DNA from: a virus
Length of the DNA stretch: 64,000 nt
Direction: 5' to 3' (one strand)
Virus record (IMG/VR): IMGVR_UViG_3300037454_000906
Span: 160,001 to 224,000 of that record
Below the pieces are notes generated by a model. The model was not told the origin of the DNA. It did not search any database and saw nothing but the letters and a program-made list of their open reading frames with translations. Within the stretch, counting starts at the first letter, position 1; each line of letters opens with the position of its first letter. Below are positions 1 to 64,000 of this stretch, piece by piece. The position numbers were made by a program, and so were the translations under genes.

Positions 1-282
1 AGACATCCACCTCGACATTGACAAGGACGATAATGGCAAGTGCACCGTAGCACTATGCTCGTTGCGAGACAACGGCGCCAAGAATTTCTGGGACTTTCCG
101 AAACGGGTGTTCATGAAGTACAGGGTGCTTATGAACCTGGTCGCAACGATGAAGGAGTTGTTGTTCAGGCACACCACTTCCGTATAGGGGTTATAGTGCT
201 TGTAGTCCCAGAACGTGCAGAATGCCGGTACCCCCACGAGCAGGATGGCTATTACGATAAAAACGATTGCTTCGACTGTCAT
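1..282 (-). CDS. Hypothetical membrane protein (partial, runs off window start)
   Basis: Read manually: ATG at 282 after GGAG SD; MTVEAIVFIVIAILLVGVPAFC... open to base 1; promoter TTGACA(332-327)-17-TAGTTT(309-304). Confidence 0.65.
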   Translation of the reverse strand, partial: MTVEAIVFIVIAILLVGVPAFCTFWDYKHYNPYTEVVCLNNNSFIVATRFISTLYFMNTRFGKSQKFLAPLSRNEHSATVHLPLSSLSMSRWMS

Positions 283-303
283 AACATTGTCTCCGTTGCC
301 CTA

Positions 304-346
304 AAACTAGCCTTTTGTTGCCATCTTGTCAATACTTTGCTACATT
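304..346. promoter_or_regulatory. Overlapping divergent sigma70-like early promoters
   Basis: + strand TTGCCA(318-323)-17-TACATT(341-346); - strand TTGACA(332-327)-17-TAGTTT(309-304). Confidence 0.65.
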
Positions 347-352
347 TTGAGC

Positions 353-665
353 ATGCGAATTATCGAACCACCATTGGCGAGCATCTGCCAGGACATGATT
401 GACTGTATCGGCAACAAGGATGCCGAACCGGAAATTGTCACATTCTTCTACCGGATGCAGCAGCTGTACTTGAAGGGATGGCGCGAATGCGGTTTCTGCA
501 AGGGAACCGGTAGAATCACGACCGTCTATCCAAACAAGTGGGGAGCCAAGGAAACCGTCGAACACACATGCCTTACATGCAAGGGTCTTGGTTTCTACGA
601 CTTCGACGCGATGGTCAGGGAAGCCGAAGAACGCCGGAAGAAACGATTGGAAGAGGGGGGAATAG
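353..665 (+). CDS. Small protein with DnaJ-type CxxCxGxG zinc finger; natural stop (TAG 663-665) is out of frame by one base in a G6 run
   Basis: CGFCKGTG...CLTCKGLG; ATG 6 nt after the -10; as written the frame reads on to 1318 (see findings). Confidence 0.6.
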
Positions 666-914
666 ATGGAAAGAAGCGAAACCAAGTTCATCATCGTGAA
701 CTACAGGCGCGACCAGGCGGTGCAGAACTGGTCATTCGCCGACAAGAAGCACATCATCTACTGCAACAGTGCCGAATGGGCGATGAAGTTCGCCGACAAG
801 GCTGGCGCCAAGCGCACACTGGACTACCTGAGGAAGAACTTCCCGGGACAGGATCTCAGCATTGTGGAAGCGACATTCTACACAGACGTTACGTTCAAAG
901 AGGTCAAATGCTAG
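666..914 (+). CDS. Hypothetical phage protein (82 aa)
   Basis: ORF with TAGATG junction at start and ATGCTAG overlap with next gene. Confidence 0.7.
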   Translation: MERSETKFIIVNYRRDQAVQNWSFADKKHIIYCNSAEWAMKFADKAGAKRTLDYLRKNFPGQDLSIVEATFYTDVTFKEVKC

Positions 915-1318
915 TATTCTTCGCATTTGTGGGAATCGTCGGCTGTGCCATCGCATTCACCGTTGGCATCGTGCTTCTCGCGAAGTTCATATATGACCGG
1001 TTCATCAACTCATGTCGTCACCGTATCAAGGTAATCGCCAGATATCGCCGTGACTACCCCGATATGCACCTGTACAGCGTGGATCCTACCGATGACATGT
1101 TCGGACCCCCGTTCCTGCATACCGACCCGGACAAGGGGTACAAGTTCCGCGCATACAGCATCTACCATGCTGCCGAACGGTACTTCAAGAGCTACCGCCG
1201 GCGCAACAAGAAAATGTCCGACCACGAGGACAGCGCCAGTCACGAATGCAAACCCATGTGGGCACATCTGCGCCTGAAGGACATGACAACCGGCTTTACA
1301 TATTACCTGGGAAGATAA
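908..1318 (+). CDS. Hypothetical protein with N-terminal TM helix
   Basis: MLVFFAFVGIVGCAIAFTVGIVLLAKF; start overlaps upstream stop. Confidence 0.65.
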   Translation: MLVFFAFVGIVGCAIAFTVGIVLLAKFIYDRFINSCRHRIKVIARYRRDYPDMHLYSVDPTDDMFGPPFLHTDPDKGYKFRAYSIYHAAERYFKSYRRRNKKMSDHEDSASHECKPMWAHLRLKDMTTGFTYYLGR

Positions 1319-1400
1319 CATAGTTGCCAGTTCCACCCCCAAGTTGCTACATTTTGAAAAAGGAAATCAACCGAGGAAACAAGACATAAACGAGGAAACA

Positions 1401-2198
1401 ATGAACAGAAACGCATCAGACCTGAACAGGGCAGTGAACTTCATCAAGAACTGGGAATGCCAGCACGAACATCCCGAGTGGAGGAGCGCACTCGACGAGG
1501 CAAACTGGTACATCGCCAAGGTCACCGACATGGTGGACCGAATCAACGGTGAACGCGAAGCGTTCCATAAGCTCCTCGACTGCGACATCAGTATCAAGAA
1601 CCGCCCGAAGGGTCTCCCCGACCTCCACCGGGTCTACACGCTCGTGAAGAACTCCTCGTTCATCCGTGCAGCAAAGTACAGCAAGATTCGCCGTAAGTAC
1701 ATCAACGTGGTCAAGCTGTTCAAGGGCATCAACCATATCGACGGGCACTTCTTCGAAGCACTCGATCCATCCAAGGCCAATAAAGACCGCAAGTACCACT
1801 ACGAGTCCGAAATCGAGACTACCGGCAAGTGGTACATCCCGCCCACGGAAACCGTCGAGAGCATCAGTAGCCTCTTCCACAAGACCGGCGACCGCGACCT
1901 CCAGGAATACGCGATCAAGTGCGTCAAAAAACACAAAGTATGTCCCGAAGAGGTCGATTTAGAGGATATCGCATTCTTCCGCGGACTGGTGTACTTCGGC
2001 AAGTCCAAGCACGGGCGCCCACTCTTCGCCCTTGTGGAACTCCATGCGGAACCGGGCAAGGCGATCGAGTTCCCCAAGGAATGGCGCATCGTGTACATAC
2101 GTGAATGGCGTAAGAAAAAAACGGCCATTACATCACCGACGGCGAAGGCACATATGCCGGAGCCCAATACTCCATGCCAGGTTAGCTCCGATCGATAG
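1401..2198 (+). CDS. Hypothetical phage protein
   Basis: SD GAGGA before ATG 1401; promoter TTGCCA(1324-1329)-18-TACATT(1348-1353). Confidence 0.75.
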   Translation: MNRNASDLNRAVNFIKNWECQHEHPEWRSALDEANWYIAKVTDMVDRINGEREAFHKLLDCDISIKNRPKGLPDLHRVYTLVKNSSFIRAAKYSKIRRKYINVVKLFKGINHIDGHFFEALDPSKANKDRKYHYESEIETTGKWYIPPTETVESISSLFHKTGDRDLQEYAIKCVKKHKVCPEEVDLEDIAFFRGLVYFGKSKHGRPLFALVELHAEPGKAIEFPKEWRIVYIREWRKKKTAITSPTAKAHMPEPNTPCQVSSDR

Positions 2199-2204
2199 GT
2201 AACT

Positions 2205-2735
2205 ATGGCTATTGAACATGAATATATTGCTAGACGCAACTTGCCGTTATGCGATTTTGCAAAGGACTGCTTCTACGGCAGACGCAAGGCGAAGATTAGC
2301 ATGGGTGACTATCATGATCCTGAAACTAACGAGAAACATATACACGGACAGAATGCGGTCACAATACAGTCGATCGAGAAGGGGCGCTTTGAGACTGATG
2401 GAGAGGTATCACCGAGGATAGACCCGAAAAGGCCGGAAACTTTCGTGCCGATTGAGATAAGCATCCCCTGGAAATACCGGCTCCGGATCCAAATGGCGGA
2501 CAATTCAGTGAACACCGTGTACACGAACGACATGGAGGCCGAATGGCTGCTATACCTCATGTCATCACAGAAAGCCATTGATAGGTATAGGTCCATGGCC
2601 TTTTCCGGAAAGTGGGACGCCGCATTGCTCGAAGTACAGCAGATGTGCAATTCCTTCGTCAACTCGGCAACCAACGTGAGCGCCACCGACTCCCTGGGCA
2701 ACCTCGCCGGCTACCGGGCGGAACCTAAATCTTAA
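2205..2735 (+). CDS. Hypothetical phage protein
   Basis: 176-aa ORF co-oriented, 6 nt after the previous stop. Confidence 0.7.
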   Translation: MAIEHEYIARRNLPLCDFAKDCFYGRRKAKISMGDYHDPETNEKHIHGQNAVTIQSIEKGRFETDGEVSPRIDPKRPETFVPIEISIPWKYRLRIQMADNSVNTVYTNDMEAEWLLYLMSSQKAIDRYRSMAFSGKWDAALLEVQQMCNSFVNSATNVSATDSLGNLAGYRAEPKS

Positions 2736-3090
2736 TTATTGGGGTATTGTGCGTTAGCGGCGCGTGCTTCTTGTCCAGTAGTTCGACCATCTTGTTCATG
2801 GCATCCAGATAGTCGCCTCCTTCGACAAACACGTGTTTGAACTTGGCCACCTCGTCAACCGAGCCAGCCTCGAAAATTGTCGCGAGGCCATTTGGTTCTT
2901 TTATTGAGAAAAGCCGCTTGAACCACGACATGCGACTTAACTTTTCGCCAGTCTTGACGAATCGCACGCAATCGTCGGAGTTGAGCTTTTGGCGAATCCA
3001 CTCGCAGTCCGCTATATTCGACGAAGCGATCACGTGGTAGACATGCCCGTCCGGGTACGCGATTCGCCAATGAATCTGGTTGATTGGCAC
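2725..3090 (-). CDS. Hypothetical phage protein
   Basis: GTG start with GAGG SD; converges on the + block. Confidence 0.65.
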   Translation of the reverse strand: MPINQIHWRIAYPDGHVYHVIASSNIADCEWIRQKLNSDDCVRFVKTGEKLSRMSWFKRLFSIKEPNGLATIFEAGSVDEVAKFKHVFVEGGDYLDAMNKMVELLDKKHAPLTHNTPIIKI

Positions 3091-3129
3091 GGATTCTACC
3101 TCACGTATATATACGGGATATGCGCAAGC

Positions 3130-3768
3130 TCATTCCGGACACGATACCACATTCTCCCCGTCCCCCGTATCCTTGTTGATGCCAAGAAGGTCCATGACGA
3201 CCTTCTTGAACGTGTTGGTTGGATCGACCAGATTTAATTCGCTTTCCACCTCGTCCCATGTGACGAAATTCATGCGCGGGAAAGCAAGGTCGTAATGCTG
3301 GCCGTCACCGAGGTTTAACTTCAATGGGGAAGGCGTCGCCTTCACGACAGCCCCATAGGTGACGAAATTGTCATCGGCTTCCTTATGGAACGTATCGAAC
3401 GCCTTGCCGCTGAACTTCACGACCGGATTCGGCTTGGCGGTGAACTCGACGTTGTCAAAGCGGGCGAAAAGTGAATCCGCTATACGAACGATGCGCCCCT
3501 TGAAGAACTGGGTTAGTTCCTGGGCAAGTTTCGTCCTTACAGCAGGTTCCCGCTCGTTGAGCGAATCATCCACCTTCTGCAACATGCGCAACTTCCACAG
3601 GATGGATTTCTGGAGTGTCATCCCGTAATAGTCGGATTCCATCTGGATAACTTTAGCCAGTTCCTGGTTGCATACGCCATATTGACGTTTCGCCTTGCGC
3701 ACGACCAGTTTTTGCGCAATCTGGTCAGCAAGAACACGAATTTCCTCAGTATATACAATCTTTTCCAT
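3130..3768 (-). CDS. Hypothetical phage protein
   Basis: 212-aa ORF; promoter TTGCAA(3804-3799)-17-TAGATT(3781-3776). Confidence 0.75.
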   Translation of the reverse strand: MEKIVYTEEIRVLADQIAQKLVVRKAKRQYGVCNQELAKVIQMESDYYGMTLQKSILWKLRMLQKVDDSLNEREPAVRTKLAQELTQFFKGRIVRIADSLFARFDNVEFTAKPNPVVKFSGKAFDTFHKEADDNFVTYGAVVKATPSPLKLNLGDGQHYDLAFPRMNFVTWDEVESELNLVDPTNTFKKVVMDLLGINKDTGDGENVVSCPE

Positions 3769-3809
3769 ACCACATAATCTAGTATTTTTTCATGCACGTT
3801 GCAATGGAA

Positions 3810-4202
3810 CTACAAGTTTCCCATGAGTTTTAACAGTATTGCTGTGACCGAAGTCGAAAACAGCACCGCCGCGCCGGCAGCCGGGGGCAGCTTACTCCAT
3901 TGCGTCTTTATGCTCGCTTTCCAATAGATTCGGCGCACATAATGAACCAATAGGGCAAACATTGCCACCGCAAGACATGCCAGCACAATCACTGCCGGGA
4001 CCCAGGGCCATATCCGCCACAGCTCGTACAGCCCGTTGATGAGGATCAGTGCTTCACACCCTACCATGAACACGGTCTTACATGCAACCAAGAATGGATC
4101 ACCGTCAGTCTCATTCTTCCACCAGTCCTTCCTCATCTCGTACACGAATACAGGGGTGAACCCGATAAGTGCAAAGACACTCAGTATCATAAATGGTGTC
4201 AT
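3810..4202 (-). CDS. Small multi-TM membrane protein
   Basis: SD GGAG before ATG 4202; several hydrophobic segments. Confidence 0.7.
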   Translation of the reverse strand: MTPFMILSVFALIGFTPVFVYEMRKDWWKNETDGDPFLVACKTVFMVGCEALILINGLYELWRIWPWVPAVIVLACLAVAMFALLVHYVRRIYWKASIKTQWSKLPPAAGAAVLFSTSVTAILLKLMGNL

Positions 4203-4606
4203 TGTTTCTCCTTTGATGCCTCGTTGGCCTTCTTCATGCATTCGACCACGAATTCCCCAAGACTGTCCTGGATGCCCGCGGCCACCTTGTTGTCCAGTTT
4301 CATTCCCCCGGTGAGATGCCCCCACCCACGGATGTCCAGGCAGAGTTCCGTCCCGTTGACGGAGAAACGGATCTGTGCATCCAGGTCGCTACCCGTATAG
4401 CTCGGGCTATCGAACGTGACCGTGTTCCGGGGCGGGTTTCCGTTCATCACATCCACCAGTGACTCCATGTGCCCCATGTATTCGTCCGAGGACACTTCAT
4501 CGCAGCTTGGCGTGATGACGGTGACTCCATTGGAATCCCACACGATGCCCGGGACCATCGGATCATGGCTGAACGGGGCCTTAAAATACTTCTGCCATTC
4601 AAACAT
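4199..4606 (-). CDS. Hypothetical phage protein
   Basis: ATGA-type overlaps; IRGWGHLTGG motif recurrent in uncharacterised phage proteins. Confidence 0.75.
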   Translation of the reverse strand: MFEWQKYFKAPFSHDPMVPGIVWDSNGVTVITPSCDEVSSDEYMGHMESLVDVMNGNPPRNTVTFDSPSYTGSDLDAQIRFSVNGTELCLDIRGWGHLTGGMKLDNKVAAGIQDSLGEFVVECMKKANEASKEKQ

Positions 4607-4812
4607 CAGATTTCCTTGTCGGTAAGCTCGATGATCGCTTTCCCCTTGCCATCGATAATGATTCTCGCGCTGTGTACCGAAATGGGAACACTGGTTCGCA
4701 TATCAAATGTGGCCGACGGCTTGAATACTATCTCGGCATCATCGAACGAACCGCTGTATCCAAATCGCGTCGATGCATCGTTCATGTACTGCATTAAATC
4801 ACGGTAGTTCAT
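4606..4812 (-). CDS. Hypothetical phage protein (68 aa)
   Basis: 1-nt overlaps on both sides. Confidence 0.7.
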   Translation of the reverse strand: MNYRDLMQYMNDASTRFGYSGSFDDAEIVFKPSATFDMRTSVPISVHSARIIIDGKGKAIIELTDKEI

Positions 4813-5768
4813 TATGTTTCCCCCAGATTGATTTTGATTTTATCTTCCGATGGCGGGGTTCCCAGTTGGGCGCAATCTTCGCCGGCAATTCCGCCCATGA
4901 TCGCATTGAGACAGAGGGGGGCCTTGATGTCATGGAGGACGTTGGCACACCGCTTGCGACGCTCGTTTTCCGGCTTGATCGTGGTATGGTATTTGGTCTT
5001 CCACGTGTCCGGCGTATCGATGGGAATTGACGGGCGATTATAATCCACCGCCGTCGGGCCACCGTACGCACGCACCCTGTACTGCCATATGAGCTCTTCG
5101 CGCCAAGCGTCACGTTCTTCATCGGTAAGCGAAGTCTTGCCCAGGTTCACGTTGCTGATGAATCCGTCCAAGAGTTCCGGGGTGATTTCGAAGCCCGATA
5201 CCGACCAGATACCTTGGATATAGCTTAACTGGATACGGTTGACATACGGTATTGCCCACTCGTACTCCGAGACGACCTTCCTCAATGACTCGACCCTGTC
5301 GCGCCATGCCGCCAGCCGTCTCGCAATGTCGCGCACAAGCATCGGAATGGTATAATAGGATTCGTCATATCTATGCCTTACGACAAAATTCAACTCATCA
5401 GGTATGGAATCGAAGTACGGAGGGGGCGATGGCGGACACGGGCCGTCGATACTGTAGCGATAAGTGGATACAGGGCAGACTAGCTTATGCTCGACGATGT
5501 ATTGGTTTATCTCGTCGAGCTTATTGCTTCTAACAATAATATCGCCGACCCCGATACGTAGATCGATATCGAGCCGCTTATCCCCCAGCACATTGGTCAG
5601 CTGCCGGCTAAGCTCGTCATACAGTAATCTCTCCTTGTAGCAGTAAGTATCTGGAGAATTACGTTCCAACAGCGGATACTGGGTGTCCATAATGGCACCG
5701 ATAGGCATATGGTTGATCTCGTCGATGGTGAGTGGCGCGAGAAATTTTCTGATTAATCTTTTAAGCAT
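4812..5768 (-). CDS. Hypothetical phage protein
   Basis: 318-aa ORF; promoter TTGCCA(5803-5798)-17-TATATT(5780-5775). Confidence 0.75.
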   Translation of the reverse strand: MLKRLIRKFLAPLTIDEINHMPIGAIMDTQYPLLERNSPDTYCYKERLLYDELSRQLTNVLGDKRLDIDLRIGVGDIIVRSNKLDEINQYIVEHKLVCPVSTYRYSIDGPCPPSPPPYFDSIPDELNFVVRHRYDESYYTIPMLVRDIARRLAAWRDRVESLRKVVSEYEWAIPYVNRIQLSYIQGIWSVSGFEITPELLDGFISNVNLGKTSLTDEERDAWREELIWQYRVRAYGGPTAVDYNRPSIPIDTPDTWKTKYHTTIKPENERRKRCANVLHDIKAPLCLNAIMGGIAGEDCAQLGTPPSEDKIKINLGET

Positions 5769-5822
5769 GTACCAAATATAGCAACATGGCTACCGCATGG
5801 CAACATGGTGTAGTTTTAGGAC

Positions 5823-6407
5823 ATGAAGATGCATATGAAATATAGGTGTGTATTCCCGGGATGCGGATATGAGACTGACGAGCGCTCCCTCATCGAAATC
5901 CATCACGTGAACCCAAGGGAACTTAAACGGAAGCTGAATAAAGACTTGGAGCTACCATTCTGCCCGACTCACCACAAGCTGATATTCCATCCCGAGTCGG
6001 GTTCCGGGCAGCACTCCATCGCCCATGGCAACTCGCTGTCCGTGGTCCAGGTGGCCAATACAACCACCGGGAAAGCGGTCATATTCAAGGACATGCAGGG
6101 GAGGGAGATAACCGTATGCATTGACACTCGGGTGCCAAAGGCGGATGCCATTTACGAGATCGGGTGGGACATCCTAAAGGGAATACAGGAATCCGAGCCG
6201 CCCGAAATCGATTCCTACGTGGAAACCCAGGTTGACGCCAAGGGGTATTGCCAGGTCGGGTGCAAGGTATTCTTCTCCCCCGGGAACCGCCACGTGGCAC
6301 GGGACTTGCTGAAACAATATATCACCCAGTACATGATCAGGGCAAAAAACGAATATGAGGGTGCCTTGGCCAAGGCCAGGGCCGACTATAGGTCCCTCAT
6401 GGATTAA
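5823..6407 (+). CDS. HNH-family endonuclease-like protein
   Basis: CVFPGC...IEIHHVNP...LPFCPTHH zinc/HNH pattern; lone + strand gene. Confidence 0.65.
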   Translation: MKMHMKYRCVFPGCGYETDERSLIEIHHVNPRELKRKLNKDLELPFCPTHHKLIFHPESGSGQHSIAHGNSLSVVQVANTTTGKAVIFKDMQGREITVCIDTRVPKADAIYEIGWDILKGIQESEPPEIDSYVETQVDAKGYCQVGCKVFFSPGNRHVARDLLKQYITQYMIRAKNEYEGALAKARADYRSLMD

Positions 6408-6413
6408 GATTGG

Positions 6414-6638
6414 CTAGTGGAATATGATTATACCGATTGCTACCAGTATGGGCGGAAGACCGAGCACGGTGAGCTGGAACACCCATTCGGAGCGGGGCTT
6501 AACGGGCTTGATTTTGCCGGTCCATGTCCGTCGCCACCCACGGTTCACCTTGCAATCACCGATGCCGTTGATGAACGCGAGAGCGCATGCACCGATGTAC
6601 ACGAAGAACGAAACCAGACAATACAAGAACATACTCAT
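6414..6638 (-). CDS. Small membrane protein
   Basis: Two hydrophobic helices. Confidence 0.65.
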   Translation of the reverse strand: MSMFLYCLVSFFVYIGACALAFINGIGDCKVNRGWRRTWTGKIKPVKPRSEWVFQLTVLGLPPILVAIGIIIFH

Positions 6639-6642
6639 ACAC

Positions 6643-6768
6643 TTATCCGTTCAACGGGGGCGCGATGCAATTGAATATGATTGTCGCTGTCCCAAATCCC
6701 ATCATCAACCCGACAATAAACGTCCACATCGCCATGTCATCTACAATGATTTTCTTCAGCAATTTCAT
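6643..6768 (-). CDS. Small membrane peptide (41 aa)
   Basis: SD AGGAG, MKLLKKIIVDDMAMWTFIVGLMMGFGTATIIF; overlaps upstream stop. Confidence 0.6.
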   Translation of the reverse strand: MKLLKKIIVDDMAMWTFIVGLMMGFGTATIIFNCIAPPLNG

Positions 6769-7241
6769 GGTTTCTCCTTTTGATTTAACCTGTATATGAC
6801 CCGATCCATGAATTTCATCATGAGATGGTGGGCACCTGGTCCCCACAGGACGGTGACCACCATCATCACAATGAACTGTACCATGCCCGGTCTGTAGTCG
6901 GTGAAGTAGCAGTAAAGTGCACTTGCGAGCACCGGCAGGAGGCAGCCCCCGAGATATGGGATTACCAACAATGCCATCCCGGCGCCCTTCAGGAAGGACA
7001 TGTAGTAATCTCCCCACCTGCTGCGGTATTCATATTTAAACCGGGGGTATAGTGGGATAGGCGCCCAGAGAATACTCGTCACCACCGTTATGGCCACGGC
7101 GATGGTGGATATGTCAGTGTCCCGGGTGGCAACCTTGTAGACCAGGATAATGACCGAGGGGAGCACCACGGTGAGAGCCATGAAGATTGTCTTGATCCAT
7201 CCCCACACGGTTTCAATCACTGATAAGTATGTTTCTAGCAT
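6765..7241 (-). CDS. Multi-TM membrane protein
   Basis: SD GGAGG; about four hydrophobic segments. Confidence 0.7.
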   Translation of the reverse strand: MLETYLSVIETVWGWIKTIFMALTVVLPSVIILVYKVATRDTDISTIAVAITVVTSILWAPIPLYPRFKYEYRSRWGDYYMSFLKGAGMALLVIPYLGGCLLPVLASALYCYFTDYRPGMVQFIVMMVVTVLWGPGAHHLMMKFMDRVIYRLNQKEKP

Positions 7242-7292
7242 GTTTCCTCCGTCTTTAAAATTAGGATATGTCCACCCAAAGTGTTGCTAGTT

Positions 7293-7787
7293 TTAATGCC
7301 CCTGTTCCGGGAGATCCGTTAGCCGGTCGAACTCGCTTATGACGTGCTTATAGGCAATCCGGCAGTATGTCATGAGCTGTTCCTTGTCGGCCACCGGTAT
7401 GTTCTTCTTGACTGATACGCCTCGCATCCACACCGGTGATATAGTTCTGGATTCCTTGAATTCATTTGATTTCATAATCTCCGGTACGGCATAGTTAGAC
7501 ATGTCGTTGAAGTTCGGTGATACAATGATTCCGGAGAAATGGCGGCAATGTGGGTCTTCGGATGCGATAGTGTACAAGGAGTACGCCTCAGGCGTGAGTT
7601 CGCACTTGTTTCCGTTCGGACTTATAACGGTCATGCAGTGCTTCGTCAGAAAGTTGAACTCGAACGCGTTGTAGTTGTAGCATATGGTATGGCGGAACCC
7701 GGTGGACAGAGTCAACTCGTCCGCACCGTATTTTCTCGCTCGCTCAGTAACGAGGTCATATAGTTCTTCTGCTGATTCTATGTGCAT
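7293..7787 (-). CDS. Hypothetical phage protein
   Basis: SD AAGGAG; 164 aa. Confidence 0.7.
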   Translation of the reverse strand: MHIESAEELYDLVTERARKYGADELTLSTGFRHTICYNYNAFEFNFLTKHCMTVISPNGNKCELTPEAYSLYTIASEDPHCRHFSGIIVSPNFNDMSNYAVPEIMKSNEFKESRTISPVWMRGVSVKKNIPVADKEQLMTYCRIAYKHVISEFDRLTDLPEQGH

Positions 7788-7840
7788 GAAACACTCCTTT
7801 CTGGGTAAGAAACTACATGGTTTTTTGCCAGTTTGCTGGC

Positions 7841-8044
7841 TCAGTGGTCCCGGTACCCGTGCTTCCGGCAGATTTCCTTGACTGCATTTTCGATCTCCTG
7901 GGCGGTTGCCAAGTCCATGCCGTGGATGTCTTCGAGGAAACCGATGCCGATTTCGTCGAAGCAGGTATGTTCAGGGCAGTAATCTTCGCCATCCCCGTAT
8001 TTTTCGATGGCGCATCGTTCGAGTTCTTCACGATCGTTGCGCAT
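7841..8044 (-). CDS. Hypothetical phage protein
   Basis: SD GGAG before ATG 8044. Confidence 0.65.
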   Translation of the reverse strand: MRNDREELERCAIEKYGDGEDYCPEHTCFDEIGIGFLEDIHGMDLATAQEIENAVKEICRKHGYRDH

Positions 8045-8183
8045 TTGCTTCTCCAAAAAACAAAAATTTAAACCAAAAAATTTTAGCGGGTTTAATTCCT
8101 CGTTTTGAAAACACCGTTAAACTTAATTCCTTGGAGTTTTCATCAAGGGCTGTTGCAGTCCTCCTTAAACCAAACGAATCAAT

Positions 8184-8486
8184 TTAGGCCTTCTTGGTTT
8201 CACCCTCCATTTCACCCCAGTTTCCAAACTCGATTACATCCTTTACCGCCGAATCAATATCGTTGACAGACTTGGTTGCAACCAATTCATCCTCATCGTT
8301 ATAACGCTCTAACATCTGCTCTGTGTCATCAAATATAAGACTACCATCTTCACCATAGACAACACATCGTGGCACATCGTTGATTACGATGGTCTCTATT
8401 TCTATGTTAACTTCATCTGCGGCATATGCAGGGTTATTCTTGATAGCGGATTCAAATTCTTCTTTACTTACCATACTTAGCTTCAC
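8184..8486 (-). CDS. Hypothetical acidic protein
   Basis: 100-aa ORF in an AT-richer stretch; start uncertain. Confidence 0.65.
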   Translation of the reverse strand: MKLSMVSKEEFESAIKNNPAYAADEVNIEIETIVINDVPRCVVYGEDGSLIFDDTEQMLERYNDEDELVATKSVNDIDSAVKDVIEFGNWGEMEGETKKA

Positions 8487-8599
8487 ATTACTTGAAAAGT
8501 TTCCGTTTTGGTTTTATCCCTCATTAAATTTGTCGGCAAGTGCAAGCCAACGCTTGTGCCACTTTCCGTTTTAATTCCTCGTTCCGGAAACCGAATAAT

Positions 8600-10003
8600 T
8601 TATGATTCCGACGATTCATCACCCGATTCATCGACCGAAACATCCTGCTCGGATTTTTCTGAAGCCCTGGCACTCATCCAATCATAGTGGTCGTTCAATG
8701 CGCTGTTGGAAATCTCATTGAGGAGTCGCATTGGGTGCTCAAGTCCATCCGGCGGAAAGTAGTCATCTACTTTGCCAGCATCCGGTGATGCCGGGATAGT
8801 TTCGGGCCCATATGCACATGTAGCTACGGGAATGCCGATCCTGCTTATTCCATAGCGGAAATAAAGCCACTGTGCATCGCGTGTGGTGATGCGCCAATCC
8901 CCATAGAATACACTTTTTGCATACTCATCATGCAACTTATCGGATTTCTCAGTCTTTTCGGGAAATTCTTTCTGGAACAATGCGCGTACTTTTTCGTAGA
9001 TATCATCGCGCACCTTCACCTTGCCATGAACTAGATTAGAATCATTATTACCTATCTTGATGTCGATTTGGCACGTTGTCCAATCGAAGAACATGAATTC
9101 ATTGCCGATGATGTCAAAAATGTCACGGTGGATAAACGTCTTGAAACGTGTTTTCTGGCGCCAATCATCGCTTTCAAGTATCATTGGCGCATATACGCTT
9201 AGAGCAGCCAAGTCTGCCAGATCCGGTGCACAACTTGTGCGGCTTGCGCATGTACGGATGACGTTATCGAGGATGGGAATAATCTTCGTGAACTTAGCAA
9301 GGAATTCTTCCTTCTCCTTCCGGATGATATCCCCCAGATGGGCAGATTTATTGACAATGTCATCAACGAGCGCATTGACAACATCCAGGTTGCTTGCAGT
9401 TTCGGGAAGTCCGAGAATTTTCTTAGCATCGTCAATATTTTTCCAGTCAGCCTTATAACTTTTAATATTTCCGCCGCTATCAAATTCATACCCGACCTTC
9501 ACGATAATATTGCCATCCCTATCGAACCCGATGAGTTCATTCACGTGCTCTTTGGCCTTTTCGGGCAGCATCTTAATGTTGTGAATACCGACCGCACCAT
9601 CGAGCGTATTGCGTACCAGTTCAAACCATGGTTGCTGCATGCACTCAATCTTCAACCGGAGGAAGTCAGCGTATGTTGCGAGCGTAGACTCTTCAGGATT
9701 GATTGCCTTTGTACACTTCTCGATGATTTCCGGGGTGATTTCCTGGGCAGTATAGGTAAGGGGACCCATCTTCCACCCGTTCTCTTTTAGATACTTGTTG
9801 GCATCCGCAATGGCGGTTTCAAGGGTTTCATCCTCGGAGAACCCGGCCATGCCGGAACCATCGCACCAATGTACAGCATACCCGAAACGGGAAAGCTGGA
9901 TGTGATCACCGGTACAATGTTTTCCTTCATGGTTGAAGATTTCCGCCTGGGCCTCCACCAGCTTGGATGGCATGTAGGCGGCAAATAATGAAAATCGTCT
10001 CAT
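8600..10003 (-). CDS. Hypothetical phage protein (467 aa)
   Basis: SD AAGGAG; long ORF. Confidence 0.8.
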   Translation of the reverse strand: MRRFSLFAAYMPSKLVEAQAEIFNHEGKHCTGDHIQLSRFGYAVHWCDGSGMAGFSEDETLETAIADANKYLKENGWKMGPLTYTAQEITPEIIEKCTKAINPEESTLATYADFLRLKIECMQQPWFELVRNTLDGAVGIHNIKMLPEKAKEHVNELIGFDRDGNIIVKVGYEFDSGGNIKSYKADWKNIDDAKKILGLPETASNLDVVNALVDDIVNKSAHLGDIIRKEKEEFLAKFTKIIPILDNVIRTCASRTSCAPDLADLAALSVYAPMILESDDWRQKTRFKTFIHRDIFDIIGNEFMFFDWTTCQIDIKIGNNDSNLVHGKVKVRDDIYEKVRALFQKEFPEKTEKSDKLHDEYAKSVFYGDWRITTRDAQWLYFRYGISRIGIPVATCAYGPETIPASPDAGKVDDYFPPDGLEHPMRLLNEISNSALNDHYDWMSARASEKSEQDVSVDESGDESSES

Positions 10004-10068
10004 GGTTACTCCTTATTGTTTACGGCATTATTGTCATTGTTTGGTGATTGGCTGGATGAACAGCATGA

Positions 10069-10227
10069 TCACCTATTATCCATTTCTTTCATTTCGAACT
10101 TCATGCGTTGTTCCTCCTTGTACTTGTTCAGCGCATGATGGAAATCGCGCTTGTTGAACAAGTACCCGAAACTGCGTTTGCCGGTTTTTGCCCAGTACAT
10201 GAATCCCCAGAAGAAGTGCTTCGCCAT
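10069..10227 (-). CDS. Hypothetical small protein
   Basis: SD AGGA before MAKHFFWGF. Confidence 0.6.
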   Translation of the reverse strand: MAKHFFWGFMYWAKTGKRSFGYLFNKRDFHHALNKYKEEQRMKFEMKEMDNR

Positions 10228-10231
10228 GGTC

Positions 10232-10792
10232 CTATCCTTTGGAATGCAACAGGTTCCTGAATTCCAATTCCTGCATGATGTGTTCGAACACCTGTTCATA
10301 TCCGGACTGCTCCCCGCGCATCACCGCATAGGGAACGCCCTGGTCATCGAGCATCTTCCGGATGGTCTTGTCGATTTCCTTGGATTCCTCCTCGGTCTGG
10401 TTCCTTCCGTTGGGGTTGTACGGCTTGACCCTTTCCAGGAAAATTTCGATCGTGCTTCCACGATACTGGTCGGCTTCCTCAACACAGGCAAGTCCAAGTT
10501 GTGGGCGGCCATTCAGGTCAGCATAGATTTTACCGAGCCGGATGGGCGAATCGGTAACGATGACATCGACCTTACCGAAGCACCGGGATACGCGGAATGA
10601 CTGTTTGCCTGTAATGTAGAACTGGCACTTGAACGCCTCCTGGCTGCCTTCCCACACCTTATCCTTAGCGACCTCGGTGACATATTCGGCATCGACCCCG
10701 GCCATTTTCAACTTAGCGAATATATAGGCAGCGCCGGAACTTTTTCCCGTTCCGGGGCCACCGTAGAGGTTCACGATAATCGTATTCTTCAT
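10232..10792 (-). CDS. P-loop NTPase, NadR/AAA_28-like nucleotide kinase
   Basis: IVNLYGGPGTGKS Walker A, EYVTEVAK, VIVTDSP; start refined to MKNTII. Confidence 0.75.
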   Translation of the reverse strand: MKNTIIVNLYGGPGTGKSSGAAYIFAKLKMAGVDAEYVTEVAKDKVWEGSQEAFKCQFYITGKQSFRVSRCFGKVDVIVTDSPIRLGKIYADLNGRPQLGLACVEEADQYRGSTIEIFLERVKPYNPNGRNQTEEESKEIDKTIRKMLDDQGVPYAVMRGEQSGYEQVFEHIMQELEFRNLLHSKG

Positions 10793-11022
10793 ATTTCGAC
10801 GGGCTCCGGCCTCTTCACGAAAGTGTACTTGAACTGCTCGAACATACGTCTGAATATGCGAACAATAAGGTTTGGTTTGTGATAGGGGCACATTATGATT
10901 CCATTGCGCCTGCCATTGTTTCTTCCCTTGTACCCCAGCAGGGCGTAGCTCGCGTCCGCGTAGATGTCACGGTAAATCTTGATCTCACTTTCTGATAACA
11001 GGCTCGCATTCGAGTTTTCCAT
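10789..11022 (-). CDS. Hypothetical phage protein
   Basis: SD GAGG; ATGA overlap with the downstream gene. Confidence 0.6.
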   Translation of the reverse strand: MENSNASLLSESEIKIYRDIYADASYALLGYKGRNNGRRNGIIMCPYHKPNLIVRIFRRMFEQFKYTFVKRPEPVEI

Positions 11023-11899
11023 TCTTAACCTCGCACTTTACGTTGATGTGGTCCACCGATTGTTCAGCGGTACAGCGCATGTGCACATGCAGATATGTAG
11101 GGCGGTGCGCTTTATAGATACGGTCCTGGGCGATTTCGTAGTATTCCGGATCGATTTCCATCCCGACGAAGCGACGCCCAGTGTTCAACGCGGCAATCCC
11201 GCATCCGCCGGCACCCATGCAATTATCTAATATAACTTCACCCGGATTGGTGAAGGTCCTGATGAGGTATTCCAGGAGCGGGATTGGCTTCTCGGTCCTG
11301 TGGTTGCTCGCCGAAGGGTGTGGCTTGGCCAGCTTGACAATCGACGTGGGATATTTCTGCGTGCTGCCCTTCCTGGTGTCATCGGTGGCCTTGAAATCCC
11401 CGTAATTGTTGTTGACCATGTCCTTGCTCTTATAGGCATTCCCGCGCCCGTGTAACGGTTTGCCCTCATGGAACTGGGGGTTGTATGTCGGAAGTTGCTT
11501 GTAGAACACGGCGATTTGCTCGTGTTGCCGCAACGGCATCTTCCTGGCATTGAGGAACCCGGTGGTCAGCACCTTGTCCCACACCATGTCATATCGGAAC
11601 ATCTTGCGGTTGGATGCCACCAGGTCCACATAGAACAGCCCCTGTGCAAAAAGAACTATGGCGCCGTTGTCCTTGATGACCCGCTCGTATTCTTTCCAGA
11701 GTGGCTCGAACGGCAGTCGCTTGTCATGGGGGTTGTGCGTGACGCCGTAGGGAAGGTCGCACAGGATCATGTCGACGGACGCATCGTCCAGGTCCTTCAT
11801 GTATGTCAGGCAGTCGCCGCGGTACAGCATTGTGTCATACCCGCCGGTTCTCGGGTTCACCCCGCGCGGTTTCGTCATTTGTTCACCGGTTTCGCTCAT
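10985..11899 (-). CDS. Beta-class N6-adenine/N4-cytosine DNA methyltransferase
   Basis: GDCL..M; MILCDLPYG (motif IV variant) before H.TEKP and ILDNCMGAG (motif I), FVGMEIDPEY. Confidence 0.9.
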   Translation of the reverse strand: MSETGEQMTKPRGVNPRTGGYDTMLYRGDCLTYMKDLDDASVDMILCDLPYGVTHNPHDKRLPFEPLWKEYERVIKDNGAIVLFAQGLFYVDLVASNRKMFRYDMVWDKVLTTGFLNARKMPLRQHEQIAVFYKQLPTYNPQFHEGKPLHGRGNAYKSKDMVNNNYGDFKATDDTRKGSTQKYPTSIVKLAKPHPSASNHRTEKPIPLLEYLIRTFTNPGEVILDNCMGAGGCGIAALNTGRRFVGMEIDPEYYEIAQDRIYKAHRPTYLHVHMRCTAEQSVDHINVKCEVKNGKLECEPVIRK

Positions 11900-11910
11900 T
11901 CACCAATCCT

Positions 11911-12774
11911 CTAAAATAACCTGGGATCGCCATACCATAGCGGCAAGGAGGGCACGGTTACCATTACCGGCTCCAGCAAATCATTGTGTTCTTTGGCAAG
12001 CGCAATCAAGTTATCGCTCGCCTGATTAACCAAATCCTCGTTATCGCCAACGAATTCGATGCTGTACCGAATCTTTCCCCAAAGGAATCCAACATACTCG
12101 GCGTATGCTATGACGGATACATTGTAGTGGTGTGCCAGCGTACGGAGGGTTTCCTCGACCTCGTCCTTGTCGCACTTGGGTACGGTGAGAACGCGATTGC
12201 ATGTAATGTCACGCCTGATCAATGCTTTCACGGACCCGACGAAAGCCTCCATGGCTTCATTGAGTTTGCCGTTATTGAACACTACCGCATCCCATGGGGC
12301 ATTCTGCTCGAACTCGTCAAACTGGGCGTTTTCGTCCTCGGTTCGCTTGGCCCAGGTCGAACTGTCCCCGTTGCGCAGGTTCGCGCGTGCCTTGCGGTTT
12401 TCTTCGCTCGTGCTGACATATATCACCTTCATGTTGAACCGGTCGGCGAACTTCTTGCAGAAGTAGTAGCCCTGTGGGTCGATGACATAGAACACCACGT
12501 CGGCATCGATCTTGGAAAGCATCTCGACCGTGGTGCAATACCGGTACCCGGTCTCCCCAATCTGCGTGTAGGCGAACGGCTCCTCGCGTTCGAGCAGGGC
12601 GGTGAACTCGTCCTTGGTGAGAAAAGTATGTTCCACGCCTTCCGTTTCGGATGCGCGTTTCGGACGATCGGTGTAAGACGGTATGGCCGATGCGCCGAAT
12701 ACGGACTGGGCGTGCCTGACAAGGGTGTCCTTGCCGGAGCCGGAGCGACCTATGACCAGAATCAAATTCTTCAT
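11911..12774 (-). CDS. gmk: Guanylate kinase-like protein with C-terminal extension
   Basis: VIGRSGSGKDT, SYTDRPKRASETEGVEHTF, RYCT. Confidence 0.8.
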   Translation of the reverse strand: MKNLILVIGRSGSGKDTLVRHAQSVFGASAIPSYTDRPKRASETEGVEHTFLTKDEFTALLEREEPFAYTQIGETGYRYCTTVEMLSKIDADVVFYVIDPQGYYFCKKFADRFNMKVIYVSTSEENRKARANLRNGDSSTWAKRTEDENAQFDEFEQNAPWDAVVFNNGKLNEAMEAFVGSVKALIRRDITCNRVLTVPKCDKDEVEETLRTLAHHYNVSVIAYAEYVGFLWGKIRYSIEFVGDNEDLVNQASDNLIALAKEHNDLLEPVMVTVPSLPLWYGDPRLF

Positions 12775-12776
12775 GC

Positions 12777-13190
12777 TTACTCCGCCCCGACTTCAATCAC
12801 GTATTCATCATTGAGACCCTCTTCACGCCACGTGTCCACTTGTTTCGGGTTCCAGTTGGCAATAGTGCCGTTTTCGTCGATATCCATGATGATGTAGTCA
12901 CCATATCCCTCGCTCTTGGGGCACATGAAATCCGGTACGTACTCTTCGCGGGGGGTCTTCCAGGTGCGGGCGCCATCATGCAGGGTGACCATGCACTGGT
13001 CAGACACCTTGGCATACACCGAACATTTAACTCCCCGGGTCCAGTTCGTGATCACCCCGGTATCAACGTCGATGGTGGGCTTCCATTGGTACTCGCCCGA
13101 CACCTCGTGAATACATGGAATCTCCGTTCCCGGGATTTCAGGTTTGAAATCCTCTAAATAGACAACTGCAGAAATTTCGACTGTTTTCAA
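12777..13190 (-). CDS. Conserved hypothetical phage protein
   Basis: TTG start after GGAGG; WKPTIDVDTGVITNW...GYGDYIIMDID; upstream TTGCAC...TATATT promoter. Confidence 0.7.
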   Translation of the reverse strand: MKTVEISAVVYLEDFKPEIPGTEIPCIHEVSGEYQWKPTIDVDTGVITNWTRGVKCSVYAKVSDQCMVTLHDGARTWKTPREEYVPDFMCPKSEGYGDYIIMDIDENGTIANWNPKQVDTWREEGLNDEYVIEVGAE

Positions 13191-13269
13191 AATGGCCTCC
13201 TGACCAATAGTTATAGTGAAATATAGCAAATAATGAATGGGAATGTGCAAAAAATGATAAACTTTTTGC

Positions 13270-13446
13270 ATGGAGCCATACAAATACTCGATCATCTATG
13301 TGGATACCCGTTCCGGCCTGTGCGGATGCTCGCCGGATGTTTTTTATCACGCCAGGGACATGATGGACCTCATTTCCTGGTACGAATGCAGGCATAGGTT
13401 CACCAAAGTGGTCGCCGTGATTCCACATGAGAAAAGGCCGGACTGA
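13270..13446 (+). CDS. Unannotated 58-aa protein
   Basis: Manual read MEPYKYSIIYVDTRSGLCGCSPDVFYHARDMMDLISWYECRHRFTKVVAVIPHEKRPD*; fills an otherwise empty gap; GATAAACT upstream. Confidence 0.55.
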   Translation: MEPYKYSIIYVDTRSGLCGCSPDVFYHARDMMDLISWYECRHRFTKVVAVIPHEKRPD

Positions 13447-13455
13447 GCCGGCCTT
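13432..13455 (-). terminator. Intrinsic terminator after AAA gene
   Basis: AAGGCCGG-6-CCGGCCTT with A-run on +. Confidence 0.7.
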
Positions 13456-13475
13456 GCGCGTATGTCACGGATTTC

Positions 13476-14705
13476 TCACCTATCTACCAGGTAGAGGGGT
13501 CTCCGTTCTCTCTTCATGGACAGCAACCTGATGTCACCCACGTTCGCCAGTTTGGAGGGTTCGAAATCACCAAAGGACTTTCCGCCGACCTTGAGTTCGT
13601 GCGAGACGAGCTTGATCTTGGAAATCGCCGTCTTCGGGATTATCGCCAGGCCCTCCTTGTTCAACTTGACCTTCCGGCCATCGAACGTGATCTCGATTAC
13701 GGAGCCCGGAGGATCCGTCCTCCCGATGGTCTTCTTATCGGTGTAGGTAGCCGGCAGTTCTCCGTAGAAGTTTTCCCTGTACTTCGTTGAGGTACGGATG
13801 TCTTCCAGGTCGTTGTACAGCTCGGTCGTGTATTCGACCCCGTTGATGATCACCGATGCCAGGAATCCGGATTCGCCGTCACGGTCAAGGTTCAAGTCGC
13901 GGAGGGCGTCTTGGATGCTCGAACCAGCATTGAGTTCTTCCACTACCGCGGAAATCCCATCGTAGTTGATGGCGTAGGTCCCCATGCAGGATACCGCGTA
14001 CTGGATGTCCTTCTTGCTGACTACCTTCGGGTCGCATTCCCCCTCGAGGTACTCGAACATCTCGTCGTGAGTCAATGTACGGAACTCAAAATGGTAGTAG
14101 AATCGCCCCGGGCGGTTCAGCATATATTCGTTGAGGTCGTCTGTGTCATTGGCCGTCGCGATGAAAAGGCGCTTCTCCGAAGATCCGATGCCGTCAAGCA
14201 TCGAGAGGAACCTGTTCTGTTCATTCTTGGCATCCTCGTCCTTATCCGCGTCATCCGGGAAGTTCTTTTCAAATTCATCCATGATTACCACGATCGGCTG
14301 GGTAATCATCTCAAGGATGCCCACGGTCTCGGACACCTTGCAGCCTCCGTCCACGATAATCACCGGAAATCCGTTTTCGATGGCGGTCACCATGGCGCAA
14401 CGGGCGAACATGGATTTCCCCATGCCCCTTTCACCGGTCAGCAATACGCCGGTACTGCGCGGACGGCGCTTGAACGCGGCAAACGTCTTTTCCAGCATGG
14501 CCGGGATTCTTCCATAGATTTTCTTGGGGACCGACATGTCCACCTGAACCCTCTGTTCGAGGATGGTTCCCTGGAACGGGAGGTTCCTGATGACGTATAC
14601 GCCAACCGGTAGAGAACTGCTGATATCGCGGAGGTCTCCGACCGGAATGAACTGTGTACCCGATACCAGGTACTGGGTCTTGCTTGATTGTGTATTCTTG
14701 TTCAT
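13476..14705 (-). CDS. AAA+ ATPase
   Basis: GVLLTGERGMGKS, VVIMDEFEK, LSMLDG, IATAN, NRPGRF (arginine finger). Confidence 0.9.
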   Translation of the reverse strand: MNKNTQSSKTQYLVSGTQFIPVGDLRDISSSLPVGVYVIRNLPFQGTILEQRVQVDMSVPKKIYGRIPAMLEKTFAAFKRRPRSTGVLLTGERGMGKSMFARCAMVTAIENGFPVIIVDGGCKVSETVGILEMITQPIVVIMDEFEKNFPDDADKDEDAKNEQNRFLSMLDGIGSSEKRLFIATANDTDDLNEYMLNRPGRFYYHFEFRTLTHDEMFEYLEGECDPKVVSKKDIQYAVSCMGTYAINYDGISAVVEELNAGSSIQDALRDLNLDRDGESGFLASVIINGVEYTTELYNDLEDIRTSTKYRENFYGELPATYTDKKTIGRTDPPGSVIEITFDGRKVKLNKEGLAIIPKTAISKIKLVSHELKVGGKSFGDFEPSKLANVGDIRLLSMKRERRPLYLVDR

Positions 14706-14763
14706 GGACCAAATGTAGCAAGACTCATTTGCCGTGGCAACCGCACGACCCGGCTACCGGCAA

Positions 14764-15912
14764 TCAACCTTTCTTGACATTCAGTTCCATCACCGTGAAG
14801 GCCAGGAAGTAGAGCACCGCAAGAACCAGATACAGCGTGGTTCCGGTGAACATGTTTGCCAGCATTGGGCCGAATATCCCGCCAACGCTCCACCCGGTCA
14901 ACGTAAGTGAATGAATCCTGGACGTATTGGCCATCCCGAACCTCCGGGCAAGCAGGCTTGGCAGTACACTGAAGTTGCCTCCGTAGGCGGCCTCGCAGAG
15001 GAGGATGCCGATGACGCTCACCAGGGGGTTCCCCGTTATGCAGAATAGGGCCCCCAGGATTCCGAACGAACACACGAAATGGTAACTTGCCTTGCGCCCG
15101 ATACGGTCACTCAGGGTCGAGAACCCTATACGCCCGCCGGCATTGGATAGCGCGGTTCCCGACAGGACAGCGGCAACCGAGGCGACGCCCAGGCCGAGCA
15201 AAAGCATTTTTTCCTGGGAAATGATGGCCAACCCGCACGATATGTTCACCATGAACATGAACCATATCGCCCACCATTCCTTCCGTTTCAGGAGTTCCAC
15301 ATAACTAAATTCGGCAGCCCCATAATCCTTGGCCATGTAGGGGTACTTGCGCAGCAGGAGGGCGGAACCGGTCATCACAATCGCATATATGCCCCCCATG
15401 ATGAAGAACACCTTTGCCAACGACACGTTGGCCAGAAGCCACTCGATGACCGGGGACGCGATGAACTTCGCCAAGCCGAACCCGGTAATCGCCAGGCCGG
15501 ACGCCATCCCCTTGTGGTCGGCGAAGAAAGCCATGAGGGTCTTCACGGGGGTGACATACCCTATGCCGGTGCCCGCGCCTATGATAGCCGTGGCGGCGTA
15601 GAAGCATGGAAGGCACTGGGTGGCCACCGAGATACCCAGTAGGGCAAATCCCGCGATGAACACGACGGTGGAGATCCATGCGCCGAGACGAGGATTCTTC
15701 TCGATGGTGTTGCCAAAGATGGCGGCACACATGCCGAGAAAGAAAATGATGAGGGTGAAGCCGATATCCGTCTGGAACCGGGTGATGTCAAAGGTCCGCA
15801 TCAGGTCCGCCGAGAACTGGGACCAGCAATACACGGAACCGATACAAGTAGTGAACGCTACCCCAGGGATGGCGCAGTTTAACCATTTATTGGGCATTTT
15901 ATCCATGACCAC
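14764..15912 (-). CDS. MFS transporter, oxalate/formate antiporter (OFA)-like
   Basis: About 12 TMs; GSVYCWSQF, GAGTGIGYVTPVKTL...F.DHKGMASGLAITGFG, GRIGFSTLSDRIGRK, YGGNFSVLP. Confidence 0.85.
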   Translation of the reverse strand: MVMDKMPNKWLNCAIPGVAFTTCIGSVYCWSQFSADLMRTFDITRFQTDIGFTLIIFFLGMCAAIFGNTIEKNPRLGAWISTVVFIAGFALLGISVATQCLPCFYAATAIIGAGTGIGYVTPVKTLMAFFADHKGMASGLAITGFGLAKFIASPVIEWLLANVSLAKVFFIMGGIYAIVMTGSALLLRKYPYMAKDYGAAEFSYVELLKRKEWWAIWFMFMVNISCGLAIISQEKMLLLGLGVASVAAVLSGTALSNAGGRIGFSTLSDRIGRKASYHFVCSFGILGALFCITGNPLVSVIGILLCEAAYGGNFSVLPSLLARRFGMANTSRIHSLTLTGWSVGGIFGPMLANMFTGTTLYLVLAVLYFLAFTVMELNVKKG

Positions 15913-15915
15913 AGT

Positions 15916-16176
15916 TTATCGGGGAACCTCGTTGCAACGGGCCGGTTTCCCCATGGCATTCATGTATACGGTGATGCCACCCCTATGATTGCTACCCCAC
16001 CACCGGAGATACGCGATATCCGTCTTCTTGTCACAGAATATGTCGAATTCGTGAGAAATTTCGATGGTGTTGACGATACGAGTGTTGTCATGGAGGTGCT
16101 CCACGTCATCACTACCCTGACAGCAACCTGCCATCATCAATGCCATCACGGCAACAGCAAACCACATTTTCTTCAT
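15916..16176 (-). CDS. Small lipoprotein (DUF6440-like)
   Basis: Lipobox MMAGC; FCDKKTDIAYL...GGITVYMNAMGKP. Confidence 0.65.
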   Translation of the reverse strand: MKKMWFAVAVMALMMAGCCQGSDDVEHLHDNTRIVNTIEISHEFDIFCDKKTDIAYLRWWGSNHRGGITVYMNAMGKPARCNEVPR

Positions 16177-16184
16177 AAAAGACC

Positions 16185-16547
16185 TCACTTTTTAGGCGGA
16201 TTGTATTCGTTTAATGCCAGTCCATGGGATGATACCGCCTCGTGGTCACACTTTTCCATGGCCCGCTGGAGCCTGGCGACCATGTTCGCGATGTCGTTCT
16301 TTTCCGCGACCACGTACACCTTGTCGTCCTCCAGGTCCAGATCCCCGTCCCAGTCCCATTCACTGAATGGGTCATCGTCTTCCCCGTTCGGATCCGGATC
16401 CAGGTCGACTGCGCCAAACACGTGGCCGTGCGCGTCGCGACCGCTGGTCAACAACCAGCCAACGTCATTGTACACGTTAGGTTTCCATTCTCTGATCAGA
16501 AGCGGGCAGTCCATACTCAGGATTTCCGCCTTAGTCATTACTCTCAT
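16185..16547 (-). CDS. Hypothetical acidic protein
   Basis: SD AAGGA; 120 aa. Confidence 0.7.
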   Translation of the reverse strand: MRVMTKAEILSMDCPLLIREWKPNVYNDVGWLLTSGRDAHGHVFGAVDLDPDPNGEDDDPFSEWDWDGDLDLEDDKVYVVAEKNDIANMVARLQRAMEKCDHEAVSSHGLALNEYNPPKK

Positions 16548-16574
16548 ATGTCTTCCTTTGCCATTATCTTCGGG

Positions 16575-17663
16575 TTAAAGTTTCACGTCATACTTCTCGA
16601 TTAGTTCCTGAAGGTCCTTATCAATCGGCATCTTGTAGGTGTCGTGAAGCCAATGCACCTGCCGCTTTATAGGTTCACTCGGCGAGAATGCGCTCTCGAT
16701 GACTGTCGGAAGCAACCCATACTTGTGGATAAGCACTCTATTGACGCCTTGCGTGAGAAAATGTATCGAGTCGGGTACCTTCTGGCAGCAGATTTCATCC
16801 ACTTCTTTCGCGGTAAAGGTTTGTCCATCGTAAACGCAGGTTAACAGGTCATCACTATATTCGACATGCGGAATGCCCGGACAATATTCGCGAGCTTCCT
16901 TATATGCCGCAATGAAATTTTTGTTAAACTTGGTATTGTCACCCTTTCCAACCGTATCCCGTCTGGTGTATGCGTCAATGACACCAAGCTGGTCGTGCTT
17001 GTCCTTAAATTGCGACACATCAGGATATGTGTCATATTCCGACAGGTCAACCTTGAAAAGCGGATCCTTCTTTAGCAAGTTCAGTTCCGCCTGCATGTCC
17101 TTGGCAATTTGTGCAAATTCGTCATGGAACCCCGGTTGCCCGGAACACTTAACCTTGGGTTTATATGCTACGCGAATCTTTCCGCCGGCGCGGGACAAAT
17201 CGAAATCAATGTCGATTTCTATCCTGCGATAAATCGAATGTCCATAGCCGATGTTGCGTTCTACGTTGATGCAATAGGGCTCGATGTCCAAGCTGTCCGT
17301 CTTGGTATTTTTTGCCTTTATTCGGTCAGCGAACTTATCTATGACCTTCTTAGTAGCAATGGTATTAAAACCATGCGGATACCAGCCATATTGATACGGC
17401 GATCCATTACCGGTAGTGAAATCGGTATCGACTACATGCAGCATGGACATGCCCTTGATCCACCAGCGGACATATTCCCGGATGACATCCTGCCAGTCCA
17501 TCGCTTCAAGACGTTTCATCTCATCGGCAACACGCTTGGATAACAGGCGTACATGGTGATTGTCGTAGATATCAAAGATTTTTGGTGTCCAGTACGCCGG
17601 ATCTTCCGGTGTACGGGAATCAAAATAGACAGCCGCCTGTTTATGAAAAGCATCAAGGTCCAT
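16575..17663 (-). CDS. Hypothetical phage protein (362 aa)
   Basis: Long ORF, TAATG overlap. Confidence 0.8.
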   Translation of the reverse strand: MDLDAFHKQAAVYFDSRTPEDPAYWTPKIFDIYDNHHVRLLSKRVADEMKRLEAMDWQDVIREYVRWWIKGMSMLHVVDTDFTTGNGSPYQYGWYPHGFNTIATKKVIDKFADRIKAKNTKTDSLDIEPYCINVERNIGYGHSIYRRIEIDIDFDLSRAGGKIRVAYKPKVKCSGQPGFHDEFAQIAKDMQAELNLLKKDPLFKVDLSEYDTYPDVSQFKDKHDQLGVIDAYTRRDTVGKGDNTKFNKNFIAAYKEAREYCPGIPHVEYSDDLLTCVYDGQTFTAKEVDEICCQKVPDSIHFLTQGVNRVLIHKYGLLPTVIESAFSPSEPIKRQVHWLHDTYKMPIDKDLQELIEKYDVKL

Positions 17664-18247
17664 TATTCGCCTCCCAGCACTTCCATTGCGCCGACCACTT
17701 GGTCATAATACGGTTTTAGGTCGATCCGCCTGGTAATTGGTTCATTCTTCTTGGTATTCTCGGTGATAGTGAGCATCTCCAATTTGGCCTCAGTGAACGG
17801 CCCGTTTATGTCATCCCAGCAATCCCTGCAGTATGGACATATCCATCCCCTCGTTATAGATACGTGGGGCTTTCCGCATTGGCAACAGAAGTACCCGGCT
17901 AGATCCTCAAAGACGAAACATACTTCCGAGAAGGCCTTGCCACCGGGCATCGGGGTACAGAAATCCATGCGCAGGGTGCCATACTTTTCCTTGGCATCCG
18001 TCATGTAAATCTTCCCCGGGTCCATGCCATCGGACTTGATGGCGACCGCCATGGTTTCCAGCATGGTTTCCAGGAACCACGGCTTTTGCCATCCTACTGG
18101 GATGCATGCCAGACAGGACAATGTATCACTAAAGACCGGTTGTAACCAGTCCTTCGTCTTCCCACAGTCCACCGATTGGATGAATGGATACTTCTTGATC
18201 AGCGCGGTGAAATCCGGGCGGTATGTGTCATCTGCCATGCTACGCAT
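17663..18247 (-). CDS. Conserved phage protein with C-terminal Cys4 zinc ribbon
   Basis: KEKYGTLR...CCQCGKP...GWICPYCRDC. Confidence 0.75.
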   Translation of the reverse strand: MRSMADDTYRPDFTALIKKYPFIQSVDCGKTKDWLQPVFSDTLSCLACIPVGWQKPWFLETMLETMAVAIKSDGMDPGKIYMTDAKEKYGTLRMDFCTPMPGGKAFSEVCFVFEDLAGYFCCQCGKPHVSITRGWICPYCRDCWDDINGPFTEAKLEMLTITENTKKNEPITRRIDLKPYYDQVVGAMEVLGGE

Positions 18248-18253
18248 TGGGTG

Positions 18254-18520
18254 CTAGATCCTGGCCTGGTATTCCAGCTTGGCCACGGTTACGATGGCGG
18301 CCTTCTTGTCGGCCTCGACACGGAGCGCCGCAATCTTGTCATCGGAATCTATCGTGGCCAGGATGAGCGCTTCGGTTGGTTTCTTGGATCCATCCTTCGG
18401 ACAGGACAGTTCAATGAACTTCTTCGCCTTGGCCACGCGGAAAGCCTCGTAAGCCGCGTCCGCTTCGTTAATCGCCTTCAACAGTGTGTCCGTGTTCACT
18501 TTGATTTCTTCAGGTGTCAT
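18254..18520 (-). CDS. Hypothetical helical protein
   Basis: SD AAGGAG; 88 aa. Confidence 0.7.
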   Translation of the reverse strand: MTPEEIKVNTDTLLKAINEADAAYEAFRVAKAKKFIELSCPKDGSKKPTEALILATIDSDDKIAALRVEADKKAAIVTVAKLEYQARI

Positions 18521-18536
18521 ATTGGTCTCCTTTTAT

Positions 18537-19364
18537 TTAAATGTCGATTATGCAGTCATGCATCTCAGTGATGTAGCGTTCGCCCGGGTAACCATGCGGG
18601 TTCGCTATGATGTGGACGATGCCCCCGTTGTCCTTGGTATAATCAGTCTTAAACTGATTGTGCACGTGCCCGCATACCCAGTAAGAATCGTCCGGCATTT
18701 CTTCCAAGAATTCCTTCCCGTTGAAGTAGAAAAACGGGGTATTCCTGTCGAACCGGTATTTGGCGGCCACCCCCATTTCGTAGGGGGCGAAATGGGTCAC
18801 CATGACCTTCGGTTTCTGTGCAATCAACCGGTGCATTTCGTCCTTGTAATGATTCCAGATCGTTTCCGGCTGCATGTCCATGTACCGCCAGTGAACCCCA
18901 TCGTACCAATGGCGCTTCCACATGAGATGCATGGGCGGGTCAATGTCGCACATGCCCATGCACCCGGCCACTCCGTCAACCATGTCCCCTTCGAGGAGGT
19001 GCACGTTAGGGCACTTCTTTTTCAGAAAGGCCCGCATTTCTCCAATCTTGTTTTCGGATGTCTTAAATTTCTGGTTGGATTTCGATGGGGTCGCACCGCG
19101 TACCGTAAGGTCATGGTTTCCCAGGACAATGTAGACCTTCTCATACTTGCTGGCAAGGAACGGCATGAACTGCTTAAAGGTGCGGTAGTCGTTGGAAAAA
19201 TCGCCGGCACTGATCAGCGCGGGAGTATCCGGAAGCGATACCACGTTCCACCATTCGTTGAATGTCGTGAGGCATTCATCGGCGGTATAGTCATCCTTCG
19301 CGGGAAACACCGAATACTGGTACCGGAAGTCTATGTGTATGTCGGAGAGCAGAAGAGCTTTCAT
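18537..19364 (-). CDS. Calcineurin-like metallophosphoesterase
   Basis: SDIH, AGDFSN, LGNHD, VTHFAP, CGHVH complete; start refined to MKALLL (TGATG overlap). Confidence 0.9.
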   Translation of the reverse strand: MKALLLSDIHIDFRYQYSVFPAKDDYTADECLTTFNEWWNVVSLPDTPALISAGDFSNDYRTFKQFMPFLASKYEKVYIVLGNHDLTVRGATPSKSNQKFKTSENKIGEMRAFLKKKCPNVHLLEGDMVDGVAGCMGMCDIDPPMHLMWKRHWYDGVHWRYMDMQPETIWNHYKDEMHRLIAQKPKVMVTHFAPYEMGVAAKYRFDRNTPFFYFNGKEFLEEMPDDSYWVCGHVHNQFKTDYTKDNGGIVHIIANPHGYPGERYITEMHDCIIDI

Positions 19365-19696
19365 CAGGGAGCCCCCGTAGTGATTGTTGAGATGAATCCG
19401 CTCACCACGCCGATACCCATATACAGTGCCATGCTTGTGACGATGATTGCCAAAATCGTCTTCATGACAGTCAAGATGATAGGAGCCGGCTTGATGACGG
19501 CATACGCGAGTACGCCGCCAAATATGAATACCGTTACCACTATGACGAACGCCTCGGCGGCCTTTTCCGTATTTACTATCATTGCACTGAAAATAGCAAA
19601 CAGTATGATCGAGCAAATGGCTGCGGCTATTACGCCCACGCCATAACCTATAACCCGGTTCAATATTTTGTTGTATTTTTGAAGTTTCGAAGTCAT
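19364..19696 (-). CDS. Membrane protein (about 3 TM)
   Basis: Hydrophobic; upstream TTGACA...TATAAT. Confidence 0.7.
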   Translation of the reverse strand: MTSKLQKYNKILNRVIGYGVGVIAAAICSIILFAIFSAMIVNTEKAAEAFVIVVTVFIFGGVLAYAVIKPAPIILTVMKTILAIIVTSMALYMGIGVVSGFISTITTGAP

Positions 19697-19706
19697 AATA
19701 GTAAAA

Positions 19707-20174
19707 TTATAAAACCGACCGGTTTTTGTCAATGATTCCCACTCCGCATACCGTGTAATTCGTCACCTGCTCGATATTGTCGTCGCGAGTGAACGTGTTC
19801 CCGACCACATATAATGCCGGAACGGCTGTCCCCTGTTCCATCATTGCACAGAGTTCCTTTATAGTGTCAGTGTTCTTGAGGATGGCCATGTCCGCTTTAA
19901 TCATGTTTCCTTCGATTCGCAAGTTGGAAAACCCGATTGTCTTCGACATGTCCACCTCAGCCACAGCAGGCAACTCATTGGCGGGCAAATCAATTCGGCA
20001 CGGAAGAGGCCTGCCGCCCAACTCGTCAATAAGAGCCTGTGCAACTTCCTTGGACACCAGTCGCCCATTACGGTTGACTTGGTCCAACGGAAGGACATCG
20101 CTCGTGATGAAGTAGATATCATCCTCATTCGCGTGCAACTGTGCCCCGAGCATCTTCTTGGTCTCTGTATTCAT
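19707..20174 (-). CDS. Prohead-protease (T4 gp21-like) fold protein lacking catalytic residues
   Basis: DQVNRNGRLVSKEV...NLRIEGNMIKADMAILK resembles gp21; HP and SSRG motifs absent. Confidence 0.5.
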   Translation of the reverse strand: MNTETKKMLGAQLHANEDDIYFITSDVLPLDQVNRNGRLVSKEVAQALIDELGGRPLPCRIDLPANELPAVAEVDMSKTIGFSNLRIEGNMIKADMAILKNTDTIKELCAMMEQGTAVPALYVVGNTFTRDDNIEQVTNYTVCGVGIIDKNRSVL

Positions 20175-20185
20175 GATTTTACCTC

Positions 20186-20980
20186 CTATGGCCTCTCTGG
20201 CAAGAATGTCGACCAGTCCTCAAAGGTGAACGGGTGCAACGTATCCAGCTTGCGTTCGCCGGGGTTCATGCTATCCGCATCAAGTGTTGATGCATGCAGA
20301 AGGCCATCGTATATCTCCACATTCGTCGTGACTATATGGTTGTCCTTGCTACTGTACGATGCCAGCCCGAACAGTTTCTCGTTCGGGATGTACGCATCAT
20401 ATTCCTTTTCCGGCTTCCACCACCCATTCTCCATGCATTCTTCAACGCGGCGGATATATGTACGTATCCGGTTGGTCGACAGCACATTGTGGATAGGGAA
20501 GGTGCGGTTGTCAGGGCAGTCGCTGCACGTAATCCGTATTCGCACGTTCTTGGCCAGTCCCCTGCGCACCATCTCCTTGGTGGCATACCAGTACATGTTG
20601 GCAAACAGCATTTCCGGCTCGTCCGTAAGCAGATACCGGTCGATTTCCCTCTTCACGTTACCGAAGCTGTCCGTGAACATCGAATCGCAGTGCAGGTCAT
20701 CCAAGCTGAAATTGGCATAGGCGCTGAACAGGTGAAGCGCCTTGTTGGATCGGTAGGGCACCCTACCGATTTCGAACACGTCGCTCACTTCCATCAATCC
20801 AGTTTCCTCACGCAGTTCCCTCATGGCGGCCTCGAGAGGTTCCTCGCCGGCCTCGATGTGCCCTTTCGGAATATCCCACGAATGCCGGTCGGCACAAGCA
20901 TGCCCGGTAGGATGGGATACCAGGAGACGGTCAGATCCTCTCTGGAATATTATGAACCCGGCACTTACTTCCTTGGGCAT
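20186..20980 (-). CDS. Nudix hydrolase with C-terminal extra domain
   Basis: SAGFII...WDIPKGHIEAGEEPLEAAMRELREETGL Nudix box. Confidence 0.9.
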   Translation of the reverse strand: MPKEVSAGFIIFQRGSDRLLVSHPTGHACADRHSWDIPKGHIEAGEEPLEAAMRELREETGLMEVSDVFEIGRVPYRSNKALHLFSAYANFSLDDLHCDSMFTDSFGNVKREIDRYLLTDEPEMLFANMYWYATKEMVRRGLAKNVRIRITCSDCPDNRTFPIHNVLSTNRIRTYIRRVEECMENGWWKPEKEYDAYIPNEKLFGLASYSSKDNHIVTTNVEIYDGLLHASTLDADSMNPGERKLDTLHPFTFEDWSTFLPERP

Positions 20981-21960
20981 CAGATTTCATCTCCCGTGTT
21001 GGAAGTCTCGTTTGGCATAATTATTTCCGGCAACTCATCCTTCTTGAGTAGGTCATTGGGGGCGTGCAGGTTGACGTGGAACTCGGCTATTTCCGACCGT
21101 ATGACGGTAAGGTCCGGGTTTCTCCTGGCTTCGTGAAGAGCCGGGAGCCGTTCGATTTCCTCCGCAGTAAACTTACGCCTGAGCAACTTGCGCTTAAAGT
21201 AAAATCCGACTATCTGGGGAGCAGTGTATTTGGACCAGAACCTGATTCCCTTATCTTCAATCATCTTCAGCTTCTCGTCTGAGTTCTTGTTCAGTAGGGC
21301 CTTGTGGGAGTACAGCGATTGGGCAACTGCAGAGATGGCGTTTCTTGTCGCATCCCTCTCTCGCCATAGCTGGTAATAGTTGACCAGGTTGTCATCGGGA
21401 ATCCCGAAGGCGCGCCCGTCGAATGCAGGGAGCTTGGATAATTTCTTGCCGGTGCTATCCTCATATGACCTGATGAACGAGGCCGTCGCCACAGAAGCGG
21501 CCAGGGAAGCCAGCTTGTGCGCCTTTCGCCCGTAGTCAAGCGATTCCTTGGGGAGCACGATAGTTATCTCGTCCGACTGGGTATACCCGTAAAGTGCAGG
21601 GAAGAACTCGATGAGACTCTTGGTCGCATCGTGCATCGCCTTCTGCATGTTCTCGTCGAACGGCTTCGCCATTTTCTTGGTGAACGTGTGGAATGTGTGG
21701 CCGTCCACACGGATGACCGGGTACATGCCATCCGGGATCACGGTATAGCCGTTGTAATATGGCCAACCAACTCTGATCCGGCAGCAACCCCTTGTGTTCG
21801 CGGGATGCCCGGCGCCGGTAAAATCGCCTTCAATGTCCTTGAAAAAATCGGCGATTGGTACTTTCTGTATCTCCTCACCAGACTTTTTATCGGCAACGAC
21901 CTTCGCTGAACCGTCATTTGTAAAATTAAATTTTCGTTTTATCCATTCAAACATTGACAT
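20980..21960 (-). CDS. Thg1-like tRNA(His) guanylyltransferase / 3'-5' nucleotidyltransferase
   Basis: VIRVDGHTFHTFT...YGYTQSDEITIV...GRKAHKLASLAAS...AFDGRAF...WRERDATRNAI. Confidence 0.9.
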   Translation of the reverse strand: MSMFEWIKRKFNFTNDGSAKVVADKKSGEEIQKVPIADFFKDIEGDFTGAGHPANTRGCCRIRVGWPYYNGYTVIPDGMYPVIRVDGHTFHTFTKKMAKPFDENMQKAMHDATKSLIEFFPALYGYTQSDEITIVLPKESLDYGRKAHKLASLAASVATASFIRSYEDSTGKKLSKLPAFDGRAFGIPDDNLVNYYQLWRERDATRNAISAVAQSLYSHKALLNKNSDEKLKMIEDKGIRFWSKYTAPQIVGFYFKRKLLRRKFTAEEIERLPALHEARRNPDLTVIRSEIAEFHVNLHAPNDLLKKDELPEIIMPNETSNTGDEI

Positions 21961-21963
21961 ATC

Positions 21964-22269
21964 CTATAATCCATGGTATTTCAGCACCTTGCCCAACGCA
22001 TCCTTCAGATCATTGATGACGGCGAGGTTGGCATTTTGGTACGTTTCCCATAACTGCGCTATCTCGAGGTCACAGAGCATTTCGTACACGGGGTTGTTGT
22101 CCGTGCAGTCACCTTTCTCGACTATGCTCCTCATTTCTGAGCATGCGCTTTCGATTGCATCGAGTCCAGAGTTTGCCGAAGTCTCATAATCGGGCATCGC
22201 CGCGCGTATTTCGCCGACGTATCCCTCAATGTCCTGAATGTAGGACTCTATTTCTTCATTTGTTGACAT
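21964..22269 (-). CDS. Hypothetical acidic protein
   Basis: Start MSTNEE, 6 nt after -10 TATATT; -35 TTGCCA (22305-22300). Confidence 0.7.
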   Translation of the reverse strand: MSTNEEIESYIQDIEGYVGEIRAAMPDYETSANSGLDAIESACSEMRSIVEKGDCTDNNPVYEMLCDLEIAQLWETYQNANLAVINDLKDALGKVLKYHGL

Positions 22270-22327
22270 ACACAAAATATAGCTAATTTTTTCAGATTTT
22301 GGCAATTTGCCTTGAAAAATTTCCGAT

Positions 22328-22520
22328 ACGCTCGCCGCCGGATATGAACTACCCACCGGCTAAAGACCGGTGGGTTTCGGTAACCACCGGTGCAACCAGT
22401 TGAATTTCCCGCATCACAGCACCGCTGCTTTTTAGGTCACAAAGACGTTCATCCACAGTTGGGTTCTCCGCAAGGCATAGCGGTCGCAAGACCACGGCTT
22501 CCCCGGTTCGCGGGGTACCT
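22328..22520 (-). ncRNA. Predicted omegaRNA of TnpB 1 (scaffold plus flanking guide ATCCGGCGGCGAGCG...)
   Basis: Established TnpB biology: reRNA overlaps the ORF 3' end and right end; structured tail present; limits approximate. Confidence 0.6.
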
Positions 22521-23620
22521 TCGTTATCTAGTATTCTAAATCCTTCATCAAGTATGTTCTTGGCAGCATTCCAATCTCTATCTACTAGGCTACCGCAGTC
22601 TGGACATATCCACGCCCTTTCGCTAAGTTTCAATGTATGGTATCTATGCCCGCAGTTGTTGCATAGTTGCGAACTGGGGAAGAACCGTCCTACCTTAACG
22701 ACCGTACGGTTATGCCATTGAGCTTTGTACTCTATCATCTTAGTTAGTGTACCGAGTGCCTGATTGGCCAACGCGCCAGCAAGACAGTGGTTCTTCTGCA
22801 TTCCCTTTATGTTAAGGTTCTCCATACAGATTATGTCATAGTCACGAACTAGCCTGTGTGATACTTGATGAAGGAAGTTATTCCTTCTGTTACCCAGTTT
22901 TTCATGGGCTGTGACAAGTTGAATACGGACTTTCTCGTATCGACTGCCGCCTTTCTTCGCCTTTGCGAGTTTCCTCTGCAAATGCCTAATCTTTCGTTCC
23001 GACTTCTGTTCAAAGTGCGGATTCTTAATTACTTCTCCGTTGGACATCACGATGGACGACTTGATACCGAGGTCGATGCCCACACATTCACCGGTATGCA
23101 ACATCTCAGGTTCATCAACATCACAGCATATTGAGCAATAATAGTCGCCTTTCTTGCTTTTCTTGATTGTAACATTGTAAATTTTAACGATGTTTTCGTG
23201 TTCGAATGTCTTACCGAATCGACACTTGACTGCGCCAACTTTCGGCAGTACAATGGAATTGCCAACAATTAGTTTCTTAATATCCTTGTGGCACATAGCA
23301 TTACGGTAACTCTGTTTGTCCTTCTTGGACTTGTATCTCGGATACTTGGATTTGCCGGTAAAGAAGTTCTGGTAGGCTTGGTTCATATCCATATAGGCAT
23401 TAGCCAATCCTTGTGAGTCAGCCTCCTTCAACCATTCCCATTCTTCCTTAAACGACTTCAATTTCGGCTGGAAAGACATCTTGGTCTCTTCGTAGATATA
23501 TGACTTAATTTTAAGGCACTGGTTATACACAAAACGACAGCAACCGAAGGTCTTTGCAAAGAATACCTTCTGCGCCTTGTTCGGATATAGCTTGATTTCG
23601 ATGCCTTTTTTAACTATCAT
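22349..23620 (-). CDS. tnpB: TnpB RNA-guided endonuclease
   Basis: IKLYPN..Q...FGCCRFVYN; RuvC GIDLG / MENL / DRDWNAAKNI intact; CNNCG...CPDCG zinc finger. Confidence 0.95.
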   Translation of the reverse strand: MIVKKGIEIKLYPNKAQKVFFAKTFGCCRFVYNQCLKIKSYIYEETKMSFQPKLKSFKEEWEWLKEADSQGLANAYMDMNQAYQNFFTGKSKYPRYKSKKDKQSYRNAMCHKDIKKLIVGNSIVLPKVGAVKCRFGKTFEHENIVKIYNVTIKKSKKGDYYCSICCDVDEPEMLHTGECVGIDLGIKSSIVMSNGEVIKNPHFEQKSERKIRHLQRKLAKAKKGGSRYEKVRIQLVTAHEKLGNRRNNFLHQVSHRLVRDYDIICMENLNIKGMQKNHCLAGALANQALGTLTKMIEYKAQWHNRTVVKVGRFFPSSQLCNNCGHRYHTLKLSERAWICPDCGSLVDRDWNAAKNILDEGFRILDNEGTPRTGEAVVLRPLCLAENPTVDERLCDLKSSGAVMREIQLVAPVVTETHRSLAGG

Positions 23621-23622
23621 AC

Positions 23623-23723
23623 AAAAATCCTACCGGAACTGGTCCTTCCGGTAGGATACAATGTACCTAAGTACATTTTAAACTCTTCTACGACGGCAAG
23701 GACCAGTTGCCTTCGTATATCAG
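23623..23723 (-). ncRNA. Structured leader RNA with three hairpins; loops of H1 and H3 complementary
   Basis: H1 23717-23689 loop CUGGUCC; H2 23677-23660; H3 23657-23627 (12-bp perfect stem) loop GGACCAG plus U-run; promoter TTGACG-17-TACATA and TATAAACT upstream. Confidence 0.7.
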
Positions 23724-23835
23724 TTTATATATGTAGCAAAATTTCCGAAAATCGTCAAGCGGCTTTCATCTCACCCACTAAAGATGGGTGAGTTTTCTCG
23801 CCGCCACATTATAAACTGCTACCCGAGGTACCCCA

Positions 23836-24309
23836 ATGACCAACGAATATACACAAGAACTGGACAGCATGGGCACACGGAGTGGACTAACTCTGCTGAC
23901 CGAGGCAATCAAGAGCGCATATATCGCCCTGCTCGAATCCGAGCAGGCGCCCGGTGAACCCGCATCCCCCGACAGTACACCCCCGCTCCCCGATGGCGGG
24001 GTGTACGTTAGCCCCGACGGCAGTGAGGTGCTCGGGCTTATCTGGTCCGACAACAGCGACAACATCGATGACGAGGACTGGGACCAGGGGTATAACTGCT
24101 ACACGATCGCCGACCGGTATCGTGTCAAGGAAGGGTTTGACCCTTCCCAGCTCCCGTGCGATCCGGCTGAGCTCGATGGGGCCCATGAACTGGAACTTAC
24201 CGAGAACATGACGCAGTTCCTGTACAAAAGGAATTCGTTGCCATCCGAGGAGGATGCGCTCGACGCGTATTACGCCGCGGGGTGGAAGAAGTTGCCATGT
24301 GGCCAGTAG
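23836..24309 (+). CDS. Putative late/internal head protein with N-terminal propeptide motif
   Basis: Late promoter TATAAACT 23810-23817, SD GAGG; LDSM...LLTEAIKSAYIALLES. Confidence 0.65.
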   Translation: MTNEYTQELDSMGTRSGLTLLTEAIKSAYIALLESEQAPGEPASPDSTPPLPDGGVYVSPDGSEVLGLIWSDNSDNIDDEDWDQGYNCYTIADRYRVKEGFDPSQLPCDPAELDGAHELELTENMTQFLYKRNSLPSEEDALDAYYAAGWKKLPCGQ

Positions 24310-24319
24310 TGGGTGAGCC

Positions 24320-24961
24320 ATGTACGACTATCGCATAGACAAAACCATCGACCAATTGGACCCGGTTCCATCGGAGTCATGGAGTTCGGACCAGGTAGAT
24401 GCATTCTTTGATTCGGCATTGGTGCCTGTAGCGGGAATAACCCCGCAGGGCTCTTACAGGACGTTCAATAATTCGTTTAAGTCGATAATCGAACGTTATA
24501 CGCCGATGTTCACGCCAAAACTTCCCGTGTTTATTGGCAATTCGGGTAGTTCACCGACCTCCCCGACCAACAATACGGCGACTTTTGGAATCACCAAGGT
24601 GTCAAGCGAAGGGGATGCCATTTTCCTCCAGTCCAATGTCTTGAAGGTGAAACCGGGGTGGTATCATGTCGATGCGGTAGCCACAGTAAACTTTTCGGGC
24701 ACCGCGTCGAATACTATTGTTCCGGTAACATTCAACCTTGAACTCGATGGCGCGGAAGTATGCTCCGACGCCATTCAGTTTGACTATTCGTATCCCAGCA
24801 ATTCGGCTACCCTACATCTGCATGGCATTACGGTAAATTCGGGAACCGATGCAGCATCGTTGGTATTTAAAGTTACGGGATTGCTTGACGGGTCCACGGC
24901 GACATTGAATCACGCGGCCCTCTTCCAGGTCAGGCCAATTGACACCGCAGCGGCCCAATAG
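24320..24961 (+). CDS. Putative virion protein with C-terminal beta-sandwich (C1q/BclA-like)
   Basis: VLKVKPGWYHVDAVATVNF beta-rich pattern; co-transcribed late gene. Confidence 0.55.
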   Translation: MYDYRIDKTIDQLDPVPSESWSSDQVDAFFDSALVPVAGITPQGSYRTFNNSFKSIIERYTPMFTPKLPVFIGNSGSSPTSPTNNTATFGITKVSSEGDAIFLQSNVLKVKPGWYHVDAVATVNFSGTASNTIVPVTFNLELDGAEVCSDAIQFDYSYPSNSATLHLHGITVNSGTDAASLVFKVTGLLDGSTATLNHAALFQVRPIDTAAAQ

Positions 24962-25103
24962 TCCTTACATATGAACTACCCACCGGCTAAAGACCGGTGG
25001 GTTTCGGTTCCCACCGTTACCAGTGATGCTTCCTGCTCAAGACAGCTATTGCTGCCAGTATCAACAGGCTTAACCTCTAAGGTTCCCCCAGTCCCTGGGG
25101 TAC
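24955..25103 (-). ncRNA. Predicted omegaRNA of TnpB 2 (guide ATGTAAGGACTATTGG...)
   Basis: Position at right end; structured tail; limits approximate. Confidence 0.55.
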
Positions 25104-26202
25104 TTGAATTGTTAAGACGACGACCTTCAACGAGTATGTTGAGGGCTGAGTTCTCGTCCCTGTCCAGCGGTTCTCCACATACAGGGCAAGTCCACTTGCG
25201 GTCTTCGAGAGTAAGTTCGTCGTTCTTGAAATGACACTTGTGACATAGCTTCGTGGACGGGAAGAACATACTTACCTTCAAGTAGGTCCTTCCATACCAT
25301 GCCGCCTTGTATTCCACCTTGTCCAGGAACGAGCTCCACGCAGCATCCGCAATGGATTTCGCCAGCTTGTGGTTCTTCATGAGGTTCCTGACTTTCAGGT
25401 CCTCGGAGTAGATGCATTGGTTTTCTGCAACTAGCTGCCAGGAGACCTTGTGCTGAAAGTCGTTCCGCTGGTTTTTAATCTTCTCATGCACCAATGCCAC
25501 TCGCAACTGCTGCTTTTTGTAGTTGTTCGAGCCCTTGGTGCGGTGGCTTAATTTCCTCTGTTCCTTCGCAAGGCTTTCTTGCGATTTATTAAAATACTTC
25601 GGATTTTCGATAACACATCCATCGGAATCCACAAGGAAATCTTTTAGTCCTAAATCAAATGCAATGTCGTTGGCCGTATGTGGTAGTGAGTTCGGTTCTT
25701 CCACTTCGCAGCATATCGAACAAAAATACTTTCCTGTCGGAGTCTTCTTTATTGTTATGTTCCAGACTTTAATGATGCCTATATTGTTGAAATCATATCC
25801 CTGACGGAATGTGACTGGACCTGCTTTCGGGATGATTATCTTGTTGCCGACCACCAGTTCTTTGATGTCAGAATGCATCATCGCATTACGATAGCTCTGC
25901 TTATCAGTTTTCTTCTTGTATTTCGGATATCCGGTCCTTCCGGAGAAGAAATTCTGGTAAGCAGTATTCATGTCCATGTAGGCATTTGCCAGTCCTTGAG
26001 AATCGGCTTCCTTCAACCACGGCCACTCCTCCTTGAACGAGCGGAGATTTGGTTTGAAGTTCATGTATGTCTCTTCGTATATACAGGACTTCATCCATAG
26101 GCAGTGGTTGTACACAAAACGACAGCACCCGAACGTCTTGTTGAAAAACGTCCGCTGTTCTTGATTAGGATATAGTCGTATCTCAAATGCCTTCTTTATC
26201 AT
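24976..26202 (-). CDS. tnpB: TnpB RNA-guided endonuclease
   Basis: EIRLYPNQEQ...FGCCRFVYN; RuvC AFDLG / SEDL / DRDENSALNI; CHKC...CPVC. Confidence 0.95.
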   Translation of the reverse strand: MIKKAFEIRLYPNQEQRTFFNKTFGCCRFVYNHCLWMKSCIYEETYMNFKPNLRSFKEEWPWLKEADSQGLANAYMDMNTAYQNFFSGRTGYPKYKKKTDKQSYRNAMMHSDIKELVVGNKIIIPKAGPVTFRQGYDFNNIGIIKVWNITIKKTPTGKYFCSICCEVEEPNSLPHTANDIAFDLGLKDFLVDSDGCVIENPKYFNKSQESLAKEQRKLSHRTKGSNNYKKQQLRVALVHEKIKNQRNDFQHKVSWQLVAENQCIYSEDLKVRNLMKNHKLAKSIADAAWSSFLDKVEYKAAWYGRTYLKVSMFFPSTKLCHKCHFKNDELTLEDRKWTCPVCGEPLDRDENSALNILVEGRRLNNSSTPGTGGTLEVKPVDTGSNSCLEQEASLVTVGTETHRSLAGG

Positions 26203-26215
26203 ACTATTATACAGT

Positions 26216-26368
26216 CTATAACCACAATAGTAAACACACTAAAATAATAGGTGCGCTAATTATTGGTATCATATACCAATGTAATTTCATATCATCTTGA
26301 TTAATGGCATGGCTATGTGAGTTTTGACCGAATATGAATCCTATCATAAATGCTATGTAATTATCCAT
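26216..26368 (-). CDS. Unannotated 50-aa hydrophobic passenger peptide inside IS
   Basis: Manual read MDNYIAFMIGFIFGQNSHSHAINQDDMKLHWYMIPIISAPIILVCLLLWL*; stop 13 nt before tnpB ATG; open frame across very AT-rich DNA. Confidence 0.55.
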   Translation of the reverse strand: MDNYIAFMIGFIFGQNSHSHAINQDDMKLHWYMIPIISAPIILVCLLLWL

Positions 26369-26384
26369 ATATGATGCCTATATA

Positions 26385-26488
26385 CAAAATGACCCCGATG
26401 CGACAATACTGCGGAACCTTGTACGCACCGGAGCCGAAATTGCTATCTTTGTATAGATGATGGAAGGTTCCGCCAGTCCTCATCTACT
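26385..26488 (-). ncRNA. Structured leader RNA 2 with complementary H1/H3 loops
   Basis: H1 26486-26454 loop CUGGCGGAACCU; H3 26433-26393 loop GGUUCCGCAGUA; promoter TTGCAT(26523-26518)-17-TATAAA(26500-26495). Confidence 0.6.
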
Positions 26489-26517
26489 CATAAGTTTATA
26501 GCATCAACATAGAAATT

Positions 26518-26928
26518 ATGCAATACAAATCCAAGAACCATACCAAATTTTTGTTGCAATATCATATCATTTTCGTTTCAAAGTACCGTAGAGGCATATT
26601 TTCCAATGAAATGGTACGGGAACGAACCAAACAAGTGATGTTGGACATTGCCGAAAGGTATGATTTTAGCATCCAAACACAGGAAATCGACCCGAACAAA
26701 CCTGACCACTGGCATGGATTGATATTGAGTACACCAAATCTGTCTCCATCACAGATAGTCCGTGTACTCAAACAGGAGTCCAACCACAGGTTATGGTTAG
26801 AATTTGAGCAATATCTTCGGTACTTTTATTGGCATGACAATTTGCTATGGACTAGGGGATATTTCGTAGCGTCAATCGGAAATGCATCGGCAGATACCAT
26901 TCAAGCCTATATTGATGCGCAAGGTTAA
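26518..26928 (+). CDS. tnpA: IS200-like Y1 (HUH) transposase
   Basis: LQYHIIFVSKYRR, DHWH (HUH), LWTRGYFVASIG, IQAYIDAQ (catalytic Tyr). Confidence 0.95.
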   Translation: MQYKSKNHTKFLLQYHIIFVSKYRRGIFSNEMVRERTKQVMLDIAERYDFSIQTQEIDPNKPDHWHGLILSTPNLSPSQIVRVLKQESNHRLWLEFEQYLRYFYWHDNLLWTRGYFVASIGNASADTIQAYIDAQG

Positions 26929-26990
26929 TCCCCAGGCCTCTCATCTCACCCACTAAAGATGAGTGCGTTTTCTCGGCCCATATTATAACG

Positions 26991-27015
26991 AAAAACGGCG
27001 ATTTCTCGCCGTTTT
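26991..27015. terminator. Bidirectional intrinsic terminator
   Basis: AAAACGGCG-6-CGCCGTTTT between convergent units. Confidence 0.8.
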
Positions 27016-27016
27016 G

Positions 27017-30000
27017 CTACCATATGAACTCGACACGCAGCCAGTAATCATTAAATGAACCGGCTGAACCATGCACATTATCAGAAATTTCGTACCGAAT
27101 ATACCGTTCGCCGCGCTCAATGATACGGAAGAAATCTGGATCATCAGAGTATTTTTCTTCCTGGGGTTCACCACCATAAATAGTGATGATACTCAAATAC
27201 GGCATGCCATCCACCAGTTTAAGTCCAGTAACTTCAACCGGTTCGGGTATCGGCGTATCTCGCCCCATTTCATGGAATAGTTCAATTTTCTCCCCGTTTT
27301 TTTGGACTGCGTATATGCTACTTGGTGAGTCAACATCCTTATTTTCAACCGTAAACTTGAACGCCCGGGGTTCGGGAGACAGGTTCGTTGCGGGTAGCCG
27401 GTAAACCGGGTTCGCGTTTTGGATCTGGTCCTTTCTCGGAAAATCGAACTGACCCCAGAGGACCGCATCGCCCATGGTGCCACCCGCACGATCATGTACC
27501 CATGCGCCATCATGGTAAGCGACGGCGGGCACGTCGGAACCACGCGCCACCGATGTCGCCGGACGCAAGTGCTTGCGCATGGCCCAGAAACTTGCATGGG
27601 CCTTGCTTGCCCAGGCGCTCTCATTCGACTCACTCAATATATTGCCGCCGTTCACGTCATACGGGGCCACGATGCCCAGGCCGCCGGAAGGTATGGGGAG
27701 ATACGGCTTAGCCAACCGCGGGATCGCAACTTCGCTGGTGGGCAGGTCAGTATTGTTTTCCAATTCAACCTTGTCGCTGGCCGGCATGTTCGAAATGAGC
27801 TTCGGTATGATACTCGGGTTGATGTCCATCGGCGGATATTTGTAGTACGGGTGCATCAGGACATCTTGCCAGCCACGGTTTGGTGGGCATATCGATTCCG
27901 TCCATACACGTACGCCATCAATCTTCGCTTCGAGGGCGTTCGCTCCATATAGCGGGGTCAAGTACGACATCGGGGTCTGTATGTAATCGACCGTGTACCA
28001 ACGCCCCGCGCTTGCCGAGAATTTGAACTTCATGTATACGCGAATGTAGCCGCTGGGGCCCGCGAATATACCGGTGCCATTGAATATGCTATACCAATCA
28101 CGGGTCACCTTAACGGGCGGTTCGCTCCAGTTCGTGACCGACGGGATTCCATCATCGTCACGCATCGACGCGTAGTGGATATTGGAATCGATTCCCGACC
28201 ACTGTGCGCTGGTGGACCTGGATATGAAATTATCCCGAACGATTGCATCGCGAACCGTGGGATCAAGACCACTCAATCCATCGCAGTCATCTTCGCCGCA
28301 GCATTCCGTCTCCGGCCAAATGATTCTAGTGGAATCTATTAACTTGATATGCCGCCATACCGGATCGGTCACGTCCCCTTCCGGATACATCAGCCCGGAT
28401 TGCGAAATGCCGGTGCGGGTGCTATCCCAGAACCTGGTGGGCATGTGTCCGCCGTATGGGGCGACCATCGATCTCAGTAGCTTCGTTAACGCAGTCGATT
28501 TAGGCACGCCATCTATGAATGGCAAATTATACGACACGAAGTATATGTTCAGGATTTTTTCCCATTCGGTGTCGTAGCCCATGATTTTTGCGCGTTGGGT
28601 CACATACAATCCTTCGATGTACCCAAGATACGTAGCCATCGCATCGCCCGAAATCAGCGGCAGCATTTGGGGATTTGTTTTCCCAAGATATTCCAGCAAA
28701 TCCTGATTCAAAGTAGCGCTTCCCGGAGACGGTATTGTATCTACGGAGAATACGTTGGCCGTGGCCGAATAGATATCCTTCCACATCTCGGACTCGGATG
28801 CACCGATCAAATTTGCATATGGCTCGGTGATGTCAAAGTCACCACCAGGTGCCCAATCTTTCAGGCCAGTAATCTGAAGCTCGGCAACACGGCACGCGTC
28901 CCGGAACAGCTCATGCCGAACTGCATCAGAATCGCTTTCAATGCGGGCATTTATTACACTACGGTACCCGAACATTTCCTTAGGCCATGCGGCCAGCTTG
29001 TAATCACACGGGATCGGTGTTGCGGACGCGCTTGTCCAATATTCGCCATTCCCGTAGATGTTTTCCGAATACCGTGCGCCCACTTCGCCATCTACAAACG
29101 GATCGGCGCCTACGATGGAATTTCCGTCGGCGTATTGGTCTTGCCCCGACGCGCGGATATAGTCAGGCAAATGCCTTGCCTTGATTTGCCATGCTGCGCC
29201 CGCCAACTTGTTATTGATTACCTCATCGGTAGGTTCGCCACTCGCCCTGGTCCACCCGCTTAGGAAGATGTCATGGAGGGAGCCAGGATATTCCGGGTTG
29301 GTGCCCATTCGAGAACTTCTCGAGATCCCCGGTATCTTCTTGTACTCTCTGGCCAGACGCATCTTGCGGAAATCACTTGCCAGCATTTCCACCGCTTTCC
29401 TGGCCTGGCGCACCGGATTACTTGCCGCGTCACGGTAGCTTCCGCTGCCATCGGGAATCCGGATGCGCAGCTGGGAACCGACCAGGGACTTCTCCGCGCC
29501 GGAATTTTTCCGGGCATACACGAGCGGCATCGTATCGGCGGTAAATCCGTAGCCGTTCTGCCCGCCGCCCACGTCGCCATACCCGAAGAACCCGACCGTA
29601 TCGTTGAAGTCGATTATCTTCTTGTTCTCATGCCATATCATCGAGGATACGGAATGTTCCCCGAGGTCCCACTCGTCCGTCATCAGACGTTCCAGGTGGC
29701 GCATCTTGTGCCTGCCGACAATCGCCCACGGGAACGTATTCGTGGTAGTCGGGTAGACCGTGGCCACTACACGGCGACCGTCATCCACCAACGCCATGCG
29801 GCCAGTGTCGGAAAACGTTGGGGAAAGAATCTTGTTGTATCGACCGATTCCATTGCCTTCGCCCATGTCACTGGACCCAAGCGTGGTCTCGTTGCGGGTG
29901 TGGAGGCCCATCAAAGTCGACGTGCCCGTACCATAGAGCCGATTTGTTTCGCAGTCATCATTCGGATCAAGGTAAGCGACGCCGCAGATACGCATGCACC

Positions 30001-31912
30001 TGTCCCTCAGCCGGTTCCCGTAAGGATAACCTTCAAGGTCCACGATGGTAACGTTTCCGGCCTCGTTAGTTTCCAGTGTACCCATCACGTCGGCATGGCG
30101 CGGGCAGTTACTGCCCCCATCCAGGGTGAATCTAATACGGATTCCGGTGGGGAGCGCGACACCGTCACGATCCACAAGAGGGGCGACATTATCACCGGTG
30201 ATTTCGAAACTGCCAGTCGATGCCGGCGTTGATGTACCAAGATCCCATGAAAGGGAGCTCTCGCTAAACTTCCAGTTGCCGCTCAGGACATATACGCGCG
30301 GCTGGGAGACATACTCGTAGTATGCGCTGAGTTGCTTTACACGGTTTGCGACCGCGTCGCGTTCCACCCCGTTACCGAAAGCCTGACCGGGATTGATGAT
30401 TGGCAAAGACACGGTGACTTCAAATTCATCGCCATCGGGCGTGTCTATCGGAGCCGGAAGGTGGACATAAGTCTTTTTAAGATGGGGTTCGCCATCGCCT
30501 ACATTCTTAAAGTCATTGTTTACGCAGATATGAATTCGATTGGATTCGCTGTGCCCAACAACCAGCCTACCGTCCCCGTCGCAGTCCGGGCACGGCGAAC
30601 CATCGACTTCGCCGGTTCCGCCACATGTCTCGCATGTATCGTAGATGTCATGAACGAGCCCACCAACACAAGAAGCCGAATCAACCGGGCCGGAGCGCTG
30701 CCCGTCATTGTCGTACAAGCGGTTGGCGAACTTTTTCAAGAGGGTGATGTTGTTGTCCGTCTCCGCGGACGCATAGTTGCTGAACGTGGTAAACGGCCAG
30801 TCGCGCGGAATGGCGGTCGCATCATCGCGGTTAGTGGAGATGTTGAATACCGTCAGGGGGCGGTCCACCGGTAGGCCATCGCCTACAGGCTTTCTCCTGG
30901 GAGGGCACGTGTCGCCATAATTGCACTCCCCGCTCGCGTAACCCCCAAGCCCAAATCCTTCGACGGTGACGGTATCGCCACCCTCATGGGCACTGCCGAG
31001 CTGGACGGGGCCGCATTCGACAAACCATCGGGTAAGCGCACCCGCTCCCGCAAGGTCGCCCGGACGAGAAAGCGGGTGTAGTGTGTTGCCAATCACCTCG
31101 CGCGTCTGCTCGGCCACGCGCTCGGTAACCTCGCCGTCACTGTAACTATGCCTTACGTGACCGCATACCTGGCTGTTATCGAGCGATTCAACATGGTCAT
31201 ATGGATCCTCGCCCTCGGCAAAATTCTGACCCTTTACGCGCCCCACCGAAGCACGCCGGAACCAGGTACCGTTATCGACAGTATACAGCCCGTTCTCCGC
31301 GGGATTGTCCTGCCCCGTCAGCAATATGGCGGAATTCGGGATGGGCTGTTCCACCTTTATCCTATCCGGCCCAATACGCCCGTCAACTCGCTGCTCCTGC
31401 GGGTCGCCGCGTGGCACGAACAACGTGGTGACATCGTGTTCCGAATCATACGTGCGACTGTCCACAGTGAAATCCACACCAAGCAAGCCAGTGACCGAGT
31501 AATCCTCGTAACCTGCATTGGCAAACCGGAAAGCCGAGTCAAGCATTTCACCGGGGTTGCCGGGGACGGTGACCTTGTAGAAATCATTTTCGTCGCCCAC
31601 GCACTCAAGACCGTTTACCGGGATGAAGATCGAATTGCCCGACAGCGGTTTCACGTTCACCGGGATTTCGACGTATTCGCCAATCACGTAATTGGCATCC
31701 TCGACGGAAAAATTGGGTGACTGGGGGAACTCGGGGTTACCCCTGGACAGACACTCCACCGAATCGCCACATACGTTGGTATTCGGGAACCCGAGCGGAT
31801 CGATCGGGTATATGCCATGGGAATCGGCTGTACGGGCCTCGACCGGATCAAGCGAGGGCGAAGTCACGTACTCGTGGATGGTAGTCTTGTCCGTATTTAC
31901 AAAATCGCTCAT
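27017..31912 (-). CDS. Large tail/baseplate-associated structural protein (1631 aa)
   Basis: AILLTGQDNPAENGLYTVDNGTWFR tail module; internal CxxCxGxG finger; located in tail cluster. Confidence 0.7.
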   Translation of the reverse strand: MSDFVNTDKTTIHEYVTSPSLDPVEARTADSHGIYPIDPLGFPNTNVCGDSVECLSRGNPEFPQSPNFSVEDANYVIGEYVEIPVNVKPLSGNSIFIPVNGLECVGDENDFYKVTVPGNPGEMLDSAFRFANAGYEDYSVTGLLGVDFTVDSRTYDSEHDVTTLFVPRGDPQEQRVDGRIGPDRIKVEQPIPNSAILLTGQDNPAENGLYTVDNGTWFRRASVGRVKGQNFAEGEDPYDHVESLDNSQVCGHVRHSYSDGEVTERVAEQTREVIGNTLHPLSRPGDLAGAGALTRWFVECGPVQLGSAHEGGDTVTVEGFGLGGYASGECNYGDTCPPRRKPVGDGLPVDRPLTVFNISTNRDDATAIPRDWPFTTFSNYASAETDNNITLLKKFANRLYDNDGQRSGPVDSASCVGGLVHDIYDTCETCGGTGEVDGSPCPDCDGDGRLVVGHSESNRIHICVNNDFKNVGDGEPHLKKTYVHLPAPIDTPDGDEFEVTVSLPIINPGQAFGNGVERDAVANRVKQLSAYYEYVSQPRVYVLSGNWKFSESSLSWDLGTSTPASTGSFEITGDNVAPLVDRDGVALPTGIRIRFTLDGGSNCPRHADVMGTLETNEAGNVTIVDLEGYPYGNRLRDRCMRICGVAYLDPNDDCETNRLYGTGTSTLMGLHTRNETTLGSSDMGEGNGIGRYNKILSPTFSDTGRMALVDDGRRVVATVYPTTTNTFPWAIVGRHKMRHLERLMTDEWDLGEHSVSSMIWHENKKIIDFNDTVGFFGYGDVGGGQNGYGFTADTMPLVYARKNSGAEKSLVGSQLRIRIPDGSGSYRDAASNPVRQARKAVEMLASDFRKMRLAREYKKIPGISRSSRMGTNPEYPGSLHDIFLSGWTRASGEPTDEVINNKLAGAAWQIKARHLPDYIRASGQDQYADGNSIVGADPFVDGEVGARYSENIYGNGEYWTSASATPIPCDYKLAAWPKEMFGYRSVINARIESDSDAVRHELFRDACRVAELQITGLKDWAPGGDFDITEPYANLIGASESEMWKDIYSATANVFSVDTIPSPGSATLNQDLLEYLGKTNPQMLPLISGDAMATYLGYIEGLYVTQRAKIMGYDTEWEKILNIYFVSYNLPFIDGVPKSTALTKLLRSMVAPYGGHMPTRFWDSTRTGISQSGLMYPEGDVTDPVWRHIKLIDSTRIIWPETECCGEDDCDGLSGLDPTVRDAIVRDNFISRSTSAQWSGIDSNIHYASMRDDDGIPSVTNWSEPPVKVTRDWYSIFNGTGIFAGPSGYIRVYMKFKFSASAGRWYTVDYIQTPMSYLTPLYGANALEAKIDGVRVWTESICPPNRGWQDVLMHPYYKYPPMDINPSIIPKLISNMPASDKVELENNTDLPTSEVAIPRLAKPYLPIPSGGLGIVAPYDVNGGNILSESNESAWASKAHASFWAMRKHLRPATSVARGSDVPAVAYHDGAWVHDRAGGTMGDAVLWGQFDFPRKDQIQNANPVYRLPATNLSPEPRAFKFTVENKDVDSPSSIYAVQKNGEKIELFHEMGRDTPIPEPVEVTGLKLVDGMPYLSIITIYGGEPQEEKYSDDPDFFRIIERGERYIRYEISDNVHGSAGSFNDYWLRVEFIW

Positions 31913-31920
31913 CAGGCCTC

Positions 31921-33852
31921 CTACCCGATCATGTTGCGGTACTCGTCATCAACCAGGACCGGCGACATGTCATATGTCGAGAACGGGTCTTGCACCAGAG
32001 GGAACCCGGCGGTCTCGACGCCATAGGTGTTGCTCGAACGGTCGGACGGGTCAACGAATCCGCCGGGTGACAGGAATATGCAATCGGGCAGCTGATAGTA
32101 CCCGTACTGCTTCCACGACTTGTCCTCTTCCGAATACACGAACTTGGCTTTCACCAGGACGGGGCGATTTGGGACGGCGATGTTCTCGGCGAACACATAG
32201 AAGTTCGTAAGTCGAGCCATGCTGAATTTGGCAATCGGCGTGCCTCGGCAAGCGAGATTGCTCCGACGTGGCACGCTGTACACATATATCTGGGCCTTGT
32301 TGATGATGAGGTCCGCGGTCTCATGTCCATTATATGCCGGATTGGGCCATATGCGGAACAGAAACTCGAACGTCTGCCCATCCCGAGGATATACCAACTT
32401 TCCATCATACGTCGACTCTACCGGCAAGTGCACCGCAAGTCCCTGGTCCAGGTCCGGCCCATCGTAGTTCACTATGTTGCACTGCTTGCAATCCGGGTTG
32501 GCGTGGTCGAACACCATGATGGCGGTGTAATCCTGCAATTCCGTTGCACCCTTGGCCGGATCGGTCCTGTAATTGTGGCCAGACGACCACTTTGCGGTCG
32601 TGCCCGGCCATTCGGCATAGTTCGACGTATCTAATATGGCGACTCCCCCGTTCTCGCCTGTCGGGGCGCCGACAATGCGCACGTTAGGCAGCACGTATAC
32701 TTCCGGGGTCTGGTCCGGGTACCCGGCGCCTACCCTGTACAGCATGATGCTGTCGATGTCCGTGGTGGCGGTCCACCTGATGGCGGAAGTCTTCGAAAAC
32801 GCCGGGGAAACCTGGATAGGTAGCACGGGTTCAGGGCTCCAGCCGTCATTGTAGCTTCGGTCGCCGTTCGAATCGATTTCGTACGGAGGATATCCGTACT
32901 GCGTATCGCTTCCCGTGTAGATGAACAATTCGGCACAGGTAAAGTCATTGGCATACCCAGGCTGCCCTATTGCAGGATCATACAGGTATGCCCTGCCGTG
33001 CTTCAATGACACGGTACCGCCTTCGCGGGTGCCGAACACGTCACAGAAGTATTCCCATCCGCTGCCAGAATTTCCGGGAGCGGAATGACCGAGCGTGCCC
33101 GTTGGGCGGTACACCTTCCCGGCATGAATGACGAACAGATACTTCTCGGTGTCTTGATTCATGTACCCGGTAGTCCGGTTGATGCTCCACTTTTCGAATA
33201 CCGCCTCCGTGTTGCTTTCGGTCGCCGCGGGGTCCAACACTATTGTATCGTTGGAAGCTATCGGCGACTTGACCCAACGGACACGATGATACCCGTTCGG
33301 ATACTCGATGCAAATGAACTGCCCCTTGACATAATCGGTTGTCGCGGCAACGCCCACGTTACCAAGTATGCTGCCCCCGCTTTCGCTGTTGACGCTCAGG
33401 TTTCCCTGGGTTACACTGAGGACTTCCTCGATATACTTCTCGGGATACATTACAGCCGTGGCGAACAACTTCCACGACGAACCAGCGCCCTCAACAACAT
33501 TGGCCCTGATGTCCAACTTGTCGTTGTAATAGGGGTCACCCGAAATCATGGCCCCGACGGGGTACCTGAGACCATAGGAGAATGCGCCTTCCCCCGAATC
33601 CGGATCCGCCCCGTTAACGCCGCGCCCCTCGACCGAGTTCCTGGTAGGGAATGTATAGTCGACAAAACCGGGATCGGTGTCACACATGAGCCTGGCCGTG
33701 ACAGTCTTCAGCTTGCTGCTGTTCCATTCGACCAACGCATTGAGAATCGACTGATAGTTGAAGCGGGCCTTGGACAGGTCAGCGGTCAGGTGTTCAAGCG
33801 GGTTGATATCGCGAATGTTGAATGTCCCGACATTTACTGTTTGATTGGGCAT
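31921..33852 (-). CDS. Putative tail/baseplate structural protein (643 aa)
   Basis: Long beta-rich ORF in tail operon. Confidence 0.65.
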   Translation of the reverse strand: MPNQTVNVGTFNIRDINPLEHLTADLSKARFNYQSILNALVEWNSSKLKTVTARLMCDTDPGFVDYTFPTRNSVEGRGVNGADPDSGEGAFSYGLRYPVGAMISGDPYYNDKLDIRANVVEGAGSSWKLFATAVMYPEKYIEEVLSVTQGNLSVNSESGGSILGNVGVAATTDYVKGQFICIEYPNGYHRVRWVKSPIASNDTIVLDPAATESNTEAVFEKWSINRTTGYMNQDTEKYLFVIHAGKVYRPTGTLGHSAPGNSGSGWEYFCDVFGTREGGTVSLKHGRAYLYDPAIGQPGYANDFTCAELFIYTGSDTQYGYPPYEIDSNGDRSYNDGWSPEPVLPIQVSPAFSKTSAIRWTATTDIDSIMLYRVGAGYPDQTPEVYVLPNVRIVGAPTGENGGVAILDTSNYAEWPGTTAKWSSGHNYRTDPAKGATELQDYTAIMVFDHANPDCKQCNIVNYDGPDLDQGLAVHLPVESTYDGKLVYPRDGQTFEFLFRIWPNPAYNGHETADLIINKAQIYVYSVPRRSNLACRGTPIAKFSMARLTNFYVFAENIAVPNRPVLVKAKFVYSEEDKSWKQYGYYQLPDCIFLSPGGFVDPSDRSSNTYGVETAGFPLVQDPFSTYDMSPVLVDDEYRNMIG

Positions 33853-33864
33853 CTAATGTTCTCC

Positions 33865-36800
33865 CTAAATTGTCCCAACGAGGGTTATCGGTACCTTGGT
33901 TCCGGCGACCGCGTTCGGGTCCGGACTCTTGATGAGGAAGTCGTACATGTAGGCGCTGTCATAGTCCGTGTCATCAATCGTAAACGTCTTGCCAATGACC
34001 CTCGATATGGTGCATGACACCGAGACGCCACCCAATCCTGCGCCATTCAAGATGAGGCTGCCCGTGATCCCAAGCTCGGCGCACGGATCCCTGTATGAGA
34101 CCACCAAGACTTCGCTGAACTTGTCAGGGGTACCCGGCATGTCCACGATGATACCTGCCGATACCGTGGAACCATATCGTTTCAATGAAATGCAATTGGG
34201 GCTGTCGTCGGATGCAAGGATACCCGGTGTATGGGAACCTGATTCCGGTTGAATTGCAAACCTGGAGCCACTGATGTTCCCAAAGTAGCCACTCATACCG
34301 GTGGATGTACCCGCGAAAATGTCCGCCTCATGGAACGTCCCCGCATCAAACGTCGGTGGCCTGTAATCGATGTTGTCCGCGGAACTATTGGCCAGTGTCC
34401 TGCTGAACGTCTTGCGCACGGAATCATACTGGATGTAAGAAATGTACGAAACCGGCCTGGAATGCTCGACATCGCTCAGATAAGCCAGTTCTTCCGCGAC
34501 ATAGGTCTCCTTCGGCATGACACCATTGTTGCCCGTGCCGTAAATGAAAGAGTTGATGAACTTCGGGTGCGGCGGATTGGCAATATCGTCCGACCGGACT
34601 TGTCCCGGAAGCACGAGACACGAGACATCGTATCCGCGATCCCCGGATTGGTTGACGTAAGATACCGCGGAGTTGATGATGTGCAACCCGCGACCCTGAT
34701 TGGATTCCCATCCACCGCGCACCTTGCTCGGAAGATTGATGCGACCGGAGGACGGCGTGTGTCCCGGCTTCCAATCGTTTTGACCGTAGAAGAACCCGCT
34801 CCGCGCAATTACGTTCGGGTAGTCAACCGCATGTCCGTTCTGCATGAATGCGTCACTGTACCGGTTGTGCATGTCGTGGTACACCCAGAACGACCGCGCC
34901 TCATCCGTTGCAGTCAAGGCGCCCCATGTCTGGCCGTTCAGGAACAGGCCCTTGAACGTGCTGGAAATATAGCCGCTGTTGTGGAACGACATCATGCGAT
35001 CTTCGTTCGTATTACGGAGTTCCATCCCGTTTTCGGAGTAGATTGCAATCCCGTTACCTTCGCCCACACGGAGCGGACCTTGCTCCAACAGGGCCTCGTA
35101 TGTATGCCTTGCACCGACGTAACTTCCCGCCGTGATGACCATCGTACCGGCCATGGATTCAAGTCGGGTAGTGACATCAAACCGGCTGGACAGATAGCTG
35201 GAGCCACTGCGCACGAAGGTAAGGTTGTTCTCGTGCGTACCGTCGCGGCTTTCAAGGCTGATCTTTGTACGGGTGTCATTGGCCACGACATATCCGCTGA
35301 ATTCGCCCGTGTGGCTGTGGCGGAGCCATGCGCCGTCCATGGCGTAAAGCGCATCATAATCACGATACATCTTGTTGCCATAGTCACTCATGCCAATCAT
35401 GGCGGCCCGGTCGGCTGTCTGCAAATAGCTATAACCCTGGGCGACCACGAGGCCGTTCCTGCGGAATGCCTTGTTTCCGACATAGGACGAGCCGATACCG
35501 ACAATGAACTTGGCATCACGGTTGCCCGCGTTCATCTGGCCGACAACAGTCTGGTTCACACCGGATGTAAACGTATGGTAGTTGAGCGCATTGGATGAAT
35601 GTCCGGGGCGCTTGGTCACGGTAGGTCCAAGGGAACCATTATAGGCCATCTCGCGAACGTTGACCTCGTAGCGGGAAATCTTGCCGCCGTTCACCCACAT
35701 GGACTCGAATGTTTCGCCCCTGGGGATATTGCCGTCAAGTTGCACCAGGTAGTCCCCGTTGGAACGGGAAATGCCGGTAACCTTGAAGGTGAGCGGCTTG
35801 AAGGCATAACCTTTCGTGTCGGTTGCCTTGTACGTGCGATTGCCTTCCTTCCTCGTCTGGGCATACACGATTACCGTGTCACCGCGTTCGATGTTTATGT
35901 CCCAGAAACCTTCGGAAACAAGCGATGCATAAGAGATGCGGACCGTGTTGCGGCCCTCGCCCTCGAGTACGCCTGTACTACCTTCGGTGACAACGCACTT
36001 GCCGGCAACCCTGTCCTCGATAGCTTCGCAGTCCACCACCGTGACCCCGGACTCGGGTTCCTCGATCGTGAAATCGTATGCAAAATCGCCGGCGACCGTA
36101 TCCATGTTGCCTGCCATGGAGTTGGGCGCGATGGAATCGACCCTCATGCCGAACGACACGGAATTCTGGCCGGCTGTCGTGTTGATGTAACCACTCAGTA
36201 TGGCCGACTGGGGCCCGAGCGCAAGATTGTGATATCCGCCGATGATGGCGCTATCCGCTCCGTATGCGATGTCGTTGAAACCGCCCAGGGTGACAGAGCG
36301 CTCACCGAGCGGGTAGGATTCCCTGCCAAACGACATCCCGTACTTGTGCCCAAGAAAATTATCAAGCCGGCGGCTCGGGTTGGAATGGTAGCCGAGCATA
36401 ATGCGCGGAGCGGTGACTTCGAGGGTTTCGTCAATGTCCCACAGCCAGCTGCGACCGCCGCCCACGTGGTCCTCCCCGTCACCCGGCATGCCGGTTATGC
36501 CGATCTTGTTGTAGCCGCTCGGGAACAGGTACGTCTCGTACTGGGAGAAGCTCTTGGTGGAAAGGTCAGCATCATACAGTGGGGTACGGAGATTGAGCGG
36601 GATTGGCGCCGAGTTCGTCACGAGTTTCGGAGAAGCCGAGTCGCGGACGAGCCCGGTCCAGTAATCATCGCTGGTATTGTCCTTGTTGCTGGTAACGAGA
36701 TATAGAATCTTGGAATGGGTCACCACCGCCTTGGTCACCGGGCGCCCATCCCCCTTCCACTTCGAGTCACAGATGAGCAGGATGGACGAGAACTCGTCGG

Positions 36801-37032
36801 GATCGGATGTATACGGGGCATACCCGCACGTCCCGTTGGCCCACGACTGGTAAAAGTCATACAGTCGGTAGATATCCGTCCGGTCGAGCGTCAGGCTGAG
36901 CCCAAAACGCTTTACCGTGTACCCGTTGGAGGAGCCAGCCGCGATACATGAGCGCACCAGGGCGTTAAGCACCGCACGTGAGTTGAAAGTTAGAGCATCA
37001 ATCTGCTTGGTCAACTTGTACATCGAGTCCAT
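33865..37032 (-). CDS. Tail fibre/adhesin-like protein with YadA-like head repeats
   Basis: SVTLGGFNDIAYGADSAIIGGYHNLALGPQSAILSGYINTTAG repeats; NALNYHT...GVNQTVVGQMN. Confidence 0.75.
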   Translation of the reverse strand: MDSMYKLTKQIDALTFNSRAVLNALVRSCIAAGSSNGYTVKRFGLSLTLDRTDIYRLYDFYQSWANGTCGYAPYTSDPDEFSSILLICDSKWKGDGRPVTKAVVTHSKILYLVTSNKDNTSDDYWTGLVRDSASPKLVTNSAPIPLNLRTPLYDADLSTKSFSQYETYLFPSGYNKIGITGMPGDGEDHVGGGRSWLWDIDETLEVTAPRIMLGYHSNPSRRLDNFLGHKYGMSFGRESYPLGERSVTLGGFNDIAYGADSAIIGGYHNLALGPQSAILSGYINTTAGQNSVSFGMRVDSIAPNSMAGNMDTVAGDFAYDFTIEEPESGVTVVDCEAIEDRVAGKCVVTEGSTGVLEGEGRNTVRISYASLVSEGFWDINIERGDTVIVYAQTRKEGNRTYKATDTKGYAFKPLTFKVTGISRSNGDYLVQLDGNIPRGETFESMWVNGGKISRYEVNVREMAYNGSLGPTVTKRPGHSSNALNYHTFTSGVNQTVVGQMNAGNRDAKFIVGIGSSYVGNKAFRRNGLVVAQGYSYLQTADRAAMIGMSDYGNKMYRDYDALYAMDGAWLRHSHTGEFSGYVVANDTRTKISLESRDGTHENNLTFVRSGSSYLSSRFDVTTRLESMAGTMVITAGSYVGARHTYEALLEQGPLRVGEGNGIAIYSENGMELRNTNEDRMMSFHNSGYISSTFKGLFLNGQTWGALTATDEARSFWVYHDMHNRYSDAFMQNGHAVDYPNVIARSGFFYGQNDWKPGHTPSSGRINLPSKVRGGWESNQGRGLHIINSAVSYVNQSGDRGYDVSCLVLPGQVRSDDIANPPHPKFINSFIYGTGNNGVMPKETYVAEELAYLSDVEHSRPVSYISYIQYDSVRKTFSRTLANSSADNIDYRPPTFDAGTFHEADIFAGTSTGMSGYFGNISGSRFAIQPESGSHTPGILASDDSPNCISLKRYGSTVSAGIIVDMPGTPDKFSEVLVVSYRDPCAELGITGSLILNGAGLGGVSVSCTISRVIGKTFTIDDTDYDSAYMYDFLIKSPDPNAVAGTKVPITLVGTI

Positions 37033-37138
37033 TGCAAACCACCGTTAAATTTTAATTAAAATGCCCGTATCCGAGCCTTGTGAGCGGTATACGGGCAAAC
37101 GTGACTCCTGCGCTACAGCTTATATGTTTCGGGAGCCC

Positions 37139-38284
37139 CTAAATGGCGAAAGTTCCGAACCTGTCGTAAGCCGGGCCTAGCCTACCCGTGCCGCAGTTCG
37201 CCATGCCCATGAACCCGCCGTCATCGACGTGCTCGAGGGGCATCGGTTCCGCGTTCCGCAAGTTGTAGATATCCTGGCGTTCGATGGCCACATCAACGTT
37301 GTTGATAAGACTATCGATGTACCTGCGGTCGTAAATCTTGCGACTGTGCCACAGGGTGGTCCTGTCATTCCCATTCAGCTTGTTCACCTGAAGGAGACAC
37401 TTCTTCGCGAGGTCGTAGTTCTTCGAAATGAAGTTGTATCTCGCACGGTAGAAATACCCCTCCGGCCTGTCCGGGAATTCCTCGATCATCTGCATCGCAC
37501 GCGCCCCCAGCTCTTCAAGGTCAGGGACGCCCATCAGGTATATTTCGCAAATCGTTTCAAGCGACTTGAAGCGATTCTCGTTCAACACCTGCGGAAACTC
37601 GTCAACCACGACAGAATACCATTCGGCGGCCTTACCGAGATCCTTCAGGTCCTTGTAGGAGTTGCCCAGGTAGAACGCGTCGCGCTGCGTGCGGTTCATT
37701 TTCCAGGACTTTTCCAGGGCAAGCAGGTTCCTGCGCGTGTCACGGGTTGCCTTGTAGTTCTCGAATACAATCTTCGTGCGGATGTCGTTGGCCCCGTTTC
37801 TATCCGTCTTGTCCACCATCATCTCATGGATCATGCCGGTGAAATGCGCCTTCTCCCGTTTCAGGATACGCAATCTCGGGAACTGGAACGTCTTGGACAC
37901 CTTCGTATCCATAGCTATCGCGGCATCAGGGTTTTTCGCGACAATCGCCTCGAATTCCCGCCTGGCATCCTTTCCGTCTTTGAGGATGTCGTTGGCATCG
38001 ACCCACATCACGTAATCGCAATGGGCGAGAGAGATGGCGTAGTTCTTCGCCGCGCCGAAATCGAATATGCCGTCCTCGTCGTGGAATTTGCCCCCAACTT
38101 CCTCATGCACGAACCCGGGGTTGCCGTGCTTGGTACGCCATTGCTTCACCAGCTCGATGGTGCCGTCTGTCGAGCCGGTGTCCACTATGACGTATTCGTT
38201 CGCCATGGGGAGCAGCGCATCGAGGCACTTCAATATGCTCGCCTTGGCATTCTTGACTACGATGCAAGCGCTCAGTGTGGCCAT
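37139..38284 (-). CDS. GT2-family glycosyltransferase with TPR-like C-terminus
   Basis: LSACIVVKNA...VIVDTGSTDGT...FGAAKNYAI...VMWVDAND...IHE; helical YLGNSY/YFYRA repeats. Confidence 0.88.
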   Translation of the reverse strand: MATLSACIVVKNAKASILKCLDALLPMANEYVIVDTGSTDGTIELVKQWRTKHGNPGFVHEEVGGKFHDEDGIFDFGAAKNYAISLAHCDYVMWVDANDILKDGKDARREFEAIVAKNPDAAIAMDTKVSKTFQFPRLRILKREKAHFTGMIHEMMVDKTDRNGANDIRTKIVFENYKATRDTRRNLLALEKSWKMNRTQRDAFYLGNSYKDLKDLGKAAEWYSVVVDEFPQVLNENRFKSLETICEIYLMGVPDLEELGARAMQMIEEFPDRPEGYFYRARYNFISKNYDLAKKCLLQVNKLNGNDRTTLWHSRKIYDRRYIDSLINNVDVAIERQDIYNLRNAEPMPLEHVDDGGFMGMANCGTGRLGPAYDRFGTFAI

Positions 38285-38288
38285 CGGG

Positions 38289-38819
38289 TTAGTCCCTCAC
38301 GATACCGGCGCCGTCGTTGAAGAGAATGTTCCAGACGTACCAGTCGTTGTTGAAGAACAATTTTTCCCAGATGTGATTCGCATCATCCTTGACGACGATA
38401 TTCGGGAGTTCCGCCGGCGTGATGGTACGGAGGTCGACCTCGACAGATTCGTTCAGCGTTTCAACGCGGGCCTTGACGATCTCATTCTGGGCCTTGATGG
38501 CATCGGCATACGGTTCTGCAAATTTTTCAATCTGCTTGTCAAGGTCGGCCCGCTGCTCGGGAGTAAGTTTAGCCTCGTCCGCCGCATTGCGGATTCCTGC
38601 ATCGAAGCGGATTTTCCTGCGACCTGCCTCGTACTCAAGGAACTTGGGATCGTCGGGGAATCCCTCGCCGATTTCCTTCCATTCCTCGTAGCACCTCTTC
38701 AGATTGACGGAGAACGCATAGCGCACCTTGCAGGAAATTGGGCCATCGAACACGATGTCGGCGTTCATAAGGACCTTGCGGAGTTCAAGAAGATAACCCC
38801 TCTTCACGCTCATTTTCAT
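38289..38819 (-). CDS. Hypothetical helical protein, possibly tail-assembly chaperone (DUF1617-like)
   Basis: KVRYAFSVNLKR...LNESVEVDLRTIT pattern; tail context. Confidence 0.5.
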   Translation of the reverse strand: MKMSVKRGYLLELRKVLMNADIVFDGPISCKVRYAFSVNLKRCYEEWKEIGEGFPDDPKFLEYEAGRRKIRFDAGIRNAADEAKLTPEQRADLDKQIEKFAEPYADAIKAQNEIVKARVETLNESVEVDLRTITPAELPNIVVKDDANHIWEKLFFNNDWYVWNILFNDGAGIVRD

Positions 38820-38870
38820 AAAAACTGCCTCGTTTGATACATAGTTTGACAGTGGGAAACTAGTTCAAAA

Positions 38871-39539
38871 TCACCGTTTCCAGTCATCGGGTATGAATTT
38901 CCAGCAATCTATCGCCGCCTTGCACCCGGAGCAACACCTTGTCTTTTTCAGCCTGGTGTATTCCAGGGCATACTTATCCGGCCAGTCGGTGTATTTTACC
39001 GCAATATGCTTACATTGGAGGGGGTGGCCGTGGGGTTCCATGTAGCCGGTGAACTTGAATCCATGCGATTCCCCCGGCAACGGTTCGTTGTCCAATCCGA
39101 TGAGCCGATAGTCCCACCCATTCTCCTTACAGACACGTTCCTTTTCTTCGCTATCTATCTGGTCAACAATCAGTATCTTGTCGAAGTATTTTGGCGGATT
39201 GTTCAGCTGGTGGAACGCGGCCACCCGGATTGCCCCGGGATTTGGTTCGATCGGCAGGAGCCCGTTGGTCTTCACGACCACATGATAATTTTTCTTTACA
39301 AGCCACCCGATTAGTTCGTCGATGCCGTTGTACAGTGCCGGCTCACCCCCGGTAAGCTCGATTACCCAGTTGGTGGGAAGGTTCATGTATATCCAGGGAA
39401 GCAAACGCTTGTTTGTCAGTACATAATCCGGGTTATCGGTGTTGCGATACCGTGCCATGGGGCAATGCCAGCAGGCGAGGTTACACCTACTGGTCAGAGA
39501 AATCTGGAACATTCCCCCAATTCCCACGTTGCTACTCAC
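38871..39539 (-). CDS. Radical SAM protein
   Basis: CNLACWHC (CxxxCxxC), LTGGEP, KTNG; C-terminal Cys cluster. Confidence 0.88.
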   Translation of the reverse strand: MSSNVGIGGMFQISLTSRCNLACWHCPMARYRNTDNPDYVLTNKRLLPWIYMNLPTNWVIELTGGEPALYNGIDELIGWLVKKNYHVVVKTNGLLPIEPNPGAIRVAAFHQLNNPPKYFDKILIVDQIDSEEKERVCKENGWDYRLIGLDNEPLPGESHGFKFTGYMEPHGHPLQCKHIAVKYTDWPDKYALEYTRLKKTRCCSGCKAAIDCWKFIPDDWKR

Positions 39540-39547
39540 ATGGATTC

Positions 39548-42500
39548 TTACGGTTCATTATTGTTGGACGGCGTATAGAACAGGCCGGTTCCCAGCTCAA
39601 TGATACGGTCGTTCGCCCAATCCGAAACGGTGACTTTCACACTAGTTGACGCGGTGGCTGTATTATCATACCTGACGCATATATAGCGTTTCTGCGATTC
39701 GATAGTTGGTGACTCGGCAGTAATATCCGCACTGAACAGGTATGCACAGTACCCGACTTTGCACAAGTGGCCATAGCATTCGCAATGGGAATCGACCGTA
39801 TCCAGCTTAAACCGGATGACCGGGGAATGGTCGGAGCCGAGAATTTCGGCCAACTGCTCCATGAAATCCGTGTTTTCCGGCATGGTCCATACGTTGTCGG
39901 CACCATCGTGCAGATCCTTCAAAACCTTTAACGTCGTGCCATCGGTGCCATACAGGGACACTATGTTCCTCGCGCCCCTGGACAGTACCAGGTGCATCGT
40001 GCCGTCCAGTTCCTGTTTGTGATCCACCGCCAAAACCATGCCGCCAAACGGGCACGATGTCGTACCAGTTACCGAAACCGGGTGTATCAAAGTCGAATCA
40101 TCTTCATCGGCCAACACGTCAATGTCGCCTATCTCAGACCACGGCTTGGACATATTCCCGATCTTGATTAAGCCAAAGTTGTCCGAGTAATCAGGCGTAT
40201 CGCTGGATAACTCGGCGCTAGGTAACCCGGCAAGGGTAATGCCGCCTGTGTATATCATTGGGGCATTCGGTTTGGTTACCATGGCGGACACTTCGCCCCT
40301 GGTTTTGCCATAGAACGGCGATCCCACGTCATCGTAAGTGTCGTCGGGTCCGGTAAACATTGCATCATCGATGCCAAATAAGCGGTATGCGCTATAACCG
40401 TAAATTCCCATGGTTTCGCCGGCATAACCGGAACCCAGCATCACCAAAGCATCCGAATAGCTATGGGTGGCAACTTGATATCTTGATGATAATCCCAGCG
40501 AAACATGATTCCCAAATATATGGACGTTGCTAAGACTTGCGTATGACGCAGGACCGTCGTTGTATCCATCGAGAGAGTTGTCATCACCGAACACGCTCAC
40601 GTTGGCAAGCGTTACATACGATGACGTATTTCTCTCCCCGATTACACAGAGTCCATTGGTTCCCCAGCTGAATAAGGTATTGCTGTTGCCAAGAATGAAT
40701 GTCGTTTTCAGTGGAGCCGGATTCAGACGGTCATCCAATGTGTCATCGATGGTCACGTGGCCATCGGCATCCACATGGATTCCCCCGTATATGTGATTTT
40801 CACTTCCACTCAGCGTATATGTCGTCCACGACTGCGTGTCCTCATCCCATACATCCAGGTTACCGTCGCCAATTACGACATAATATGAATCCGGGATAAG
40901 GGTGCCGTTTGTCCTCGCTTGGTTAAACCCTTCGCGTGTCTTAACGTTGTCATCATTCAGATCGAGATTGCTTATGCCATTATCCGTACCAACCATGATG
41001 GTCGACTCTGATACATCGGGAACAAAATTGTTTGCACCGATGGCAATCGTACTTTGGGAATGGTTGCCCACTTCTCCGGTACCGATGAGCAGGCTATTTG
41101 TTACCCCATCGATCAAGTCTGTCGTGGGGTGCCGCAGTTCGGAATTCACCCTAAATGGACCACCAACCTTAAAGCCCCCATCATTGGCAATAACCATGGT
41201 TCTTGATGTCGGCTTGTACACCATGGCACCAACTGCCATAGTGTGTTGCAACGATGGCCGCGGTGGTTCAAGCATCCCCCCGTTACGGTGGTACCATTCT
41301 TCTTCATTTTCATTATAGTATGAATGAAGAAAGTTTTCAATCGATATACTCCTATTAACCTCGATTGACTCATCAAATGATTCGCGATGATATGGGGAAT
41401 CCAAGGAGTCAAGCAGAATCGAATCCCTGATAAATCCGTAGCGCAAGGGTTCCGTGCTTTGCGTATCACTCAGAATCAACGAATTACGGATCGTGTCCTC
41501 TGCAGCGTTCTCTTCAGCAGGCGCCACAGAAATACTACCTATCACAACCGATGCACCCACGGTGCCTTCAATATTCATTCTACCCATTGCACCGATGATG
41601 GCATGGTCAACATCATTCAGGGTAACCGGATGGAGGTTTGCAGTGGCAGCATCAACGTCGCAATTACCAAATAGGATGGAATACTTGGAATCCTTTATAT
41701 CCATCCCAACTGCACCCAAGATTGTCATGTGGTCGGAATTTTCGGCACGCACTATTTCCGAACCAAGAATAGTGGAAAAGGCGCCGTCACTATACACCAT
41801 GTTGCCTTGAGTGACCGAGTAATCGCCAGCACCCGCCGTATCATCGCCAAGGACCAGGGAATCCACCCCGGCAGAATACCCATCCGCGAATAGCGATTCC
41901 GGGATGGCATCCGTTCGCGTTATACCGAGGAACTTTCGCGTAGTTGCCGAGGTCGTAGTCTCTTCGGTAACGATTCCCGTCGTAAGGTCGATCACCACAT
42001 ACTTTAACTGATCCCGGTTTTCCCATACATAAATGTGGTTGTCGTTAATCACCTGGGTATTGCCAGAATCTCCGTATCCAACGTCAGTCGCAATCTTGTC
42101 CCTGAACCACTCGGCACCATAGATGGAAATTATTCCTTCAATTTCCTGGAATGTCAACGACTGAATATTGGGGGCGCTATTGTAATCCACTAACCCCACG
42201 CAGTAGAGGTAGGAATCCGGCATCTCCAGTTCCGCGCCATCAACCATGGTGCTAAACGAATGCATGATGCATGACTTCTTTACCCCGGTCGGAGAATTGT
42301 TTATCAATCCGAATACCGCTGGGATGTTGGAACCGTCACCCTCTTCACACGTGTAAATTCCACGCACGGAACCTGCCTTGTCAACACCATCGACAAGATT
42401 CTTCAAGTAATCATGCGTATGGTTCTTCGGCGCATACCTGGACAGGTCAAGGTCCTGATTGCAACACTCGCCCCCGTCATTAATCTGCTGCTTCATTGCG

Positions 42501-43816
42501 TTCAATTCGAGGGACAGGTCGGTGACCGCCTCGGACATGCTCGCGCTGGCCAGAAGCTGATTCTTGTACCACGTGGTTGCGTCGTTTTCGTACAGGTTGT
42601 AATAGATTGCCGTACGACGTTCAATCTGGCCATCCGTATCCTCGGGGAACTTGATGGAAAATTCAAGCGAGAACTTGGCGATGCCACCTTCCCCTGACTG
42701 CGGATCATCAGATATAATAATATCGTTAATGTCAGCCACCGCCACGAGAACCGGTTCGGCATCACCATCAATTTCGAACTGTACCTTCTGTGCATTGCAG
42801 TCATCGGTTTCGGTAAACGCCGAGTACCGGTGTGCTGTCATGGGAACCGCGTAAATGCCGATACGGTTAAAACAGAAGCTCGTGTATTTACCCAAGAAAT
42901 CATCGCTATCCTGATCTTGAGAATCGGAGTTATCGGGTTCCCGGTAGTTCAGGGCAGTATATCCACGGTCCGACGATACCGGACTCAGGTCAATCGAATA
43001 CTTTATTGCCGAGGCAAGCGGTTTTTTCGCCGAGGAATTGTCCGGCGCGTATGTTTCGGCGAGCTTCTTCCCGTTATCATTAATTACCGTGTAATGGCTA
43101 ATGGGGAATAGCTTGGTGGCTTTGCTCATGTTGTGGCAGGATGACACGGAGGACACGCCGTACCCTTCGCTGCTCACGGTCCCATGGAACTTGTTGAAAT
43201 TGGATATTGAATCAAGCTGAGCCTGGGTGGCATATTCCTCATCCCAAGTTTCGGTGGAACCATTCCATCCCAGATCAGGATCAGATACGTTTACGCCGAC
43301 GTAGTAACGGTAGTCACCGGACACCTGGAGTTCGCTGGACTTATAGTACAGTGGAGCGGGGAGCGGAATCTCGGAATTATTTTCACCATTCACCCCCTTG
43401 TAGATGTATGCGCCGACCCGTTCAAGAGTATTTTCCCCGTTGCCATTGGGCACACTCTTCCACGTAACCAACTGGTTGTAGCTCGTGTCCTCACCGGAGA
43501 CAGCGTTATGGTACACATACCGGTAGTTGGTACGAATGCTCTTGTCGTACATCGTGAGACCAAACAGCGATGTTGATGCAGATGTTTCCGGGTTAGCCTG
43601 CGCGTACCCGTTAAGCATGTCACCTTGCCATATGTTGAATATATAGTCGCCGGTCGTAGTCAACTCGCCGGTCTGGGCCGCATTATCCAAGCTGTCGTGT
43701 TCCTTATCGGGAACATAGGCGAGACCATAGTACCCAATCCAGTAACGGGATTCCCCGTCGCCAAGGTTACCGTTAAGAAGCGCCGCACCGTATTTGGTCA
43801 ATCTCATATTTTTCAT
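39548..43816 (-). CDS. Baseplate-anchored long tail fibre
   Basis: N-terminal MRLTKYGAALL and FNRIGIYA...LVAVA resemble the tail-collar anchor; HTH motif (NHTHDY); S-x-x-x-G repeats. Confidence 0.75.
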   Translation of the reverse strand: MKNMRLTKYGAALLNGNLGDGESRYWIGYYGLAYVPDKEHDSLDNAAQTGELTTTGDYIFNIWQGDMLNGYAQANPETSASTSLFGLTMYDKSIRTNYRYVYHNAVSGEDTSYNQLVTWKSVPNGNGENTLERVGAYIYKGVNGENNSEIPLPAPLYYKSSELQVSGDYRYYVGVNVSDPDLGWNGSTETWDEEYATQAQLDSISNFNKFHGTVSSEGYGVSSVSSCHNMSKATKLFPISHYTVINDNGKKLAETYAPDNSSAKKPLASAIKYSIDLSPVSSDRGYTALNYREPDNSDSQDQDSDDFLGKYTSFCFNRIGIYAVPMTAHRYSAFTETDDCNAQKVQFEIDGDAEPVLVAVADINDIIISDDPQSGEGGIAKFSLEFSIKFPEDTDGQIERRTAIYYNLYENDATTWYKNQLLASASMSEAVTDLSLELNAMKQQINDGGECCNQDLDLSRYAPKNHTHDYLKNLVDGVDKAGSVRGIYTCEEGDGSNIPAVFGLINNSPTGVKKSCIMHSFSTMVDGAELEMPDSYLYCVGLVDYNSAPNIQSLTFQEIEGIISIYGAEWFRDKIATDVGYGDSGNTQVINDNHIYVWENRDQLKYVVIDLTTGIVTEETTTSATTRKFLGITRTDAIPESLFADGYSAGVDSLVLGDDTAGAGDYSVTQGNMVYSDGAFSTILGSEIVRAENSDHMTILGAVGMDIKDSKYSILFGNCDVDAATANLHPVTLNDVDHAIIGAMGRMNIEGTVGASVVIGSISVAPAEENAAEDTIRNSLILSDTQSTEPLRYGFIRDSILLDSLDSPYHRESFDESIEVNRSISIENFLHSYYNENEEEWYHRNGGMLEPPRPSLQHTMAVGAMVYKPTSRTMVIANDGGFKVGGPFRVNSELRHPTTDLIDGVTNSLLIGTGEVGNHSQSTIAIGANNFVPDVSESTIMVGTDNGISNLDLNDDNVKTREGFNQARTNGTLIPDSYYVVIGDGNLDVWDEDTQSWTTYTLSGSENHIYGGIHVDADGHVTIDDTLDDRLNPAPLKTTFILGNSNTLFSWGTNGLCVIGERNTSSYVTLANVSVFGDDNSLDGYNDGPASYASLSNVHIFGNHVSLGLSSRYQVATHSYSDALVMLGSGYAGETMGIYGYSAYRLFGIDDAMFTGPDDTYDDVGSPFYGKTRGEVSAMVTKPNAPMIYTGGITLAGLPSAELSSDTPDYSDNFGLIKIGNMSKPWSEIGDIDVLADEDDSTLIHPVSVTGTTSCPFGGMVLAVDHKQELDGTMHLVLSRGARNIVSLYGTDGTTLKVLKDLHDGADNVWTMPENTDFMEQLAEILGSDHSPVIRFKLDTVDSHCECYGHLCKVGYCAYLFSADITAESPTIESQKRYICVRYDNTATASTSVKVTVSDWANDRIIELGTGLFYTPSNNNEP

Positions 43817-43872
43817 GGCGAAAACCCAATTTTTCTCGAAACTAGTTTATAATTTACAGAACTCCGGAAAAG

Positions 43873-46800
43873 CTAAAACGCACAGTTGGTTAGGCCAGGA
43901 TCAGCATACTCGATATCACCAATTACCTGATTTGTTTCCAGTTCATCCACGTCAACCCCGTCATCGACATGTCCGGAAACCAATGCGGCACCGAACTCAG
44001 TAACGCCGACCACTGGGCCCACCACTTCCAGGTTCATTTCAATCTCATCCACGTATTTAAGGAGAACATCCCTGAAAACCACGTTAATGGGCTTCCAAAC
44101 ACGGATTTGCTCACGGATTCGCCCGATATCATCTGGCTGAATGGCAAACTGGGGGAACCGCGCGTCATCGGTAAGCTCGATGTCCACATATGGCGTGGAA
44201 ACCCATGAACCTTCCAACGTACCCTCCATCGTATCGGTCCTCAACCTATCCTTGACTTCGGCCTCACTCAGCATCTCCTCATAAGGGTGCATCGTGTTCG
44301 TATAGAGGGTAAGTACATCGCCTATTACGCCGAATGCCCCCATGAGCATTTTCAGACCCGCCCCTGTGCCACCCAGCGCATAATACTGGGGCAGGTTCAA
44401 GACGGCCTCACGAATGGCCTTTTCCTGCTCCGTTATCGTCCTGTATAGATTGCTGCTTTCTATATCCTCCGCCATTGGAGTAAGGTCGTACCCCATGAAT
44501 CTGGCCAGGTAGCCTATCAGGTCGAAGTCGATGACGTTCGCATCCCTAAGGTATGCAAGCCTCTCGATCTTCTCTATGAGTGGATACTTCATGTCAGGAA
44601 CACCATGGAACGACGATTTCATCCCATCCCTCGGGGCCACGTTAGCGTAATCCTCGTTGGACGAGTATTCGGCATTCGGGTCGCGGGTGGTATCAATATC
44701 CGGGAGAGCCGGGCGGTTGAATACTGGGTTGCGCACCATGTACATCCTGGAGGCGTACGCCCGCTGTGCATTGGCGGCCACATCAACGTCGGAATACGTA
44801 ACATACTTGTACTCGTCAACGTTCGCATCCGCGGCGGCATCATCGAAATACGGATTCCGATATTCATCGACCCTCATCTGGCGTACCTTGACTATGCGCT
44901 TTTTCTTCAGCACGGTCCACCGGGCGCCTTCCCTGACAAGATAGGACATGCGTTCAGACGGAACCTGTTGGCCGGCGGCTATGATTATGTCGCCATCCAT
45001 GAACCTATACTTTGTCCACTTCATGCTTGGGAGTCCAGCCGGGGACAGGCTTTCAAGGCGCAGCTGGTATTCGCCCTCCCGGTTGGCCAGGTTGTCCATA
45101 CCGGGCATCGTGATTATGCCGCGCGCAATCGACATGCCCGAATGGTATGTTCCATAGGTCACCTCAACGACAACGGAAGTTGGATTCGGGACCGATACCA
45201 CCTTGCCCATCGCATAATTCCCGAGACCGGTGGTCTCGTCGAACGCGGAGAAATCGTAACCGAATACGACCATGTCCATTGGAGCCAGCCCGTGCTCGTA
45301 GCGAGTCTTCAAACGGCGGATGCCGTCGCTGTCGATGGACATCTGCTCAGTAACGTTCTTTCCGGTGAACGTTGCCTGGGAACTGATCTTGTCCCATTCT
45401 ATTTCATCGGCGGTAAACTTGTACCACCTGCATTCGCGCACCTGCATCGTCAAGTCGCTCGTCGGGATGCCGGTGGGCTGGTGGGTATTGTACAGGCGCA
45501 TTCCCATATCAAAGGAATATGGGCTGTGCACGCGTTCCACTACGTGGAAACCGCAATAGTCGGATGGCGTGACGTTGGATATGTAGAGAACTGTCTTGCC
45601 CTCGATGAACCGCCGGTTATCGGGAATGAAGTGCAGGAGCGGATCAGCTAGGGACACCGTGGCCGTACCATCGCCGTTGTAGGTTATGGTCCTAATAGTC
45701 AAGGGGTCACCAAGCGCAATCGGCGGGTTGGTATCGGAAATATCGAACATGTTGGTTTGGGAGAATATACCGAACGGAACAATCAGTCCATTGCGCTCGA
45801 CTTCCCGCCACATGCCGACATCAACTTCATAGAATTTCTTCGGAGTGCCATCCGCATCGGTTATGACAACCACGTCACCCTGGGCAATCGGCTTGCGCAA
45901 ATACGCCACACCGGTCAATACCGGAACCGCATCAGTCCCAATGTCGATGGTGAGTCCGCGCAAATCATCGTCTACCGACACGATTCCGTACGGGCCGGCT
46001 GGGAACGGGGCGGTTCCATCGGATACACGACAGCCTTCCAGATACAGCGAATCTCCCGTGCGAAGGGTATATACCGGGTTAGCGATACGCAAATGCACCG
46101 TTGTCCCGGCAATGTCCGCCACAGTTTCGATGCGCACGTTATGGTCGCCGATGTATGTAACGGCGCCGTCTTGTTTCGCGGCATAGCACGTGCTTCCGGA
46201 TAACCCCGGGTCGCCCTCGATTTCATACGTGAACACGTCACCGTCAACGACAACCACCGGGGCAAACGCGACATTGAAATCCAGTTCCTCTCCACGGATG
46301 GCAGCTGGTGCGATACCGGTCACAGTTACCATCGATCCATCCACCAATCCGTGAGCAGCCGAATGGACAGTCACTTTCCAACGGGTTAGATCCAGGCGTT
46401 CCGCTGACAGATACATTGGGTCATCGATATCGATGGCGACACTGGAGGCACATCCGCGCGTAATGACCGGATGTGGATATGACCATATCGACTTGGGCAG
46501 CAAGTCACTGTTGACAATATCCATCGCGGAATCGACGGTGAGAGTTTCGGCGGCACCCGTGCGCTCGGTAGAATGGAATTCGACCATGCCGTTGCGCGCG
46601 CGACCGGAAAGATTCAACATGTCGCCATAGTTGAGGAAATCACGATGCTCCCATCCATATTTCAAGGTCTTTTCCTCGACCTTCGTTATGTACAGTGGCG
46701 AAGTGAACACTTCCGGGTCGGTGTCGTAGTTGATGCGCTCGCCATATTCCATGGCCGCGATAGGCCCGTAGTATGGCATGAATGCGTTAAACCGTTCGAC

Positions 46801-48993
46801 ATACGGAACGCTGTAATGCTTGATGTGGTCCTCGGTGAACGACGTGTTGTAGGAAATCCCGTTTACATCTTCCACGATGCAACTGTCTATGCACATGAAC
46901 ACGCGTCCGGTCACCGGATCGTAAACGTATTCGCCCTTGGCGTACTCGCCCGCATGTGCAAGGCCCACTTCCTCCCCGGGGTCATATGTCACCCCATGGA
47001 TTGCCACGTTGCCCGCCGAATCCTCGATCATGACATATGGCCTGGTGAACATATCACCACGATGTCTTTCCCAGACTGTAGTCCAATAAGTTTCGCCATC
47101 GGTTACTTCAACGAGCTTGCGCACCCGATCCGCTGTCTTACGAATGATGGTGACGGTATACGTTCCATCCGGTATATCCCGGTCCAGCTGATACTCCGCA
47201 TTCATCCGTGCAACGGTTTCCTTCCTATCCGCATCGGTCAGTATGACGATGCCATCGCATTCGGAAAGCACACCGGATGGGGGGAATTCGGTCTTGTTTA
47301 CGTCGGTATCATATCCACCGATCTCACTCGATACTGTGACATAGCCGCCCCTGACCACGCGAACGGTACGGGGGAATTCCCCCATCGGCAAACGGATTGC
47401 CCCATTGATGCCTTCCAGAGTAAGCGCATAGCCGTCATCAACCATCGAGAACGACTTGACAATAGCCAATCCATCCCAGTGCGGGCAAGGCGAGTCAATG
47501 TATATGCGGCTACCGAGGTCAAACAGGGTGCCGAAGTTCTTCACTAGCTCCGAATCAAACGGGACGACAATGGTGTAACCGCCCTCCAGGCGCCATTGTC
47601 CGGGGGTCAAGGTGCCGATAACGGGGTTGTCGATGACTTCACATGCGTATGCCACCATGCGATCGTTGGGAACCAACCGCATCGGGGTGCCGTCGACCGA
47701 TTCGAGGTCCCCGCCGGAATTCTTTGCTATGTTGAGCAGCGGGGATGCCTTCGTATAGTCGAGAACTCCCCTTCCATAGAACAGTGGGACATCCATCAGG
47801 ACCATTGGGACACCGGAATCTATCTCCGGCATTACGCCGGTCGGCACCAAGCGCACATCGAGCGTACCGCTTTCCCGGCTGTCGTTTAGCACATTAAATT
47901 CGCCGATGATTTCGAGATTGGATTTTTTGGCCAGATACACGGTACCGTTGCGATAAGCCGGATAGCAGGTCGAGAGGGACACAGTGAGCACGCCGGCAAA
48001 GGGGCCGCTTATGTCAGTCACCGGGTAACGAGGAATCGTTCCCAGATAGGCGGGGTCGGTGCAGTTGGCCGCCGGTAGGCAGATGCTGTTCTCGCCCGAC
48101 ACATTCGCAAGACCGGCTCCGCTTGTCTCGGACAAGTAAATTATCGCCGAGGGGAACCCGTTTTTCCAGTTCCACCCGCTCTCGCCATCAAACCTAATAA
48201 CGGTGCGCATCTTGCCGGGTGCCGACAACTCGGTCCCATAATAGTCCACAAGGGCCACCGTGCCGCCAGGTAGCGTCACTTCGCGCACCGAGTTTTCGGA
48301 CTTGACATCAAGGATCTTCGCCGTAAAGAATACTTCCTTGTAGCGGTTACCGTGTTCCGAGGTGTACCCGTATCGGGTCTTGACCGCGGAGACATCGGAG
48401 ACATTGAATGAAAGCACGCGGGCCGAACGGTTCGGTGTCCCGGTAAACGGGTCCTGGGAATTTCCCATAGGATCTCTCACGAGACGGTTTCCCTGCTTGT
48501 CAAAGTAGTATGCTATCTCCCCCACATCCGGAATGGCGTCATAGTTCACGAATATCACATCGCCGTCCCCAAACCCGCTGATTGACGGCATAAGCATGGT
48601 CGCGTTCTCGATGGTGTCTTCTACTTCATCGACATCATAATTGACTACATAGGGGGTATACCCGGTATCCTGGCCGAACACGTCATTCGACTTCACATTG
48701 GAACGGGGAACCGACAGCAGGTTGACCCGGTCACTCCGCGCGGCGGCGAGGTCGAGTAAAGCCCTGAGATATTCCATTCGCTTGGTCACCCTGGTAAGCT
48801 GGTCAACCCTGGTCGTCATGGCGAACTCGAACTTTTCGATAGTATCGATGTTCCGATAAGCGTTGTTGATATAATCGCTGAATACTTGCAGAAGAGTGAC
48901 CACATCGGGTTCCGACTTCAGAAAATCTGGGATGTATGCGACGAAATCGCTGTATCTAAACTGACCCCGGTCGTTATATATCGGTGCACGCAT
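43873..48993 (-). CDS. Baseplate wedge protein (T4 gp7 / P2 gpI-like)
   Basis: FVAYIPDFL...FSDY N-terminus; C-terminal LIGYLARFMGYD...LPQYYALGGTGAGLKMLMGAFG; IRVWKPINVVF. Confidence 0.7.
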   Translation of the reverse strand: MRAPIYNDRGQFRYSDFVAYIPDFLKSEPDVVTLLQVFSDYINNAYRNIDTIEKFEFAMTTRVDQLTRVTKRMEYLRALLDLAAARSDRVNLLSVPRSNVKSNDVFGQDTGYTPYVVNYDVDEVEDTIENATMLMPSISGFGDGDVIFVNYDAIPDVGEIAYYFDKQGNRLVRDPMGNSQDPFTGTPNRSARVLSFNVSDVSAVKTRYGYTSEHGNRYKEVFFTAKILDVKSENSVREVTLPGGTVALVDYYGTELSAPGKMRTVIRFDGESGWNWKNGFPSAIIYLSETSGAGLANVSGENSICLPAANCTDPAYLGTIPRYPVTDISGPFAGVLTVSLSTCYPAYRNGTVYLAKKSNLEIIGEFNVLNDSRESGTLDVRLVPTGVMPEIDSGVPMVLMDVPLFYGRGVLDYTKASPLLNIAKNSGGDLESVDGTPMRLVPNDRMVAYACEVIDNPVIGTLTPGQWRLEGGYTIVVPFDSELVKNFGTLFDLGSRIYIDSPCPHWDGLAIVKSFSMVDDGYALTLEGINGAIRLPMGEFPRTVRVVRGGYVTVSSEIGGYDTDVNKTEFPPSGVLSECDGIVILTDADRKETVARMNAEYQLDRDIPDGTYTVTIIRKTADRVRKLVEVTDGETYWTTVWERHRGDMFTRPYVMIEDSAGNVAIHGVTYDPGEEVGLAHAGEYAKGEYVYDPVTGRVFMCIDSCIVEDVNGISYNTSFTEDHIKHYSVPYVERFNAFMPYYGPIAAMEYGERINYDTDPEVFTSPLYITKVEEKTLKYGWEHRDFLNYGDMLNLSGRARNGMVEFHSTERTGAAETLTVDSAMDIVNSDLLPKSIWSYPHPVITRGCASSVAIDIDDPMYLSAERLDLTRWKVTVHSAAHGLVDGSMVTVTGIAPAAIRGEELDFNVAFAPVVVVDGDVFTYEIEGDPGLSGSTCYAAKQDGAVTYIGDHNVRIETVADIAGTTVHLRIANPVYTLRTGDSLYLEGCRVSDGTAPFPAGPYGIVSVDDDLRGLTIDIGTDAVPVLTGVAYLRKPIAQGDVVVITDADGTPKKFYEVDVGMWREVERNGLIVPFGIFSQTNMFDISDTNPPIALGDPLTIRTITYNGDGTATVSLADPLLHFIPDNRRFIEGKTVLYISNVTPSDYCGFHVVERVHSPYSFDMGMRLYNTHQPTGIPTSDLTMQVRECRWYKFTADEIEWDKISSQATFTGKNVTEQMSIDSDGIRRLKTRYEHGLAPMDMVVFGYDFSAFDETTGLGNYAMGKVVSVPNPTSVVVEVTYGTYHSGMSIARGIITMPGMDNLANREGEYQLRLESLSPAGLPSMKWTKYRFMDGDIIIAAGQQVPSERMSYLVREGARWTVLKKKRIVKVRQMRVDEYRNPYFDDAAADANVDEYKYVTYSDVDVAANAQRAYASRMYMVRNPVFNRPALPDIDTTRDPNAEYSSNEDYANVAPRDGMKSSFHGVPDMKYPLIEKIERLAYLRDANVIDFDLIGYLARFMGYDLTPMAEDIESSNLYRTITEQEKAIREAVLNLPQYYALGGTGAGLKMLMGAFGVIGDVLTLYTNTMHPYEEMLSEAEVKDRLRTDTMEGTLEGSWVSTPYVDIELTDDARFPQFAIQPDDIGRIREQIRVWKPINVVFRDVLLKYVDEIEMNLEVVGPVVGVTEFGAALVSGHVDDGVDVDELETNQVIGDIEYADPGLTNCAF

Positions 48994-49007
48994 CTAATGT
49001 ACCGTCC

Positions 49008-51545
49008 TTATTCCGTGCGCAGAGACGAATCGTATGCCACGGTGAGTTCTATTTCTTCGTTTGGGATATTGAACTGCACAATCTCGTTATCATTGGTGTA
49101 GTTCGTAACGTTACCCGTTTCCGGATCAATAAGCGCGAGCGCGGTCTTCGTGCAAAGGATGTTTCTCACCAGCTTGACGTAGTTCATGCCGTACAGCAAG
49201 TAATCGAACAGAGCAGAACCATTCACCTCACGGAGGTTCTTGAAATGCTCGGTATCCTTGAAGGTGAGTGCATCGGCGCCGGGCTCCATGCTCCATGTCT
49301 TTATCGCGTTGAGCAGTTCCTCGACCATTCCGGCGTCTTTACTGTCGCCTTCGTTGAGCGACTTGCGCCACCGAGGCACTATCGCCTTGAACACCTGCTG
49401 CATCACGTTGGACCAGATGTAGCCGACAAACCTATCGGTAATCCTGTCACCCGGATCGTTAGGCTTGACATAGGATGTGTAGTAGAAGTTAATGAGGGAC
49501 TGCATTTCCTTCTGGTTGGGCAGGGTAAACGTATATTCCTCGGTATTGTCACCCATGAGAGTGAACGTCGAACCTTCCAAGGTTACCGTGCCCGGATTGA
49601 CATAGTCCCCGGTTAGCGTCCCAAGCCACGGGTAGTCTTCCAAGTCCATGGACGCATAGCCGTTGTCCGGAACCGTGAACGTGACATCCACGCCGGCCAC
49701 TTCGGGCATGGTGTGCACGATAGCCGCGATTCTTGACCGATATATCGGGGTGCAGAATTCAGTATTGTCCTTCAAGAACCGATAGACGGCCTTTGTTATC
49801 TTCTCGCGAACATCGGTAAAGTTGTTGCCCTTGAACAAGGTCACATCCAGGTGCATGGACATATTGTGCACGGTCGGGAACACGTAACTATGATAGCCGC
49901 CCCCCACCGTCACCATCGCGCGGCGATTCAGGGCCACCATGATGCTATGCAGCTCGCTTCCATCAACGACGTAATCAAACGGGGTCATCATGGCGCCGAA
50001 CACCCTGGAATCAGGTTCGGCGACCGGGATATATGGCAGGATTGCATTCTGCATTATCGCATTGAGCGCCTCGCCGGAGTATCCCATGTTTCCGAGCGCC
50101 GCGTTAATCTTGGACACTATCTTGGCCCCATCATGGGCGACCACCGAACTGTCAATGTCCTCGTAGTCGTATTCCCACGTGTTCATCAGGCCGTTCACCT
50201 TGAATCCACTGAGGAAATATTCGGATGGGGCCGTCGGATAATACTTACCGTCCTTTTCGCGATACAGGTCCTTGAGGGCGCTGAACCGTATCTGGTTCAT
50301 ATACTTGACGTTGATGCCGCCATTGGGCAATTTGGTATTCAGGATATCCTCGCCATACGCGGATGCATACTTGATGTCCGCATACCTGCGGAGGAAAGTC
50401 TTGTAGCTCGCCCTGGTTACCAGTCGGTCGAGGGCATTAAAAATTTGTGAAGCGCTGGCCTTGATCGACTCGATGCTCTCTATGTTTAACCCCCCGCGGA
50501 TGTCCGTGGTCAGGAACATGTTGAGATCGGTAACAAGGAGGTCACTCTCCTTCCCGTTGGCCTGGGTAATCCGGATGGAACCACCCGACGGGGACAACGT
50601 GGTACCTTCGACACCAAGCATATTTCCGTATTCGCCCGATGTGGAGAAATACCTCACCAAGATGTCGCCATAGGGGATTGCCGCCTTGAGGCCGTCACCG
50701 AACCGCAATTCGACACCGCCATCGTTGGACGTCCCGACAATTACGGTGTAATTGGTGGTGAAATTGCGCGCCCCATCGGCGAAGTTCTGGATATCGTTTG
50801 CTGTATCCTCGTTAGCGGGGTCAATGAGGCCACGGCGGGAGATGCGCCAAAACAGCCGGTCGTTCTTTACGGTGCTGGGGTCAATGTTGTCGACCAGGGT
50901 CGCGTCACTGGTCACTGTCGTGAAACATGCCGCCCTCTGCGACACGTGGCCGTCCTCGGCATAATTCGGATCGTTTTCGCCAAAATAGTCCGAGAAAGTC
51001 GGGTCGTTCAAGTAGAACACCTGGTTCTGTTGGCCGTTGGAGACCAGTGCCTCGGTACGGAACGTTCCTTCAACCAGCACCGCCACCCCCGATACAAGCC
51101 GCATCAGTCCGGTGGAGTCTTCATCGGAATCGCGATCATACGCGAACTCCATGTCGCTCGCCGCCGTCAACGTGCGCGAGCTCATCGTGAACACCGTGCC
51201 CTTGGGGATGTACACGCGAACCGTGTCATATATCCCGGACTTGACAAGACGCAATCCAATTCCCGCCTTGGCAGGAACGGGGCGTCTTACGCTGTAACCG
51301 AGCATCCTGGCGCCGGCATACACCGCCGATGCGTTGACTGCGCTCTCAAGGAACGCGTTTTCGAAACCGGACTCCGCAAAGTAAGCCCACAGGTCAGTCT
51401 CCCCCGCGAACAGTTCTATGAGAGTCTTGCCGTAAGCGCTCGCACCGAAGTCGGCCAGCCGGCCTTCCTTGGCCTGGAAAATTGACACGAGATGGTCTCT
51501 CGCTTCCTCAAACGATATGATTCCGTACTTCCTAGCAGCAGCCAT
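49008..51545 (-). CDS. Baseplate wedge protein (T4 gp6-like)
   Basis: ISFEEARDHL...DFGAS...LIELFA...NAFLESAV...ARMLGYSVRR; LRFGDG; ESIESIK...RLVTRASY. Confidence 0.85.
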   Translation of the reverse strand: MAAARKYGIISFEEARDHLVSIFQAKEGRLADFGASAYGKTLIELFAGETDLWAYFAESGFENAFLESAVNASAVYAGARMLGYSVRRPVPAKAGIGLRLVKSGIYDTVRVYIPKGTVFTMSSRTLTAASDMEFAYDRDSDEDSTGLMRLVSGVAVLVEGTFRTEALVSNGQQNQVFYLNDPTFSDYFGENDPNYAEDGHVSQRAACFTTVTSDATLVDNIDPSTVKNDRLFWRISRRGLIDPANEDTANDIQNFADGARNFTTNYTVIVGTSNDGGVELRFGDGLKAAIPYGDILVRYFSTSGEYGNMLGVEGTTLSPSGGSIRITQANGKESDLLVTDLNMFLTTDIRGGLNIESIESIKASASQIFNALDRLVTRASYKTFLRRYADIKYASAYGEDILNTKLPNGGINVKYMNQIRFSALKDLYREKDGKYYPTAPSEYFLSGFKVNGLMNTWEYDYEDIDSSVVAHDGAKIVSKINAALGNMGYSGEALNAIMQNAILPYIPVAEPDSRVFGAMMTPFDYVVDGSELHSIMVALNRRAMVTVGGGYHSYVFPTVHNMSMHLDVTLFKGNNFTDVREKITKAVYRFLKDNTEFCTPIYRSRIAAIVHTMPEVAGVDVTFTVPDNGYASMDLEDYPWLGTLTGDYVNPGTVTLEGSTFTLMGDNTEEYTFTLPNQKEMQSLINFYYTSYVKPNDPGDRITDRFVGYIWSNVMQQVFKAIVPRWRKSLNEGDSKDAGMVEELLNAIKTWSMEPGADALTFKDTEHFKNLREVNGSALFDYLLYGMNYVKLVRNILCTKTALALIDPETGNVTNYTNDNEIVQFNIPNEEIELTVAYDSSLRTE

Positions 51546-51571
51546 GTCATCAGTTCCTTGTAATCATAACC

Positions 51572-51611
51572 AGTTTATACGCGGCGCCCCCTTCGGTGCC
51601 GACTATAAACT
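51572..51611. promoter_or_regulatory. Divergent late promoters
   Basis: TATAAACT on - (51579-51572) and + (51604-51611); same motif at 23810, 43851, 55637, 60232; variants TATAAATC at 58624 and 58656, TATAAGCT at 37124 and 53091. Confidence 0.75.
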
Positions 51612-51627
51612 ATGTCCAGAGGTTTCA

Positions 51628-52644
51628 ATGCCAGCGTTAGACTTAAATGTCAGTGGGTTCTGCAGGGCGACAACGGTCGTTGTCCCCAATTTTAGCGTTC
51701 TCGCGAACGTGCAGGAAGGGATGTGGGACCCGAAGGCCAAGGGGAACGTCGAACGCTCCGAGCTCATGCAGGCAAATCAGCCTGAATTCGAACACACCGG
51801 GCGCATGGGACGGACAATGACCTTCCGCAAGCATAATTCGTTCAAGACCCAGAACCTCATCGCCATCATCCAGAGGGGGGCGACCACCGGTATGGGCGGC
51901 ATGTACTTTACATACTACACCACGACGTTCGACCCGTCCAAGAACCCGGTGACGCACGAGGATAATGCCAGGATCATAGACCGGGTGTTTGACATCCCCA
52001 TGCTGGGCGGGTTCGACCCGCAGACGGAGTTCTACCAGAGAATCGGGCTGCAATTCACCACGAAGAAAGAAATCTACATCAACATGGATTTGTTCCTCGA
52101 ACTGAACTACCAGTCGCTGAAAGAAAATGCCATTGCCCCGGAATGCCCGGGTACCCACGATCCAATTTATTCTCAGCGCGGGTACTCCAAGTTCAGCTAT
52201 TATGGATATTCGGCGGGGCAAATATTCCCCAAGGCCGGCGACCTGCTGAAGCTCGCAAATAACAACATCATGTACCAAATAACCAGTATCACCGACGAGC
52301 TACCGGATTACGCCCCGATGTACCGCAACTACTGGTGGAAAGCATACCTGGAGGTCGCCGTGGACAGTGGCCAGATCGTTTCGGAAGAGGTTGCGAACAG
52401 CCCGGTCAACCGTCACTTCATCGACAACCTGTTTGGGCAGGCTTCGCTTGGAAAGGCAACCGACGGTACCGTGAACGCAAAGGATACCGAAGCATCCGCC
52501 GGCAACCCACTCGCAATCCGGGACGACGATCTCGCGAAACTGAAGGACGCCGTTCTGTTCCGACCGCCCGAGGTGGATGAATGCGTAAAGGATATTACCG
52601 CCGACCCGAACTACCAGGCATGCCCCGGTCTCGGTACATGGTAA
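51628..52644 (+). CDS. Neck/head-completion protein (T4 gp14-like)
   Basis: SD GAGG; FTYY...HED; PKAGDLLKL.NN.MYQITSI. Confidence 0.6.
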   Translation: MPALDLNVSGFCRATTVVVPNFSVLANVQEGMWDPKAKGNVERSELMQANQPEFEHTGRMGRTMTFRKHNSFKTQNLIAIIQRGATTGMGGMYFTYYTTTFDPSKNPVTHEDNARIIDRVFDIPMLGGFDPQTEFYQRIGLQFTTKKEIYINMDLFLELNYQSLKENAIAPECPGTHDPIYSQRGYSKFSYYGYSAGQIFPKAGDLLKLANNNIMYQITSITDELPDYAPMYRNYWWKAYLEVAVDSGQIVSEEVANSPVNRHFIDNLFGQASLGKATDGTVNAKDTEASAGNPLAIRDDDLAKLKDAVLFRPPEVDECVKDITADPNYQACPGLGTW

Positions 52645-52652
52645 AAACAAAG

Positions 52653-52675
52653 AACCCGGGTTTCCCCGGGTTTTT
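52653..52675. terminator. Intrinsic terminator between convergent genes
   Basis: AACCCGGG-TTTC-CCCGGGTT plus T-run. Confidence 0.75.
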
Positions 52676-52695
52676 CAATTTCAGTCAATTTGAGG

Positions 52696-53049
52696 TCAGG
52701 CCCCGACACTTTCATCCTGGGGACGCTCTGTAGCGGCAGGATCGGCAGCTGCTGGTGGGGTGGCCGCCTTGTTCTTCGCGGCCATTCTCGCCTTGAACTT
52801 CGCCAGGGGTTCATCGTGGAACCGCCTACGGTGCCATTGGCTATAGGATTCACCGGATGCCCCGGGGATGCCCGCCGTTACCTGGGTGCTTTCTCCACCC
52901 GCTCCCGGTACACCAAGACCGACCATGTCCGCCTCGAAGCAGCTCTTGGCGGCTGTGCGGACCGCCTCACATAGTTCCTTGGCGCCAGTCTTTGCGATCA
53001 TGTTGTCGAGAAAGAGGTTGAACTTTTCGATGCTTTCATTTAGTGTCAT
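52696..53049 (-). CDS. Small putative internal head protein
   Basis: SD AAGGA; LDNM...LCEAVRTAAKSCFEA propeptide motif; TATAAGCT promoter. Confidence 0.65.
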   Translation of the reverse strand: MTLNESIEKFNLFLDNMIAKTGAKELCEAVRTAAKSCFEADMVGLGVPGAGGESTQVTAGIPGASGESYSQWHRRRFHDEPLAKFKARMAAKNKAATPPAAADPAATERPQDESVGA

Positions 53050-53092
53050 GTTGGAATTCCTTGCATTTGGGATTGTACAATACAGCTTATAA

Positions 53093-53854
53093 CTATGCAC
53101 CAGATAAATCCGTCATCATGAACGCACCCGGAGCCTCGCTGATTACCCTCGCTTCCAACTTTTCAAGCCGAGCCGCAGCGGTGTCAAAGATTTCCTTGCC
53201 GTTGATTGTCAAGCCACCCGGCATGTTAAAGGTATGCTTCTTGAGGATGATGCCAAGCTGTTCCTGTGCGCGCCAGAATGCCATGTCGCGGAACAGAACG
53301 TTATTGTACAGCTCGGACTTCTTTGCTTTAAGGTAAACCTCGGCTACGGCATTCGTCCTGGAACGAGGGGTCGGGTAGATCCTCAACAGGTGGTCCGTTG
53401 GGTGGAACTTGATGTGATACTGCGTACCTACCATCTTTTTCACATCCTGCAGATACCTGAGCGCCCCCGAGTAGGTTATCAGGTCGAACTGCCCGAGACC
53501 ACCGATACCGGCTCCGCTTATACCCATTAGACTCTCGCCGGGACCAACGTCCCATGCCATCATCGGGCTAAAGGTGTTTCCGTAGCTAGGGTTTACCTCG
53601 ATGACATTCACCACCCTGTCGGGTACGCGGTATTCCATGACTCCCGGGAGAAGATGCAGGACCATCAGGTCAATGTACTGCGATTCGTCGATGCAGTAAC
53701 GATAGAAAAAGTCTTCGGTATCCTCGATGGCCATATGGATGTGGCCGAGACCACGATCTTCCTCGACGACCATTTCAATATCCTGGCACTGGCCGCCCAT
53801 CCTGGAAATGATACGGCGGACCATGTCGTCTCGTGTAATATACTTGGCATCCAT
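53093..53854 (-). CDS. Neck protein (T4 gp13-like)
   Basis: TRDDMVRRIISRMGG...IEM...AIEDTEDFFYRY; QLGIILKK..MPGGLTINGKEIF. Confidence 0.8.
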   Translation of the reverse strand: MDAKYITRDDMVRRIISRMGGQCQDIEMVVEEDRGLGHIHMAIEDTEDFFYRYCIDESQYIDLMVLHLLPGVMEYRVPDRVVNVIEVNPSYGNTFSPMMAWDVGPGESLMGISGAGIGGLGQFDLITYSGALRYLQDVKKMVGTQYHIKFHPTDHLLRIYPTPRSRTNAVAEVYLKAKKSELYNNVLFRDMAFWRAQEQLGIILKKHTFNMPGGLTINGKEIFDTAAARLEKLEARVISEAPGAFMMTDLSGA

Positions 53855-53860
53855 ACCCGC

Positions 53861-53872
53861 AGTTTATAAACT
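53861..53872. promoter_or_regulatory. Palindromic bidirectional late promoter AGTTTATAAACT
   Basis: Perfect 12-bp palindrome giving TATAAACT on both strands between divergent ATGs at 53854 and 53880. Confidence 0.75.
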
Positions 53873-53879
53873 TTTACTC

Positions 53880-54533
53880 ATGGAACCACTAGAATATCTC
53901 CGCAGCACTCTCTTTTCCACCACGAACAACCCAGAACTCACCAACGCGATAATGGCATTGTTCAATGTCGCGGGGGACAATACCGAACTGCTCATGAAAG
54001 AACTGGTGGAACTGGTTGGCTACGACATGTCGACACTCATCATGTCGTTGGCTGATGTCGCGTTTGGTAGGGCGCCTGCGCTTGATGTGGACCCGTCATA
54101 CCAAGATGCGTCGGTGGAAAACGAGGCGAGACCTAAACACCCGACCGGATGTTTCGTCATGGAACTCAGGCCGCAGGGCAATCCTCTCCAAGCGGCACGG
54201 GATGAACAGCAATGGCAGCACATTCGCAAGTTCAATCCAATGCTTGAACAGGAAATTATGCGATTCAACAACATGAGCGACATTGAAAAACTGATATACA
54301 TCACTGCTAAAGAAATGTCGCATAAGTATCCGATCAAGAGAGACCCGAACCGGGTTCACAATCCGATGCCTGTCGTTGACTTCACAGACGATTCCGGGCG
54401 AGACTGCTTCTATGACGAGAATGGACAGCCATGGTTCAGGGGCGACAAGGGCGCCATCTACAAAAAATACGAGCTTGCGGGAGAACGACAATCAGCCGAA
54501 CATGCGCGGAAACGTGTCGACCGTGCCCCGTAA
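53880..54533 (+). CDS. Hypothetical late protein
   Basis: Start refined to MEPLEYL after the late promoter. Confidence 0.65.
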   Translation: MEPLEYLRSTLFSTTNNPELTNAIMALFNVAGDNTELLMKELVELVGYDMSTLIMSLADVAFGRAPALDVDPSYQDASVENEARPKHPTGCFVMELRPQGNPLQAARDEQQWQHIRKFNPMLEQEIMRFNNMSDIEKLIYITAKEMSHKYPIKRDPNRVHNPMPVVDFTDDSGRDCFYDENGQPWFRGDKGAIYKKYELAGERQSAEHARKRVDRAP

Positions 54534-55073
54534 CTCAATGTCCGGGCGGAACGCTTCCCATTTCTGTATCGAGTTGGAATTCTTCGAGTGGCCACCTGGC
54601 GGAACGGCAACAGGGATGTGCGGCATGTCGAACATGGACTTGAAGTCACCCTCAACGCCGACGGCTATAGCGTCATCGGAAACCCCGAGCGTCTTTACGC
54701 GCATGGACACGGTGGACCCGAGTTTTGCCGCTATGAACTCTTTGACTTCCGGCATGGAAACCGGGTCCCCAAAGGCCAAAGTGCATCGAACGCACTTAAA
54801 GTCCCACCCGAGAGGGACCAACTCCTTCATCGTTCCAGCCAGTAGCGCAGTAGACTGGAGGTCCAGGAATATGCCAAAATATATGGCCCGCCCGCTTTCC
54901 GGGAGTTCCATCAGGTGTTCGAAATTGAAGTTGGTTCGCCAGTCAGCCCCATATTCCTTGGTCCACTGAACCATAACCGGATCGCCCAGGTCATATCCAG
55001 CCTTTTCCGACTCAATCCACTTGTGTCGGAGCATTTCGTCGCGCTGAGCGTCCATGATATCCTTCATCTTCAT
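54492..55073 (-). CDS. DUF4032-like N-terminus fused to degenerate 2H phosphoesterase (tRNA-ligase CPDase-like)
   Basis: EMLRHKWIESEKAGYDLG; IYFGIFL...VRCTLAF...PHIPVAV...SKNSNSI; early promoter TTGCAT...TAGATT. Confidence 0.55.
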   Translation of the reverse strand: MKMKDIMDAQRDEMLRHKWIESEKAGYDLGDPVMVQWTKEYGADWRTNFNFEHLMELPESGRAIYFGIFLDLQSTALLAGTMKELVPLGWDFKCVRCTLAFGDPVSMPEVKEFIAAKLGSTVSMRVKTLGVSDDAIAVGVEGDFKSMFDMPHIPVAVPPGGHSKNSNSIQKWEAFRPDIELRGTVDTFPRMFG

Positions 55074-55121
55074 CGGACCCCTCCATGGAAAAATCTAGCA
55101 CATTCGATGCGAAAATGCAAA

Positions 55122-55604
55122 TCAGGACTTGAACTGGCGGTATTTGTATAGAAGAGTGGTAAGCTGTTCGTCAAAATTAGCAAAGATGTTTTTCAAGCCC
55201 TCCGGGAACTTTTCGTTCTTCCCGAGTGCATCGGCCATCCTCGCCTTGATAGTTTCGAGTTCCCGGATCACGGCATCGTCACTTGTGTCGGCATCGGATG
55301 CCGGATTCTCAGTCAGCGAAATATACGCTTCGGCAAGCTGGTCTCCGGTGGAACGGCAGGAATTATATGCATCCTCAAGAAGTTCGTGCTTGGAAAGTTT
55401 ATTCACTCCCCAATGCATATGATTCAGCTTGTTCGACTCCTCAAGGAGCCAGTTGGCAAGTCCCTTTACGGTGTTGAACTCATTGCCCTGCTTGTCGGCA
55501 GCCTCCACGCGAGCCACTGCAAAGGCCGCGCGCTTTCCCAACATGGCGTCACCGGTAATGGCGGTGGCCGCCTCAATAAGAATCTTGCTGCGTTTAGAAT
55601 CCAT
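55122..55604 (-). CDS. Ferritin/Dps-like four-helix protein
   Basis: NHMHWGV...KHELLEDAY...DQLAEAY; late promoter at 55637-55630. Confidence 0.65.
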   Translation of the reverse strand: MDSKRSKILIEAATAITGDAMLGKRAAFAVARVEAADKQGNEFNTVKGLANWLLEESNKLNHMHWGVNKLSKHELLEDAYNSCRSTGDQLAEAYISLTENPASDADTSDDAVIRELETIKARMADALGKNEKFPEGLKNIFANFDEQLTTLLYKYRQFKS

Positions 55605-55746
55605 TTCGAACCTCTTTGATTACGGTTGCAGTTTATATCCGGCGGGGCTACCTGAAACCCCGCCAGTCGTTCTCATCGAACAGGCTCTTGCCAGTGAAGA
55701 ACCCGATTACGAGGAACAAAACGGTAGCCCCGAACGAATACATGTC

Positions 55747-56322
55747 CTATTCCTCCGCAGCCGTTTTGTTTGCTGGTTCCGCGTCGACAGTCGGCGACAC
55801 GGGTTCCTTGGGCGTCATGGTAATCACCATGTCACCACCGGCTTCCTCGCCAACCGACACACCTGCAACCATCGGGTTATTGCCTATCGTTGCAACCATA
55901 CCGGATGCACCTGGAATATTTGGCGTAAACACTCCGTCCTGGTTCGCCCCCGCAAACGCCTTGATATTGTCCATCAACTGCACAAATTCGGGGCTCTCGA
56001 CCCATTCCCGGTATTCCGCATTGAGTTTCTGCAGCATGGCCTTGTCGGCACCACACGCGATTGCCACCCTGGCATCACGGGCCGCCTTGTCCGCTGCAGC
56101 CGCCGCGCCTTGCCGGGCAATTATCTCCTGCACCGTGGCCGAAGTCTTTGGCGGGGGTGGCGCCACGGTCGACCTGTGGGTCGCGATGGCCGCGCGCTTC
56201 TGGGCAGCAATTATTTCCGCTACTGCGGAAGCCTTGGGCGGCGGAGCCGGCGGAAGTGGGTTAGCTTTACGGGTTGCTGCCGCGGCTTTCGCCTGCGCGG
56301 TCAGTATTTCTTGAATTGTCAT
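55747..56322 (-). CDS. Ala/Pro-rich low-complexity late protein with three EIIxxQ repeats
   Basis: TIQEILTAQ / VAEIIAAQ / VQEIIARQ separated by Pro linkers. Confidence 0.65.
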   Translation of the reverse strand: MTIQEILTAQAKAAAATRKANPLPPAPPPKASAVAEIIAAQKRAAIATHRSTVAPPPPKTSATVQEIIARQGAAAAADKAARDARVAIACGADKAMLQKLNAEYREWVESPEFVQLMDNIKAFAGANQDGVFTPNIPGASGMVATIGNNPMVAGVSVGEEAGGDMVITMTPKEPVSPTVDAEPANKTAAEE

Positions 56323-56356
56323 CTTTTAACCATCCTTTGTTGAAGAAATTAGTGCA

Positions 56357-56992
56357 TTAACGCCGCATTGTGCGCATCAGGTCCAGCGTCCCTTCGTTGC
56401 CAGCCGGCATTACGTCCGACCCCACCTCAGCGGATTCCTGCCGGGGCTCCGCCGGTTCAGCCGGGGGTGCCGACGATAACCAGCTGTCCCAGGAATCGGC
56501 GGTCGGGTGCATTTCGGGATCGGCCATCTGCGCCGCCTTCCATGGGTCGTACTCCTCGGGAATACCTTCCTGGCCACCAGCCGAGCCGATGTACCCGGAT
56601 GGCCGGGCCCACGGGTCATAAGGATCAAGTGGCTCCGGTGCCGACCTACGGACATCATCGTTCTTTGGCGGCCTGTAGGGGTTGCCGTTATCCGGTAGTT
56701 CAAGGTCCTGCATCGATACGTATCGCCATGGGACAAACGTCCGCGTGCCGTCACGCGCGACATATTCGTCGGGATTCTCCTTGCGCAGAATGCTGTCGAT
56801 ATTTCCCTCGGGAGCTTTCCCATCATATATGCGATCTTCCATGAACAGCCTCGTGAGGTCCCGTTTCTCACCGGATTGTTTGGGTGCATTGGGCGCAGCC
56901 GGAGAAGGTCGGCGCCGTTCAGCGCGGGCCTTCTTGTCGGCCTCGCAGATGCGGCGCTGCTCCTCGATTATTTCGGCGGTGGTCATGGTCAT
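56357..56992 (-). CDS. Pro-rich hypothetical late protein
   Basis: ATGA overlap with upstream gene; begins TTAEIIEEQ. Confidence 0.7.
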   Translation of the reverse strand: MTMTTAEIIEEQRRICEADKKARAERRRPSPAAPNAPKQSGEKRDLTRLFMEDRIYDGKAPEGNIDSILRKENPDEYVARDGTRTFVPWRYVSMQDLELPDNGNPYRPPKNDDVRRSAPEPLDPYDPWARPSGYIGSAGGQEGIPEEYDPWKAAQMADPEMHPTADSWDSWLSSAPPAEPAEPRQESAEVGSDVMPAGNEGTLDLMRTMRR

Positions 56993-58596
56993 GTCGCAAC
57001 CTCCATAGTCTTCAAGGCAACCATTGTATCATTCAGGTTGGTCTTCACGCCGAATATGCCTTTCCGGCCACCGTCGTACAGGACGAAATAAAATGCATAG
57101 ATCATCTGGTTATCAAATTCGAACGGTTCGGTCTCGAACGTGCGGTACTGGGACGAGGTGTGATAGGTGAAGTAAAGTTTGCTATCCATCACCCCCCAGT
57201 CAAACCATACGGTACCCGCGGGCACTACCGTACCGTCCTCCAACGTTACGTCTTCCGGGTTATAGAGATACTGGAACAGCGTATCACCCGGTACGTTTTC
57301 ATGGAACTGCAGAGTCGCCTTGAACGTGAACGGGCTCTCGATCGTCCCATCCTTGTTATTGCCAAACCAGTTCAGTATCTGCGACCACTTCGGGTCATTG
57401 TTCGCATCATATTCATAGCCGTCATCAGTATTGGTTCCGTTACCCGGAGTCAGCCCCGGGACGAACCTGCGGGTCTCGTCATTCACCGCGATGAAATCCC
57501 GGCCAAGACCGCTCATGTCAGACGCGATGGCGCTATCGTCATCGAATGTAAGGTGCAGCAGATCAAACGAAGGTACTTCCGCGGGACGCTCTATGTCGTC
57601 AACGACCACCTGCTCCCAGTCATATCGGGGCACCTTGTTGCCATCCTCGTCCACGTCATATCCTATGACGGTCGCCGGGTTAAAGCCAATCTTCTGGACA
57701 TGCCCATCCTTGTCGGTATAGGACCCGGTGATCTCGTTGTAGGTCAGCATCGCATACCGGAGGGTCTCGTCGGCCCAGTATTCCACCCCATCCACTTCGC
57801 CGCGCCGTATCAGCGTCTTGGCAAACGTCTTCAAGAGGGAGTACCCTTCCCGGATCGACGGCTCGACCGTCTCCCACAGATGCCTCTTCTGTTTGGCTAT
57901 CTCGTCCGGGTACACGAGTATCTGTTCGACATCGTTATACTGCTTGTTAACGATGAAGTTCATTTCGGCATACTTGATTTCCGCGGGGAGAGCATACGGC
58001 TTATGCATCAGCCCATGCGCCTCGAGACTGTAAGTCGTCTTGTACTGCTGAAACTTTCCACCCGAGTTGTCGGTCTCATCCTCGATCTGATCGTTGACGC
58101 CGGCAAGGAACACGGGTACCGGAAGTTCTATTTCCGGCGCAAAGTCGAACTCCTTCAGGCGCACGGTGCGGTAGTCGTTGAAATAGGGCTCGACATTCTC
58201 CTTCAACTGCGCGAAATCGGAAAAATTGTTAGAAAGGAGGGTAAGTTCGAACCGGTAGATTATCGGTTTCGGCTGAATGTCCCTTATCCAGAACTTGTTG
58301 CGCCTGGAATATATCTCACGCCCATAGGTAGGCTGGACCAGGTTGGAATCGTCCTTCGCCGTCCCGTTGAACCTAAGTCCCGCAACGGGCAACACCTGCA
58401 GCTGCTGCTTGCTCATGGTCGAGCTCATCCAGTTGGCGAAATCGTCAGAGTAATGCGTGACCAGCTTGACCCGGACCGTATCGGCATATTCCGTACGGTT
58501 GGGATCCGTGTACTTGTTGACCCGCAAGTTGTTAAACATGTCATACAGGGCAACCAGCAGCTTCTCGATTTCTCTTACATAGTAAAACGGTGTCAT
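56989..58596 (-). CDS. Tail terminator/sheath stabiliser (T4 gp15-like) with C-terminal extension
   Basis: FYYVREIEKLLVALYDMFNNLRV...LPVAGLRF...PKPIIYRFEL...QLKENVEPYF. Confidence 0.8.
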   Translation of the reverse strand: MTPFYYVREIEKLLVALYDMFNNLRVNKYTDPNRTEYADTVRVKLVTHYSDDFANWMSSTMSKQQLQVLPVAGLRFNGTAKDDSNLVQPTYGREIYSRRNKFWIRDIQPKPIIYRFELTLLSNNFSDFAQLKENVEPYFNDYRTVRLKEFDFAPEIELPVPVFLAGVNDQIEDETDNSGGKFQQYKTTYSLEAHGLMHKPYALPAEIKYAEMNFIVNKQYNDVEQILVYPDEIAKQKRHLWETVEPSIREGYSLLKTFAKTLIRRGEVDGVEYWADETLRYAMLTYNEITGSYTDKDGHVQKIGFNPATVIGYDVDEDGNKVPRYDWEQVVVDDIERPAEVPSFDLLHLTFDDDSAIASDMSGLGRDFIAVNDETRRFVPGLTPGNGTNTDDGYEYDANNDPKWSQILNWFGNNKDGTIESPFTFKATLQFHENVPGDTLFQYLYNPEDVTLEDGTVVPAGTVWFDWGVMDSKLYFTYHTSSQYRTFETEPFEFDNQMIYAFYFVLYDGGRKGIFGVKTNLNDTMVALKTMEVAT

Positions 58597-58681
58597 TAGG
58601 TCCTCTTACTGCGTCAGATTTATATTTAGCGGGCGGGTGACGATGCGCCACTGTATATAAATCTGTCACCGAGGTATCTCC

Positions 58682-59059
58682 ATGAAGAACGAATTGGATA
58701 AATATTTCAAGGAAGCTAACGAAACGATAAAGGACCGGGCCATACTGGAAGGCGTGGTGAACGGCATGAAGGCTATTGTAATCGAGGCTACCGGGGATTG
58801 CCCCTGCGGTGACCCGGACTGCAACGGATGTTGTGGATACGGCCTGGAAAGCGAGCCAGAGGCGGTCACCGAGGCAACGGCTGAACCGGTAAGCGAGAAC
58901 ACCAAGGAAAATAGTCCACTACAGGTACTGGAAGAGGCACGCGGGGATACCCCCAAGGCGTCGTTCGTCGCGATGCTCGCTGAGGCGATCGATCACATCG
59001 AACAGGCACCGCTCAGGACCCGATTGAAGCAAAAGCTAGAAAAATACGCAAAACTCTAA
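58682..59059 (+). CDS. Small putative internal head protein
   Basis: TATAAATC promoter, SD GAGG; ILEGVVNGMKAIVIEA motif; CPCGDPDCNGCCG. Confidence 0.65.
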   Translation: MKNELDKYFKEANETIKDRAILEGVVNGMKAIVIEATGDCPCGDPDCNGCCGYGLESEPEAVTEATAEPVSENTKENSPLQVLEEARGDTPKASFVAMLAEAIDHIEQAPLRTRLKQKLEKYAKL

Positions 59060-59062
59060 AGC

Positions 59063-59087
59063 AAAAAAAGGCCGCCGAATGGCGGCC
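59063..59087 (-). terminator. Intrinsic terminator (hsp20)
   Basis: GGCCGCC-GAAT-GGCGGCC with A7 on +. Confidence 0.75.
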
Positions 59088-59107
59088 CTCTCTATTTCCA
59101 AGTCATG

Positions 59108-59524
59108 CTACTCGATTTCCAGCTTACGCGGCTGGGATTCCGCCTTGACGGGAATCGTGACCGTGAGCACGCCATCGGCCAGGGCGCAGGGTACCTTGGC
59201 CGACGTATTCGCGTTGCCCGGCACACTTACTGTCCTGGACATCTTGACCGTGGTGTCATCGAACTTCCGCACCGCGGATACGGAAAGCGTACGCCCCTTC
59301 TCGCCGAACTCGACTGTAACATCCTCTTTTTGGACACCCGGGAGATCGAACATGAAAACAATGTTGCCATCCTTTTCGGTCTGGTAACCCTCGATGGTAG
59401 CCGGCGCAGCATCAGACGACGGCTTCTTAGTATCCGGCCAGACCCACGCTGTCTTGAAACCGGCATCATTCAAGATGTCACGAAGCGACTTCTCGAGACC
59501 CATACATAACATAGAATTAATCAT
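59108..59524 (-). CDS. Small heat-shock protein (Hsp20/alpha-crystallin)
   Basis: FDLPGVQKEDVTVEF...LSVSA...RTVSVP...LADGVLTVTIP; SD AAGGAG. Confidence 0.9.
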   Translation of the reverse strand: MINSMLCMGLEKSLRDILNDAGFKTAWVWPDTKKPSSDAAPATIEGYQTEKDGNIVFMFDLPGVQKEDVTVEFGEKGRTLSVSAVRKFDDTTVKMSRTVSVPGNANTSAKVPCALADGVLTVTIPVKAESQPRKLEIE

Positions 59525-59574
59525 AATATTTTTCTCCTTTACGGAAGTTGTTTGTTTTTCACACCAAAAACTAT

Positions 59575-59591
59575 TGCAAAAATCATGCCAA
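59575..59591 (-). promoter_or_regulatory. Sigma54-type (-24/-12) promoter upstream of hsp20
   Basis: TTGGCATGATTTTTGCA: GG-N10-GC spacing exact. Confidence 0.6.
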
Positions 59592-59659
59592 TGTTGAAAT
59601 ATCCACATTTCGTGCCAAAAATGGGTACCCCGATGCTTTATGTTTCTTTATGAAACATG

Positions 59660-59685
59660 AAAAGCAACCGACGATTCGGTTGCTT
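59660..59685 (-). terminator. Intrinsic terminator
   Basis: AAGCAACCG-6-CGGTTGCTT. Confidence 0.7.
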
Positions 59686-59714
59686 GATGACATGAAAGAA
59701 ATATCCAGCGAAAC

Positions 59715-60194
59715 TTATCGGAGCTTAATCTGGCCCTCGTAATCCTTCTGGGTAATCGGGGTGCTGCTTACCGCGCTTGCCGTACTGCACAAGGTCCACT
59801 TTTTGGATTTCAGCCTCTCAAGAAGTTCATCCTTGGTGAGAAGGCCTTTTTCCTCAGCTGCGGTGCGGTCCGGTTCGGCACCCTTGCCATTGGGGTTCTT
59901 CGTGATGTCATATTCCATTCGGCGAAAGTTCAAGTTACCGCGACCGGGCGTATTGTTAATCATATCGTCTTCCTGGAACTTATCCTGCACCTGAGCCAGG
60001 CGGTCCTCGGTATGCCACCAGTTCTGCTCATACGCACGTTCGAGGAACTTGTCGGCCTTACCGCTACTCAGGTCGCCCACGCCGCGGGCGAGTTGCTGAA
60101 CCTGCAAGAAGAGATCATGCCGGTAATCCGGGTGAGTATCAAAGTTATTCCCCACCATACCGATCGCATCACCATTGTTGGCTTTAATTCCCAT
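59715..60194 (-). CDS. Hypothetical late protein
   Basis: TATAAACT at 60232-60225 overlapping the sigma stop codon. Confidence 0.65.
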   Translation of the reverse strand: MGIKANNGDAIGMVGNNFDTHPDYRHDLFLQVQQLARGVGDLSSGKADKFLERAYEQNWWHTEDRLAQVQDKFQEDDMINNTPGRGNLNFRRMEYDITKNPNGKGAEPDRTAAEEKGLLTKDELLERLKSKKWTLCSTASAVSSTPITQKDYEGQIKLR

Positions 60195-60227
60195 TGTACA
60201 CCCTACAAAATTTCTTACAGATGAAGT

Positions 60228-61010
60228 TTATAGTTCGTTAGCCATTTCATCAGGTAGGATGCTGTCATCGTTGACCACCTCATCAAGTCGGTCCGCTTTT
60301 TTGGCGGCGGTATCGACCGATTCCCCGGTCAGACCGATTTCGGCTGTCATCCCCCAATGTCTGCGGCGTTTCTCGTTCTTCACCGTACCGGCATACTGAT
60401 CGAGCGCGATGCACGAATGTAGGATACCCTCGTCAAGAGGAACCATCTGCATGTGGGAACTGCGCTTGTCAAGATCGTCCCATTTTTGGAAACACGCGCT
60501 CCTGATGGTCTTCTTGATATAATTGTATGGATCCCCGCTCTTGGACTTGGCGCACTTTTCCGGGTTATAGTTGTGCACATACCGAACGCAGTGTTCCAGT
60601 GCGAGGCCACGGTATTCTTCCTTCCATTCGGCGGTGTAGCCGGAGAATCGGGGACCCCCAAGAACCTTGTCGACTATGATGCTGATTATCTTCCCCAGCC
60701 TGCCATCCATCTCCGGACGAGGAATTGCCTTGACAGCTTCCTTGACCTTCGCATTTATGACACTCTTCGGAGCAGTCCCCGCCATTTCCGCCTTAATGCG
60801 CTCACCTACGGCCTTGCATTCCTCCTTGTAAGGGAGCATGCGTGCCCGGTGTTCAATCAGCAACCTACCAAGATATTGCTTGTCGATGGTACCATACAGC
60901 ATCGACATGATAGTCTGGTTGCCGTTCGCGTCAAACTCGGGCGCCATCTTTGTTTGCATGCCCGCCTTGACCTTAGACGAATAACGAGGTGTCTTTAAAT
61001 CATGACCCAT
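60228..61010 (-). CDS. Late-transcription sigma factor (T4 gp55-like)
   Basis: RFSGYT.EWKEE...ALEHCVRYVHNYNPEK...DPYNYIKKTIRSAC matches the gp55 region 2 pattern. Confidence 0.85.
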   Translation of the reverse strand: MGHDLKTPRYSSKVKAGMQTKMAPEFDANGNQTIMSMLYGTIDKQYLGRLLIEHRARMLPYKEECKAVGERIKAEMAGTAPKSVINAKVKEAVKAIPRPEMDGRLGKIISIIVDKVLGGPRFSGYTAEWKEEYRGLALEHCVRYVHNYNPEKCAKSKSGDPYNYIKKTIRSACFQKWDDLDKRSSHMQMVPLDEGILHSCIALDQYAGTVKNEKRRRHWGMTAEIGLTGESVDTAAKKADRLDEVVNDDSILPDEMANEL

Positions 61011-61052
61011 TTACAAAATTCCAAATGTAATTCTGTTCACAAAACTATTCCA

Positions 61053-63512
61053 TTATCCGGCAACCGAGTTCCATATCGAACAGAGACGCTGTTTTCCAAT
61101 AGCCTCGTCATAGAACCTAAAGCCCCACGTGTTCGGTGCTATCGTGACCTGGGACATTACCGGCCCTTCCAGTTCAGGATCATGCATGTCATCACAGGTC
61201 TTCCTCAATACCGAATTCTCGTCATATACCCGCACCGCACAAGCGGTGGTGGTACATCCGATTGACCAGTAAGAATACAGGGTTTTCGCAGTAAGTTCGT
61301 GCGTATACTCGACAACTTCATCAAGCACGGGGGGTCCATCCCGACCGGTTATCGGCATACCATCCGCACCCACGACCGGACGCATGGAAGTCACCTTGAA
61401 ATTCCACGTATCGTCAAACAATCCGAATCCAGTAGCGAGGTGGCCGCCATGCTGAACAAACCACGCATCGCGCGTGCGCGTCACACCGTCATCAAGGATA
61501 ACTTCGGAGTTCTCGTCAACGTCAGTCTCATGCGCGATTCCTTCAGTACACAGGTGGTACACAAGGTAATCCATCCCCGTGTCATAACGACCGCTTCCGA
61601 CATAGGCGAACAGGTGCCATTTTCCGTCATCCTCGTCACGCTGCCAGAACACGATGCTGAACCCATTCCGATCACGCGACGAAAACTCGCTGGGAACATC
61701 GAAAGTATATACACGGTCGCAATCGCACATCGGAACCCCGGTCGGCGCGGGGACCGTGCCCGGCAAGCAGTTATAGTCCCGCTCGGAAACGTTGACCCCG
61801 TGGGTAACATCAAAACGATCGATTTCCTCGGTGCAAGTATCCTTTACCGGATCACCCGCCGTTCGGTGCACGTTGTTTACCAGTTCCTTGTCCGCGCCGG
61901 CAATTATGCGGTAATCGGTGACATCGACCCGGTTCGTCGGGAACAGTGAACCCCTGCGGGCACATGAAATCTTGATTGTTCGGGTCGCCTTCGCCAGGTA
62001 ACACGAACCATTAAGGTAATAGTACCATATATGGAAGATCGACTTCCCTGAATGTTCGCATGTGCAGAAATCAATGTCGTTCTGCATGATGAGGAAATCA
62101 TCCCCGGATATGGTGTTGCCCGAGTGTGGCGGCACGTCATCAGTGCGCTGCACCCAGTCACCGCAGGTCACTTCCCATATGCCATTGGTTCCCGGAGTGG
62201 ACTGGTTGGTGAGAAGAACCGTGTCGCCCGGCTTCACGTCATGCCCACAGATTCTTCCGGTGCCGTGCAGAGTCGGGATGGACTCATCGCCGTATCTGGA
62301 AAACATCGGGACATCACCATCGCATACCACGGTCACCGAATCGACTATCCTGGCACCGAGGTCGGCTATCACGTTCCCATCAACGGGAAGCGGCTCTTGT
62401 CCGGCATCCCAACATGGGTTGTCATTTTCTGGAGCATTGCCGGACCGGCTATCCAGGAATGACTTCAATCCCTCCCAGTCACCCGCACGCACAATCCATA
62501 GCCCGTCACCCCCATCATGCTGAGCATCCAGCCACACGAGGTCGCCTTCGCGCAATGCGATTCCATCAAGGACATACTCGCCATTCTTCTTGGGTACGAG
62601 GCCGGAATGTTTCATGCGCACCCGGTAGTATCCCATCTTGCTGCAGTCTGCTCCCTCGGGAATACGGAAATAGACCGATTTGCCCAGGCTTCCGGTGACC
62701 CCCTCTTGGGCACCCTTCGCGCTGGATGAATAATCGTCGTTGACAAGGCTGAGCTCGGTGGAATAGAAGCAGGATGGGTCCACCGTGACGACAGCGCCGG
62801 CAGGAGTCTTCTCCATGGCAGTCTTGGATGCCAGGTCGTACCGATACCTGATTAAAGCGATGTTGCTATCCCACAACGTCTCCATGTCGCCGGAGCCGGC
62901 GATTGCCGTATATGCATCGGCATCCCCGTAACCGAGGACCAGTCCGTACACCCCGCACACTTCCGAACAATCGGAATCCTTAAGTACGAACGGATCGCCG
63001 AAGACGAAAGATATGGTGTCGTACCCATCAGGTTCGCCATATTTTCTCAAAAGGTTCGTGTCGGGCACCTTCACAGTATCGCCGTCCGGACGCACAATGA
63101 ACACATCCATGTCATCGTTGAACCCGTGGCCATGGATGGTCACGTATTCACTCGTCCCGACCTTGCTGGCCAGGCCGTCGACATACTTAATCGTGGGCTT
63201 ATCAAAGTGCTCGCCCCTGGCGAATACGGAGAAGCTGCCTTTCCAGTTGCCCCGGGTACCATCGGATTGTTCGAACTCGACATATAGCGGCACCTCGTAC
63301 CTGTATGTACCAGATTCTAACCGCTCCCCCTTCCACACGACCTGCCAGATGTCCTCATACCGCTCGACAGAGAACAGGGCGAGCAACGAGGGCTCGTCCG
63401 AATCTATCGCCGCGGCAGTAATACGTTCTGCATCCGTACTCGGCAGGATAACTATTTCGCCAATGGCAAAATCCGGTTTTGCCGGGAATACGCGTGGAGT
63501 AAGGCCGAACAT
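61053..63512 (-). CDS. Cys-rich tail/baseplate structural protein (819 aa)
   Basis: Two copies of GD.V.L..Q...NG.W.V..GDW tail module; Ig-like YVTIHGHGF segment. Confidence 0.65.
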   Translation of the reverse strand: MFGLTPRVFPAKPDFAIGEIVILPSTDAERITAAAIDSDEPSLLALFSVERYEDIWQVVWKGERLESGTYRYEVPLYVEFEQSDGTRGNWKGSFSVFARGEHFDKPTIKYVDGLASKVGTSEYVTIHGHGFNDDMDVFIVRPDGDTVKVPDTNLLRKYGEPDGYDTISFVFGDPFVLKDSDCSEVCGVYGLVLGYGDADAYTAIAGSGDMETLWDSNIALIRYRYDLASKTAMEKTPAGAVVTVDPSCFYSTELSLVNDDYSSSAKGAQEGVTGSLGKSVYFRIPEGADCSKMGYYRVRMKHSGLVPKKNGEYVLDGIALREGDLVWLDAQHDGGDGLWIVRAGDWEGLKSFLDSRSGNAPENDNPCWDAGQEPLPVDGNVIADLGARIVDSVTVVCDGDVPMFSRYGDESIPTLHGTGRICGHDVKPGDTVLLTNQSTPGTNGIWEVTCGDWVQRTDDVPPHSGNTISGDDFLIMQNDIDFCTCEHSGKSIFHIWYYYLNGSCYLAKATRTIKISCARRGSLFPTNRVDVTDYRIIAGADKELVNNVHRTAGDPVKDTCTEEIDRFDVTHGVNVSERDYNCLPGTVPAPTGVPMCDCDRVYTFDVPSEFSSRDRNGFSIVFWQRDEDDGKWHLFAYVGSGRYDTGMDYLVYHLCTEGIAHETDVDENSEVILDDGVTRTRDAWFVQHGGHLATGFGLFDDTWNFKVTSMRPVVGADGMPITGRDGPPVLDEVVEYTHELTAKTLYSYWSIGCTTTACAVRVYDENSVLRKTCDDMHDPELEGPVMSQVTIAPNTWGFRFYDEAIGKQRLCSIWNSVAG

Positions 63513-63518
63513 CAGTGA

Positions 63519-63995
63519 CTACCTCAACTTGGCAATCTCTTTCGTGTAATGTTTCAATTTCGGGAGCCAAGACTTCGGTCCCTCACGAACCAACTCAATG
63601 TATTTCGCGCGATGGGGCGGAATCCATTCTTCCGGAAATTCAAGCAACTTGATGACCCTGAGCAGTTCATGGTATGTCGCATCGACACTGTTGTTCACGG
63701 TGACACCGTTGGCCTTGACTTCCGCCAGTTCAGGATCAATTCCATTGAGCTGGTTGATCATGGTGTCATAGCGTGCAACGGCGGCCTCCGCCTCCGACTC
63801 GGACATCACGTCCCGGATGCTATTCGGGTCATTGTGGCCCGGATTATTCCACCCATTCTGGGGGAAGTTGCCCTGCGCATAACCCGGTCCCCCAAACGTT
63901 GCGCCCATATTCTGATACGGGTACGGATTCGGTGCATAGTTTCCGCCGGGTATAGCCATGACCGGCTGCTGGAACCCATTGACTCCCTGTGGCAT
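63519..63995 (-). CDS. Hypothetical protein with Gly/Pro/Asn-rich N-terminus (start may lie beyond window)
   Basis: ORF abuts the next gene; N-terminus at the window edge. Confidence 0.55.
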   Translation of the reverse strand: MPQGVNGFQQPVMAIPGGNYAPNPYPYQNMGATFGGPGYAQGNFPQNGWNNPGHNDPNSIRDVMSESEAEAAVARYDTMINQLNGIDPELAEVKANGVTVNNSVDATYHELLRVIKLLEFPEEWIPPHRAKYIELVREGPKSWLPKLKHYTKEIAKLR

Positions 63996-64000
63996 AGAAC

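Follow-up and report, generated by a model that had tools for sequence, protein, structure and literature searches.

A kissing-loop contact conserved in the leader of a phage-borne tnpB gene and its possible role as a co-transcriptional gate

The window analyzed here (64 kb, bases 160001-224000 of the source record, a 253-kb phage genome) carries two insertion elements 2.6 kb apart (Table 1). Element 1 is a tnpB-only IS200/IS605 element, IS1341-like: its product possesses three TnpB domains, matched subterminal hairpins are present at both ends, and a Y1 TnpA is available, its source being element 2, a complete IS605-type element. In the relatives of element 1 the sequence is common from the TTTAT target onward and the flanks diverge upstream of TTTAT; therefore, the left boundary of the element was placed at about 23810, after this target. 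Between the left-end hairpin and the tnpB start lies the leader with which this work is concerned. Just downstream of element 1 there is a gene (20980-21960, minus strand) for a protein with a Thg1-like tRNA-His guanylyltransferase domain (Pfam PF04446).

Table 1. Features of the two elements and of the element 1 leader (positions within the window)
Feature	Position	Strand	Description
tnpB, element 1	22349-23620	-	423 aa; Pfam HTH_OrfB_IS605, OrfB_IS605, Cas12f1-like_TNB
Right-end hairpin	22342-22389	-	ACCCACCGG-UCUUUAG-CCGGUGGGU; overlaps tnpB stop; 96% identity to element 2 at 24969-25016
Left-end hairpin, TnpA type	23770-23792	-	CUCACCCA-UCUUUAG-UGGGUGAG; common to element 2 and relatives
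Candidate promoter, sigma-70-like	23730-23758	-	TTGACG, 17-nt spacer, (TG)C-TACATA; read from sequence
Promoter-like motif	23722-23729	-	TATAAACT; 5 nt upstream of H1; putative function
H1	23690-23716	-	ACGAAGGCAA-CUGGUCC-UUGCCGUCGU, i.e., ACGA-A-GGCAA / loop CUGGUCC / UUGCC-G-UCGU; -10.0 kcal/mol
H1 loop	23700-23706	-	CUGGUCC; pairs with H3 loop; 7 loop-loop pairs, covariation
Alternative helix, 5' strand	23688-23708	-	H1 loop, 3' arm and AG; 18 standard pairs, -22.4 kcal/mol
H2	23661-23676	-	AUGUAC-UUAG-GUACAU; 6 pairs
H3	23627-23657	-	AUCCUACCGGAA-GGACCAG-UUCCGGUAGGAU; 12-bp stem, -19.8 kcal/mol; terminator-like, AGGA in 3' arm
H3 loop	23639-23645	-	GGACCAG; pairs with H1 loop; no counter-example among matching leaders
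Alternative helix, 3' strand	23637-23654	-	H3 5' arm, loop and UU; 18 standard pairs; folding of nascent RNA
AGGA, Shine-Dalgarno-like	23628-23631	-	7 nt before tnpB AUG (23620); pairs with UCCU in H3
U-run after H3	23621-23627	-	UUUUUGU; sequence and terminator scan; tnpB AUG next, at 23620
tnpB, element 2	24976-26202		
Leader, element 2	26380-26492	-	Same plan, unrelated sequence; GCGGAACCUU in H1 loop, AAGGUUCCGC in 21-nt H3 loop, then U-run
Y1 tnpA, element 2	26518-26928	+	Divergent from element 2 leader

As a whole, the leader of element 1 folds far better than its shuffled versions (z = -5.4 with RNA parameters) into three hairpins, H1, H2 and H3. The terminator scan lists H3 with 12 pairs (6 G-C), a 7-nt loop, a T-run and the tail TTTTGTATGA, so that the G+C-rich stem, the short loop and the adjoining U-run by which intrinsic terminators are recognized in sequence are all found in it. 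[quoted passage not shown]

Two promoter-like signals precede H1. The motif TATAAACT occurs 10 times in the window versus 0.8 expected, including positions 23722-23729, 23810-23817, 26493-26500 and 55630-55637, the third of these sites lying 8 nt upstream of H1 in the leader of element 2; related leaders possess TATAAAC or its close variant (TATAAGC, TATAAAT) at the corresponding position. TATAAACT is probably a phage or host promoter element. As for the second, sigma-70-like candidate, its TTGAC is invariant in the close family. A different box, TTGCTA(C/T)ATTT(T/G)G, resembling the Bacteroidota -7 box (TAnnTTTG), stands directly before the ATG of the genes at 353, 5768 and 14705, and the leader of element 1 carries a related sequence, TTGCTACAT. 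On the plus strand, a sigma-70-like TTGATT-17-TATCAT was detected at 23592-23620, and the left-end hairpin (23770-23792) is terminator-like in this orientation; an antisense RNA starting at the plus-strand site could extend across H3, H2 and H1 to that hairpin. Read in reverse complement, the hexamers of the site are conserved codons; leader L145 lacks them.

The AUG within H2 opens a 19-codon frame (23617-23675, minus strand) ending at a UGA that overlaps the tnpB AUG (AUGA). Most relatives have an extra C that places the AUG of H2 in the tnpB frame; in L011 an early stop interrupts the frame. Attenuation by a leader peptide was considered and rejected, since this sole upstream frame is not conserved; as regards a sensor of an attenuator, neither a conserved upstream frame nor conserved loop bases were found in the leaders. 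Just upstream of H1, ACUGAUAUACG (23714-23724) complements the start-codon region (23612-23624) at 9 of 10 positions, and the extra C of most relatives would add a G:C pair. Such pairing would close a four-way junction only in RNAs starting upstream of approximately 23724, and a fold-back block acting on read-through transcripts is a possible interpretation of it.

Relatives of the leader were gathered in four ways, namely by a TnpB protein search, an H3-stem pattern, a covariance model and a generic scan for complementary loops. The 7-bp pairing of the H1 loop with the H3 loop turned out to be fully complementary in every bona fide leader found, and no bona fide leader lacking the loop match was present among those collected. 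At least 13 distinct loop pairs occur in at least 6 lineages, among them that of a Paludibacteraceae MAG and, unrelated in sequence, the leader of element 2. The close family, with TnpB proteins 72-96% identical, contains the pairs CUGGUCC/GGACCAG, CUCGCAC/GUGCGAG, CUGGUAC/GUACCAG and CUAGCCC/GGGCUAG; the Paludibacteraceae MAG (TnpB 41-48% identical) contributes CUGGCAC/GUGCCAG and GUCACGG/CCGUGAC, and eight further pairs come from other IMG/VR phage contigs. Complete loop complementarity was also observed in leaders L166, L173, L175, L176, L177, L178, L192, L186 and L191 and in element 2. When 13 sequences representing 5 loop types were aligned, all seven loop-loop pairs proved to be intact in 13/13 sequences (100%), with covariation at 3 columns; the score observed was reached by no shuffle.

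H1, H2 and H3 each show covariation in the same alignment: in the H1 stem G:C is replaced by A:U at columns 35:55, with G:U wobbles in addition, and in H2 four of the six pairs are changed on both sides among the relatives. The H3 stem is invariant within the close family and is replaced by other stems in L145, L166 and L173, while the U-run 3' of H3 is kept in all lineages but L173. A third site complementary to either loop, e.g., in the region of the omega-RNA, was sought within the element, and neither such a site nor a third covarying one was found. Taken together, these comparisons establish that the RNA leader preceding tnpB, with its three hairpins, is real and that the H1 and H3 loops always pair in it, and they point to the 7-bp Watson-Crick contact of these loops as the element under clear selection; the conserved core, as judged from the alignments, is this contact joining a 5' hairpin with a terminator-like hairpin.

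Since G:U pairs occur in the stems, the structured strand is the sense strand. This bears on a conceivable role in DNA, with the hairpins and their loop contact arising in the single-stranded intermediate of transposition and taking part in excision or integration by TnpA. IS200/IS605 elements do move as single-stranded DNA, and with DNA parameters the leader also folds well (z = -6.1); but the hairpins of the TnpA type are located elsewhere (23792-23770 and 22342-22389), the stems include the G:U pairs, and a function as RNA is in keeping with the conservation of the U-run and with the location of the leader, which has a promoter motif on one side and a start codon on the other. We consider a role in DNA extremely unlikely.

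The Rfam scan of positions 21500-27500 (E <= 1) gave nothing relevant, with a weak STnc320 match elsewhere only; blastn of the leader against GenBank phages gave no match; and a literature search for TnpB in combination with kissing, or with left end or leader, terminator or hairpin, retrieved nothing on such a leader. Within the scope of these searches, the kissing leader is described by no Rfam family or paper. An IStron or group I intron was rejected as an identity for the locus, finding no support in Rfam. Model R1 detects one copy in the window's own genome and, among 151 genomes of the order to which the MAG belongs, is present in the Paludibacteraceae MAG alone. That bacterial genome (G001) contains four leader copies, L163-L166, with three loop codes; in one of them, L147 (= L164), the H1 stem is damaged and the loops still match, and the tnpB frame of L165 is interrupted after 67 codons.

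Different loop sequences in co-resident elements (elements 1 and 2 in the window, three types in one MAG) are what would be expected if leaders acted in trans, a terminated leader or an antisense RNA from the plus-strand site targeting the nascent leaders of other copies, with the loops as the address and copy-number control as the result, on the model of pT181, ColE1 and IS10 RNA-OUT. The promoter-like site and the terminator-like hairpin on the plus strand agree with such action, as does a burst of loop changes in one lineage (L005/L006), where 6 of 14 loop positions changed versus 7 of 103 elsewhere (p = 0.001). Yet other pairs display no excess of loop changes (0/14 versus 20/103 for the window compared with L127), both loops are already occupied intramolecularly, and the antisense hexamers merely mirror conserved codons and are missing in L145. 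Trans action thus seems very unlikely to us. Uniform hypervariability of the loops was discarded as well, the excess being confined to the L005/L006 lineage.

Masking of the SD is much less constant than the loop contact. The AGGA belongs to a UCCUA/UAGGA stem base kept in many lineages, with an AGGA-AUG spacing of 7-14 nt among the relatives; L173 has no AGGA, L186 and L191 possess a separate SD (GGAGG) downstream of the H3 terminator, and in element 2 about 180 nt separate H3 from the tnpB AUG downstream of it. An SD-sequestering arrangement is, consequently, not conserved among the relatives. The first-pass annotation had proposed that refolding frees the SD arm to switch TnpB on; in the window such release depends on the 5' end of the RNA in the foldings described below, and with the separate SD of L186 and L191 and the distant AUG of element 2 it cannot be the general purpose. 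With the U-run kept and the SD masking variable, a terminator function fits the family better than SD control. About half of the phage's genes carry a clear SD, so that the masking may still matter in the element 1 copy. On these comparisons, we regard SD release as a local feature and not as the purpose of the leader family.

In the leader of element 2, where the common plan is realized in an unrelated sequence, the loop match is 10 bp long and is formed without involvement of the H3 arm. No close relatives of the element 2 TnpB were found in IMG/VR from which covariation of this leader could be assessed. The same leader runs antisense to what is presumed to be the 5' region of tnpA, a divergent gene (26518, plus strand), and could act on that gene as well.

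The first-pass annotation had also put forward an 18-bp helix with two bulges, formed by positions 23708-23688 with 23654-23637, and a bistable attenuator in which kissing nucleates the strand exchange between this helix and the hairpins. All 18 pairs are indeed standard, in the order of 11 contiguous pairs, a G bulge, CCG:CGG, a UC bulge and GUAG:CUAC, and the helix has an energy of -22.4 kcal/mol alone and -27.3 kcal/mol together with H2. The sum of H1, H2 and H3 is -35.4 kcal/mol, i.e., 8 kcal/mol better, in a comparison that includes no kissing or pseudoknot term; the 7-bp loop duplex, -11.3 kcal/mol when calculated as a bimolecular duplex, adds a term favoring the three-hairpin state only. 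The complete leader is, therefore, not bistable in this comparison, and this part of the proposal is not supported. The best full-length folds retaining the loop-loop helix lie 0.2-3.4 kcal/mol from the minimum free energy (MFE) structure. When the RNA begins at 23724 or 23718, these folds are 0.2-2.1 kcal/mol from the MFE and both the SD arm and the AUG region are re-paired, the freed 3' arm forming a small UCC/GGA hairpin and the AUG region pairing with the 5' end; when it begins at 23716, the freed SD arm remains unpaired at a cost of 3.4 kcal/mol above the MFE. Hence, release of the SD depends on the start point of the RNA.

The order of folding gives a different picture from the equilibrium of the complete leader. 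The alternative helix excludes both H1 and H3, in the way the 2:3 pairing of an attenuator excludes the 1:2 and 3:4 pairings. In the nascent RNA, the alternative helix is the MFE structure only as long as the exposed 3' end is at 23640-23630 (up to -34 versus -20 kcal/mol), and when 19 related leaders were cut behind the H3 loop it was again the MFE in 18, so that the 2:3 helix is favored before segment 4 exists, as an attenuator demands. MFE calculations on truncated RNAs thus support this part of the original proposal. Starting from H1, refolding into the alternative helix along a nested path without a kissing contact has to overcome a barrier of 12 kcal/mol and takes longer than the fraction of a second at hand, which leaves loop-loop nucleation as the only plausible fast route. 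Nucleation of the exchange by kissing is, in this respect, physically sensible. The alternative helix looks like a brief folding intermediate and not a second stable state.

On these grounds, we tentatively interpret the leader as a kissing-loop-gated co-transcriptional attenuator, i.e., a kinetic gate rather than an equilibrium two-state switch. Of the components of this interpretation, the structures, their energies, the covariation of the loops and the MFE folding order were computed here; that H3 terminates transcription, that the contact spreads and in which direction expression is affected are what we infer. The leader RNA would start, to judge from the motifs only, a few bases upstream of H1 and fold as H1, H2 and H3, with H3 and its U-run serving as an intrinsic terminator just before tnpB and, in this lineage, burying the AGGA too. 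H1 would be prefolded by the time the 5' arm and the loop of H3 emerge, and its loop would catch the nascent H3 loop. In a fraction of the molecules the contact would then spread to the 3' arm of H1 and the 5' arm of H3, resulting in the 18-bp helix; terminator closure would be delayed, and polymerases would read through, with the SD arm briefly free. In the others, and finally in all, H1 and H3 would be closed with their loops kissing, and the RNA would be terminated or translationally shut. The net outcome would be a low, tuned expression of TnpB. Against the gate it must be said that the kissing contact could equally stabilize the terminated state. Moreover, by our own estimate the kissing state with intact H1 is about as stable in the nascent RNA as the alternative helix, so that spreading of the contact is without a clear driving force.

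The arms, as distinct from the loops, were compared as well. The outer 7 pairs of the alternative helix show no covariation and no compensatory change. The H3 5' arm is unchanged throughout the close family, while the H1 3' arm has undergone six kinds of substitution, three of which are kept as wobbles and three break pairs, as expected under neutrality; one change of this arm is truly compensated within H1 (G:C to A:U). In L145, L147 and L165 the closing pairs are flipped, so that the loop helix meets mismatches on both sides and cannot extend directly, although beyond the flipped pairs L145 has six more pairs after a one-base bulge, versus little in L147. When the H3 5' arm was shuffled, 3% of the shuffles matched the real alternative fold of the window (p = 0.03), with p = 0.01 for L176, 0.03 for L186, 0.05-0.3 for most other leaders and 0.88 for element 2 (overall range 0.01-0.9); the values, combined by hand over those lineages that we regard as independent, give p of about 0.02. 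Arm complementarity, which counts in favor of the gate, is thus only modestly above chance. In a test with swapped arms, the window's own arm outperformed 10 of 11 foreign ones, and L173 and L176 likewise did better with their own arms than with any foreign arm; element 2, L177 and L178 showed no effect, and with a hand-combined p of about 0.1 the preference for the own arm is only suggestive. The H3 arm of L145 is nearly an exact match, in complementary form, to the 3' side of H1 in L166, L177 and L178, which indicates that the H1 and H3 stems are inverted-repeat relatives; their complementarity may, consequently, be in part a legacy of an inverted duplication rather than a product of selection. 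At most, the long alternative helix is a transient intermediate.

A rival to the gate is a static fold, in which H1 and H3 are always closed, their loops kiss, and the 18-bp helix is a by-product of the kinship of the inverted repeats that is never populated. The compact shape would strengthen termination and masking of the start and might protect the terminated leader RNA of about 95 nt from decay. The energy advantage of the three hairpins before kissing, to which the loop duplex is added, covariation confined to the loops, the flipped closing pairs, the loop pairing of element 2 that excludes the H3 arm, and the signs of common descent of the stems all speak for it. On the other hand, most lineages have arms whose complementarity somewhat exceeds that of shuffles, nascent RNA has the alternative fold as its MFE structure, and constant termination with constant masking would leave no obvious route to TnpB. 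The static fold is doubtful in our opinion, yet it deserves serious consideration.

It can also be supposed that the kiss alone acts as an anti-terminator, capture by the H1 loop posing a steric or topological obstacle to the closure of H3 without any arm exchange. Loop pairing is, with H3 and the U-run, the sole universal feature of the leaders; such a mechanism would work also in the leaders whose arms play no part, namely element 2, L186 and L191, and the guanidine-IV riboswitch considered below provides a precedent. Nevertheless, fully paired 7-nt loops exist alongside closed stems elsewhere, as in the inverted loops of ColE1 RNA I and RNA II, so the kiss may not block a 12-bp stem, and conserved loop bases of the ligand-binding type are lacking here. 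This explanation appears unlikely.

The most far-reaching version of the gate would be a ligand-free, self-addressed one, in which a rewritable 7-nt loop code nucleates the anti-terminator helix and the leaders of co-resident copies recognize or ignore one another. We hold it to be distinctly unlikely; if true, it would mean private expression control for each transposon copy, like plasmid incompatibility groups. Almost nothing has been published on how TnpB expression is set, and a conserved leader coupling a programmable loop-loop contact to a terminator would represent a new, compact and ligand-free throttle on a selfish nuclease; kissing leaders would also supply ready-made orthogonal RNA parts. 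For element 1 itself, the value of the present analysis is that the model has been narrowed, with the kiss emerging as the selected element.

A close likeness in layout is the guanidine-IV (mepA) riboswitch, in which the loop of a 5' hairpin kisses the terminator loop and hinders the terminator stem, resulting in read-through, and the contact competes with completion of that stem within a narrow transcription window, as the tnpB leader would do (PMC11611296). The tnpB leader differs in that its loops form a full 7-bp Watson-Crick helix with freely changing letters, in that it has neither conserved ligand-binding bases nor an Rfam match and implies no ligand, and in that the regulated gene encodes a transposon nuclease. 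A precedent within the family for combining a terminator with SD masking is the left end and 5'UTR of IS200 tnpA, where an antisense RNA is present as well (PMC4513863). IS200, however, has its terminator apart from the SD hairpin, lacks a loop-loop contact and regulates tnpA; in the tnpB leader, one hairpin does both jobs, kiss-coupled to H1, and SD masking is not family-wide.

Mutually exclusive 1:2, 2:3 and 3:4 helices, with 3:4 as the terminator, make the leader similar to four-segment attenuators. In the antisense-driven attenuation of pT181 and pIP501, loop-loop kissing picks the winning fold and the loop sequence determines specificity. Unlike all these systems, the tnpB leader has no leader peptide, trans RNA or sensor that could be seen, and its 2:3 helix is weakly supported outside the loops. 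Finally, in phage T4 the ribosome-binding sites of homing-endonuclease and late genes (I-TevI, e, soc) are sequestered by a hairpin, and a late promoter situated inside this hairpin yields late RNA devoid of one arm. The likeness to I-TevI is that of a selfish phage nuclease gene silenced by a hairpin at its start region with a late-promoter motif nearby; in the tnpB leader, since TATAAACT lies upstream of H1, both H1 and H3 should be complete, unlike in T4.

Follow-up and report, generated by a model that had tools for sequence, protein, structure and literature searches.

Leader RNAs with covarying kissing loops precede tnpB in a clade of phage-borne IS200/IS605 elements

The stretch of viral DNA analyzed here (the window; 64,000 nucleotides of record IMGVR_UViG_3300037454_000906) carries two insertion elements of the IS200/IS605 superfamily with homologous ends, both read on the minus strand. 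Element 1 (22344–23810, 1467 bp) codes for tnpB only, and runs from AATGTGG... at its left end to ...GTAGTTCAT at its right end; its flanks, once joined, give back an intact promoter sequence. Its tnpB (22349–23620, minus strand) specifies a 423-aa protein with the Pfam domains HTH_OrfB_IS605, OrfB_IS605 and Cas12f1-like TNB. Element 2 (24971–26984, 2014 bp) is of the IS605 type with divergent tnpA and tnpB: its 408-aa TnpB (24976–26202, minus strand) is 51% identical to TnpB1, and its tnpA (26518–26928, plus strand) codes for a Y1 transposase of 136 aa (Pfam Y1_Tnp, E=6e-32). Both elements display a subterminal hairpin at the left end (23770–23792 and 26945–26967, minus strand), the two left ends being 88% identical over 52 nt, and the UCUUUAG loop of the element 1 hairpin recurs in the right-end hairpin. 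The conserved right-end hairpin and the flank/guide junction lie at 22344–22390 in element 1 and 24971–25015 in element 2.

Between the left end and the first minus-strand gene, each element contains a leader with two prominent hairpins, H1 and H3, whose apical loops are complementary. A preliminary description had reported such kissing hairpins upstream of tnpB in both elements, and all the hairpins it listed are present in the sequence and in the folds. Leader 1 (23621–23721, minus strand) spans about 100 nt and comprises H1 (23689–23717), the 7-bp hairpin H2 (23660–23677) and H3 (23627–23657), followed by a U-run reaching the tnpB AUG (23618–23620). The H1 loop CUGGUCC (23700–23706) and the H3 loop GGACCAG (23639–23645) are exact complements, and since AA/UU closes both stems the complementarity extends to 11 nt. 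With its 12-bp stem, 7-nt loop and the UUUU directly following it (23623–23626), H3 fits the pattern of an intrinsic terminator; its 3′ arm ends 6 nt from the AUG, or 8 nt if only the 10-bp G+C-rich core is counted. This fold has a z-score of −4.5, with none of 200 shuffled sequences being equally stable, and leader 1 matches the element 1 covariance model at E=2e-32.

Leader 2 (26380–26492, minus strand) shows the same succession, with a linker between the hairpins: H1 (26453–26487, loop CUGGCGGAACCU), H3 (26391–26435, loop GGUUCCGCAGUA) and a U-run (26380–26390). The cores of the two loops, GCGGAACC (26466–26473) and GGUUCCGC (26411–26418), form 8 bp, or 13 bp if one G is bulged. The fold z-score is −3.2 and the stems are supported in four relatives. 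The loops are invariant among members of this group, always GCGGAACC/GGUUCCGC, and a kiss in element 2 itself is thus proposed by analogy with the other families. The start of tnpA lies 31 nt from this H1 on the opposite strand. Leader 2 is separated from tnpB by an ORF for a hydrophobic 50-aa protein (26216–26368, minus strand) without a Pfam family, which is kept in two related loci (L097 and L098) and replaced in the same slot by another ORF in two others (L095 and L096). Although they share the ending UUUUGUAU, the two leaders are unrelated in sequence, as had been noted earlier: they give no real MAFFT alignment and the element 1 covariance model misses element 2.

Both leaders are preceded by the promoter-like motif TATAAACT, located at 23722–23729, 4 nt before H1, in element 1 and at 26493–26500, 5 nt before H1, in element 2 (minus strand). 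The window contains 10 copies of this motif where 0.8 would be expected, and 21 of its 26 copies genome-wide lie just ahead of ORF starts. The three kissing leaders of this phage account for three of the five exceptions; two further long-leader sites of TATAAACT in the same genome (G000, 131401 and 140070) are not kissing leaders. Its enrichment and gene-proximal placement bear out the proposed tie between the leaders and a promoter-like motif of the phage. Sigma70-like hexamers, also proposed earlier, are indeed present with 17-nt spacers (TTGACG-17-TACATA at 23730–23758, minus strand, in element 1), but they did not appear in the output of a consensus scan and are kept in close relatives only. 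Of the promoter-like elements, TATAAACT alone is conserved across families, being found before H1 in all of them, 4–10 nt upstream and outside the H1–H3 structure.

Evidence for the loop–loop contact comes from an alignment of 13 distinct leaders of the element 1/L084 type. All seven pairs of the kissing helix are Watson–Crick in every one of the 13, three of these pairs having changed on both sides, with not a single one-sided change or mismatch. Six H1 loop variants occur (CUGGUCC, CUGGUAC, CUGGACC, CUGGCAC, CUCGCAC and CUAGCCC), each faced by its exact complement in H3, and mapping them onto the TnpB tree requires about eight independent double changes. The stems of H1, H2 and H3 covary as well (in H2, five of the seven pairs are changed on both sides in relatives). 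The structure as a whole is 93% paired, a figure that falls to 31–41% when the partners are slid by 1–3 columns, and G-U pairs outnumber A-C pairs by 29 to 9, indicating that it is the tnpB-sense strand that folds. The comparative record thus indicates that the loop complementarity exceeds chance, being maintained by compensatory changes in relatives, and that the loop–loop pairing is under selection. The preliminary description had argued for selection on structure from the shared topology of two unrelated sequences and proposed loop covariation as the check; both loop and stem covariation now support it.

Beyond this compensated intramolecular pairing, five further families carry different complementary loops. 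In more distant families, whose TnpBs are 45–50% identical, the same design recurs with unrelated loops that pair over 9–13 nt: UUGGCGUUC/GAACGCCAA in L014, ACUGGCAUUC/GAAUGCCAGU in L161, UUCGCCUUC/GAAGGCGAA in L012 and a 13-nt complement in L162. This giant phage itself harbors a third leader, with loops GUCGUGUUC/GAACACGAC, before a gene for a 578-aa TnpB-like protein. It was located by generic genome-wide scans for kissing hairpins, which served this purpose only: their background is high (30 matches per strand versus about 19 in shuffled sequence) and a stricter filter dropped true cases. Leaders are present at three of the eight TnpB genes of the phage; as the other five, and a 57%-identical relative (L160), lack one, the leader is dispensable for TnpB as such. 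Across about 480 kb of related loci the element 1 covariance model matches only directly upstream of tnpB, and a wider sampling of viral contigs by the H3 pattern yielded just one new copy, of a known variant. In all families H3 is trailed by a U-rich stretch, although the spacer to the AUG is variable. H3 ends 8–14 nt before the AUG of the first ORF. The H3 hairpins of element 2, L014, L161 and L164 have loops of 12–17 nt and weaker U-runs (UUUCU in several families). Given these large loops and weak U-runs, canonical intrinsic termination is not a conserved property of the leader.

Searches against Rfam 15 returned no match to either leader at E<=1 in the region 21500–27500 of the window, and none to the leaders of five related loci (L164, L014, L162, L084 and L161), the unmatched families including IS605-orfB-I/II, HEARO, the RAGATH motifs and ribozymes. 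A literature search likewise found no paper describing the kissing leader, in agreement with the earlier suggestion that it is undescribed. As that suggestion also held, the leader is distinct from the omegaRNA: it lies upstream of the AUG and lacks a guide, whereas it is at the opposite, 3′ side of tnpB that the right-end hairpin and the guide junction are found, where an omegaRNA would run with its guide into the flank. A hammerhead or other ribozyme was rejected, since the CUGAUA...GAAG near H1 of element 1 is only superficially alike, the core is unmatched, neither L084 nor L014 has the motif, and Rfam gave nothing. H3 was likewise dismissed as a TnpA-binding end, the UCUUUAG loop of the left- and right-end hairpins being missing from H3 of element 1. 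A possible outer helix P0 (UAAACU/AGUUUA) that uses the promoter region, and a helix closing this region onto the AUG, are AT-rich and devoid of covariation, and were set aside; a role in blocking read-through transcripts is only an idea. No third pairing partner emerged: the elements contain no further copy of the loop 7-mers, making a target in the omegaRNA or tnpB unlikely. Nor do the loops appear to diversify under selection, their change at 0–3 of seven positions being in line with a four-fold-site divergence of 0.12–0.58.

We consider it somewhat better than an even chance that these conserved structured 5′ leader RNAs, which belong to the tnpB unit of a phage-borne IS200/IS605 clade, act in cis as a gate that limits TnpB. 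We infer this function, along with the transcription start, the effects on termination and translation and the direction of regulation. Transcription would probably begin a few nucleotides past the phage-type TATAAACT, so that the RNA opens with H1, followed by H2 or a linker and then H3. The tips of the first and last hairpins would kiss within the molecule, in a pseudoknot of 7–13 bp, giving a compact locked fold; with H3 close to the start codon and a U-rich run behind it, a leader locked in this way should make the AUG harder for ribosomes to reach. In leaders of the element 1 type, H3 should in addition stop part of the transcripts in the manner of an intrinsic terminator. The net result would be an RNA-guided nuclease held low, or made conditional, though the element keeps a late-type promoter. 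The gated product would be either TnpB or a first small cargo ORF: the slot after H3 is filled by tnpB, the 50-aa ORF or another ORF, and hence the leader would serve whichever comes first. Alternatively, the U-run may offer ribosomes an unstructured place to land, in which case the leader would aid translation.

The same complementarity could also underlie a bistable switch, in which the kiss nucleates strand exchange into a long-range duplex of the H1 and H3 tips, dismantling H3 and freeing the U-run and AUG (the ON state), with the two-hairpin state being OFF and the ratio set by a phage or host factor or by co-transcriptional kinetics. We regard this as unlikely, though in several families the complementarity does continue from the loops into the upper part of the stems: in element 1 its 11 nt are joined by flanking GG/CC beyond a bulge, in L162 the 13-nt complement covers the 3′ arm of H1 and the 5′ arm of H3, and RNAfold favors the long-range helix in L084 and L085. 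With the loops left free, the hairpin and nested long-range states are within about 3 kcal/mol in element 1, L004, L012, L014, L158 and L164; however, elsewhere the gap is large and inconsistent (−37 versus −29 in element 2, −36.5 versus −21.6 in L098, and the opposite in L162). Moreover, these energies omit the kiss, which would favor the hairpin state, the hairpins are backed by stem covariation, and no candidate ligand or factor is known. A similarly low probability attaches to the promoter, the hairpins and the U-run behind H3 together making up a stand-alone sRNA gene of some 95 nt, whose product acts in trans by pairing its loops with leaders of sister transcripts (sense–sense dimers sensing copy number) or by acting on other targets, tnpB being reached by read-through only. 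The promoter-like motif at a fixed distance and the terminator-like H3 would suit such a gene, as would the mutual non-complementarity of the three loop pairs of this phage and the differing loops of L084 and L085, which come from the same metagenome bin; PMC5435999 also describes a processed trans-acting sRNA arising from the IS200 5′UTR. Yet the loop 7-mers have no other occurrence in the element, their lack of sequence conservation speaks against a fixed host or phage target, they are substituted about as fast as four-fold degenerate sites, with no hint that selection has diversified them toward new specificities, and the confinement of covariance-model matches, in about 480 kb of related loci, to sites directly upstream of tnpB is at odds with an independent gene.

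A related and still more doubtful extension would have terminated leaders dock in trans on nascent leaders of the same type through double sense–sense kissing. If true, this address code, in which each leader bears two mutually complementary loops, would give a TnpB element a measure of how many copies of itself are present or how strongly it is expressed, independent of the other TnpB elements, amounting to an antisense-like multicopy inhibition without an antisense gene; the phage has eight TnpB genes, and the loops of its three leaders are orthogonal. Transposition of IS200/IS605 elements proceeds through single-stranded DNA, and the structure could accordingly function at the DNA level, either in the single-stranded top strand during TnpA excision and integration or as an inverted-repeat protein site, with template switching between the inverted tips, rather than an RNA function, maintaining the loop complementarity. 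We hold this to be very unlikely. The tips of H1 and H3 are inverted copies of each other, the H3 stem of element 1, CCUACCGG, resembles the right-end hairpin stem, CCCACCGG, and template switching would account for the missing half-compensated intermediates; but the TnpA-type hairpins with their shared UCUUUAG loop are separate and lie elsewhere, G-U (as DNA, G-T) pairs are tolerated in number, the leader is retained in tnpB-only copies, and a site recognized by a protein would not leave the loop sequence free to vary. The fixed site between promoter motif and start codon, with a U-run after, also suits an RNA.

Seen as a cis-acting gate, the leader bears on a little-charted aspect of TnpB, from which Cas12 descends and which is in wide use as a compact genome editor. 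To our knowledge, almost nothing has been learned about the control of TnpB expression, and no layers have been described apart from the omegaRNA and self-processing of the mRNA. A phage-borne tnpB clade with a dedicated leader RNA and a covariation-backed tertiary contact suggests an added layer of control, and the leader would also provide an RNA part that is compact and modular and whose loop pairs can be reprogrammed at will. Like the omegaRNA (reRNA), it is a structured RNA from the same element; the omegaRNA, however, covers the 3′ end of tnpB and extends to the right-end boundary with the guide, in contrast to the 5′, guide-free leader. The kissing complexes of ColE1 RNA I/RNA II and similar systems have fully paired 7-nt loops. 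As in these, the leader loops can be exact 7-nt complements whose sequence is free to change provided the partner follows; the ColE1 kiss, though, joins two molecules, sense and antisense, whereas here both loops are on one RNA, 60 nt apart. In the repZ (repA) pseudoknot of IncI-alpha/IncB plasmids, a hairpin loop pairs with a distal leader segment and controls downstream translation, which requires translation of a leader peptide and the antisense Inc RNA, the distal partner being single-stranded near the RBS. The intramolecular long-range loop pairing is shared, but the kissing leader contains no ORF, has no known antisense partner and does not show the other features of that system; with no leader peptide, the parallel drawn in the preliminary description is an analogy only.

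Within the same IS superfamily, the tnpA 5′UTR of IS200 (5′tnpA RNA) is portrayed in PMC5435999 and PMC12594629 as a highly structured leader. It, too, is located just inside the left end, but precedes tnpA rather than tnpB or a cargo ORF, lacks loop–loop pairing, is paired with the cis antisense RNA art200, and has no sequence or Rfam relationship to the kissing leader. In the IS200 leader, Beuzon et al. reportedly found in 1999 that expression is kept low by a hairpin resembling a terminator and by masking of the start region. A nearer published analogue than the IncI/IncB plasmids is the leader-hairpin control of homing-endonuclease genes in T4-family phages, where late promoters are combined with leader RNA structures that limit translation, the reviewed cases being I-TevI, I-TevII, I-TevIII, segB and Aeh1 mobE (PMC2988022). 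In both cases a large lytic phage carries a nuclease gene of the selfish kind, preceded immediately by a late-type promoter and with a stable leader structure up against its start. They differ in that the T4 late promoter is embedded in the hairpin, which leaves late transcripts without the 5′ arm that hides the RBS and hence free of the block, whereas TATAAACT lies upstream of the whole structure; in that a single hairpin hides the Shine–Dalgarno sequence in T4, as opposed to two or three hairpins with a covarying loop–loop contact; and in the gene concerned, here a tnpB carried by an IS200/IS605 element instead of a homing-endonuclease gene. The kissing leader would thus extend to RNA-guided nucleases the rule seen with T4 homing endonucleases, namely that leader structure and a late promoter together restrain selfish nucleases in large lytic phages.

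The leader, a ~100-nt RNA stretch upstream of the first ORF of the tnpB unit, is a genuine RNA element that is under selection and so far uncatalogued. In the window, which comprises bases 160001–224000 of a 253-kb IMG/VR phage record, it is carried by two IS200/IS605 elements: element 1 (22344–23810, minus strand), with tnpB as its only gene (423 aa), and element 2 (24971–26984), with tnpB (408 aa) and a divergent Y1 tnpA. The left ends of the two are 88% identical across ~52 nt and each contains a subterminal hairpin with the loop UCUUUAG; their right ends are identical for the final ~45 nt (ending ...GUAGUUCAU), despite the TnpB proteins being only 51% identical. These mapped ends place both sets of leader hairpins inside the elements, that of element 1 between the left-end hairpin and tnpB, and that of element 2 in the tnpA–tnpB intergenic region. 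Further, the flanks differ among relatives; hence, the leader moves with the element. Both TnpB C-termini read ...TETHRSLAGG (22349–22390 and 24976–25015, minus strand), a tail encoded by the right-end hairpin CCCACCGG-UCUUUAG-CCGGUGGG, and the omegaRNA or the transposon end probably dictates this stretch of the protein. Just downstream of element 1 is a Thg1-like gene of the tRNA-His guanylyltransferase family (20980–21960, minus strand; Pfam E=1.5e-31).

A check of the sequence bore out, position for position, the hairpins, loops and motifs of the preliminary description, along with its claim that the two leaders are unrelated in sequence, as they fail to align with each other. Both fold more stably than their shuffled versions (z = -4.5 for element 1 and -3.2 for element 2), and the third hairpin (H3) of element 1 matches the pattern of an intrinsic terminator. 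The stem of this H3, CCUACCGG/CCGGUAGG (23627–23657), is one base pair different from that of the right-end hairpin, CCCACCGG/CCGGUGGG (22352–22374), and in three other leader families (L014, L161 and L164) the H3 loop ends in UUAG or UAAG, resembling the end-hairpin loop. This likeness may be a trace of the origin of the leader.

The proposed kiss, i.e., the pairing of the H1 loop with the H3 loop, was examined for covariation in relatives gathered from viral contigs, genomes, metagenomes and a protein collection using TnpB proteins as queries; of roughly 100 TnpB clusters listed at 45–95% identity, six were retrieved. The alignment of the element 1 type comprises 13 distinct leaders, two of which come from a Paludibacteraceae bin. 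All 13 have Watson–Crick pairs at the seven loop–loop positions, with two-sided changes at three positions of this helix and one-sided changes at none. The six loop pairs observed (CUGGUCC/GGACCAG, CUGGUAC/GUACCAG, CUGGACC/GGUCCAG, CUGGCAC/GUGCCAG, CUCGCAC/GUGCGAG and CUAGCCC/GGGCUAG) require ~8 independent double substitutions on the TnpB tree. The H1, H2 and H3 stems also covary; the structure as a whole is 93% paired, falling to 31–41% upon sliding the partners by 1–3 columns, and no shuffle reached the observed covariation score. Four more distant families (L014, L161, L012 and L162), with TnpBs only 45–50% identical, retain the order TATAAACT-like motif, H1, linker, H3, U-rich run and AUG; their loops are wholly different in sequence and complementary across 9–13 nt. 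In the element 2 group (four sequences with TnpBs 72–89% identical), the stems show compensatory changes and the loop cores are invariant, and a kiss in element 2 itself is suggested by analogy. Since H1 and H3 nearly mirror each other, the covariance model of element 1 also gives a score on the antisense strand (23621–23727, plus strand; 33.5 bits, E=2e-4). The strand should therefore be called from G–U pairs rather than from model matches; these outnumber A–C pairs 29 to 9, and by this count the folding strand is the tnpB-sense strand.

Elsewhere in the genome, a third leader of like design (82663–82795 of the whole record, plus strand; loops GUCGUGUUC/GAACACGAC; fold z-score -4.45) directly precedes the gene for a 578-aa TnpB-like protein. 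The phage codes for eight TnpB-family proteins of at least four types (at 18.6, 28.7, 84.2, 109.1, 128.6, 145.6, 182.6 and 185.2 kb; PF07282 matches, all above the cut-off), and the other five have short leaders lacking the kissing design. The leader is likewise absent from a 57%-identical relative (L160) and from distant TnpBs (at most 46% identity) situated behind tnpA in Firmicutes-style operons. Thus, it is a clade marker and no general requirement of TnpB. The neighbors of the relatives are phage genes, such as those for DNA polymerase B, RNA ligase, a T4 gp13-like protein and a tail-tube protein. The contigs of two leader-bearing copies (L084 and L085; JAKSLB010000007.1 and JAKSLB010000025.1) were assigned to a Paludibacteraceae MAG by binning; none of the seven ORFs adjoining these tnpB genes matched a Pfam family, and these contigs are therefore probably phage DNA too. 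The bin hints at a host within Bacteroidota. In the 3′ part of one related tnpB (L162, 2356–2424), Rfam RAGATH-18 scores 29.8 bits (E=0.049), a weak hit under the gathering score that may reflect the omegaRNA.

Directly upstream of H1 is a promoter-like motif, TATAAACT, with 10 copies in the window as against 0.8 expected. Genome-wide, 21 of its 26 copies are followed within 40 nt, and often within 6–12 nt, by the start codon of an ORF of 60 aa or more; of the five remaining copies, three are those of the kissing leaders. The motif would fit a T4-late-like promoter that consists of a −10 element only and gives very short leaders, and it or one of TATAAGCT, TATAAACC and TATAATCT is found 4–10 nt before H1 in every leader family. 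The −35-like hexamers noted earlier are conserved in close relatives, but not beyond them. When joined, the flanks of element 1 (22335–22350 and 23805–23820, plus strand; CCGCCGGAT+ATAAACTGC) are identical across 18 nt to an intact site at 55645–55628 (minus strand), suggesting insertion within a late-type promoter. All relatives have (A)GTTTAT as their left flank, which matches part of TATAAACT in reverse complement. Accordingly, this IS clade appears to target the promoter motif of the phage itself, with a TAM that appears to be approximately TTTAT; for the adjacent gene, TATAAACT is made whole again by the first base of the element. After the TTTAT motif, the first 9 nt of the predicted guide of element 1 (flank ATCCGGCGGCGAG..., 22325–22343) are common to the intact promoter site at 55628–55645, making the latter a possible partial off-target in the phage's own genome (overlap at 55628–55636).

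Downstream, a U-rich run follows H3 in every family, the remainder of the spacer being variable. In the element 1 type, the tnpB AUG is 8–14 nt from H3. In element 2 and two relatives (L097 and L098), the leader is first followed by a hydrophobic 50-aa ORF conserved at the protein level (26216–26368, minus strand, between the leader and tnpB in element 2); it has two hydrophobic segments, matches no Pfam family and may represent cargo or encode a small membrane toxin. In L095 and L096 an unrelated ORF of ~90 aa occupies this slot. Thus, the leader serves whichever ORF comes first.

On balance, we favor the leader being a cis-acting gate on the expression of the downstream ORF. The RNA would start at H1, and the kiss would lock a compact fold placing H3 against the initiation region, which should depress initiation; the leaders lack consistent Shine-Dalgarno sequences, and the phage mostly uses very short leaders. 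In the element 1 type, H3 should additionally terminate a share of the transcripts; the H3 loops of 12–17 nt and the weak U-runs in other families make it improbable that termination is the conserved function.

Such a gate could instead be a switch between the two-hairpin state and a nested long-range duplex: several families have loop complementarity that continues into the apical stems, and in 6 of 16 leaders no more than ~3 kcal/mol separates the duplex from the two-hairpin state, but the two states are far apart in energy in others, leaving this variant improbable. We consider a trans-acting sRNA or a sense–sense dimer equally doubtful, as the loop words occur at no third site within the elements and the loops change no faster than four-fold degenerate sites. 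A role at the DNA level is unlikely.

The leaders matched no Rfam 15 family, and in the full-text literature on TnpB and IS605 (kissing, UTR, antisense) we found no account of such a leader. The nearest published systems are the homing-endonuclease genes of the T4 family, which have leader hairpins with late promoters (PMC2988022), and the structured 5′UTR of IS200 tnpA (PMC5435999, PMC12594629). As a kind, leader RNAs that restrain selfish nucleases are already known; what is new is the architecture, namely a covarying intramolecular kiss before tnpB.
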